Source of the DNA: Bdellovibrionales bacterium
GTDB taxonomy: Bacteria > Bdellovibrionota > Bdellovibrionia > Bdellovibrionales > JAMPXM01
Length of the DNA: 42,058 nt
Reading direction: 5' to 3'
Assembly (NCBI GenBank): GCA_043739185.1
Contig: JAYUEN010000252.1
Coordinates: 1 to 42,058 of the forward strand
Positions within the stretch are counted from its first letter, which is position 1. Each line of letters starts with the position of its first letter. Below are positions 1-42,058 of this stretch, in pieces. The translations under genes and the position numbers were made by a program. Under the pieces are notes generated by a model. That model did not search any database and was not told where the DNA came from. It saw nothing but the letters and a program-made list of their open reading frames with translations.

Positions 1-72
1 CCACTGCCCGCAAGCAGGGTCACCCAACTCTCGGAGCAATTCATGCAGCACTAATCAATCAAGCGCCGACTC

Positions 73-1593
73 TTGCGTAGGAACCTGAGCAGTTACATTT
101 ATTCTTTGGTTAAAAAAGATTGTAGTGTTCATTCTGGATTTGTTGTTCATCTCGAAGAATCGCAAATTCATCTTCTCAATTTGAGCGGGAAAAGAGAGAT
201 TTTAAACACCATAGAGATCAACAGTATTTTGGTATACAATGTGGTCTCTGATCCAATAGTGAATTTGGATATAAACGAAAATATTAATTTTTTGAGACGA
301 GTGACGGTAGGCGACGATCCTGAAGTCAGTTTCTTAGCCTGGCCCATTCGATTTATGGATTCACTTGTAATGTTTTATGATGAAGAGGGCAAGACCCATG
401 TCTTCGAAATGGATACGATTCATAAATTGAGATTTGTAAATAAAGAAGACGGCCAAGTTGAGTCCAAGCCTAAACTTCATTTGAAAGCCATAAGTCCAAA
501 CCTTGAGTTGGAGCGTGCGACTATTGCCTGCCCAGCTGTGGCTCAAGTTTCACCACAAAAACTGCCTGCTATTCGACCCACCCGTGTGCTATCGGATCAA
601 ATTAAAATTCAGCAGCTCATACAAGATCTTGAGGCTAATTTTCGTGAGCTTGAAAGCTTTCAAGAGAGAACTTTTCTTTATGCGAAGCCATACCTCTATG
701 ATAAAGATGATCGCTTTGGCTTTAATTATTTCCCGAATCGCCACGAGCGCGCTGCAGATCTTCCTATCTATATGCAATGGACGACGGGAAATCCATATCG
801 TTTTCAGAGTTCCAATGTGATTGGCTCTGCGGTGAATGAATTTGGGCCCAATGTAGAGCCCTATGCACAAATTCGCTCTGAATTAAAAGCCCATATTTTT
901 CACGCGCTTTTTGTAGGTAATTTGTCGGGTCTTTCTGAAGGATCGTCTCTTTTTGCAACTCAGGGTTTCGATTCGAACTCAGTGGTCAAAGATTGGGGCC
1001 AGACCGAATCTCAATTGGGTCTAAATTATATGGCTCTCATTGGTGGTGACTATGGTCCCTATTCGGTTTCTCTAGGTTCCTTTTTCCCATCTATTGGGAT
1101 TCGTTCGGGCAAAACTTACCGCGAAATTTTATCAACGCGCATATCTTATGCCTTGAGATTAATGAGGACCACGAAATCTTGGCGAATACGCGCGGTAGGT
1201 TCACTTTTTCATTTTGACTCACATTCTCCATCCGAGAGTGAGATTAGAACTGACTCATTGACAAGCTATACCAACTATTTAACACAATTCGATTTCAAAG
1301 GAAGTTTTTTAAGAGCCGGAGTCGACTATCAATACAAATCTCTTAAAGCCTCTGCTGACTATACGATAAGTGAGGGCGATTACTCTGAGTTAGGCCCCTC
1401 AGGTTCGCTTTCGCATTGGTTTGGTAAAAGTGCAATTTCGCTCAGCTTGAAAAATGAATTTGAATCAACCGTGGCCTTGGGTGGGCTTCTCAATATTAAC
1501 AATTTGAAAACACGTACCAAGCTTTCAGGAACGAGTGCGGACGACTCATCCTCTGATGTCAGATTCGGAGGCACGCTTGAATTTTTGTTTTAA
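73..1593 (+). CDS. Hypothetical protein, probable outer-membrane beta-barrel (paralog 1)
   Basis: 506-aa ORF. C-terminal half has alternating amphipathic strands and ends GGTLEFLF (terminal Phe). Alignable to the next ORF. The TTG start is uncertain and no clear signal peptide is visible. Confidence 0.7.
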   Translation: MRRNLSSYIYSLVKKDCSVHSGFVVHLEESQIHLLNLSGKREILNTIEINSILVYNVVSDPIVNLDINENINFLRRVTVGDDPEVSFLAWPIRFMDSLVMFYDEEGKTHVFEMDTIHKLRFVNKEDGQVESKPKLHLKAISPNLELERATIACPAVAQVSPQKLPAIRPTRVLSDQIKIQQLIQDLEANFRELESFQERTFLYAKPYLYDKDDRFGFNYFPNRHERAADLPIYMQWTTGNPYRFQSSNVIGSAVNEFGPNVEPYAQIRSELKAHIFHALFVGNLSGLSEGSSLFATQGFDSNSVVKDWGQTESQLGLNYMALIGGDYGPYSVSLGSFFPSIGIRSGKTYREILSTRISYALRLMRTTKSWRIRAVGSLFHFDSHSPSESEIRTDSLTSYTNYLTQFDFKGSFLRAGVDYQYKSLKASADYTISEGDYSELGPSGSLSHWFGKSAISLSLKNEFESTVALGGLLNINNLKTRTKLSGTSADDSSSDVRFGGTLEFLF

Positions 1594-3091
1594 GAATAAA
1601 CTTAAATTCGCTAAGTTTGCCTTCGCGCTCACAGTCTTATTGGGCACTCAAGCGAGAGCTCTCGATTTAGTCAGTCTTTATACGGCTTCGTGTGTCTCAG
1701 AAACCGGCGTGATTATGGCCGTCGATTCGCAGAATATCGCCCTGATGACAGTTGAAGGTCGTACGAAATATCTTCCTCGCTATGAAGTAATATATATGGC
1801 TTCATATTCACTAAATGAAATTCCTGTGAATCAACTCATCCTCAAAGATGCTCCCTACCATTTGATTATTCGAACGCGCCAAAACAATGAAATGCGAGAG
1901 CTGATTTCTGGCTGGCCGGTTGATTTTACCGAGAGTCGCATTGGGTTTTTAACTCTCGATGGGCGTGGCGCAGTCATTGAGCGTTCAAATATTTGGAATA
2001 TCGAAACCACCAACCGCGAGGACCTTCATTCGACGTCGGCTTCAGCTAAGAGGAATGAGCGTGTCGAACTCGTCCCGCCCTATCCGTTTGCGGAATGTCC
2101 GCGAGTGGTGCTCAATGCGCAGGGACAGGGGCATTTGCAAGTGGTCCCTGAGCGACTGCTTGGTGGCGCGGTAGAAATCAAAGAAGAGTTTGATCGCCTA
2201 ATGAAGGGCCATCAACAGATTGAATTTTATAAACGTCGGCAAAGTTACTATGCTGTCCCATTTGTTTTTAAAAAGAAATCGACGCTTGGTCTTTGGACTT
2301 CACTCGGATCGCGGCACGCACAATCGCAAAATCGCGACAATAATTTTCTGCCGTTATTGACCGATGAGCGCGGACGAGGACCCTTTAGTTTTCAACAAAA
2401 GTCCGTCACGGGAGTTGGGCCCATTTCCCAGGGTCTCCACGAAGAACCGCAATCACAATTTTCATATGAATTTAAATCCTCCTATATTCATTTTGGAGTC
2501 ATGCTAGATCCAAGTCTTTTTTTGGTAGGAAATCGTTACCGATGGAGTGCCGCAGACTTTAAGGAAAAAGTAGAGGATCGCGTGGCACAATCTAGTCAGG
2601 TTTATTTGGGTATTGGCTATAGCTCAATGGCGGTAAAATTTTACCCAGTCACAACCGGCGAAGTGGGAATTCAAGCCGCCAATCTTTTTGATCGCGATGT
2701 AGTAGGGCTTTCCTTACTCGGAATCTCCTTTCAAGCACCTGAACTATTTGCTGAAATTCTCTCGGGAGCCGGCGGCATTGATGGTTTTAGTATGAGTTTT
2801 TTTCGCGGCAATTTAGACTGGAATTTGGACTCTCGTACCCACCTTTTATTTTCTTATATAAATCGTCATATTCAAGATACTCCGAACGAAAATCGTGAGC
2901 GGTCCTTTGGATACGACGGCACAACGCAAAGTTTTTCAAGTTACTTCTATCGCCGATTTGCAAAGAGATTTGAGGGCGGAGCCTTTGCCTCATTTGAAAC
3001 TTATAGCAGTCTCTATGGAGCTTCAGTTCCGACTGAAAATTCGAAATCGAATCACATTAAAGGCGGCATTTATGCCGCGATTATTTTTTAA
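1577..3091 (+). CDS. Hypothetical secreted protein, probable outer-membrane beta-barrel (paralog 2)
   Basis: GGAGG at 1567-1571 precedes an in-frame TTG at 1577. Signal peptide KFAKFAFALTVLLGTQARA; ends GGIYAAIIF. Overlaps the end of paralog 1. Confidence 0.72.
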   Translation: MNFCFKNKLKFAKFAFALTVLLGTQARALDLVSLYTASCVSETGVIMAVDSQNIALMTVEGRTKYLPRYEVIYMASYSLNEIPVNQLILKDAPYHLIIRTRQNNEMRELISGWPVDFTESRIGFLTLDGRGAVIERSNIWNIETTNREDLHSTSASAKRNERVELVPPYPFAECPRVVLNAQGQGHLQVVPERLLGGAVEIKEEFDRLMKGHQQIEFYKRRQSYYAVPFVFKKKSTLGLWTSLGSRHAQSQNRDNNFLPLLTDERGRGPFSFQQKSVTGVGPISQGLHEEPQSQFSYEFKSSYIHFGVMLDPSLFLVGNRYRWSAADFKEKVEDRVAQSSQVYLGIGYSSMAVKFYPVTTGEVGIQAANLFDRDVVGLSLLGISFQAPELFAEILSGAGGIDGFSMSFFRGNLDWNLDSRTHLLFSYINRHIQDTPNENRERSFGYDGTTQSFSSYFYRRFAKRFEGGAFASFETYSSLYGASVPTENSKSNHIKGGIYAAIIF

Positions 3092-3186
3092 TTTTTGAAT
3101 ATAGGCCTATATAAAGATCAATCAAAAGCGAATTTGACCAAAGTGCCATCAGGTAGGTTCCAATTTATGGACAATAAAGAGAGTAA

Positions 3187-3720
3187 ATGTTAGCTCTACG
3201 GCAAATGAATATTAAAATTATTCCTTCCAATATCGAATATGCGCAGCTACTTCATCAGTGGCGTAACGAACCAATTACTTTGAAATTTAACCCAGTTAAG
3301 TCAAGAAGCTTGGGAGAGCTTCAAGAGATCTTATCAAAAACTCCTGTCGAATTGGCTCCGTTAGACAAAACTGTCTCTCAAAGATGGTTCATTAGCGTTG
3401 AAGGCAATTTGGTCGGTACAGTCTCGATGTCCGAAATAAATTCTATGATGGGAACAGCTGAAATTGGCTATATGATTGGTGAAGCCTATCATGGTCGTGG
3501 TATCGCCACCGAGGCCTTAAAACTTTGGACCTCAATGATATTTGAAAATACAGATATCAGAAAGCTAACAGCTTTCGTTGCAGAACAGAATCTTGCATCG
3601 ATACGAGTTATAGAAAAAGTCGGATACAAAAGAGAAGGACTCTTGAGAGAACATTATTTGGTACAAAATAAGCCCACAAACCAAATTATATTCGGATTAT
3701 TATGCAAAGAGTGGATTTAG
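3187..3720 (+). CDS. GNAT family N-acetyltransferase, RimJ/RimL type
   Basis: Motifs AEIGYMI, YHGRGIATEAL, NLASIRVIEKVGYKREG. Confidence 0.9.
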   Translation: MLALRQMNIKIIPSNIEYAQLLHQWRNEPITLKFNPVKSRSLGELQEILSKTPVELAPLDKTVSQRWFISVEGNLVGTVSMSEINSMMGTAEIGYMIGEAYHGRGIATEALKLWTSMIFENTDIRKLTAFVAEQNLASIRVIEKVGYKREGLLREHYLVQNKPTNQIIFGLLCKEWI

Positions 3721-3962
3721 CATTTTCGCATTCATTTTATTTCTCGGCGACTTTAGTTGTGGCAACCAAGATTTCTCTGGGGGCCTAAAGAATTCTTGGG
3801 TGACTTCAAGTTTGAAAATCTCGGCGCATGAACAAAAAACTTTTTTGAAACATCTAGTTTTGTTGTGTTCTGAGAAATTTTCTTGGAGCTCATTTTTTTT
3901 TGAATTATATTGAGCTCAGCTTATGTAAATCCTATTTAACTTTGCTTTATAGGGAGACTCTT

Positions 3963-4448
3963 GTGAAAGCCTTTATTTTCGTTTTTTTGATCTCGTCTTC
4001 AGTTTTTGCATCAAACTTTGAATATTCGGCATTTACTGGTATTTGGCTATTGGATTCAGGAATTTCACCAATCAACTGTGTGCTCAATTACAGAGGACCA
4101 ATGCAGCTTATTGGGGATGCTGAAAATCATAATGTACGAGGATATTTCAAAGATGGCTATCGAATCGAAATTGCAAATATCAACGAGGGCGCCATTAAGT
4201 TCAATTCGTGCTGGTCAGACGGCATAATGGGATATTCAGAAGTCGTGGGTGAGGGAACCAGGCTCACTGATACAATCGTGTATCAGGACGGAGGCTTCTT
4301 TTGTTTGGGCGGTTCAGAGGTTCGTAGAAGTGTCGACCAATTTGAACTAAAAGATAATTTGTTTGTAATGAATCTTGTATCCAGAATGGGCACGACAAAT
4401 TTTTTGCTCGGACAAAGTGAAGTCTGTACCTTTAAACGAATTCAATAG
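3963..4448 (+). CDS. Secreted hypothetical protein (small beta-rich, 4 Cys)
   Basis: AGGGAG RBS before GTG 3963. Signal peptide VKAFIFVFLISSSVFA. Confidence 0.65.
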   Translation: MKAFIFVFLISSSVFASNFEYSAFTGIWLLDSGISPINCVLNYRGPMQLIGDAENHNVRGYFKDGYRIEIANINEGAIKFNSCWSDGIMGYSEVVGEGTRLTDTIVYQDGGFFCLGGSEVRRSVDQFELKDNLFVMNLVSRMGTTNFLLGQSEVCTFKRIQ

Positions 4449-4532
4449 CCGATGATTTTTGGCTTTGAATTTTAGTCCCAATATCAACGTCTTAATTCGG
4501 CATATTATGAAATGTTAGCAGGCACTTTGGAA

Positions 4533-4606
4533 TAGGGGCTGCAAGACTTGAACTTGCGATCCTCCCGTTATGAGCGGGATGCTTTAACCAACTAAGCTAA
4601 ACCCCC
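4533..4606 (-). tRNA. tRNA with CAT anticodon, probably tRNA-Ile2 (lysidine-modified) or elongator Met; CCA not encoded
   Basis: Minus strand GGGGGTT-TA-GCTT-AGTTGGTTA-AAGC-A-TCCCG-CTCATAA-CGGGA-GGATC-GCAAG-TTCAAGT-CTTGC-AGCCCCT-A folds as a cloverleaf. Lacks the initiator GGG/CCC anticodon stem. Lies downstream of rpoD, as ileX does in E. coli. Confidence 0.93.
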
Positions 4607-4660
4607 ACAGGTTTGCAGAGCGCAGCTCATAGGAGCTACTGACCCTGCTTAGCTATCAAA

Positions 4661-6487
4661 CTACGAATCAATAAAGGCTTTTAATTTACCAGATCGACTT
4701 GGATGGCGCAACTTACGAAGTGCCTTCGCTTCAATCTGACGAATGCGTTCTCTGGTCACGTTGAAATCTTGTCCCACTTCTTCAAGAGTGTGATCGGATT
4801 CTTCGCCGATACCAAATCGCATACGCAAAACTTTTTCTTCTCTTGGAGTCAAAGTCGCAAGTACTCTGCGCGTTTGTTCTGCCAAGTTTAAGTTCACAAT
4901 CGCCTCAGAGGGATTGATCACTTTTTTATCTTCAATGAAATCTCCAAGATGTGAATCTTCTTCTTCTCCAACTGGAGTCTCAAGACTGATTGGCTCTTTG
5001 GCAATTTTCAAAACTTTACGAACCTTGTCGACTGGCATATCCATTTTTTCGGCGATCTCTTCAGGCTGTGGCTCGCGGCCAAGTTCTTGAACGAGATAGC
5101 GGCTAGTACGAACAAGTTTGTTGATCGTTTCAATCATATGCACAGGAATACGAATCGTACGCGCTTGATCAGCAATGGCGCGGGTGATGGCTTGGCGAAT
5201 CCACCAAGTGGCATAAGTTGAAAACTTATAACCCCGACGATATTCAAACTTATCAACAGCTTTCATCAAGCCGATATTGCCCTCTTGAATGAGATCTAAG
5301 AATTGCAAGCCGCGATTGGTGTATTTTTTGGCGATTGAAACCACAAGGCGTAAGTTTGCTTCAACAAGTTCGGCTTTGGCGGCATCGGCTTCGCGTTCAC
5401 CCTTCCAGATGGCGGTATAAGTGTCGCGAATCCAGGTGAAATTCATTTCAGTTTCGTCGAGAATTCGTTGCATACGCTTTTCAGCGTCGACAGCTTCGGT
5501 ATAGTACTGGTGTAACTTTTGAAAATTCAAACCGGTTTCACGTGTAAACTTAACCAGCTCTTTTTCGTTGCTCTCGATCACTTTGTATTTTGCACTGAGG
5601 CCAGCAACATCTGCTGAGAAAGTTTTTTGCACGCCTTCACGCATACGTCTGCGAAGAGCGGTCATGCGATTCACGAGATTTTTAAACTTAATCACAATGC
5701 GATTGATGGTCTTACGATTAAAATTGATGCTTTCGAAATTGGTCATCAATTCGTCATTGAAAACCATCAAGTCTTTTTCGGCATCCGCTTTATTTTTAGG
5801 ATTTACTTTTTCATCACGCAAGATCTCAAAAGCTTTTGCGGCCTTCTTTTGATAATTGGTTACTTCGCCAATTAGCTGGTGAATCTTTTCAATGTATTCT
5901 TGCTCGTCATATTGGGTTTCTTCATCTTCAAGACCGCGAAAAATTGCTTTAACTTTGATGCGGCCTTCATCGAGACGTTTACCCAACTGAATGATCTCAA
6001 AACTTCCGACTGGAGAAAGCAAAATCGCTTTTACGATTTCTCTTTCGCCCTTTTCGATACGTTTCGCAATTTCAACCTCACCCTCACGAGTGAGGAGAGA
6101 AACGCTACCCATTTTACGCAAATAAAGCCGTACAGGGTCATTACCCTTGTTCTCTTCCTCGTCGACCTTTTCATCTTCGTCAGACTCTTCTTCGTCCTTA
6201 TCAGGATCGCCCAAGAAAGCCCCAGTCTCGTCATCCGTGTCTTTCTTTTGTGATAGGTCTGTAATTACTACACCATTGACTTCAAGTGCTTGCATAAAAG
6301 AATCGAGAACCGATGCATCTAGAATTTCAGGCGGTAACATCTCATTGATTTCTTCAATAGTGATGAAACCTTTTTCTTTGGCTAGCTTTATAAAGCGTTG
6401 ATTTTCTTCTTTAATTAAAGCTTGCTGCTCACCTAAAGTGAGGACTTTAATTTCGCTTAAACTATTTTCTTGCGTGCTATTTGCCAT
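4661..6487 (-). CDS. rpoD: RNA polymerase primary sigma factor
   Basis: [11 protein letters not shown] (region 1.2), [43 protein letters not shown]. Confidence 0.99.
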
Positions 6488-6546
6488 TTGTGTGAGCTCT
6501 CCAAAGTCTTTTAAAAATCTTCAAAATCAATATAATCGATATAAAA

Positions 6547-8412
6547 CTAGCTTTGCGGTTTCTCCAAAGACAGTCGTTTTCTTTGTACATTCATAAACTG
6601 TTCCAACTGTTCGGGAGTACTTTGATCTCGCAATTGATGAACAAAAAGTTTGGCCTGATTTTTGAGGTAGCGACGTTTAATCGCTCTCTGATAATCATCC
6701 ATCAATTTGGTGCTTTCAGACGAAAGAGCCTCTACCGGCGGTTTTAGCGCAGTAGACTCGAGCATAAATGTAAGAACATCTGAAGAATCTAAAATAATCG
6801 CCACCCAGCTAGCTAGCCTATCAAAAATTTTTGTCTCTTGTCTATACTTTGCGATGATCGCCTCAAGCACCCGACGCGAGCCAGCGTGTGTGAAAAATTG
6901 CCCGAAGTCGAGAGAGATAATTTCAATCAGGCTTTGCTCTGAGTTTAAGGCCAAGGCGATCATTCCCAATTCATCCTTTGGAGCGTCCTTAAGCGAGATC
7001 TTTTGTAGTGTTTGATCGGGGACTTGGGGCTCAACTGCAGAGGGCTCCGTATTTTGAGACACCCCGGCTTCAACTTTTGGTGAATACATTTTTGTCTTTG
7101 CCTCTAGATTTCTTTGAAATTCAGCCAGGCTTCGGTTGATCCAATTGAGTTCGACATCAAGTCTGCGTACTAGCTCTTGAATATAAAGCTCTTTAAGCTG
7201 GCGATTCGGCATCGCAATGAGAATGGGTGCTGCCTTTTGAAGGATCTTAAGTTTATCACTTGCGTTAGCCTGGTATTCTCTCATCCACCTGGTTAATACC
7301 CATAAAAATAAATCCTGGGCTGATAATAATCGATTCTTGAGCTCGTCGACTGAGTATTTTTTAATAAAATCGTCAGGGTCTAGCCCTTCAGGAAGGGGAC
7401 AAGCCTTAGGCAGCAGATCGGCCTGTAGTAATACCGGAAGACTCTTCTCCGCCGCATTCATACCGGCTTCGTCGCCATCTAAAAGCATGGTCACATGTTG
7501 CGAATATTTTTTAATAAGCTTGGCATGCTCAGGGGTAAATGCCGTTCCGAGAATTGCCGCGATATTTTTGATGCCTGAAGCATAAAGTGAAATGGCATCC
7601 ATATAGCCTTCAACCAAAATGGCCGATTGCTCAGAGCGAATGAATTTGGCGGTTTCGTGAAGGCCATACAGCGTTGAGCCTTTGTGAAAAACCGGGGTCT
7701 CTTTGCTGTTTAGATATTTGGGCTCGCCATTTGCGAAGATGCGACCGCCAAAACCAATCACATCGCCCATTGGAGAAAAAATCGGGAATATGATGCGCTC
7801 GTGAAAAAAATCATAATATTTATTGGCACCAGTTTTCGGAACACCCAATAGATTTAGCTTTTCAGCTTGCGCTAAAGAAATAGCTTTATCTGTAAAATAC
7901 GAAGTGAGGTCCTGCCAGCCCAAATCAACTCCGAGCCGAAACTTTTCGACGACCTCAAGCGCAATGCCTCGCGATTTCATATAGGCTTTCGCTGGGTGAT
8001 CAGGTTCTAGACCAAGCAGAGATTGATAAAAAAAGACAGCGGCAGTTTTATTAATTTTAAGAAGGGTCTCTTTGTCAGTATAATCTTTGGCTTGTTGTTT
8101 GGTTGCCGTCTGGCGCTTTGGAATATCGATGCCAGCCAGTTTTGCCAAATACTCAACCGACTCAGGAAAATTATAGCCATTGTAAGATTGCAAATACTGA
8201 AAGGCATTGCCGCCACGCTTGCAGCCGAAGCAATAGTAAAGCTGACGATCGGGATTGACTGAAAAGCTTGGAGTTTTTTCATTGTGATCCGGAAACGGAC
8301 AGCAGCCCCAAAGTCTGCCGCCCTTCTCTTTCAGGCTCACAGAGCTTGAAATTAGGTCTTCTAACTTCGTAGAAGTCAGAACTTTCTCAATAAAGTTTTG
8401 GTCAAAACTCAT
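6547..8412 (-). CDS. dnaG: DNA primase
   Basis: CHC2 zinc finger (CPFPDH..YYCFGC), GFGGR, PKYLNS, VEGYMD, TOPRIM DGDEAG, DPDD. Confidence 0.98.
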   Translation of the reverse strand: MSFDQNFIEKVLTSTKLEDLISSSVSLKEKGGRLWGCCPFPDHNEKTPSFSVNPDRQLYYCFGCKRGGNAFQYLQSYNGYNFPESVEYLAKLAGIDIPKRQTATKQQAKDYTDKETLLKINKTAAVFFYQSLLGLEPDHPAKAYMKSRGIALEVVEKFRLGVDLGWQDLTSYFTDKAISLAQAEKLNLLGVPKTGANKYYDFFHERIIFPIFSPMGDVIGFGGRIFANGEPKYLNSKETPVFHKGSTLYGLHETAKFIRSEQSAILVEGYMDAISLYASGIKNIAAILGTAFTPEHAKLIKKYSQHVTMLLDGDEAGMNAAEKSLPVLLQADLLPKACPLPEGLDPDDFIKKYSVDELKNRLLSAQDLFLWVLTRWMREYQANASDKLKILQKAAPILIAMPNRQLKELYIQELVRRLDVELNWINRSLAEFQRNLEAKTKMYSPKVEAGVSQNTEPSAVEPQVPDQTLQKISLKDAPKDELGMIALALNSEQSLIEIISLDFGQFFTHAGSRRVLEAIIAKYRQETKIFDRLASWVAIILDSSDVLTFMLESTALKPPVEALSSESTKLMDDYQRAIKRRYLKNQAKLFVHQLRDQSTPEQLEQFMNVQRKRLSLEKPQS

Positions 8413-8473
8413 AGTCCCCGGATCTCGTTAGGCTTTGAAAATATTCAATCGACGTAAGAAACGAATCGGTGCC

Positions 8474-8926
8474 TTATTGCAGAGTCGCTTTAACTAGTTC
8501 ACTCACAATTTTATTGTCCGCAGTTCCGCCTGAGCGTGCGATGACTTCTTTCATAACCGAGCCCATTTCCTTAACACTTTTCGCTCCCAAATCAGCAATC
8601 ACCTTTTTTACAAGTGTTTCGATTTGGCCACGATCCATTTGGGCGGGCATATAGGTTTCAAGAAGGCTGAGCTCTTTGCTTTCGGCATCTACGAGATCTT
8701 GACGTTTTGCTAATTGAAATTGCTCGATGGATTCTTTACGTTGTTTGACGAGTTTTTTTAAAATATTTAAATAGTCGTCTTCAGTGATGGGATTAGGGCG
8801 TAGTTCAATTTCTCGGTTTTTAAAAGCCGATTGTACCATGCGGAGGGCATTAAGCTTATCCATCTGTTTGGACTTCATTGCAGCTTTCATATCAGTCGCA
8901 ATTTGGTCTTTAAGTGATACGGACAT
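8474..8926 (-). CDS. yqeY: GatB/YqeY domain protein
   Basis: DMKAAMKSK, KQRKESIEQF, YMPAQM, EMGSVMK. AAGAGGTG RBS before ATG 8926. Typical position between rpsU and dnaG. Confidence 0.93.
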   Translation of the reverse strand: MSVSLKDQIATDMKAAMKSKQMDKLNALRMVQSAFKNREIELRPNPITEDDYLNILKKLVKQRKESIEQFQLAKRQDLVDAESKELSLLETYMPAQMDRGQIETLVKKVIADLGAKSVKEMGSVMKEVIARSGGTADNKIVSELVKATLQ

Positions 8927-8942
8927 AAGGCACCTCTTGAAT

Positions 8943-8979
8943 AAAAAAGCCTGCAAAGCTTTAAAAGACCCCTGCAGGC
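8943..8979 (-). terminator. Intrinsic terminator/attenuator after rpsU
   Basis: Minus strand GCCTGCAGGG...CTTTGCAGGC stem followed by TTTTTT. Analogous to the terminator between rpsU and dnaG in E. coli. Confidence 0.7.
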
Positions 8980-9000
8980 AGTTAAAATTAAATCTTCAAA

Positions 9001-9204
9001 CTACTCAGTGAAAGTTTGTTTCTTTTGTTTTTTGAGAAGACGTTTGCGAGCAGAAATTGACTTCTTTTTCAAACGTACGCTCGGTTTTTCGTAATTTTCA
9101 CGTTTCTTGATATCAGAAAGGATTCCGCCTTTTTCACAAGCCTTTTTAAATCTTCGGAACGCTTGTTCAAAGCTTTCGTTGTCACGAATGCGAATGAGTG
9201 CCAT
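9001..9204 (-). CDS. rpsU: 30S ribosomal protein S21
   Basis: [13 protein letters not shown]...YEKPS. Confidence 0.97.
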
Positions 9205-9312
9205 TAAAATTCACCATCCTCTCAAAAAAATAGGAATAATTGGTGTATCAGAATTGCCATGCTCTGACAAACAACTTGACAAAAACTTGAGCAGAAAATA
9301 CCCGGTACTGCG

Positions 9313-9786
9313 ATGCGTGAATCAGAAGAAAATGACCTGAAATGGATGAAAGCGGCTTTAAGCCTGGCTGAAAAGGCAGCACAACTAGGTGAAATTCCAG
9401 TTGGCGCGATTGTAGTTTGCAATGGGGCCGTTGTTGGAGAAGCTTACAACCTCAAAGAAGCCCAAGCCAATCCGCTCGCGCATGCAGAATTGATTGCGAT
9501 CAAACAGGCTTCGGAGCGCCTGAAAGCTTGGAGGCTTTCAGGGTGCACGCTTTATGTGACGCTTGAGCCCTGCGGAATGTGTGCCGGGGCACTTGTACAA
9601 AGTCGAATTGAGCGCGTGGTGTACGGCACTCGTGACCCTAAAACCGGGGCGGTGCACTCACTTTATCAGATGCTTTCAGATCAGCGATTAAACCATCAGG
9701 TTGAAGTAACCGACGGAGTATTGGCCGAAGAGTCGCAAAGTCTCCTTAAGAAATTCTTCGCGGAGCTTAGGAAAAAGAAAGCTTAG
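9313..9786 (+). CDS. tadA: tRNA adenosine(34) deaminase
   Basis: GEIPVGA, HAE, YVTLEPCGMCAGA, DPKTGA, LNH. Confidence 0.95.
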   Translation: MRESEENDLKWMKAALSLAEKAAQLGEIPVGAIVVCNGAVVGEAYNLKEAQANPLAHAELIAIKQASERLKAWRLSGCTLYVTLEPCGMCAGALVQSRIERVVYGTRDPKTGAVHSLYQMLSDQRLNHQVEVTDGVLAEESQSLLKKFFAELRKKKA

Positions 9787-9824
9787 CTGGCCTACCCATG
9801 TTTCTGGCCCATGCTTCGGGGGCT

Positions 9825-11801
9825 TTACTGGGGATTGGCAGTCTTGCCTTCGCCCTCGAGTTTAGAGGTTTGGGCCATTTCTTCTGGAATATAATATTTT
9901 TGATGCATATAAAGATCGTCAGCGGCGGCAAACAGTGCAATTCCGTCGTCGGCAACTTCTTTGGCCTCTGCGGTGAGATTTTTTTCTGGATCAAAATCGC
10001 GAGTTTCAGGATTAAATTTGTAAAACTCGAGAGTTTTATTAATTCCAAAAACGGCGAGCCATGAATTTTTGAAAATTCCGATGTCGCGATTGTGATTGAT
10101 GAGAACGCGCCCGTCTTTTGGATCTCCATGCAAAAGGTCGCGGCCAAAAAACAAAGATTTATAGGGTCGGTTCAGGAGGCCCATGATGGTCGGCGCGACA
10201 TCAAGTGAGCAGCCTAGGGTTGCAACTTTCATGGGAGTAACCACATCCGGAGGACCCAAGATAACCAGTGGAATTTCATAGGAGTGAGCGGGAATCTTTT
10301 GGCTGCCGTAAACCCGCGCTCCATGGTCTGCGATCACCAAAAAAATTGTATTTTTATAAAATTCCTCTTTTTTGGCGAGACGAAAAAACTCACCAAGCGA
10401 CCAATCTGAGTATTTGACCGCGTAATCGCGGCGCTCAAGATCAGGATTTTCTGCAATTCTTCCTTTCGGGAAGGTATAAGGCTTGTGATTTGAAACCGAC
10501 AAAAAAGTCGCAAAGAAAGGTTTGTTTTTGCGATGGAGCTCTCGTAAGTGCTTCACTCCATAGTAAAAGAGATCTTCGTCGGCAACACCCCATACAGTTG
10601 TAAAGCTTGGGTTTTCAAAATCTTTTTGTTCGATAAACTCATCATAACCATTGCGAACGACAAAAGATCGCATGCCATCAAACATTCCACGTCCACCGTA
10701 AAGAAACGAGGTTGTGTAACCATCGCGCTTTAATACTCGTGCAAGCGTTTCAATATGATCTGACAGATGCCGCTTCACTATTGAATCTCCCGGCAGCGGA
10801 GGAAAGGATGCCAAAACCCCTTCCATGCCGCGTACCGTGCGATTACCTGATGCGTATAAATTCGTAAACAGAATGCCTTCTTTACTTAAGGCGTCCATTT
10901 CAGGAGTTAGGCCATCTTTATTTCCGAGGACTCCCCAAAACTCAGAGCCAAAGCTCTCCTCAAGCATGAGGACGACATTGAGCTTCTTTCTTTGCGCGTC
11001 TCCGATGAACTCCCGGAGTGTTGACTGTGAGTCTGAAAGTTGCGATGTGCTTTCTTTTAAAACTTCCCGTGCGCGAGGATACATTTTGTTTTGTTCTGGA
11101 ACAGGGTAGAACGCGTCGTAATCTAATTGTCGGGTGGTGGCCGCAAAAACCAAGGAGTAAAGGCCGTTATTTGAGATCTCGTCGATATTGCGATCACCAC
11201 TGAAACGCGTGGTCGCATTTTGAACGGTCGAAGTAAACAAAGCAAAGAAGAACATGATGATCAAAAAGGGCAGGGCCCGTGAGGAGAATTGGCTTTTCGC
11301 AATGATGGTTCGATTCAGAGATTTACGAATCAAAAAGCTGCAGCTAAAGGCCAAGATTCCGCAGAACAAAGTGGCGGGAATGACCGGATAACTCTGCCAG
11401 ATATTGACGAAAACCTCATAGGGATAAAGAATATAATCAACAGCTACAGTATTGAAACGCGAATGAAACTCTTCAAAGAAGAAATACTCCGCAAACCAAT
11501 TGAAAATTTGCGCGAAGAAAAACAAACTACAACAAGAGATAAAGAATGTTTTGTGCCACTTTTTCTCAATAAGGCTTTGGGGAATAAAGAGGAGCCATAA
11601 AAGAAAGGGTAGCAGAATCCAAGAATTTGCGGCCAAATCCATTCTGAGGCCGGTCAGGAGGACCTTTGCGACCACCGACATCTTCAACATTTGACTAGAG
11701 GCGAAAGAGTATAAAAGCGAACTACGAACTAAAAACTCACCGACCAAGAGAATAAGCATTATAAAAAAGGCTGGTCGGTAGCGATGCCATGAGAATTTCA
11801 A
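9825..11801 (-). CDS. LTA synthase family / sulfatase-fold membrane phosphoglycerol-transferase-like protein
   Basis: About 5 N-terminal TM helices, then an alkaline-phosphatase-fold domain: MLEESF, GNRTVRG (Thr nucleophile), SNHKPY, YSDWSLG, ADHG, DVAPT. AGGAG RBS before the TTG start. Confidence 0.9.
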   Translation of the reverse strand: MKFSWHRYRPAFFIMLILLVGEFLVRSSLLYSFASSQMLKMSVVAKVLLTGLRMDLAANSWILLPFLLWLLFIPQSLIEKKWHKTFFISCCSLFFFAQIFNWFAEYFFFEEFHSRFNTVAVDYILYPYEVFVNIWQSYPVIPATLFCGILAFSCSFLIRKSLNRTIIAKSQFSSRALPFLIIMFFFALFTSTVQNATTRFSGDRNIDEISNNGLYSLVFAATTRQLDYDAFYPVPEQNKMYPRAREVLKESTSQLSDSQSTLREFIGDAQRKKLNVVLMLEESFGSEFWGVLGNKDGLTPEMDALSKEGILFTNLYASGNRTVRGMEGVLASFPPLPGDSIVKRHLSDHIETLARVLKRDGYTTSFLYGGRGMFDGMRSFVVRNGYDEFIEQKDFENPSFTTVWGVADEDLFYYGVKHLRELHRKNKPFFATFLSVSNHKPYTFPKGRIAENPDLERRDYAVKYSDWSLGEFFRLAKKEEFYKNTIFLVIADHGARVYGSQKIPAHSYEIPLVILGPPDVVTPMKVATLGCSLDVAPTIMGLLNRPYKSLFFGRDLLHGDPKDGRVLINHNRDIGIFKNSWLAVFGINKTLEFYKFNPETRDFDPEKNLTAEAKEVADDGIALFAAADDLYMHQKYYIPEEMAQTSKLEGEGKTANPQ

Positions 11802-11840
11802 AATGAGCTCCTGGGGGTCCTTAGATCTAAATTAATTCGG

Positions 11841-11869
11841 AGATTAGTGAAGCCAAGGGCAATTGTAAA
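11841..11869 (-). promoter_or_regulatory. Putative sigma70 promoter of the LTA-synthase-family gene
   Basis: Minus strand TTTACA-N17-TAATCT. Confidence 0.45.
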
Positions 11870-11911
11870 GACACCCTCAGCAATTTTTAAAAGACACCTT
11901 GGTTTTTTGAA

Positions 11912-11939
11912 TTGATTTCTTTAAGAACTTTCCTATAAT
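11912..11939 (+). promoter_or_regulatory. Putative sigma70 promoter of the phospholipase C gene
   Basis: TTGATT-N16-TATAAT, about 40 bp upstream of ATG 11981. Confidence 0.5.
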
Positions 11940-11980
11940 CCGCGTCGTTGCAATTCGCAATTTTTCAAAAGGGGCAGTTT

Positions 11981-13273
11981 ATGATATTGAGCGAAGAAAT
12001 TAAGCACTTGATGTTAGTGGGCCTTATTTCAATTTTAGGTGTCAATGCCAATGCGGAGGACTGCCTTCGTATTGCAGGAACTTTGCCGAAGTTTGAATTG
12101 CGAGCAGGAACCGAGGACACGAGCATACCAATAGAGCATACAATTGTGGTCATGCAAGAAAACCATTCCTTTGATCACTATTTCGGAAAACTGTCCCAAG
12201 AGAATTTTTACGGTCGCGAAGTCGATGGACTGACATCTGAAATGAAGAATTTAGATTCAAAAGGTCAAATTGTACGACCCCACCACGAACCATCACTCTG
12301 TACTGCAAGTCCGAAGCATGATTGGGACACCATGCACAGAGATTGGAACTTCGGCAAGAATGATCAATTTGTGATTAATTCTGGAGTTGGCGCCATCGGC
12401 TTTTATGATCAAAGTGACCTTAATTTCTATTATGAGTTGGCGAATCGATTTGCGATTTCAGATCGCTATTTCTCATCGGCAATGACCAATACCTTTCCCA
12501 ATCGATTTTATCTCATGACCGGGACCTCTTTCGGCCACATTAAAAATGACCTGCCGATAAAGACCCTCGGCTACGATCAAAAAACAATTTTTGAAGTTCT
12601 CAATAATTATGGGATCAGCTGGAAGTACTATCGCAATGGCCTGGGCTACCTCTATCTCTTTACAAATTTTTATTTCAAGAATCTAAATCATGTTGCCACG
12701 GTTGCTGATTTTGCCAAAGATCTGAAGTCAGGAAATCTCCCGCAAGTGGTATTTATTGATTCAGATATGGACGGACAAGACGAACATCCGTCAGGAAATG
12801 TACAAACCGGTCAGTTGTTTGTTGCCGAAAGAGTTTCTGAACTCATGAGCAGCTCTTACTGGAAGAAATCGGTGATGTTTCTCGCTTACGATGAAGGTGG
12901 AGGATTCTTTGATCATGTATCTCCGCCAAAAGCATGTAAGCCCGACGGCATCGAGCCTAATTTGACGCCAAAAGATGAGATGAAAGCAAGTTTTGATCAA
13001 TATGGCTTTCGCGTGCCTTTTGTAACGGTTTCGCCTTTTGCAAAACCTCACTATGTATCCCATATCACCCATGATCATACTTCGATTTTAAAATTCATAG
13101 AGACGAAATACAATTTGCCTGCGCTGACAGCAAGAGATGCAAATGCCGATAATCTTATGGACCTATTTGACTTCAACCATCCGCACTATGAAGCCAAGCT
13201 GCCGGCACCCAATGTATTTGCAGTTAACTGTAAGAAATTTGTTCGCAGAAGTAAGGGTGGGTTTGCTCCTTAG
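11981..13273 (+). CDS. Phospholipase C / phosphoesterase (PlcH/AcpA family), secreted
   Basis: IEHTIVVMQENHSFDHYFG, TFPNRFYL, DEHP, YDEGGGFFDHV, GFRVP, DHTSILKFIE. Sec-type signal peptide. Confidence 0.92.
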   Translation: MILSEEIKHLMLVGLISILGVNANAEDCLRIAGTLPKFELRAGTEDTSIPIEHTIVVMQENHSFDHYFGKLSQENFYGREVDGLTSEMKNLDSKGQIVRPHHEPSLCTASPKHDWDTMHRDWNFGKNDQFVINSGVGAIGFYDQSDLNFYYELANRFAISDRYFSSAMTNTFPNRFYLMTGTSFGHIKNDLPIKTLGYDQKTIFEVLNNYGISWKYYRNGLGYLYLFTNFYFKNLNHVATVADFAKDLKSGNLPQVVFIDSDMDGQDEHPSGNVQTGQLFVAERVSELMSSSYWKKSVMFLAYDEGGGFFDHVSPPKACKPDGIEPNLTPKDEMKASFDQYGFRVPFVTVSPFAKPHYVSHITHDHTSILKFIETKYNLPALTARDANADNLMDLFDFNHPHYEAKLPAPNVFAVNCKKFVRRSKGGFAP

Positions 13274-13301
13274 AGCTATTTTCAGGGCTCAATTCAAAAA
13301 C

Positions 13302-14888
13302 CTACAAAAGCAGCTGAATCTTAAAGACTTTGCTGACGCTTAAGATGAACTTTTGAAAATCAAAAAACACCGGATTTTGTTGTATGATGTTTAGCCAAGC
13401 CGGGCTACCCCATTCAACAGAATAGCGGTCAATTTCAGCGATTGCTTTGCCGATTTCTAAATGCCCTTGGGGAGAATTCATCCAGGCTCCAACTTCAGAG
13501 TTGAGGCGAATAGAGCGGAAGTCAAAATTGTGCGAACCAATCCAAAACTCATCATCGACTCGAACCGCTTTCATATGAAAATAATTGGGCAGTAAGTCTG
13601 CTTTCGAATCGCCGACAAAAACTTTGATCTTAAGGCGTTCTCCGATCAGGGGATTGGTTTTGAGGGCCGCTAGCTTTGGCCCGACAAATTCTTCAAATAT
13701 GGCGCTGGCAGTACGATGATCGATGGTCGTAAAACTATTGATATACAAATGAAACTCGAGATCGGGTTTCTTCAAAAGCAATCTTTCAATTTTGCGAATA
13801 TCCGTATCACCAATCAAAAAATACGGCGATACAATTTCGATGCGCTTTTGCGCTCTCAGCATTCGTTTAGAAAGGCTTCGTACTACGGTTTTTTCATTGA
13901 GTCGTTTTCCCCAGCGAAACCATTTCATAGTGAAAACATTGGTTTTTCGAATGAGATTTGGGAGCTCATGCACCAATTCAAAGTCACTTGGTGTGAGTTG
14001 CGTATTTAAAAAATTCTCTTGAGCCATCTGTTGAATATTTTTTTCGAGATCCATCACTTTATCGGCATTAGCACTTGCGCTTACATAGTTCTGTTGCATA
14101 CGCGCACCAGAAAAATCAAATATATTTGGACTGCGATCCCAGAGTTGATGATTGCCAATGAATTCATATAAAGACTCAAAATAATTTTCGATTTCTTGAT
14201 CGGCGTCAATCGTTCCCGCACCACGAATCGGGCGAACAATCGCTTCAATTTCTTTGGTGGTGTCCTTTTCGCTGCTGCCAAGCCCAGTTGAATCATTGGT
14301 CATATTGGCGCTGCCAAAGATCGCAAAGGCCTCGGGAGTGCCCGAATCAATCAAGACGATTTTATCATGGACACGGCTATTCAATGAACTGAACCAATTG
14401 CGAAAACTTGTTTCTCCACGAAGTAAACTCATGAATCTCGCAAAAGCAGGCTTTGGATGAAAGGTTAAATTGGCGAGTTTTACTTCAGGCCGAACTCCCG
14501 TAAATGTATTCAACAGATGTTCAAGTTCATGATGACTAAAACTGAAAGAGCCCAAAGCGTCTACCAAAAGCCGAACGCGCACTCCTCGAGCGGCTGCTTT
14601 TTGAAGTTCGTGCAAGTAAAGGTATCCGGTTTCGTCTTTAAAAAGTTGGTAAACGGTAATATCAATAGATTTTTGGGCTTGTCGAATTGCCAGAATTTTT
14701 GCGCTGAGAGCTTCTTTCGGACCCTTCAAAACTTTCATTGAGACGCGATGACTTTCAATTATATCTTCGCTGACAGAAGCTGTATCAAGCGATCGCAGCT
14801 CGGTTTGAAATAGGTCCCTGCACATATCTTGGGACCAAGAGACCGAGCAGCTCAGAAATAAAATAAGAGTCAAAAAACAAAGGCGCAT
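13302..14888 (-). CDS. Phospholipase D family protein (two HKD motifs, ClsC-like), secreted
   Basis: HDKIVLID..GSAN and HMKAVRVD..GSHNFDFRS; AAARGVRVRLLVDALG. The ATG at 14888 begins a signal peptide. Confidence 0.9.
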   Translation of the reverse strand: MRLCFLTLILFLSCSVSWSQDMCRDLFQTELRSLDTASVSEDIIESHRVSMKVLKGPKEALSAKILAIRQAQKSIDITVYQLFKDETGYLYLHELQKAAARGVRVRLLVDALGSFSFSHHELEHLLNTFTGVRPEVKLANLTFHPKPAFARFMSLLRGETSFRNWFSSLNSRVHDKIVLIDSGTPEAFAIFGSANMTNDSTGLGSSEKDTTKEIEAIVRPIRGAGTIDADQEIENYFESLYEFIGNHQLWDRSPNIFDFSGARMQQNYVSASANADKVMDLEKNIQQMAQENFLNTQLTPSDFELVHELPNLIRKTNVFTMKWFRWGKRLNEKTVVRSLSKRMLRAQKRIEIVSPYFLIGDTDIRKIERLLLKKPDLEFHLYINSFTTIDHRTASAIFEEFVGPKLAALKTNPLIGERLKIKVFVGDSKADLLPNYFHMKAVRVDDEFWIGSHNFDFRSIRLNSEVGAWMNSPQGHLEIGKAIAEIDRYSVEWGSPAWLNIIQQNPVFFDFQKFILSVSKVFKIQLLL

Positions 14889-14899
14889 GCGGTTCTGTG

Positions 14900-14915
14900 A
14901 GCAAGCTATATGCCC
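14900..14915 (-). promoter_or_regulatory. Putative sigma54 -24/-12 promoter of the PLD gene
   Basis: Minus strand GGGCATATAGCTTGCT (GG-N10-GC). Confidence 0.45.
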
Positions 14916-15111
14916 CTCTAAAAGCTGTATATTTTTCACTTTTTCGTGTTTCAACAGTGATTTAGGTGATTTGATCCAAATTGTAAAAAATGACCATGAA
15001 TTTAAGAAAAACCCATAAGCGAAATTGGGCGCTTCCGCCCCAGCCCGCCCAGTTCAAATTTACAATTTGCCTCAACTCAAGTCTCAAAATAATTAAACAG
15101 GGATCTCAGGC

Positions 15112-15127
15112 TGGAAGGGGCCTTGCA
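15112..15127 (+). promoter_or_regulatory. Putative sigma54 promoter of the stress-protein gene
   Basis: TGGAAGGGGCCTTGCA (GG-N10-GC), about 60 bp upstream of ATG 15186. Confidence 0.5.
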
Positions 15128-15185
15128 GTAGTTCTCCCACTGAAGAGAAGGTGCGCGAAATTTTTTTAAGAAAAAGGAGATTTTT

Positions 15186-15785
15186 ATGGAAAATGACAAA
15201 GCAATATTTGGAGTATTTAAAAACCGTCTCAATGCTGATAAAGCCGTTGAATCGCTAAAGATGGATGGATTCGTGAACTCTGAGATTTCGGTTTTACTGC
15301 CCAACCATTCTGGTTCTGTTTATGACTCGATTTCGGAAAGCACAAAGGCACCTGAAGGTGCTGCAACTGGTGCAAGCGCGGGCGCAGTTATTGGTGGCGC
15401 GATTGGATTGCTCGCTGGAGTTGGAGCTTTGGCCATTCCCGGTGTCGGACCCTTCATTGCTGCCGGTCCCATCATGGCGGCACTTGCTGGAATTGGAATG
15501 GGTGGAGTTGTAGGAGGCGTGAGTGGTGCACTCATTGGCTTGGGAGTTCCCGAGTTTGAAGCGAAACGCTATGAGGATTATGTCAAAAATGGTGGCATTC
15601 TTTTGTCTGTTCACACAGATTTTACGGGAGTTGAAAAAGCCAAACGAAATCTTGAGGCCAATGGCGCAATTGATATCGCCGTAACTCCTGAGTCTGCAGC
15701 TGAATGGAAAAATTTAAACCCTCAAATGAAAAGAATGGATGAGATGAAAAAAGCCACCGTGGATACTTATCGTCCGATTATTTAA
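15186..15785 (+). CDS. Glycine-zipper membrane protein (general stress protein 17M/YflT-like)
   Basis: TKAPEGAATGA..GALAIPGVGPFIAAGP..GLGVPEFEAKRYE..GGILLSVH. AAGGAG RBS. Confidence 0.85.
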   Translation: MENDKAIFGVFKNRLNADKAVESLKMDGFVNSEISVLLPNHSGSVYDSISESTKAPEGAATGASAGAVIGGAIGLLAGVGALAIPGVGPFIAAGPIMAALAGIGMGGVVGGVSGALIGLGVPEFEAKRYEDYVKNGGILLSVHTDFTGVEKAKRNLEANGAIDIAVTPESAAEWKNLNPQMKRMDEMKKATVDTYRPII

Positions 15786-15850
15786 AGTTCATATTTCCTA
15801 GCTTTTTGTCTAGGTGTCATAGGTCTTCAATCGCGTTAAGATGAAGGCCT

Positions 15851-16546
15851 ATGAATTTGCAAAAATATTTTGAAAAGCGAAAAGTTTTTTTAGCGAGCGC
15901 TCAGCAATTTCGAGAAATTTGTTTGGAATGTCGACAGCCGAGTTTCAATTGCTACTGTGCCCATATCAAGAGTTTTGATCCCGAGGTAAAATTCGTAATT
16001 CTCACTCACCCCATTGAAGCGCGCCGAAGAATTGCCACTGGTCGCATGTCTCACCTGTGTCTGAAAAACTCAGAGTTGATAGTAGGTCATGATTATTCTC
16101 GAAACCAAAAAGTAAATTCTATTTTAGAAAATCCAGAAATTCATTCGGTGATTCTCTATCCAGGACGCAAGTCTCTAAACATTTCAAGTTGGACTGAAGA
16201 TGAGCGCCAGCAGCTCATTCCCACTGAAAAGAAATTGGCTATTTTTGTAATCGATGGGACCTGGAATACCGCTCGCAAAATGCTTCATCTCAGTGCCAAC
16301 CTTAAAAGTCTGCCGCAAATATGTTTCACTCCAACAAGGCTTTCGACTTTTCGTGTCCGTAAACAGCCAGCACCAGAATGTGTTTCAACCATTGAGGCAA
16401 TTCATCAATGTATCGAGCTTTTGGGTGCGAAAAATCGTCAGCACGATCATTTACTTGAAGTCTTTGATCAATTGGTTGAGCAGCAATTGGTATTTGTTGA
16501 GCGCGCCAATTCCCGCCATAGCAAGCGCGCGCGCAGATCGGCCTAA
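15851..16546 (+). CDS. tapT: DTW-domain tRNA-uridine aminocarboxypropyltransferase
   Basis: N-terminal CxxC..CxC, HPIE, TGR, LYPG, IDGTW, STIEA. Confidence 0.88.
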
Positions 16547-16551
16547 TTGCC

Positions 16552-17019
16552 ATGCTTGATATTTTTATTGATGCCGACGGCTGCCCGGTTAAAGAAGAAG
16601 TTTACAAAGTGGCCGGGCGCTACCAATTGCGGGTGGTGCTCGTCGCCAATAAGCGTTTGCAAATCCCGCTGGATTCACGCATCGAAATGCAAGTTGTCGG
16701 CGGTGGATTTGATGCCGCCGATGATTGGATTGTAGAGAATTCAAAAGCCCGCGATATCTTGATCACCTCAGACATTTTGCTCGCAGACCGCTGTATAAAA
16801 AAGCAAGTGCGTGTTCTGAGCCCAAAAGGAAAAGAATGGACTGAAGACAGTATCGGCTCAGCTATCGCTGGGCGCGAACTCATGACGAATCTGCGACATA
16901 TGGGCGAAATGAAGGGTGGCCCCTCAGCCATGGAAAAGAAAGACCGATCGCAATTTTTAGCGACTTTGGATCAAGTCATTCATTCAATAAAAAAATTTCG
17001 TGGACAAAACTTGACATAA
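16552..17019 (+). CDS. yaiI: YaiI/YqxD family protein (DUF188)
   Basis: [27 protein letters not shown]. Confidence 0.92.
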
Positions 17020-17047
17020 AGCCAATCTGGCCAATAAGTTTCGACGC

Positions 17048-18565
17048 ATGTCTGAAATTCCTCATTTAATTGCAGCTCTAGAAAAGCTTTCTACCGATCC
17101 GAAACTCTTGGCTGAGCTCAGTCACGAACATCGTAACGCTTTGTTAAAGGCGGCGGGTTTACTTTCTCGACCGGATAAAAATGAAATTCGCAAGCGCCAA
17201 AAAGCTGCTATGTCAGGGCGGCGAAAGGCAATTAGCTTGCAAGATCGCAAGGCGCGGGCGAGCACCGGAATTCGTGAGGCAAGATTGTCGAGTGTATTTC
17301 AAGCTCCAGTTAAGATTTCTGGGCAAATTTCTTCTGGCCAAGAAAAAGTTCAGTATTTGAATTCTCCGCGAAATTGTTATGTTTGTAAGGCCGAGTTTTT
17401 GAAGCTGCATTTTTTTTACGATTCAATGTGTCCTGACTGTGCCGACTTCAATTACGAAAAGCGTTTTCAATTGGCCGATTTGACAGGGCAAGTAGCCCTC
17501 ATCACTGGGGCTCGTCTCAAAATCGGATATCATGCCGCCATTATGATGTTGAAGTCAGGAGCTCGGGTGATCGTCACCACTCGCTTTCCGGTCGACGCGG
17601 CATTGAGATTTGCGCGCGAACCAGATTTTGCCAAGTGGGGAGATCGGCTGCAAATTCATGGTTTGGATTTGCGACATACTCCAAGTGTTGAAATTTTTTG
17701 TCGCTATATTGAAAAGACCGTAGATCGCCTCGACATTTTAATAAATAATGCCGCCCAAACGGTGAGGCGACCTCCGGGTTTTTATTCACACCTTTTAGAA
17801 AATGAAAAATCAGAGTTTCAAAGCTTACCAGGCCGAGCTCAGCAAATATTGAAAGCAAGTCAGGAATGTCGTTCCGAACTCAATGCGCTTTGCTCGCAGA
17901 CTGGGAGTGGTGAGTCTGCTGCACTTGTGAGTTGGCACGGCCAGGGCCCCGGCATCGGCCTAAGGGCTTCTGCACAACTATCGCAAATTCCCTATTCTTA
18001 TGATCACTCACTGGCAGTTGAAGAGGTTTTTCCTCGCGGAAAATTAGACGCGGATCTTCAGCAAGTCGATTTGCGTGCGACCAATTCTTGGCGTTTAAAA
18101 CTTGCCGAAGTCCCAGCACCCGAAATGCTCGAAGTTCAACTCGTCAATTCGGTCGCACCCTTTGTGCTTTGCAGTCAGCTGGCACCACTGATGAGGCGTG
18201 ACTATACCGGGAAAAAGCACATCGTAAATGTCACGGCGATGGAGGGAAAATTTTATCGCTTTACCAAAACAGATCGGCATCCTCATACGAATATGGCAAA
18301 AGCGGCACTGAATATGCTCACCCATACCTCTGCAAGTGATTTGGCTAAAGACGGCATCTTTATGAATGCTGTTGATACCGGCTGGGTTACAGATGAGGAT
18401 CCTGCCACACTTGCCAATCTTAAAACCCAGATTCATGATTTTCAGCCTCCGCTTGATATCGTCGACGGAGCCGCTCGCGTCTGTGACCCCTTTATTGACG
18501 GAATTTTGACCGGCAAACATTGGTGCGGAAAATTTTTGAAGGACTATAAGCCTACGGATTGGTAG
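17048..18565 (+). CDS. Atypical SDR oxidoreductase with N-terminal CxxC/CxxC region
   Basis: [37 protein letters not shown]. Confidence 0.88.
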
Positions 18566-18664
18566 TTTAGGGCGCCCCTCTGAATAAAAACAACTTGGTA
18601 GGTTGTATATTTTCAGAGGAGGTATACTAAGGGGGCAACACCCTCTTTATAGGAACCGATTCAA

Positions 18665-19912
18665 ATGCAAATCAGAAAGCTCTTGATAGTACTCATTTTG
18701 ACTCTGGTCGGACCGAATCTCCTGGCCAATGTTTGGCAAACCAAAAGACCTTGGGATGCGAATGTCGAAAAGGACTTTGCGATATGGGTTCAAACTCATT
18801 GGAGTGAGGATATCTTCATTTCTCCCTTGAGTCCTTATCGCGGAATTGAAACCGATTGTGCGCAGGCGACTTATGCCATGCGAATTATTTTTTTATATGA
18901 AAATGCTTTGCCGCTCAAATTTCGCAATCATAATTTGCCGAATTCATTTATCACAAATGAAATGACGAACTGGGATTCGATTGCAGATTCAAACCAAAGA
19001 CTGAGAGCTTTTCTAAAATTTGTTTTTTCAAATACGAGCACCCGTACTCTAGGGCTAGATAGCTATCCGGTAAGTGTTACGCCTGAAGAAATTACTTCCG
19101 GCGCGATTTATGTCGATCCCGGAAATCATTCGGTTCAAGTAATTGAGTTAACTCCGCAGGGGATCCCTGTCATTCAATTTTCGACCACGCCTTCCTCGGT
19201 GCGGTTCTTGACGAGATTGGTGTCGTTTCCAGAAATGATTCCGGGACAAGCCAAGACGAATCGAGATGATGGCTTTCGAAGATTTAAGAGTCCAGATCAA
19301 GTGTCAATGTCCTTGCAGACGATCGCCGGCTACAGTCTTGAGCAATTTAGCCTGGCAGGTGAAGCCATGGGAGATTGGACAGAATATACCAAAATTTTCA
19401 CCCGGCATTTGGCGCGAGCTTCAGTGTCTATCAATTCCCAAGCGCAACAGATGATTGAAAATATTTGCCGCGCAGCTAGAGATCGAGTGAGGGCGGTTCG
19501 GGACGCAATGATTGTGCTCGCGCGCAATAGTGCGAAGAATGTAAAATGTTTAAATGAAGCGGACTACTATAATACTTCAACTCCGGATCGAGATAAGGTC
19601 TTGCGTGAATATTTTATTCAGCTCAAAAATTTGACGCTTGAATCCGTTTGGGCTCAAGCGGATACCAATGATTTTAGCCACCAATATGCAAATGTCATTG
19701 TTGGCAGTACGAATGCCTCGATGGAGGTGAACTCCCAAATGTCGCATCATTGTGATTTGAAGGAGATGGGAATTGGCGGGCCAGAGCGCAGCTATCTCTT
19801 GTCTGAACTCTATCAAAAGTCATGGGGAAATTATTTAGTATCCGATCCGAATGCAAGTCTTGAGCAGCGTTGGGGCGTCGCAAGCTATGTGCCGGTCTGC
19901 AAGCAGTATTAG
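18665..19912 (+). CDS. Secreted hypothetical protein
   Basis: 415-aa ORF with signal peptide. DCA and H (GNHSV) could be catalytic residues. Confidence 0.75.
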   Translation: MQIRKLLIVLILTLVGPNLLANVWQTKRPWDANVEKDFAIWVQTHWSEDIFISPLSPYRGIETDCAQATYAMRIIFLYENALPLKFRNHNLPNSFITNEMTNWDSIADSNQRLRAFLKFVFSNTSTRTLGLDSYPVSVTPEEITSGAIYVDPGNHSVQVIELTPQGIPVIQFSTTPSSVRFLTRLVSFPEMIPGQAKTNRDDGFRRFKSPDQVSMSLQTIAGYSLEQFSLAGEAMGDWTEYTKIFTRHLARASVSINSQAQQMIENICRAARDRVRAVRDAMIVLARNSAKNVKCLNEADYYNTSTPDRDKVLREYFIQLKNLTLESVWAQADTNDFSHQYANVIVGSTNASMEVNSQMSHHCDLKEMGIGGPERSYLLSELYQKSWGNYLVSDPNASLEQRWGVASYVPVCKQY

Positions 19913-19950
19913 CTTTACATTGTACGAGCTTAACTCATAGTATCTCAGCG

Positions 19951-20130
19951 ATGCCATTTTCCTCATTAACTGAAATTTTTATTCTTGCGGTGGTCTTTTT
20001 GGGAGTGTGCTTTTTACTGAAGCCTATGCAGAAACGTTTAGAGAAAATGCTGAGAAAAATTTTTAAAGATGAGCCGCGTGAGATAATAGATGTGACTCCA
20101 AAATCCAACAAAAAAGAAAGCCAAAAGTAA
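19951..20130 (+). CDS. Small single-pass membrane protein, first gene of the SPFH operon
   Basis: MPFSSLTEIFILAVVFLGVCFLLKP..EIIDVTP. Stop codon lies 2 nt before the SPFH ATG. Confidence 0.65.
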   Translation: MPFSSLTEIFILAVVFLGVCFLLKPMQKRLEKMLRKIFKDEPREIIDVTPKSNKKESQK

Positions 20131-20132
20131 TT

Positions 20133-21035
20133 ATGAATCAAAACTTTAACTTCGAAGATCGCGCAAAACTTTTTAGTCAAATAGGAACTGCGGTTCTTGC
20201 CTTGGTCATTTTAATCAGTGTGATGGCATCATTTTCAATCATTGCGCCGGGAAATACCGGAGTGATCTTCAATTTATGGACGGGTTCATTGCGGGCGGTG
20301 CCACAGGGCATAGCTTGGAAGATGCCTTTTGTGACCGATGTTCAAAGTTATCCGACAGCACTTCGCACCTACACGATGGTCAAGAGATCAAATGAAGGCT
20401 CTTCTTCAGGAGATGATAGCATTGATTTGCCGACCCTTGAGGGTCAGCATATTCGTCAAGATTTATCGGTGACTTATAATACTTCCGAAGAAAAAGCAGC
20501 CCAGGTTTTCAAATCTTTTCGAGGCGCAGATATTTCAGAGATTGAAGCAACCTTCATTCGAAGAACCATTATCACAGTGGCTCAGAACGTAGCTGGCCAA
20601 ATGAATTTGTCTGAAGTGATTTCGTCAAAGCGAAATGCTTTGCAAGATCAAATTCAAAAGAATTTAACTGGTGAACTTGAGAAAATGGGTTTTTTATTAG
20701 ACAAAGTGAATCTCGGAGCCAGTCATTTACCACCTTCACTTGAAACGCAAATGCAGCAGAAGATGGCCGCGCAACAACAAGCTCAGCAAGCAGAGTATGA
20801 ATTGCAAAAGCAAGAAATGTTGGCCAAAGCCAATGTTGCAAAGGCTCAGGGAGAAGCACAATCTATTTTAGTTCGTGCTAAAGCTGAGGCTGAAGGGAAT
20901 CGCCTTCTGCAGTCGACCCTGACTCAAGCTTTGATTCAAAGTAAAACCATTGAAAAATGGAATGGGATTCTGCCTCAAGTGACAGGTGGCTCAACTCCAT
21001 TTTTGGATTTAAGAGCCTCTGCAAAAAAAGAGTAG
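20133..21035 (+). CDS. SPFH/prohibitin family membrane protein
   Basis: N-terminal TM, PGNTGV, coiled AQQQAQQAE..AQGEA, IEKWNGILP. Confidence 0.9.
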   Translation: MNQNFNFEDRAKLFSQIGTAVLALVILISVMASFSIIAPGNTGVIFNLWTGSLRAVPQGIAWKMPFVTDVQSYPTALRTYTMVKRSNEGSSSGDDSIDLPTLEGQHIRQDLSVTYNTSEEKAAQVFKSFRGADISEIEATFIRRTIITVAQNVAGQMNLSEVISSKRNALQDQIQKNLTGELEKMGFLLDKVNLGASHLPPSLETQMQQKMAAQQQAQQAEYELQKQEMLAKANVAKAQGEAQSILVRAKAEAEGNRLLQSTLTQALIQSKTIEKWNGILPQVTGGSTPFLDLRASAKKE

Positions 21036-22892
21036 TTAGTTATCGCAGCTCAATGAGATTCGACGTTTTATTTCGCGTTGAAAATTGTCCCCGACCCATC
21101 CGACAGCAAGCGAATAGGCCACCATGCCATGACACCTATTTTGGGCGGCACGCAAGCTTTGCTCAAGTCGAGCTCGCTCGGTTGGTTGCAGTGCTGTGCT
21201 AGCTAATTTCGCTTTAATATTCCTAACCACTTCAGTGGCACTATCCACTTGTTTATACATGACCATGCTTTCAAGTTCCTCTTTAACACTCGGGCGCATT
21301 CCGGGCCCATACTTCGGATCGTAATTTTTAACCAAAGCTGCGAAATGTGCCTTTGCTTCCTTTGGATCCACGTTGCCTGTAACACCAGCTTTTTCAATTA
21401 TATCAGCTGGTGGTTTCTGCGGAGACGGAATATTAGTTGGCGGTCTAGGAATCGATGGGGGCGCCGGTGGGGGTGGTGCAACTGGAGCAGGAGGAGGCGG
21501 CGGCGGCTTAGCATTAGCGGCCACATTTATTGGTGCCACCACATTTGGTTTGCCTGAAAAAAAGCTGCCGTCTATCACCGCTTTAATTTGTGATTCAGTC
21601 AATCCTGATGCTCGCATTCCATCGATTGCGGCTTGACGTTTTCCCACGTTCATCAGACTTTCACGATAGTTTGCAATGGCTTCGGCTTTAGCCCAACTCA
21701 GTTCGACTCCAAAAAATTTCTTACCTGCAACGATGGTAGCATTAACAAAATCTTGGCGAGCGGTGCCTACGTATCCACGTAGGATCATAAAGTCGGCTTC
21801 TTTTTCTGAAAAGCCGCCTTCCTCCATTAAGATTCTTTTCTTTTCTCGTAGGGAGTCGCCTGAATAATGTCCATAAGTTTCGCCTTTGTCTTGACCAACC
21901 TTATGGGCTTTCTCATAGGCGGTAACTTCGGTCTCATTTAAATCTTTTCCTCGATGCAGCTCTTGGTTAAGTTTGGCCAGCTTTTGGGATTCTGAGAGTG
22001 GCGCAATTTCTGCCTCTGCCGTTGCAATTCTGGCTTCACGACCAATTGCTTTTAAATCTGAAATTGCAGCGGTCAGGCGTACGGTTCGGAGCCCGGCCAT
22101 AACAGCGACTCGGGCAAGTCCATAGCCACCGGCAAATGCCGAGATCGCTTCGCAAGCTAGGGCTGCGGCTGCTCTTGAATTGTAACACTCAAGTCGAACC
22201 CCGAACTCGCCAAGTTTTTCATAGGCCTTATCGAGCAAACCTTGATCTGAAGCATTTGGCGAACGAATAGGATTCATGCTTTCATCGTGTTTCTTTTTCC
22301 AAGCTAAATATTCTTTTTCTTCAGCGGTGAAGGGCTCCGGACGATTAAAGGAATTGTACTCAACATGAAGACCTACGTATTTTTCCCGCAGTCCCTTGGC
22401 GCGGATTAAATCCCTTTGTATTTGCTGGCAGTTTGAGGCTTGCAATTTTTCAGAGGATGGTTCTTTGACCTGCAAAAGCTTAGGCACAGTTGAGTTATAA
22501 GCTGTGAAGATATTTTCTTTGATTTTCGGATCACCATTACATTGGGCAAGTTTCAAGTCGGCTTCTGCTTTGCGAGCATTTGCTTTGGATAGTTCTTCGC
22601 CAATCATTCCTGCAGTATTATCCCATAGACAGCCCGTAACCCATTCGCCGACTAGGCCAAAGCCAATAGAGTTTTCACCTGTGCAATCGAGGGCCTTAGC
22701 TTTGACGTCCCCGCCGTCATCTTGAATCATTTTGTATAATTGTTTACATTGGGGTTCCCGCTTTGTTTCTTCACATTGTATTCTTGTAATATCAGTCAAT
22801 TGTTGGATCTGTGCATTCTTGGGTGGACAAAGTGGATTTGCTGCACCGGCATTTGTGGCAAAAATGAGAATGAAAAGCGAGTGAAATAGCAT
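21036..22892 (-). CDS. Secreted multidomain hypothetical protein with Pro-rich linker
   Basis: 618-aa ORF, signal peptide, Cys-rich N-terminus, PPPPPPAPVAPPPPAPP linker. Confidence 0.8.
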   Translation of the reverse strand: MLFHSLFILIFATNAGAANPLCPPKNAQIQQLTDITRIQCEETKREPQCKQLYKMIQDDGGDVKAKALDCTGENSIGFGLVGEWVTGCLWDNTAGMIGEELSKANARKAEADLKLAQCNGDPKIKENIFTAYNSTVPKLLQVKEPSSEKLQASNCQQIQRDLIRAKGLREKYVGLHVEYNSFNRPEPFTAEEKEYLAWKKKHDESMNPIRSPNASDQGLLDKAYEKLGEFGVRLECYNSRAAAALACEAISAFAGGYGLARVAVMAGLRTVRLTAAISDLKAIGREARIATAEAEIAPLSESQKLAKLNQELHRGKDLNETEVTAYEKAHKVGQDKGETYGHYSGDSLREKKRILMEEGGFSEKEADFMILRGYVGTARQDFVNATIVAGKKFFGVELSWAKAEAIANYRESLMNVGKRQAAIDGMRASGLTESQIKAVIDGSFFSGKPNVVAPINVAANAKPPPPPPAPVAPPPPAPPSIPRPPTNIPSPQKPPADIIEKAGVTGNVDPKEAKAHFAALVKNYDPKYGPGMRPSVKEELESMVMYKQVDSATEVVRNIKAKLASTALQPTERARLEQSLRAAQNRCHGMVAYSLAVGWVGDNFQREIKRRISLSCDN

Positions 22893-22992
22893 CAGTCTCA
22901 GTTCGGCTAAATAATCTAATTTCTTTATCTAAAAACGAGCCATAAAGTTACTTTGGCGACTCTATGTCCTCTGGACCATTGCCGAGAGAGTC

Positions 22993-23008
22993 TGGCCCAG
23001 AGTTTGCT
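22993..23008 (+). promoter_or_regulatory. Possible sigma54 motif upstream of the ABC-F gene
   Basis: TGGCCCAGAGTTTGCT (GG-N10-GC). Confidence 0.35.
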
Positions 23009-23102
23009 AATAACTAAACCATATAGTTTTAGTTGAGTTTGGCCCATAGGCGGGCTAGACAATTTGCAATCCTTAGTACATTTTTTTCAAAGTGAAAGAT
23101 CT

Positions 23103-24704
23103 ATGATTAGCACATCAAATTTAAGTCTCCGATTCGGAGCCAAAAAACTTTTCGAAGACGTCAATGTCAAATTTACCCCTGGCAATTGTTATGGACTCAT
23201 TGGCGCCAATGGTGCAGGTAAAACGACCTTTTTTAAAATCCTTTCAAAAGAGATTGAGCCGAATACGGGCGAAGTTTCGATTCCTCCAAATTTAAGACTC
23301 TCGGTTTTAAAGCAAGATCATTATGCTTATGATGAGCAGCAAGTTCTTAAAACCGTGATGATGGGAAATGAAAAACTTTTTAAGATTATGCAGGAAAAAG
23401 AAGAGCTTTATGCCAAGCCTGACTTTTCGGACGCCGACGGAGTTAGGGCATCAGAGCTTGAAATGGCTTTTGCCGAACTTGGCGGTTATGAAGCAGAATC
23501 TGAAGCTGGCACTATGCTGGCCGGTCTTGGAGTAGACGAAAGCCTTCATTTTGGTTTGGTTCGCGATTTGGTAAGTGGAGACAAGGTTAAGGTTTTGCTC
23601 GCTCAGGCCATTTTCGGTCAGCCTGATATTTTGTTATTAGATGAGCCGACAAATCATTTGGATATATACGCAATTCAGTGGCTTGAGGAATTTCTTTTAA
23701 ATTTTGAAAATACCGTCATCGTTATTTCGCATGATCGACACTTTTTAAATAAAGTTTGCACACATATGGCCGACATTGATTATTCAAAAGTAACTACATT
23801 TACCGGAAACTATGATTTCTGGCGCGGGGCAAGTGAACTGAGTCAGCGCCTACTTTCAGATCAAAACAAAAAAAGCTCTGATAAGGCTGAAGAGTTAAAA
23901 GCCTTTATTGCAAGGTTTAGTGCCAATGCCTCGAAATCTCGTCAGGCCTCATCACGCCAAAAGCAGCTCGAGAAGCTTGAATTCAATGATATGCCGAAGT
24001 CTTCTCGAAAGCAGCCATTTGTGGGCTTTGATCTTAAAAAAGAGTTGGGCAATGATATTCTCTTGGTCGAGGGACTTTCAAAAAGTTTGAATGGCGAGAA
24101 AATTCTTAAAAACATAAATTTTCGTATGAACAAGGGCGATAAGATCGCTCTCATCGGAAAAAACGATCTGGCCAAAACCCTTCTTCTTGATATTTTGGCC
24201 GGAGATGTTCAGGCTGACAGCGGTAAATTTTCATGGGGCGGCTCGACGATTCGCAATTATTTCCCTACCGATAATTCGAAATACTTTACTGGTGATGAAG
24301 AAAGTTTAGTCGAGTGGCTCAGGCAATATTCTGAAGACAAAGATGAATCATTCATTCGGGGCTTTTTAGGAAAAATGCTGTTTAGTGGCCCAGAGGCTTT
24401 GAAGCGTCCAAAAGTTTTATCGGGCGGAGAAAAAGTACGTTGTATGCTCGCCAAAATGATGCTCTCAGGGGCCAATGTTTTGATGCTAGACGGGCCGACA
24501 AGTCATCTCGATCTTGAAAGTATCACCGCAGTCAATGAAGGCATCAAGAGATTCAAGGGTAGCGTGATCTTCACCTCTCATGATCACGAATTTATTCAAA
24601 CAGTTGCCAATCGCATAATTGAAATTGATGTCGGCATTACCTATGACAATCACATTAGCTTTGATGAATATATCGAAGAGAGAAAAGCAAAAATATTGAA
24701 GTGA
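23103..24704 (+). CDS. ybiT: ABC-F family ATPase (YbiT/YkpA-like)
   Basis: Two NBDs and no TM segments: GANGAGKT, LLDEPTNHLD, SHDRHFLN, linker RFSANASKSRQASSR, LSGGEKVR. Confidence 0.92.
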   Translation: MISTSNLSLRFGAKKLFEDVNVKFTPGNCYGLIGANGAGKTTFFKILSKEIEPNTGEVSIPPNLRLSVLKQDHYAYDEQQVLKTVMMGNEKLFKIMQEKEELYAKPDFSDADGVRASELEMAFAELGGYEAESEAGTMLAGLGVDESLHFGLVRDLVSGDKVKVLLAQAIFGQPDILLLDEPTNHLDIYAIQWLEEFLLNFENTVIVISHDRHFLNKVCTHMADIDYSKVTTFTGNYDFWRGASELSQRLLSDQNKKSSDKAEELKAFIARFSANASKSRQASSRQKQLEKLEFNDMPKSSRKQPFVGFDLKKELGNDILLVEGLSKSLNGEKILKNINFRMNKGDKIALIGKNDLAKTLLLDILAGDVQADSGKFSWGGSTIRNYFPTDNSKYFTGDEESLVEWLRQYSEDKDESFIRGFLGKMLFSGPEALKRPKVLSGGEKVRCMLAKMMLSGANVLMLDGPTSHLDLESITAVNEGIKRFKGSVIFTSHDHEFIQTVANRIIEIDVGITYDNHISFDEYIEERKAKILK

Positions 24705-24760
24705 TAGTTCGCTTCAATTTTCAGAGGCTCCGCGTTCAGCAGCTGGCATTCAGGAGTCGG

Positions 24761-24878
24761 ATAGCTGCAGCAGATCCAGAATCAGAGTCTGGATCCGTTG
24801 ACTGAAGGCTGTTCACCGAAACTGGCAAGCTGTTGACTGCCGCTGCTGCCGTTAAAACTGATTTGATTTCTAGTGCAA
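24761..24878 (+). repeat. Cryptic intergenic element, copy 1
   Basis: Two blocks (24761-24793, 24815-24878) match the reverse complement of 34545-34577 and 34480-34543 at 25/33 and 53/64 nt (hand count). Confidence 0.85.
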
Positions 24879-25010
24879 AAGCTAGAGCCTCGGAGCAATC
24901 TTTGTCACCAGTGTTCAATTGATAGTCGATAGTAATCGCGGAATCTGCTTTCGGTGAGTGTTGTTCGACTATCAAGTGATGTCCAAAGTCATTATAGCAA
25001 GGCTAGATGC

Positions 25011-25026
25011 TGGCATAGGGCGTGCA
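25011..25026 (+). promoter_or_regulatory. Putative sigma54 promoter
   Basis: TGGCATAGGGCGTGCA (GG-N10-GC), about 35 bp upstream of ATG 25060. Confidence 0.5.
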
Positions 25027-25059
25027 ATTCTAATTGATCTATATACCCGGAGATTTAAT

Positions 25060-26550
25060 ATGAGAAAATTGTTTTGCGCACTTTTATTTGCTCTCATTTC
25101 AAATACTGCAATTGCGAAGACCTATATTGGACAATTGATTCAAAATGAAAGTCCAAACGGCGAAATAGTACTTCAAACCAAAACAGGCCAATATCTATTA
25201 GATATACCAGCTGAAAAATTCGTGGCTGTGAGTTCACTTGTCGGTAAAATTAACTTCGTAGAAGTGCACGCTGAGCCCGGTAGGAACGGTCGAATTCAGA
25301 TTGATCAAATTCCGACGATCATTAGTGGTGATAAGAAAATTACGGGAAGATTGATCAAACGTGCAAATTACAACGGGCCTTATCCATTTGAAATTGACGG
25401 TTTGCCTGTAAAGTTAGGACGCACCAAAACTGTTAACGGCGCAAGTTTTGACGATAAAAGCTCAGAATATTTTGTGGATAAACAGGTGAATGCTGTAGGC
25501 GAGATGGATTCTTATGGTGGCTTTGTTTTGCAATCTATTATGAGAGCTGATGTTTTGGCCGCCGATATTATGCCAGTCGATGATACCGAACAAGACACTG
25601 AATACAGAAAATTTAGGGATGATCCGACCAAGTTTATAAACCGAATTTTACGCGGTAAAGGAGAATTGAAATCTCCCAACTGGATGAAGGGAACTCTATT
25701 TTCAGACTCAACTCAGCCGGTAAAAACCGGGGACGCGGTTCTCATAATTTCAGCTAGTGGACGCGAAGGTGACAGCACCGGAGCTGTGAATGGTCACTTC
25801 TCTGCAGGCATTGGTTATGTTGGTGCGGATGGCCTTGTCTCAGGTGAAATGTTCAATGTCTATGTTACCAACGAAAAAGAAATTGTACCTGGCAATGTGA
25901 ATCTTACGGATTATTTCGGACATTTGGTGAGTGGCCAAAGCAACTATCGCCCAACCTATACTATGATGCTATATGGAATTTCTCCCGAGAAAATTTTAGA
26001 AGTGAAAGCCGAGCTTGATCGCTTTCACCCTGCCTTTCGAGATACAGCACATCCAACCAAAATCACCTGTGCAACAAATTGTGCAACGACGACTGTTCAG
26101 GCTTTGTCCGATATCAATGTATTTGGCACTCAAAGAAACGGCAGTCCTAAAGTTGCGGCGAATTCACCTGATGAATTTATACATTTATCTGAAGAAACTA
26201 GTTTAGCTAAGCCGCCCAGTATTTTAAAAATGGTTGGGTATTTAGCTAAAGTAAAGCGCGCAGAATTTATGCCCGGCCCGGCCTTTGTTTCGATTCTGAA
26301 TAATTTACCTAAGTTAGTTCAAAATAGAGATCTTGGCATTAAGAGAGCCGACTTTATTTTTGGTGGACAAACTCCATCCGCGCGCCCAGTTGGGAAAAAT
26401 CCTTCAATGGGAGTTGCGGATGAGCTGCGTATGCAAGCCGTAGTTGGTGTCGAATTAGTCGCCGACAAAGTTCAGAAATTGACGGGTAAATTCAGTAAGA
26501 AAAAATCTGGGTCGGCCGATCAATGCGAAGCTATGTTCACCGGCAAGTAA
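25060..26550 (+). CDS. Secreted hypothetical protein, candidate permuted papain-like (His-before-Cys) enzyme
   Basis: GGAGA RBS, signal peptide MRKLFCALLFALISNTAIA, motifs GHFSAG and TNCATT. Confidence 0.75.
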   Translation: MRKLFCALLFALISNTAIAKTYIGQLIQNESPNGEIVLQTKTGQYLLDIPAEKFVAVSSLVGKINFVEVHAEPGRNGRIQIDQIPTIISGDKKITGRLIKRANYNGPYPFEIDGLPVKLGRTKTVNGASFDDKSSEYFVDKQVNAVGEMDSYGGFVLQSIMRADVLAADIMPVDDTEQDTEYRKFRDDPTKFINRILRGKGELKSPNWMKGTLFSDSTQPVKTGDAVLIISASGREGDSTGAVNGHFSAGIGYVGADGLVSGEMFNVYVTNEKEIVPGNVNLTDYFGHLVSGQSNYRPTYTMMLYGISPEKILEVKAELDRFHPAFRDTAHPTKITCATNCATTTVQALSDINVFGTQRNGSPKVAANSPDEFIHLSEETSLAKPPSILKMVGYLAKVKRAEFMPGPAFVSILNNLPKLVQNRDLGIKRADFIFGGQTPSARPVGKNPSMGVADELRMQAVVGVELVADKVQKLTGKFSKKKSGSADQCEAMFTGK

Positions 26551-26573
26551 AATTCCCATAAACGAAGCCGCGA

Positions 26574-27059
26574 TTATTTTCTTAAAGATTTTTCATTCTG
26601 AATATGAGTGGGGATTCCGGTTCCGCTCCAAATTGACTTTTGATAGCCGTCGATGCGTATTTTTTTTGAAGTAATATCGACATTGATAAGTCCGTTGAAA
26701 TGAGACTCAACAGCTCTAAAAGCTAAACGCAACAACGTCTCGTCAGCATCATGACAATCATCAACTTTTATTGGAGCTTCATCGCTCTTGTAAATTCGCG
26801 ATTCTTTACTTTGATTTTTAAGAAAAATATTGACGTTTTTAGCCCGCTCCATGGTTTCAGAATATTGCAGTAGTGCAGCTGCGACTTTGCTGTCAAAACA
26901 ATGTGGACAATAAGTTGAATGGCTCAAATCGTCAGGTATCTCTTTTAAAAATGAAAAACTATCTTCTTCTAAAAATTGTGCGCAGTTTTTACAAATCGAC
27001 TCTTTGCAGATTTCACAATTCAAGCTGGACTTTGGGTTCAGGCAAATACAACACGCCAA
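26574..27059 (-). CDS. Cys-rich zinc-finger hypothetical protein
   Basis: CCIC, CEIC, CKNC, CPHC. GGGAG RBS before TTG. C-terminus loosely resembles YbjQ/heavy-metal-binding folds. Confidence 0.7.
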   Translation of the reverse strand: MACCICLNPKSSLNCEICKESICKNCAQFLEEDSFSFLKEIPDDLSHSTYCPHCFDSKVAAALLQYSETMERAKNVNIFLKNQSKESRIYKSDEAPIKVDDCHDADETLLRLAFRAVESHFNGLINVDITSKKIRIDGYQKSIWSGTGIPTHIQNEKSLRK

Positions 27060-27079
27060 ATTTAAACTCCCGATTTGCT

Positions 27080-27532
27080 TTAAGCTTTGTAAGGTCGCTT
27101 GCTTTGTTTTACTTTAATATCAAGTTCATTTAAAATTTTGGTCCAGCCCTTTTTAGTCGCTTCGACATACTCAATTAACACATTTTCATGATCAAGGCTC
27201 AGTTTTGTTTGCGCATTGGCCTTTTCAAACTTGAGCTCCACCTGACTCGATTCTTTTGAAAATAGTGGCACTTCCCAGGTGAAGCTTAGCAGCTTGGGCC
27301 GCTCAAGCTTCAGATATTTTCCGATATGGTCAACGACCTGTCCGTTGCGGCGAACCCGAAAGCGAAAAGCTCCGCCAATTTGAGCGTCAATTTGAATGGC
27401 TAAGATTTCTTTATCACTTGCAAATAACCACGTACTAATATTTTGTGGATCAAGCCACGCATCAAACAGCTTTTCGGGCGAATGATCAAAAAACATCTCG
27501 ACATGAATTTTCGAAAATTTGGCAGCATTCAT
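27080..27532 (-). CDS. SRPBCC/AHSA1-like domain protein
   Basis: SPEKLFDAWLDP, IGGAFRF, GKYLKLERPKLLSFTW, GWTKIL. Confidence 0.9.
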   Translation of the reverse strand: MNAAKFSKIHVEMFFDHSPEKLFDAWLDPQNISTWLFASDKEILAIQIDAQIGGAFRFRVRRNGQVVDHIGKYLKLERPKLLSFTWEVPLFSKESSQVELKFEKANAQTKLSLDHENVLIEYVEATKKGWTKILNELDIKVKQSKRPYKA

Positions 27533-27541
27533 ATTTGAGCC

Positions 27542-29545
27542 TTACCAAAGGGAGCATTTATTTTTTGGTGCCATCCGAGCGCCAGCTTTGCAGTGAAATG
27601 CTTTGGCGAATTCAGGACGATTGGCAACCACGGCATTGACTCTAAATTCTGGCGGCGGATGAAAATTGGTTAGCAAATTATCACGCAATTTCTCATCTGA
27701 TATCTTGGTGCACCAACCTTGAGAATAAGCGAGAAAGTATTGTTGAAGCTCATCGAAGTTTTCAAACTTAGGGGTCTTTCGCTTGGCAAGCCCATTGAGT
27801 GCCATAATGCCAAGTTTAAGTCCGCCATTATCGGCTAAGTTTTCGCCTAAGGTTGCCTTTCCCCGTATCCTTAATTTGGAACCAGGAATGATGTCATAGG
27901 CCTCAGTCTGCTTAACGAAACACTCTGAGAGAGATTCAAATTTTTTCTTAGCAGTTGGTGTCCACCAGGCGACAAAATTTCCGTCGGCATCCATGTCTTT
28001 ACCTGAATCATCAAAACCATGAGTCAACTCATGTCCGATTGTGCTCCCACCCAAGCTTGAATAATTTGCGGCATCACTAAAAAGTGGATCATAAACGGGG
28101 GGAACGAGTTCGCCCAAAGGAAGGACCATTTCATTGTTTGCACTTGTATAGTAGGCGTTGGCTTCCCAAACTGACATTTGCCATTCACTGCGATCCGTAG
28201 GCTTTCCGATTTTAGCAAGATCACGACGAGTTTCAAACTCAGTGGCGCGAAGCTCATTTGAGTAAAACGAGTCATCTTTGATTTCAAGTTTAGTATAATC
28301 GCGCCAATGATCTGGGTATGCTATCTTTCCTGTCAGCTTAGATAATTTTTTTTCGGCTTCGATTTTAGTTTTTTTATCCATCCAAGTGAGTTTTTTCAAA
28401 TCGTCAGCAAATGAAGTCTTAATATTTTGAAAAAGAACCGCGGTCTGATCATGAATTTCTTTTGCATTCGGAATGCTCGCAACATAAGCCTCACCAAGAG
28501 CTTCATTCATTTCGCCAGCAATGATTTGTGTGCAATACTTCCAGCGTGGAGGCAGTTCATTTTGGCCGTTCAAATATTTACGCCAAAATTGAAAATCCTC
28601 TTGTTGAAGTGGGCCATCGAGAAAATAGGCCGATCTGTGAATCAATTTAAACTTAAGAAGATTTGAAAGATCTTCGTTGCTCATCGAGCCAAGAAGAGAA
28701 CTTAGATTCTTCATAAATTCAGGTTCAAGGACGTTGAGTTTTTTGGGAGCATTTATGCCCAGTCCAGCAACAAAATGATCCCAATCTATATGCGGAGCTA
28801 AATCTTTGAGACCTTGAAAATCCATTGGGTGAAATCTCTTGGCCGTATCTCGAAGGTCATCCTTATTCATCGAATGCTTGGCCAATTCGGTTTCGAATGT
28901 CAGAATTTTTTGGCTCATAAGATCCGCATTTTTTTCTGCCTCGCCAAGTAATTTAAACATCGAGCTAATATGCTTCTTGTAGCGTTCTCTTATTTCTTGA
29001 GACTTCGCATCGTCTTTTAAATAATAGTCGGGGTCCGGAAGCGACATACCTCCGCGATCTACAGAAGCAATCATTTGGCTCGAGTCTTTTAAATCTTGAT
29101 CGCTGCCAAATTCAAAAAGTTCATGAGCGCCGATGAGTTCGAGCTCCGCGAAGTGTTGCGCAATGCTTGCACGATCGCCAAGGCTGTCAATTTTTTTTAA
29201 GAGTTTCTTGAGTTCAGCCACGGCATCGGACTTATTTTCAATGCAAGTTCGATAATAGGCACCTAGCTTGGCAGAAGTTCCGCTTGCGGATTTATTTTGA
29301 GAAAGATTTGAAAGTAAGACATTAAGGCTCTCTTCAACATGATCAGATAAAACACTACCTTGGCGCCAGTAGCTAGATTTGTCAGGCGGAAGTTTAAATT
29401 CTTTTAGCCATGCACCACATGAAAATTGGTAAAAATTTTCACAGGGGTCGACTTTGTGATCGATGGCTCCGGGATCCAAAATATTTTGAATCGGAGTGGT
29501 GGCAAAAGCGCTTTGAATGAGAATTAAAATGAATAAATTTATCAT
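27542..29545 (-). CDS. pepO: M13 family metalloendopeptidase (neprilysin/PepO-like), secreted
   Basis: DPCENFYQFSCG, NAYY, GHELTHGFDD, GENLADNGG, HPPPEFRVN. Confidence 0.95.
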   Translation of the reverse strand: MINLFILILIQSAFATTPIQNILDPGAIDHKVDPCENFYQFSCGAWLKEFKLPPDKSSYWRQGSVLSDHVEESLNVLLSNLSQNKSASGTSAKLGAYYRTCIENKSDAVAELKKLLKKIDSLGDRASIAQHFAELELIGAHELFEFGSDQDLKDSSQMIASVDRGGMSLPDPDYYLKDDAKSQEIRERYKKHISSMFKLLGEAEKNADLMSQKILTFETELAKHSMNKDDLRDTAKRFHPMDFQGLKDLAPHIDWDHFVAGLGINAPKKLNVLEPEFMKNLSSLLGSMSNEDLSNLLKFKLIHRSAYFLDGPLQQEDFQFWRKYLNGQNELPPRWKYCTQIIAGEMNEALGEAYVASIPNAKEIHDQTAVLFQNIKTSFADDLKKLTWMDKKTKIEAEKKLSKLTGKIAYPDHWRDYTKLEIKDDSFYSNELRATEFETRRDLAKIGKPTDRSEWQMSVWEANAYYTSANNEMVLPLGELVPPVYDPLFSDAANYSSLGGSTIGHELTHGFDDSGKDMDADGNFVAWWTPTAKKKFESLSECFVKQTEAYDIIPGSKLRIRGKATLGENLADNGGLKLGIMALNGLAKRKTPKFENFDELQQYFLAYSQGWCTKISDEKLRDNLLTNFHPPPEFRVNAVVANRPEFAKAFHCKAGARMAPKNKCSLW

Positions 29546-29595
29546 TTTAAAACCTTATCAGGCGTATTTTGATTAAGTCAAAAGGACTTCAAAAA

Positions 29596-30624
29596 TTATT
29601 TTAGCTGGCTTGCTGTTTTTGTAATATGAGGAAAAAAAGCCTGGTGCCAAATAGGATAGGGAAGGCGCACCGCACTTGCCTTTTCTAGTAGTTCCTTTTC
29701 AGCCAAACTCAACTCCCAGCCCAAGGCTCCAAGATTCTGAATCAATTGATGTTCGTTACGAGCCCCGATGACAATATTGCAAACGCTTGGCCGACTCAGC
29801 AGCCAATTCAAGGCAATTTGTGAAATGCTTTTTTCTCTCGCAATCGCGATTTGCTCTAATGTATCTACGACTCGAAATAGGATGTCTTCATCGTAGCTAA
29901 CGAAATCAATTTGACCGAGTCGGCTCTCTTTTGGGGCCTTTTGATTTCTGCGAATTTTACCGCTTAAGGCACCTCCTGCTAAAGGGCTCCAAACCATGGT
30001 TCCGATTCCCTGGTCGACAGCCAAAGGCATCAGTTCCCATTCAAACTCTCTGCCGACCAAACTATAATAAGCTTGGTGGCAAATGTATTTGTTCCATCGA
30101 TTTTTTTCAGAAATGGATAGTGACTTCATTAAATGCCAAGCTGAAAAATTAGAGCATCCAATATAACGAATTTTTCCGCTGTGAATGAGGGAATCCAAAG
30201 TATCTAGAGTTTCCTCGATGGGAGTATGAGAATCAAAGCCATGCATAATAAAGAGGTCAATATAGTCTGTGCTAAGACGCTTGAGGCTAGCCTCGCAGGA
30301 TTCAATCAGATGAAGTCGCGAAGAGCCAAAATCATTGGGGCCGGTCCCCATCGGAAAGGTTGCTTTGGTAGATAACAAAACTTTGTTTCTTCGGCCTTGC
30401 AATGCCTGCCCCAAAATCTCCTCTGATTTGCCGGCTGAGTAGCCATTGGCGGTATCAAAAAAATTCACTTCTGAGTCCAGACAAATATCAATAAGGCGCT
30501 TGGCTTCTTTAAGTTCAGTAGTGCCCCAAGCTTTAAAAAATTCGCCAGTTCCTCCGAAGGTCGCGGTGCCGAAACTGAATACAGGAACCTTTAGTCCAGA
30601 ATTGCCAAGTCTTCGATACTCCAT
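29596..30624 (-). CDS. Aldo/keto reductase
   Basis: MEYRRLGNSGLKV, FFDTANGYS, STK, GKIRYIGCSN, WSPLAGG. GAGGAG RBS. Confidence 0.95.
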   Translation of the reverse strand: MEYRRLGNSGLKVPVFSFGTATFGGTGEFFKAWGTTELKEAKRLIDICLDSEVNFFDTANGYSAGKSEEILGQALQGRRNKVLLSTKATFPMGTGPNDFGSSRLHLIESCEASLKRLSTDYIDLFIMHGFDSHTPIEETLDTLDSLIHSGKIRYIGCSNFSAWHLMKSLSISEKNRWNKYICHQAYYSLVGREFEWELMPLAVDQGIGTMVWSPLAGGALSGKIRRNQKAPKESRLGQIDFVSYDEDILFRVVDTLEQIAIAREKSISQIALNWLLSRPSVCNIVIGARNEHQLIQNLGALGWELSLAEKELLEKASAVRLPYPIWHQAFFPHITKTASQLK

Positions 30625-30757
30625 TTTTACTCCTCGTTCTTTCAGCCAATCAAGTAACAGAAAAAAAATCAAAGGTCATCCTCGGTAATTTGGTGTCATT
30701 TGGTCTAGACCTAGAGTCAGATGACTTGTCCCGGGTCATCCCGCAAACTAAAAACCT

Positions 30758-32059
30758 GTGAAAAGTTTCATCTTGTTAATCATCATGATTTTGAGTTCTT
30801 TTAAGGCCTTGGCATTGACCAAGCGTGACGCTTTTGAAGCTCTTCAAGCCAGCACAAAATGGAATCTGACGCGAACTTTGCAGGATGAGAGCAATCAAAA
30901 GTCAATTGAAGCAGATTCGGAGTTGCGCCCTCACTTTCAATTGGCCTTTAAACAATTGGCGGCGCGAATCAATCCCATTCAATTTGGCATCAATAATCAA
31001 ATTGAAAGCATCGATACGATTGCTGTCGGTTCGACATCTCTTCAGATGGAGTGGGCGATATCAAACCCAATGGCTGCAGCGCAGTCATTGATAGCCAAAG
31101 CTCAAGCGAAGGCCAGCGGATATCAAGCCAAAGAGTATCAGAATGATTTAACCGCCCTCATGCTTGTGAGCTATCTCAATGTTCAAAAATTAGAGCGGCA
31201 ATTGGCCACGACTGAAGCGAGTCTTGAAAAGAGCAATTTGATTTTGAAGTTGGCCACTTCAAAAAGAAAAATTGGCGCTGGAATTCCGCTCGAAGTGGCG
31301 CGCGCGAAAGGTTTGGTGGGATTAGATCAGGTGAAAAAAATGTTAGCAATGACCAAGCTTTTGAAAAACAAACATGATCTTGAAAAACTCTTAGATCTAA
31401 ATAAAATTGCAACGCCTCTCGAAAAATTAAATCCCCAAATCGTTCCAAATCAAGACTCTCAAAGTTTTATGGCAGCGGCCTTTGAGTCTCGGCTGGATTT
31501 AAGATCCGCAGAAGTGAGTCGTGAAAGCTCGAATATGTTAAAGCAAGAAGCCACCAGGTGGTTTCTCCCGAAAATCTCACTCTTTGCTGAAGCAGGGACA
31601 GTGCAACCAAGTCTATTGGGGCTTCCGGCAAAAACGCTCAACGGGGCTGTGGGAGTGAGTTTTATGATTCCACTCGAATCGGGAGGAATGATAGCAGCGA
31701 AAAGACGCGAAGCCCAGATTGCGAGTTATCGTGCTGAAATAAATCTCAAAGAAAAAAAACAAGAAATACTATCTCAGATTAAAGAAGCCCTCGAAAGCGT
31801 CGCAGCAGCGGAAGAGGGACTCATTGTAGCAAGAAATTATATTGCGACTTCAAGCGAAGAGGCCGATATTGCAGAAAAGAGATTTTTTTCTGGGATGAGC
31901 ACGGTTCTAGATCTCTCTTCTGCACACACCAATCGTGCGCTTGCTGATGATACTTTAACAGAATCAGAATTCAATTTTGAAGCAGCCCGAATAAACTACT
32001 ATCGAGTGTTGGGCGATTTTAAAGACTATTTTGAAGATCCCAGGGGAGTTGAAAAATGA
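30758..32059 (+). CDS. TolC family outer-membrane efflux protein
   Basis: Signal peptide, two helical/beta repeats, RLDLRSA, FLPKISL, GMSTVLDL. Adjacent to EmrA/EmrB homologs. Confidence 0.85.
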   Translation: MKSFILLIIMILSSFKALALTKRDAFEALQASTKWNLTRTLQDESNQKSIEADSELRPHFQLAFKQLAARINPIQFGINNQIESIDTIAVGSTSLQMEWAISNPMAAAQSLIAKAQAKASGYQAKEYQNDLTALMLVSYLNVQKLERQLATTEASLEKSNLILKLATSKRKIGAGIPLEVARAKGLVGLDQVKKMLAMTKLLKNKHDLEKLLDLNKIATPLEKLNPQIVPNQDSQSFMAAAFESRLDLRSAEVSRESSNMLKQEATRWFLPKISLFAEAGTVQPSLLGLPAKTLNGAVGVSFMIPLESGGMIAAKRREAQIASYRAEINLKEKKQEILSQIKEALESVAAAEEGLIVARNYIATSSEEADIAEKRFFSGMSTVLDLSSAHTNRALADDTLTESEFNFEAARINYYRVLGDFKDYFEDPRGVEK

Positions 32060-32880
32060 TAAAGGCGATCGCACAAAGTCGTTCTCCTAGAGCATGGCTT
32101 TTAATGGGGGTATCATTCTTGGCCGTAGTCGTGCTTCTCGGATACTGGTATATTTGGACCTCGAAATTTGTTTCAACCGATAGCGCCTATGTTGAAACCG
32201 ATCTTTCACCGGTGAATTCACGAATCATGGGCTATGTACGTGAGGTATTGGTTTCTGAAAATGAAGAAGTTAAAAAAGGGCAATCGCTCTTAAAACTCGA
32301 TGATACCGATGTGAAAATTGAAGCGGGATTTAAAGAGGCCAAATTTAAAAAAGCAGAGGCCGATGCCAAACGCGCCCAAATTTTAGGAAAGCAACATGCG
32401 GTTTCAGAATCTGATCTTGAGTTAGCCGAGGCAACCCTTACCGGCGTAAGAGCGGATATGGACGGTAGTCATTTAAAAATGAAATTCACAGAAGTGGTTT
32501 CTCCTATTGATGGTGTGGTTGCAAAAAAATCGGCGCAGACCGGCCAATTTGTACAGCCTGGGCAAACACTCTTTGTGATTGTTCCGACCGATCACGCATG
32601 GATCAAAGCCAACTTCAAAGAAAGTCAAATCCGCCTGATTCGGGCAGGCCAAGAAGTTGAAGTTCATGTGGATGCTTATCCGGGAGAAACTTGGCCAGGA
32701 AGAGTCGAAGCTATATTTCCGAGCTCAGTGGCTTCTTTAAGTTTACTTCCTCCTGAAAATTCCTCCGGCAATTTCACCAAGGTGGTGCAGAGGTTTCCGG
32801 TGAAAATCACTTTTCAACAGCGAGGAGATAAAAAACTTCTGCCGGGAATGTCTGTTGAACCCGTGATCATTGTAAAATAA
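32056..32880 (+). CDS. emrA: HlyD/EmrA family membrane fusion protein
   Basis: STDSAYV, SPIDGVV, WIKANFKESQ, LLPPENSSGNFTKVVQRFPV. ATGA overlap with the TolC gene. Confidence 0.92.
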   Translation: MIKAIAQSRSPRAWLLMGVSFLAVVVLLGYWYIWTSKFVSTDSAYVETDLSPVNSRIMGYVREVLVSENEEVKKGQSLLKLDDTDVKIEAGFKEAKFKKAEADAKRAQILGKQHAVSESDLELAEATLTGVRADMDGSHLKMKFTEVVSPIDGVVAKKSAQTGQFVQPGQTLFVIVPTDHAWIKANFKESQIRLIRAGQEVEVHVDAYPGETWPGRVEAIFPSSVASLSLLPPENSSGNFTKVVQRFPVKITFQQRGDKKLLPGMSVEPVIIVK

Positions 32881-32902
32881 ATTGTGAAATGAGCCATTTG
32901 AA

Positions 32903-34471
32903 ATGAGTAACGACCACGATCATATGACGATACGAGAATGGATTGCCGTCATTGGCGGAGCACTCGGTGCATTCATGGCGATCTTAGATATTCAAGTTAC
33001 CAATGCCAGTATCCGCGAAATTTCAGGCGCTCTCAATTTAGATATTAGTGAGAGCGGCTGGATTTCAACGGCCTATTTAATTGCAGAGATAATAATTATT
33101 CCACTCACGGCATTTTTTTCGACTTCTTTTGGAGTCAGAAGATATTTGCTTTTCAATTGCGCAGGTTTTTTATTGGCCTCGATCGCGTGTGGGCTTTCTT
33201 GGAGTCCTGAAAGCATGATCATTTTTCGCGCGTTTCAAGGCTTCACAGGCGGTACGCTTATTCCGATGTCCTTTCAAATTATTTTAAGCTTGATGCCAGA
33301 AAAGCAAAAGCCAATTGGGCTTACCATTTTCGGATTGACCATTACTCTGGCGCCTACGCTTGGGCCCTCACTTGGTGGCTGGCTAACAGATGAATATGGC
33401 TGGCGATTTATATTCTTCATCAATTTGATTCCGGGTCTTCTGATGATTGCCGCCCTACGCTTTGGACTTAAAAAATCTCTTCCTAAAATTGAACATCTGA
33501 AAAAGTTAGATCTGCTCTCGGTTCTTGCGCTAGTTGTTGGTCTAAGTTCCTTTACCTATATTCTAGAAGAGGGACCGAAAGCAGATTGGTTTGATTCAAA
33601 TTTGATAAGATCTTTATTTTTAGCAAGCCTCTTGTCATTTCCGTTTTTTATTATGAGACAACTTGAAATCGCAACACCCATTTTAAATTTGAGACTTTTT
33701 AAAGATCGCAATTTTGCCATCGGGACTATGATCACAGCTCTTGCCGGTTGCGCTCTGTTTAGCGGAATCTACTCGCTTTCACTATTTCTTGGACAAGTTC
33801 AAAGCTATAGCGCTTCGCAAATTGGGAATGTTTTGATGTGGGTGGGGCTACCACAACTATTGGTGATGCCGTTAGTGCCGAGTCTTATGAGGAAAATAGA
33901 TCTTCGTTTATTGGCAATAATGGGGCTTGGGTTATTCGCCTATTCTAATTGGATGAATACGGATTTGAGTTGGCACTTTGGCGGTGAAGAATTTCGAGCC
34001 TCGCTGTTGGTGCGGGCCTTAGGTCAACCGCTGTTCGTGATTCCACTTTCAGTTATGTCGATGTCTTTGATTAAAAAAGATCAAGCCGGGGACGCTTCTT
34101 CGATTTTCAATGTCATGAGAAATTTAGGAGCATCACTTGGGATCGCTCTCACCAGCACTTTTCTCGTGAAGCGCCAGACGCTACATTTCCTTAGCAAAGC
34201 CGAATCACTCTCGTCTTTTGACTATAGTTTAAATGAAAAAATATATAAGACTGAGTTGAGTCTAAGAGGTGCGGGCCTCGATGCTCAAAGTGCAAAACTT
34301 CGCTCTTTTCAGGAAATTTTGCGGCCAACCATACGGGATTCGATAATCGCTGCATTTTCTGATATTTTCTTTGTCTTGAGTTTTGGCCTTATCGTTTGCA
34401 TTCTACTTGTCATTTTTCTCAAGCGCGTACGAACTGAGGATAGCTCATCTGAAGAAATGGGATTGGGTTGA
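32903..34471 (+). CDS. emrB: DHA2 family MFS efflux permease (EmrB/QacA)
   Basis: FMAILDIQVTN, WISTAYL, RAFQGFTGG, APTLGPSLGGWLTD, WRFIFFINL, RNLGASLG. Confidence 0.93.
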   Translation: MSNDHDHMTIREWIAVIGGALGAFMAILDIQVTNASIREISGALNLDISESGWISTAYLIAEIIIIPLTAFFSTSFGVRRYLLFNCAGFLLASIACGLSWSPESMIIFRAFQGFTGGTLIPMSFQIILSLMPEKQKPIGLTIFGLTITLAPTLGPSLGGWLTDEYGWRFIFFINLIPGLLMIAALRFGLKKSLPKIEHLKKLDLLSVLALVVGLSSFTYILEEGPKADWFDSNLIRSLFLASLLSFPFFIMRQLEIATPILNLRLFKDRNFAIGTMITALAGCALFSGIYSLSLFLGQVQSYSASQIGNVLMWVGLPQLLVMPLVPSLMRKIDLRLLAIMGLGLFAYSNWMNTDLSWHFGGEEFRASLLVRALGQPLFVIPLSVMSMSLIKKDQAGDASSIFNVMRNLGASLGIALTSTFLVKRQTLHFLSKAESLSSFDYSLNEKIYKTELSLRGAGLDAQSAKLRSFQEILRPTIRDSIIAAFSDIFFVLSFGLIVCILLVIFLKRVRTEDSSSEEMGLG

Positions 34472-34479
34472 TTTGATTG

Positions 34480-34577
34480 TTGCACTTGAAATTAAATCAG
34501 TTTTAATGGCAGCGGCAGCTGTCAGCCGTTTTACAGTTTCGGTTGCCCGATTCAGTTTCTGGATCCGCTGCCGCTAA
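34480..34577 (-). repeat. Cryptic intergenic element, copy 2
   Basis: Inverted homolog of 24761-24878. Fills most of the gap between the convergent emrB and DUF3106-like genes. Confidence 0.85.
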
Positions 34578-34611
34578 CTGATTGGCGAGTGCCTGACTCA
34601 GATAAGCAGAT

Positions 34612-34983
34612 CTAAGCGGTATTTCGACGTATCCTTGAGCGCGAAGGCCGCTTGGGCCTACGATTGCTATCTCGATGTGAATCTCTTTTTAAAGTTTTGT
34701 TTTTTAACCAAGCCTTGCGTGCAGGACTCAAGCTTTTGATTTTATCATTTTTTTGAGTGAGCTTTGATTTTTCTTCTGGAGTCAATTTTTGATAGTTAGA
34801 CCAATTGGTTTCGAGCTTTTCTTGTTTAGCTTCAGACATCGTTTTCCAGGCTTTATAATTTTTCAGTGCCAACTCTTGATCAGCTGGCGAAAGATCCTTG
34901 TATTCAGCCCGAAGTGGTTGGGAAATGAGAATGCAAAAGGCAATTAGCAAAATGATGAGAGGAAAGTTTTTCTGACTAGTCAT
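34612..34983 (-). CDS. DUF3106-like exported protein
   Basis: GGAGG RBS, signal peptide, repeats YKDLSPADQ / WKTMSEAKQ / YQKLTPEEK / IKSLSPARK, Arg-rich tail. Confidence 0.7.
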   Translation of the reverse strand: MTSQKNFPLIILLIAFCILISQPLRAEYKDLSPADQELALKNYKAWKTMSEAKQEKLETNWSNYQKLTPEEKSKLTQKNDKIKSLSPARKAWLKNKTLKRDSHRDSNRRPKRPSRSRIRRNTA

Positions 34984-35251
34984 CAGAATCCTCCGCACCA
35001 ATTTCAGCCGGCGGACTTACCTCTGGAATATCGGCAACGGTGGCGGCAGAAGTAATATCTGAATCCGTCGCATTTTCAAGCAGTTCGAGATTTTCAATTA
35101 CGCGCATTTTAGAGAAAAATTCTGGGCGCTCTAGTACTTCTTTTGGTACTTCTTTTGGTACTTCTTTTGGAATTACCTTTGGCATTTGGGCCCAGCAAAT
35201 GGCTGAAAATCCTAAAATGAGAAGGCTAATAAAAAATCGATGAAGACTCAT
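34976..35251 (-). CDS. Small exported protein with PKEV repeats
   Basis: Signal peptide, PKVI-PKEV-PKEV-PKEV, EFFSKMRVIENLELLE. Overlaps the start of the next gene. Confidence 0.7.
   Translation of the reverse strand: MSLHRFFISLLILGFSAICWAQMPKVIPKEVPKEVPKEVLERPEFFSKMRVIENLELLENATDSDITSAATVADIPEVSPPAEIGAEDSDD
35135..35182. repeat. 12-bp in-frame tandem repeat
   Basis: TACTTCTTTTGG x3 perfect, plus one degenerate AATTACCTTTGG. Confidence 0.95.
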
Positions 35252-35257
35252 GCTGTT

Positions 35258-35284
35258 TTATCGGTATGAATTGAGATTTGCTTA
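35258..35284 (-). promoter_or_regulatory. Putative sigma28 (FliA) promoter
   Basis: Minus strand TAAG-N15-ACCGATAA, 6 nt before ATG 35251. Confidence 0.55.
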
Positions 35285-35312
35285 AACTAGAAATTGCCGA
35301 CACTTAGGGGCC

Positions 35313-36230
35313 TTACCGGCAAATAGTAGTGAGTTTCTTTTCTGGATAATGCGCGTAGGGAGCCATGCCAATATCCTTTAACTTGAGGCCTCTAGATTTT
35401 AGTATTTGGTAAGTAAATTCGCTGCCACCGACAGAGGTAAAGCCGGGGTCAATTGTATAGGACGAATCCTTAAGTGCATCTGCTAAAGTAATAAATTCAA
35501 CCCCTTCTTTTTTGTAAAGTTCAAGCAAGGCCGGTATCATTTCGGCATCAAAAGCTCCGATATGAAGAAGTAAAATTTGAGCACCTTGTTTTTTAAATAG
35601 AGCCCGCGAAATTTTGTCGGCACGATGAAGCTGGTCACTAGCACACGTCAAATAGCTTTTCTTTAGCCAGGCAATCGCTTTTAAGTTTTTAGCATTGAGG
35701 CATCTGGCATAGGGCTCATTCCAAGACCAATCGGCGAAATCAATTGTGACCTGGGCAATTTTATAAGATTTTTCTTTTAAGTAGGTTCGAATGAGATTTC
35801 TCTTTTCGAGATTTTCACCCTCGTGTAAATAGGGATATCTAAAAAAATGCCAATCTTGGTCGTGTGAATGGCGTTTCAGAGTTTCTTCATTGAGCTCAAT
35901 TTCTCTTTCAAAATCTTGAGCTGAAATTTTATTGAGGCTTTGATGGGAATAGCTGTGGTTGCCTAGAGGATAAGAAAAACTTGTCCAGAGCTTCAAAACC
36001 TCATCGAGGGAAGGGTCTGACTTCAAAGGCTCTGCATTTATAAAGCCATAGACCTCTACTATATTATGACTTTTAAAGGCCGCTAGCATCTTTTCGGCCA
36101 CCTCTTTGCGATTCGTGCCAGATGGCAATTCAGAGTGTTTTGGCAAATCATCTACCGTAATGGCCAACTTTATTTTTGCCTGACCCAGACTTGAAAAGAG
36201 CAAGGTCGCAAAAAGCGCTAGTTTAATCAT
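35313..36230 (-). CDS. Polysaccharide deacetylase (CE4/NodB), secreted
   Basis: AITVDDLP, GNHSYSH, FFRYPYL, ILLLH. Signal peptide. Confidence 0.92.
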   Translation of the reverse strand: MIKLALFATLLFSSLGQAKIKLAITVDDLPKHSELPSGTNRKEVAEKMLAAFKSHNIVEVYGFINAEPLKSDPSLDEVLKLWTSFSYPLGNHSYSHQSLNKISAQDFEREIELNEETLKRHSHDQDWHFFRYPYLHEGENLEKRNLIRTYLKEKSYKIAQVTIDFADWSWNEPYARCLNAKNLKAIAWLKKSYLTCASDQLHRADKISRALFKKQGAQILLLHIGAFDAEMIPALLELYKKEGVEFITLADALKDSSYTIDPGFTSVGGSEFTYQILKSRGLKLKDIGMAPYAHYPEKKLTTICR

Positions 36231-36338
36231 TCAAACTCTTTACCTCGAAAGAGGAGCTTTGAGTAGGGCTCAAATTGCTTGCTTTCAGATCAATGTAGAA
36301 ATAGCTTCGTCGAAGTTAAATTGGAGTGGTATGTTCTA

Positions 36339-36863
36339 ATGAGAATTTTAGTAATTTTGGCATTTGCCTGCCTGACCCGCATCGGCCTTGCCGAGCCCAT
36401 ATTTGAAGTCAATCCCATCATTGAATCTCAGGCCGCGGTTTTGTACGCCTGGACTCATTTTGATGAGCTACTATCTGCCTGTGATGGCGATCTTTGCCAC
36501 TTTAGCGCCCTCGAAAAGCAGTGGTTGGTAACTCTTAGAGAGTTAAGTAAGTCATTTCCTGAGATCATTTTTAGAACTAAAAATGATCTCGGGGAGCGAA
36601 GGTTTTTAAGATTGCCAATTGAAAACCAAGTCTGGATCAATTTAGATCTGCTTTGTCAGGATAAAGAAAACAAAGTTGCGCTTACTATTGCCGATGCGGT
36701 TTCTCTTTGGATGGATATTTTACTTGAGGCTAAAGATATTCCGAAACCAATTCTAGCTTTGATGGAATTCGAATTAGAAGCCAAATTGAATAATACACCC
36801 ATTCAACAAGCCCCAATCGCTTCGAGTTACGCGGCGCGCAAGACCTCTTGCTGTAGGCTTTGA
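36339..36863 (+). CDS. Secreted hypothetical protein
   Basis: Signal-like MRILVILAFACLTRIGLA. No family recognised. Confidence 0.6.
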   Translation: MRILVILAFACLTRIGLAEPIFEVNPIIESQAAVLYAWTHFDELLSACDGDLCHFSALEKQWLVTLRELSKSFPEIIFRTKNDLGERRFLRLPIENQVWINLDLLCQDKENKVALTIADAVSLWMDILLEAKDIPKPILALMEFELEAKLNNTPIQQAPIASSYAARKTSCCRL

Positions 36864-36866
36864 GAA

Positions 36867-37247
36867 CTAATGCTGACTTAGAAAAATAAAAATTACTGGC
36901 AGTAGTATACCCAGCGCCAAACAAGACCAAATTAAAAGTTTTGATTTTGCGAACCGAAAGGCCAAGATCAGGCCAATGAGCGTGGTTAAAATGAGTCCAA
37001 TGGCCATAGCCAAGGCAATCCAATCAAAGCTGATAGCATGGCTGAATTTTGGATCCGCCCAAGGTCGCGTAGAGTCTTTGTGTGGTTTTGAAAATTCATT
37101 TAATAAAAATTGTATGCGGCTTGGTTCTTTCTCATCCGGAAGATCATTCAATCTAAAAATCTGCCAAGCTCCTGAGAGTGAAAAGTAAATAATTAAAGGG
37201 GCAAAAAAGCATCCCAAGAGCAAATGTAGTTGTCGAAGATTTTTCAT
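36867..37247 (-). CDS. PepSY-associated TM-helix-like small membrane protein
   Basis: LRQLHLLLGCFFAPLIIYFSLSG; three TM segments. Confidence 0.75.
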   Translation of the reverse strand: MKNLRQLHLLLGCFFAPLIIYFSLSGAWQIFRLNDLPDEKEPSRIQFLLNEFSKPHKDSTRPWADPKFSHAISFDWIALAMAIGLILTTLIGLILAFRFAKSKLLIWSCLALGILLPVIFIFLSQH

Positions 37248-37451
37248 GAAATAAAGGTCCCTTTTTTTATTCCCCTACTAAAGACTGGCGAACAGTCCTC
37301 AGTCTTGAGAATTTTTTTTGCTGAAAAAATTAATTCGCGCGGAAATGCCTTTTATGTTTAGTTGATGCCTTCACTTTTAGGTACAACTGATTTAAAATCA
37401 AGAATAGAGAAACATCCTGAGTTTGGCAAATTTCATTTCTAAGAGGTTTTT

Positions 37452-37865
37452 GTGAACGTTAAAGAAAATGAAATCAAAAATCTTTTAACTCAATATAAAA
37501 AGTTTTCAGTTTATGGATTGAGTCCGGAAATTCAAAAGCCAAGTCATTATGTGCCCCTCTATATGAGAAATCACGGCTGGGAAATGGTCGGAACTTATCC
37601 TGAAAGTCATAGTGCTTCAGAGTTTAAAATCTATGAGAGCTTGAGCGAAGTTCCTGCAGATTATCGAAAATTTGTTGATGTCTTTCGCGGCTCGAATGTT
37701 ATTCCGCGAATCGTCGATGAAATTTTAGCGGTAGGTGGGGTAGAGGTTTTATGGCTTCAGCTCGGAATTTCACATCCAGAGGCTGAATTGAGGGCTGAAA
37801 AGGCCGGAATAAAAGTGGTTTCAGATCGCTGTCTAATTATCGAGCATCAAAAATACTTTAACTAA
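37452..37865 (+). CDS. CoA-binding protein (YccU-like)
   Basis: VYGLS..KPSHYV, VDVFR, LWLQLGI, GIKVVSDRC. Confidence 0.9.
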   Translation: MNVKENEIKNLLTQYKKFSVYGLSPEIQKPSHYVPLYMRNHGWEMVGTYPESHSASEFKIYESLSEVPADYRKFVDVFRGSNVIPRIVDEILAVGGVEVLWLQLGISHPEAELRAEKAGIKVVSDRCLIIEHQKYFN

Positions 37866-37916
37866 ATTAGATATTTTAATTGTTTCAGAAAAAATAGAAA
37901 GAGTTGTGAGTCAATT

Positions 37917-39245
37917 ATGAAAATAAAAGTTTTAAAAATAGGGATTTCGTTTTTGGTAATGGGCGCTCTCTCAACGGGTTGTTCAAGTGTTCAAACGGAC
38001 GAAAAGCCGCTTGCAAAACCAGATTCAAAACCCGAAGCATCGATTTTTTCAGTGAAACGAAATGTAGCTGGCGAGGCTTCTTTAGTGACCCAGGCTTGGG
38101 TACAGTTTTCTGCCGAAGGCGGCTTGTTAGTTAAAGCTTTAACTGTTGCTGGCGCCTGTCCGGTTTTGAATATTGACGGAGATTTAGCCAATATGAAGGT
38201 GCGAGGCGCGGCCTCAGAAGATTTCGGGATCAATGTCTGTGAATTGAAAGTTTCTGAAAAGGTGCAAAAACTTTCAATAGGCGAATTGGTACTACCGGTA
38301 TTGCCTGAAAAAATTGAGAAAATTTTGGTGCTTGGTGATACGGGCTGCCGCATAGATAAAAAGTTAGACAAGCACAATGATAGAAAGAAAGAGAAGTACA
38401 AGTACAAGATTCAGGATTGTAATAATCCAAAAGCGTGGCCTTTTGCTCAACTAGCTAAGTCGGCAGCAAATTGGCAGCCCGATGTGGTGATACATGTCGG
38501 AGATTATCATTATCGAGAAGTAGCATGCCCAGCAAATGAACCGAAGTGTGATGGAGCATCTTGGGGAGACAATTGGCCTTCATGGCAAGAAGACTTTTTC
38601 TTACCAGCGCAACCCCTGCTCCGCAAAGCTCCATGGATCTTTGTGCGAGGCAATCACGAACTCTGTTCACGTGCCGGTAAGGGCTGGTTCAAATTTTTAG
38701 ATCCACGTACCTATTCAGAAAACTGTGTAGATAAAACCGATGCATATTGGGCTAAAATTGGTCAGCACTATGTCGCCGTAATTGACTCTGCAGATGATAA
38801 AAATATTCAACCAAGTCTCGATGCTATACAGGCACCAGCTGACAGGCTCATCTGGCTTGCTCTTCATCGACCCTTTTTGACCAGTGGAGCCGACGACGAA
38901 ACCACTTCAGGAGGCGCATTTTTAAAAGAAAATTTGCAGAACAGAATATCAGCGGTATTTACCGGACATCAGCATCACATGAGTTTCAATCAATTTTCAG
39001 ACACTCGTCCTCCTGAGCTAATTAGTGGAAATGGCGGCACTCAACTTGAGAAGCCACCAGCTGAAATCAATGCTAAAGATGTTTATCGCAATTACTCCGA
39101 CTTTGGCTTTTTAACCCTTGAGAGAAAACACGCGCACACATGGCATCTCGTTGAACACGATGTCAATGGTCAAGATATTATGCACTGTGAACTCGCCGAA
39201 GTGCTTGGCTCTAAGGCCCTTGTTACTTGTGATATTGCGCCCTAA
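37917..39245 (+). CDS. Calcineurin-like metallophosphoesterase lipoprotein
   Basis: Lipobox LSTGC; GDTG, HVGDY, RGNHE, HRP, GHQH. Confidence 0.9.
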   Translation: MKIKVLKIGISFLVMGALSTGCSSVQTDEKPLAKPDSKPEASIFSVKRNVAGEASLVTQAWVQFSAEGGLLVKALTVAGACPVLNIDGDLANMKVRGAASEDFGINVCELKVSEKVQKLSIGELVLPVLPEKIEKILVLGDTGCRIDKKLDKHNDRKKEKYKYKIQDCNNPKAWPFAQLAKSAANWQPDVVIHVGDYHYREVACPANEPKCDGASWGDNWPSWQEDFFLPAQPLLRKAPWIFVRGNHELCSRAGKGWFKFLDPRTYSENCVDKTDAYWAKIGQHYVAVIDSADDKNIQPSLDAIQAPADRLIWLALHRPFLTSGADDETTSGGAFLKENLQNRISAVFTGHQHHMSFNQFSDTRPPELISGNGGTQLEKPPAEINAKDVYRNYSDFGFLTLERKHAHTWHLVEHDVNGQDIMHCELAEVLGSKALVTCDIAP

Positions 39246-39391
39246 GAGCGTGTTTAGGATTTGACGTCTGACAAGGTCTTAAGCACTCCGCATAAGCTAA
39301 CTAGTTCATTTCAATAGATAGACGGCGGCCTTTGGCTTGCAGCCTAATCATTTGGGGATGTTAAAGCAAAGATTTGAAGGTGAGGGGTCTC

Positions 39392-40168
39392 ATGCAGATA
39401 ATTAATGACTCAATTCGAGACGTTGTTCAAGAGGGTGAAGCTAAAGCTTTCTCTTGTCCTAAATGCAATAGTAAGACGGCTTTTGGACAGGTTTGTATTT
39501 GCGGTTATGGTACCCAAGATTCTTTGGTTACTTTAGTTGAGAAAAACAATCGTACTATCTATAGTGCTTACGTCGTATTTTCTTTAATTTTAATATTATC
39601 CTATATGCATATTTTAAATTGGGGACCTTTCGCACTTGAAGTTCCGGCGCTTAAAGCTCAACACTATTTAGGAGTATTAAATTCGAAAGGATATTCGAAG
39701 TTGGCACAAGCTTGCGTCGCCAGAGGCAAAGAACAATGCGCAAAACAGGCTTATATCGATATGTTCAATCGAACCAAAGATGTTGAGGCGCTGGCACTAC
39801 TTGCGCAAATTGAAACTCGAACTCATGAACCTGAAGTAGCAGCCAAGACCTATGAGGCCTACTATAAAAAGGGTGGGAAGAATCCAAGAGTGGCCTTGCA
39901 GTATGCATTGTTACTTGAGCAGTTACATAAATATGATGCCTCCATTCACTATTTTAGATTATCGATTCAACAAAATCCAGATACGCTAGCGGTCTTTGCG
40001 ACCGGAGAATTGCTTCGTATTTTAATGGCCCAACAAAAATACACGAAAGCACAATCCTTGATCGAATCATTCTGGGCGAGTGCTGAAAATGCCAAGGGCT
40101 ATTTTAATACCGAAGCAGCTCAATTGAAAAAATACGTTCGGCCAGTCAAATCTAGAAAAATCGCTTAA
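39392..40168 (+). CDS. Zn-ribbon / TM / TPR-like protein
   Basis: CPKC..CICG, one TM segment, TPR-like helices. GAGG RBS. Confidence 0.75.
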   Translation: MQIINDSIRDVVQEGEAKAFSCPKCNSKTAFGQVCICGYGTQDSLVTLVEKNNRTIYSAYVVFSLILILSYMHILNWGPFALEVPALKAQHYLGVLNSKGYSKLAQACVARGKEQCAKQAYIDMFNRTKDVEALALLAQIETRTHEPEVAAKTYEAYYKKGGKNPRVALQYALLLEQLHKYDASIHYFRLSIQQNPDTLAVFATGELLRILMAQQKYTKAQSLIESFWASAENAKGYFNTEAAQLKKYVRPVKSRKIA

Positions 40169-40179
40169 AGCAGGTCAAT

Positions 40180-40746
40180 ATGGGATGGATGCTTTTGATA
40201 GCGCTTCAAACCTCCTTCGCTTTGGCGCAGCAGCCAGTCCAGCACAATCACCAGCCTCATGTAACTGCAACCAGCCAAGGAACTTATTACGATTATCCGG
40301 CGATCATGCTGGCATTAACCGGACCCTACGATGATTCGAAGAAAAATCAACTGAGCCAACTCGGCTTGAAAAACTCAAGTCTCATTAAGAATCGAGAAGG
40401 AGCTACCATTGCTGAGAAATACTCAAACATAAATGGGAGCGTTTCGATTCTAGTTTCACGAAATGCGGCCTCGGGAATGGTGACCTCGATTGAAAGAACG
40501 ACTCGAACACAAAGAGGGTCCGTGACAGTGCTTTGGAATCTTACCCAAAACAATGTCGCTCACAGTGTTCGTGTCGGAGAGAATTTAACCACCGTTGAAG
40601 TTTCGCTTTTCAAGTGCAATCCGAGTTTTGTGGACAGAGTTCAGAATCGAAATATTTTAAAACAAGATTGTCCCTTTATTGTTCAAAACAACTTGAATAA
40701 TTCTGCGCCCGATCGCCTGCCGGCTTCTGAATCGACATCACATTGA
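40180..40746 (+). CDS. Secreted hypothetical protein
   Basis: Signal peptide ending ALA. AGGT RBS. Confidence 0.65.
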   Translation: MGWMLLIALQTSFALAQQPVQHNHQPHVTATSQGTYYDYPAIMLALTGPYDDSKKNQLSQLGLKNSSLIKNREGATIAEKYSNINGSVSILVSRNAASGMVTSIERTTRTQRGSVTVLWNLTQNNVAHSVRVGENLTTVEVSLFKCNPSFVDRVQNRNILKQDCPFIVQNNLNNSAPDRLPASESTSH

Positions 40747-40845
40747 ATATTAAATTGGCCTTTTGAAACTGGACTATTCTTTCAACCTGAGCTTTGTCAG
40801 GATAAGAGTTGTACCATTTGCATCTTGTTCTTTTGAGGGTCTAGA

Positions 40846-41343
40846 ATGTCTGAATTTAAAGTAAAAATGTCTACGAATGATTCTATTTTAACACTGCTCC
40901 TATCTGGGACCATTGACGAAAGATCAGACTTTCCAAAGATAGATGCCTCAGCAGTTAAAGAGATTTCATTTGATTTGAAAAATCTTGAGTATATCAATTC
41001 AATTGGAATTCGAGATTGGGTGAATTGGATCGAGCCACTCTCAAAAAAGTGCAAAATTACCATGAGAAACTGCCCTAAGAGGTTGGTGCAACAATTTAAT
41101 ATGGTGACTGGGTTTTTACCAAAGAATGCAGAGATCACTTCTTTTTACGTTCCGTATTTTTGTGAAAAATGCAATTTTGAAGATAGCTTTTTGTTTAATG
41201 TAGGAAAAGAAGTTAAAATCGAAGCCGGCAAAATTAAACTTAGTATTGATCTCAAAAAATTCAAAGACTGCAAAGATTCCGGCTGTGGCATTGAAATGGA
41301 CGGCTTAGAAAGCAAATACTTTCAATTTTTAGTTCGCAGTTAA
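40846..41343 (+). CDS. STAS-like domain protein with C-terminal Zn ribbon
   Basis: LSGTIDE, FDLKNLEYINSIGIRDW (STAS Ser), FYVPYFCEKC..CKDSGC. Confidence 0.8.
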   Translation: MSEFKVKMSTNDSILTLLLSGTIDERSDFPKIDASAVKEISFDLKNLEYINSIGIRDWVNWIEPLSKKCKITMRNCPKRLVQQFNMVTGFLPKNAEITSFYVPYFCEKCNFEDSFLFNVGKEVKIEAGKIKLSIDLKKFKDCKDSGCGIEMDGLESKYFQFLVRS

Positions 41344-41530
41344 TTTTCTCAATCTGAAATGCTTTGCTAAATGCATTTGCCTCGTAATGAGAAATCTAAA
41401 GTTTGTGAATTGCTGTGTCTTTTTACAATTTCAAAAAGTTAGACATCCCATCACTTTCGATCTGACAAAATTCATAGTTAAACTCGAGAAAACATTGAGT
41501 AAAATGGGCGAAACATTATGAGACATTCGC

Positions 41531-41546
41531 TGGCGCTCGCTTTGCA
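41531..41546 (+). promoter_or_regulatory. Putative sigma54 promoter
   Basis: TGGCGCTCGCTTTGCA (GG-N10-GC), about 46 bp upstream of ATG 41593. Confidence 0.55.
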
Positions 41547-41592
41547 AACTAGTATAGGTAGCGACTGGGCATTTAAAATGAGGAACGTCTCA

Positions 41593-42058
41593 ATGAACAC
41601 TTACAAAATTATTCTTTCACTCTTTGGATTTTTATTTACAGCTTGCAGTAGCAACTTTGGTGTTGTGACTCCATCTGGTGTCAGTCAATCTTCAAATGCG
41701 CAAAGCTTGGCATTCAGTCAAATCGTAATTAGTTCGGCTCAACCAACTAATATTCCCGATAGCGGAAATACCCAACTCAATCTTTTTGGCAGTGGTTTCG
41801 TCGCAGGAATGTCGGTCGCTGTTGGTGGGTCTCCTTGTAACTCGGTTAGAATTATTAGCGCAAATCAGTTGAGCTGTATGACTTCTGCGTCTTCGCCAGG
41901 CCCTAAAAACATAGTAATTAATTTCGGACAAAATAGCTTGACTGCAAACTTGCCTCAGCCAATCACGGTCATAAATTCACCAACACCAACACCAACACCA
42001 ACACCAACACCAACACCAACACCAACACCAACACCAACACCAACACCAACACCAACAC
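41593..42058 (+). CDS. Lipoprotein with IPT/TIG domain and (Pro-Thr)n linker, truncated by the window end
   Basis: Absent from the ORF track because it has no stop. Hand translation: MNTYKIILSLFGFLFTAC (lipobox) ...AQPTNIPDSGNTQLNLFGSGFVAGMSVAVGGSPC..SANQLSCMT..SPTPTPT. GAGGA RBS. Confidence 0.85.
   Translation, partial: MNTYKIILSLFGFLFTACSSNFGVVTPSGVSQSSNAQSLAFSQIVISSAQPTNIPDSGNTQLNLFGSGFVAGMSVAVGGSPCNSVRIISANQLSCMTSASSPGPKNIVINFGQNSLTANLPQPITVINSPTPTPTPTPTPTPTPTPTPTPTPTPT
41978..42058 (+). repeat. Perfect hexanucleotide microsatellite (CACCAA)n
   Basis: 13.5 identical units running to the end of the sequence. Confidence 0.97.

Follow-up and report, generated by a model that had tools for sequence, protein, structure and literature searches.

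Probable scars of a palindromic twin-gene cassette at about 140 loci of a Bdellovibrionales genome

PF05635/TIGR02436 is a large protein family for which structures have been solved and, to our knowledge, no function is known. Bacterial MITEs are short, internally deleted derivatives of gene-bearing, transposase-encoding elements, with defined terminal inverted repeats and a target-site duplication. ORF-bearing intervening sequences (IVSs) lie within 16S or 23S rRNA genes between complementary borders that form a stable stem, and RNase III excises them from the RNA. According to PMC4990558, those of 23S rRNA encode S23p/PF05635 and are known in Leptospira and Coxiella. REPIN-RAYT systems, as presented in PMC3116915, comprise high-copy, extragenic units of two inverted arms and a variable spacer, and the Avd pentamer is described in two reports as binding an RNA stem-loop with bases flipped out (10.1101/2023.10.23.563531; PMC10053308). 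Our literature search, which covered accessible full texts, turned up neither a twin-gene four-helix-bundle cassette nor gene-less derivatives of one; the main text of PMC4679880, on TAACTGA repeats, does not mention helix-bundle or intervening-sequence genes, and PMC10910872 names the four-helix-bundle family only in a figure legend.

We analyzed a window of 42,058 nucleotides (the whole stretch of DNA under study), in which a sequence-only reading had noticed a two-copy intergenic element with a protein-coding substitution pattern and a frame broken at the same junction in both copies. Both homologous blocks were located where that reading had placed them, with homology well above chance (block B, 82.8% identity across 64 nt, genome-wide E 1.5e-11). 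As it had reported, 12 of the 17 codon differences are synonymous (the remaining five being I/L, S/T, G/V, L/R, and V/I), the junction of copy 1 is 21 nt long and contains an in-frame TGA, that of copy 2 is a single nucleotide, and the neighbors are unrelated, an ABC-F ATPase gene at copy 1 and a DUF3106 gene at copy 2. The element proved longer than claimed, with arm A beginning at 24735 (copy 1) and 34602 (copy 2). The features are as follows.

23064..24704, + strand: ABC-F ATPase gene, upstream of copy 1 (ORF)
24720..24734, + strand: apparent extra first unit of copy 1 before arm A, outer end ragged (read from the sequence)
24735..24795, + strand: copy 1 arm A, nine C-N-G triplets (nhmmer E 2.3e-14)
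24796..24814, + strand: copy 1 deletion junction (TGA register common with gene-bearing copies)
24815..24889, + strand: copy 1 arm B and its decayed outer extension (nhmmer E 2.8e-17; flank profile)
34480..34543, - strand: copy 2 arm B (nhmmer E 7.9e-16)
34544..34546, - strand: copy 2 deletion junction, cargo genes without trace
34547..34602, - strand: copy 2 arm A (nhmmer E 1.5e-11)
34612..35001, - strand: DUF3106 gene, upstream of copy 2 (ORF)

An extra unit like that of copy 1 also precedes arm A in C221, C386, and C172. Arm A of copy 1 ends in a small inner hairpin (24773-24795) that is also present in gene-bearing C452, C155, and C342, and its arm B proper (24815-24872, eight C-N-G triplets) is 96% identical to arm B of C452 and C342. 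Within the junction, the TGA at 24803-24805 is the stop codon of the right-hand four-helix-bundle gene, now deleted, and the following 9 nt are its spacer; the same register occurs in gene-bearing C215, C155, C452, C342, C172, and C387, and a stop remnant at this offset is found in 19 of 125 copies. Arm A of copy 2 begins about 10 nt past the DUF3106 stop codon, and its arm B stops just short of 34471, where the convergent MFS gene has its stop codon. Cargo left in the window copies amounts to a stop codon at most, and the copies themselves are probably inert. Contigs of the public DNA runs X1 and X2, from which the window may have come, span the flanks of both copies with zero differing letters.

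Intact cassettes of 0.8-0.9 kb were found at C215 and C29. Their order is arm A, a four-helix-bundle gene directed outward, a hairpin, a second paralog, and arm B; the twin genes are divergent, back-to-back around a perfect central hairpin of 25-47 bp within which both ribosome-binding sites lie. The L type adjoins arm A at 7/7 loci and the R type adjoins arm B at 9/9, and 16 of 18 four-helix-bundle tblastn rows lie at most 900 nt from an arm. L and R cargo proteins score above the TIGR02436 and PF05635 cut-offs (all four proteins from the intact cassettes), and their models (pLDDT 95) have 2GSC as the best fold match (TM 0.74-0.83). Partly deleted cassettes at C155, C452, C342, C172, and C387 form a deletion series, the joints of which show overlaps of 2-10 nt. 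The hairpin arms vary between copies and are perfect inside each copy, the loop is found in both orientations, and the arm is directly repeated (26+ nt) on both sides in 10 of 28 twins. No transposase, recombinase, or reverse transcriptase is encoded by the cassette, which carries only the two four-helix-bundle proteins, and no sigma-70-type promoter was found in the C215 cassette. Read-through of the gene R stop into arm B was ruled out, as the offset is 9, 8, or 5 nt depending on the copy.

The cassette resembles the rRNA IVSs in its protein family, in having a gene inside roughly mirror-image flanks, in its sporadic occurrence, and in ORF decay. However, it has two divergent paralogs around a hairpin holding the ribosome-binding sites, occupies about 140 loci that are mostly gene-less, and has arms that appear to pair poorly, with no covariation found. 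Moreover, its copies are not in rRNA genes: no rRNA match was found within the window, where the copies sit between protein genes, and 121 of 125 copies lie outside ORFs of 90+ aa, most with flanking ORFs, in a genome that is 88% coding. The cargo also shares a homologous four-helix bundle with the Avd of diversity-generating retroelements (TM 0.67 to 4DWL/8UB7), but neither a reverse transcriptase (PF00078, in G000, 97.65% complete) nor a template/variable repeat pair was found in the genome. Mutagenesis of the retroelement type was ruled out by the missing PF00078 match and by the lack of adenine-specific variation, A columns B1, B5, B41, and B43 and T columns B33 and B48 being 97-100% conserved, so that both strands keep their A positions.

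The element is far from two-copy. Genome-wide, 140 arm-B and 84 arm-A matches fall in 140 clusters (nhmmer, E<=0.1), nearly all intergenic and about one per 35 kb; some 130 loci are gene-less, and few bear genes. Between codirectional genes the copies are biased toward the sense orientation (44 vs 11, p 9e-6). Of 65 junctions, no two are alike, which suggests independent deletions, and their lengths group in 6-nt steps. A broken frame is not the rule, since the 59 short junctions comprise 26 in the reader's frame, 27 shifted in one direction, and 6 in the opposite one. In 24 of 125 arm-B copies the final codons of gene R survive with its stop, and 87 of 125 show no gene remnant. By BLAST, a second hairpin family is present in some junctions. 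We concluded that the gene-less copies very probably derive from the twin cassette, each likely being the scar of an inserted cassette minus its fold-back core. Counting against this are the scarcity of intact cassettes, two for some 140 loci, and the 87 copies lacking any gene remnant. The best explanation overall, which we consider probable, is that each window stretch joins the left arm of the 0.8-0.9-kb palindromic cassette to its right arm, the core having been deleted. Of the four options offered by the sequence-only reading, the one that invoked a mobile gene family and its internally deleted remnants proved right, but what is left over is non-coding arms, not coding fragments. Altogether, the original observation was partly confirmed and its interpretation partly supported.

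Like MITEs, the gene-less copies are short and internally deleted, and only the longest have complementary termini (about 22 nt). They differ in that the parent cassette lacks a transposase, the ends are ragged, each junction is unique, and target duplication was not seen; inspection by eye of four copies with both termini revealed no flanking duplication. No empty-versus-filled allele pair was found at the nucleotide level, so neither defined ends nor a target duplication could be assigned, and 4 DNA runs from a single study revealed no empty-site allele.

Across the 35 family genomes, the arm model matched at least 96 times in G000, 50 times in G002, and 56 times in G003, with one weak match in G024 and none in the other 31, including zero in the congener G001. 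The three arm-rich genomes are the only family genomes with hairpin-centred twins, a co-occurrence that rests on three genomes of one genus. Another twin-bearing genome has three matches to its own arm (BLAST), all at cassettes. No arm was found downstream of the ABC-F orthologs in G001, G002, G003, and G006; in G002 and G003, arm copies lie upstream of the ortholog, in opposite orientations. Horizontal transfer via contig C495 (94.5% identical to a G002 cassette over 490 nt; ABC-F gene 76.9%) was considered and dropped because C495 is probably misbinned, G000 having a second, 67% identical copy of its flanking genes on C31 and G002 none.

The arms are arrays of C-N-G triplets, mostly spaced 3 or 6 nt apart, which accounts for the apparent synonymous change. 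C and G are 97% conserved and the middle base 60%, although copies are only 76% alike (median arm-B identity), and the 97% is inflated by HMM detection bias; pure neutral decay would explain this conservation only given a diverse donor pool, a point against the scar explanation. That the arms are recoded small peptides or silent coding cassettes, as the sequence-only reading had proposed, is already largely refuted and very improbable. Arm B does show a third-position pattern (conservation 0.92, 0.87, and 0.71 by codon position), just 16 of 125 copies are interrupted by a stop in the reader's frame, the C215 subfamily has arm B in frame with gene R, and in copy 1 a GTG that overlaps the ABC-F stop codon could start a run of 34 codons across arm A. 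However, non-synonymous changes make up half of all changes, and the synonymous excess is 0.47 in the antisense frame sharing third positions versus 0.51 in sense. Free positions track the triplets at codon positions 1 and 2 too; a second-position base varies freely (R/L/Q), several four-fold sites are fixed at 91-98%, and arm A overall has no period-3 pattern (0.77, 0.76, 0.77). In addition, indels shift the frame in 22 of 125 arm-B copies, in 12 copies the offset past the R stop measures 8 nt, compared with 5 nt in G003, G003 retains the C-N-G spacing but not the Leu codon, and the TGA is the cargo stop. In no frame on either strand did the arms combine purifying selection with a maintained frame. 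The arms also illustrate how an array of spaced triplets can imitate the substitutions of a protein-coding gene. Equally hard to credit is a family of structured non-coding RNAs. Individual copies, among them those of the window (z -2.0 and -3.0), fold moderately well, and a helix of 11 bp between A and B is predicted for C452; yet RNAalifold on 22 copies gave a consensus of -1.75 kcal/mol on either strand, the best Watson-Crick excess between A and B in 59 paired copies was 0.23 against a null maximum of 0.20 and lay outside the pairing register, and an Rfam search of the window matched only a tRNA.

Two further explanations were weighed. The gene-less A+B unit might itself be what moves, as a miniature of REPIN/MITE type that a Y1 (RAYT-like) transposase copies in trans, with the twin genes as cargo inserted in its junction. 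The excess of gene-less loci speaks for it, as do the second hairpin family in some junctions, the nature of the arms as imperfect inverted repeats, the better folding of single copies than of shuffles (median z -1.85), and the presence of 11 Y1 genes, three with an arm 200-250 nt upstream. The copies also share the REPIN layout; however, their arms lack a highly conserved 16-mer doublet, arms A and B, two distinct degenerate arrays, have no consensus hairpin, and no transposase flanked by arms was found, the parent carrying four-helix-bundle genes instead. None of the 11 Y1 genes has arms on both sides and eight have none within 1.2 kb, and with a single query the expanded Y1 family turned up in 27 of the 35 family genomes, G003 with its 56 arm matches not being among them; Y1 transposases do not appear to track the arms. 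With 0/65 junctions identical and gene-end remnants in otherwise empty copies, we regard the miniature as improbable and lean toward the gene-less copies being independent scars. Marginally less probable still, and compatible with a cassette origin, is that selection keeps the arms in place as genome-wide RNA sites altering mRNA stability or read-through, with the four-helix-bundle ring or a host protein as ligand. Position-specific conservation, the 4:1 sense bias, and the precedent of Avd, which binds its stem-loop through all five protomers (10.1101/2023.10.23.563531), fit this proposal. Against it, the sites are not common between species, being absent from the congener and, in four relatives, from the region downstream of the ABC-F ortholog, and the G002 and G003 copies lie upstream in opposite orientations.

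Under the scar explanation, a whole cassette would insert into intergenic gaps, mostly sense to local transcription, and its core, a long imperfect palindrome, would be deleted between short homologies or 6-nt arm units, or alternatively be lost between directly repeated arms. The arms may be conserved as putative binding sites of the cargo protein, a candidate role to which we give slightly less than even chances: each subunit of an Avd-like ring would read one C-N-G unit in single-stranded nucleic acid, the middle base thereby being left free. The cassette likely spreads without a transposase of its own, by a mode of movement that we infer. Movement might proceed through a single-stranded fold-back form, with joining by host enzymes, a proposal prompted by the absence of transposase, recombinase, and reverse transcriptase genes from the cassette; as written, this step is doubtful. 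Ordinary replication template switching also yields perfect arms and loop inversion, according to PMC8794818, so that neither feature is proof of a special intermediate. A little more doubtful is a self-propagating element without catalytic transposase, recombinase, or reverse transcriptase, in which a ring of two old Avd-like paralogs would grip the C-N-G arrays on a single-stranded fold-back copy of the element and deliver that copy to new intergenic sites, the approximately 140 insertions then becoming core-less; a paralog on each strand would ensure that one is expressed whichever direction is read through. If this were true, the very large PF05635 family would gain a function and a binding code. 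A cassette carrying genes of such a family has left about 140 marks on one genome, and the deletion series and the sharp C-N-G conservation with its free middle base point to a candidate binding site and render the question of mobility testable. Among single-gene relatives from the host group, an arm-gene-inverted-arm layout was seen in 11 of the 30 with enough flank.

The paired element at the junction-bearing intergenic sites of the window is real, and is neither coding nor two-copy: it consists of relics of a twin-gene variant of an IVS-type four-helix-bundle cassette. Both copies join a first block (arm A) to a second block (arm B) at a junction, and the assembly around both is backed by public DNA contigs:
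24735-24889, plus strand: copy 1, placed after an ABC-F ATPase gene
34480-34602, minus strand: copy 2, lying between the convergent DUF3106 and MFS genes and accounting for most of the 140 nt that separate them
The sequence-only reading had described the two homologous blocks exactly, with 17 differing codons (12 synonymous) and junctions of 21 nt in copy 1 and 1 nt in copy 2. Its count of two copies gave way to 140 clusters when the window's own 4.85-Mb genome (G000) was searched by BLAST and iterated nhmmer (E<=0.1), nhmmer yielding 140 arm B and 84 arm A matches. Further counts are based on matches of at least 25 bits (125 arm B, 64 arm A). Of the 125 arm-B copies, 121 lay outside ORFs of at least 90 aa, as predicted by a simple caller under which 88% of the genome counts as coding; between co-directional genes, 44 copies were oriented with transcription versus 11 against (p = 9e-6). 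The junction was indeed the variable point, the A-to-B distance ranging from 35 to 766 nt across copies.

Because long junctions hold genes, they revealed the parent cassette. On contigs C215 and C29, the arms surround a divergent pair of intact genes, L and R (97-98 codons each), arranged around a central perfect hairpin (36 and 47 bp, respectively) whose arms carry both ribosome-binding sites. All four proteins passed the TIGR02436 and PF05635 cut-offs. The cargo proteins matched PDB 2GSC in sequence (E 4.9e-5), and their predicted folds gave TM values of 0.74-0.83 to 2GSC and 0.67 to Avd, with no E below 0.001 in Foldseek; the closest named relatives were from Bdellovibrionales MAGs (73-83% identical), in keeping with an uncultured Bdellovibrionales-type host. 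Contigs C155, C452, C342, C172, and C387 carried partial deletions with joints overlapping by 2-10 nt. Sixteen of the 18 tblastn rows for cassette genes adjoined an arm; paralog L was invariably next to arm A and paralog R next to arm B. The other two rows represented a single locus (L183) on contig C495, the cassette of which was 94.5% identical to one in the relative G002; this contig is probably misbinned, as its genes duplicate a C31 region at 67% identity.

In six gene-bearing copies, the stop codon of gene R is followed by 9 nt and then by arm B. The TGA of copy 1 lies at the identical place, the codons after it match C452 letter for letter, and its arm B shares 96% identity with the B arms of C452 and C342; the TGA is the stop codon of gene R, left over from the gene-bearing state. 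Among the 125 copies, a stop remnant was found at the 9-nt offset in 19 and at 8 nt in 12 (remaining offsets, 0-2 each), the last codons of gene R were also kept in 24, and in 87 none of three criteria revealed a remnant. A 34-codon frame over arm A of copy 1 (window 24701-24805, plus strand) begins at a GTG that overlaps the stop codon of the ABC-F gene, ends at the relic TGA, and is absent from copy 2.

The arms are built as arrays of C-N-G triplets, 17 in all, spaced 3 to 8 nt apart. Conservation averages 0.97 at both C and G and 0.60 at N, and the middle base is fixed in two triplets. In twelve of the 17, the middle base occupies a third codon position of the frame from which a protein-coding pattern had been proposed, and therefore the arms look gene-like; the five middles on codon positions 1 or 2 were equally free (0.32-0.73). 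In favour of a coding reading, a stop interrupted this frame in only 16 of the 125 copies, and some two-fold positions varied purine-only or pyrimidine-only, although a transition bias could give the same. However, family-wide, arm B was 51% synonymous in the claimed frame versus 47% in the antisense frame sharing its third positions, frameshifting indels occurred in 22 of 125 copies, and the relative G003 retained the triplet spacing but not the apparent Leu codon. The arms are thus not coding, and the triplet arrays account for the synonymous appearance. A structured RNA, with which the moderate folding of single copies would agree (median z -1.85), is not supported either: Rfam gave no match, the consensus energy of 22 copies was -1.75 kcal/mol on either strand, and A-B covariation was absent in 59 paired copies.

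Using a sequence-only model built from 22 copies, we analyzed arm distribution in 35 family genomes. At least 96 matches were found in G000, 50 in G002, 56 in G003, and one weak match in G024, with zero in the other 31, including the congener G001. Hairpin-centred twins occurred in the same three genomes, G000, G002, and G003; since these are kin, the co-occurrence represents one or two events rather than three. No four-helix-bundle gene was found in G001, and G018 had a divergent gene pair without the hairpin. No arm was present 3' of the ABC-F orthologs in four relatives, where gene order differs. Upstream of the ABC-F gene, copies in opposite orientations were observed in G002 and G003, with none there in G000 and G001:
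L172:1210-1316 (G003): arm-family insertion in the intergenic gap preceding ABC-F
L173:3240-3272 (G002): arm-family insertion in the intergenic gap preceding ABC-F
These two insertions arose independently. In a wider scan restricted to one genome per species (79 of 199 confirmed loci kept), a second family gene was divergent within 350 nt at 34 of the 79 loci, and a perfect central repeat of at least 15 bp occurred in 25 of these 34 twins (14 of 16 assemblies). Named hosts were mostly Bdellovibrionota, with some loci from the same genus as G000. By eye, the outer flanks of the twins resembled the arms in being short-unit arrays and were directly repeated over at least 26 nt in 10 of 28 twins examined.

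L and R are old paralogs, with 49-65% identity inside a cassette and each in its own clade in this genus. Silent identity was usually higher within a cassette than towards another subfamily's partner (e.g., 0.59 versus 0.36-0.42). One G002 cassette (L035, G002:C300) had two R genes, 94% identical, and outer arms that are inverted for 141 nt, as though one half had served as template for the other. Within a subfamily, the hairpin loop occurred in either orientation (locus L002 versus L043 and L036; L041 versus L040; L105 versus L111), which shows repeated copying across the hairpin; ordinary template switching is described as also able to yield such copying (PMC8794818).

In its build, the cassette resembles the ORF-bearing intervening sequences of rRNA, from which its location sets it apart. 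The family looks like REPINs but lacks their conserved doublet, and like MITEs but lacks defined ends and a transposase. Neither the twin cassette nor its relics turned up in our literature search, and this variant is apparently undescribed so far. Most likely, the cassette enters intergenic gaps whole and the palindromic core is lost afterwards by deletion. All 65 paired loci had unique junctions with lengths in 6-nt steps, and the arms are common to gene-bearing and empty copies; these results favour independent scars rather than an amplified miniature. The arms may be binding sites of the encoded ring, as suggested by their conservation code and by analogy with Avd, a pentamer described as touching an RNA stem-loop via all five protomers (10.1101/2023.10.23.563531); XCC0516 is reported as a homopentamer (PMC4990558). 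No reverse transcriptase was found in G000. Of its 11 Y1 transposase genes, three had an arm 200-250 nt upstream and none was flanked by arms on both sides; the expanded Y1 family was present in 27 of the 35 family genomes, with none detected in G003. The element had ragged ends, with no target duplication observed. We consider it rather doubtful that the cassette is a mobile element without a transposase.

This Y1 (IS200-like) family, whose eight or more copies are 90-100% identical as proteins and have an upstream motif in common, has apparently been spreading recently:
G000:C31:9523-10050: Y1 (IS200-like) copy
G000 contigs C113, C156, C167, C224, C298, and C356: further copies
Upstream of a RAYT-like gene (L085, G000:C386:67415-68053) lies a perfect REP-type doublet, and downstream of it a half copy. 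A second family of hairpin repeats occupies at least 22 loci, 12 of 22 lying within 350 nt of an A/B arm and some inside the junction; examples are:
G000:C356:8214-8353: second hairpin family
G000:C34:49695-49813: second hairpin family
G000:C50:17007-17039: second hairpin family
In the longest copies (e.g., C387:3888 and C36:1586), the outer end of arm B is A-rich and purine-ended, like the ribosome-binding arm of the central hairpin; the ends and centre of the element may represent one type of site; alternatively, the gene downstream may receive a translation enhancer from the element.
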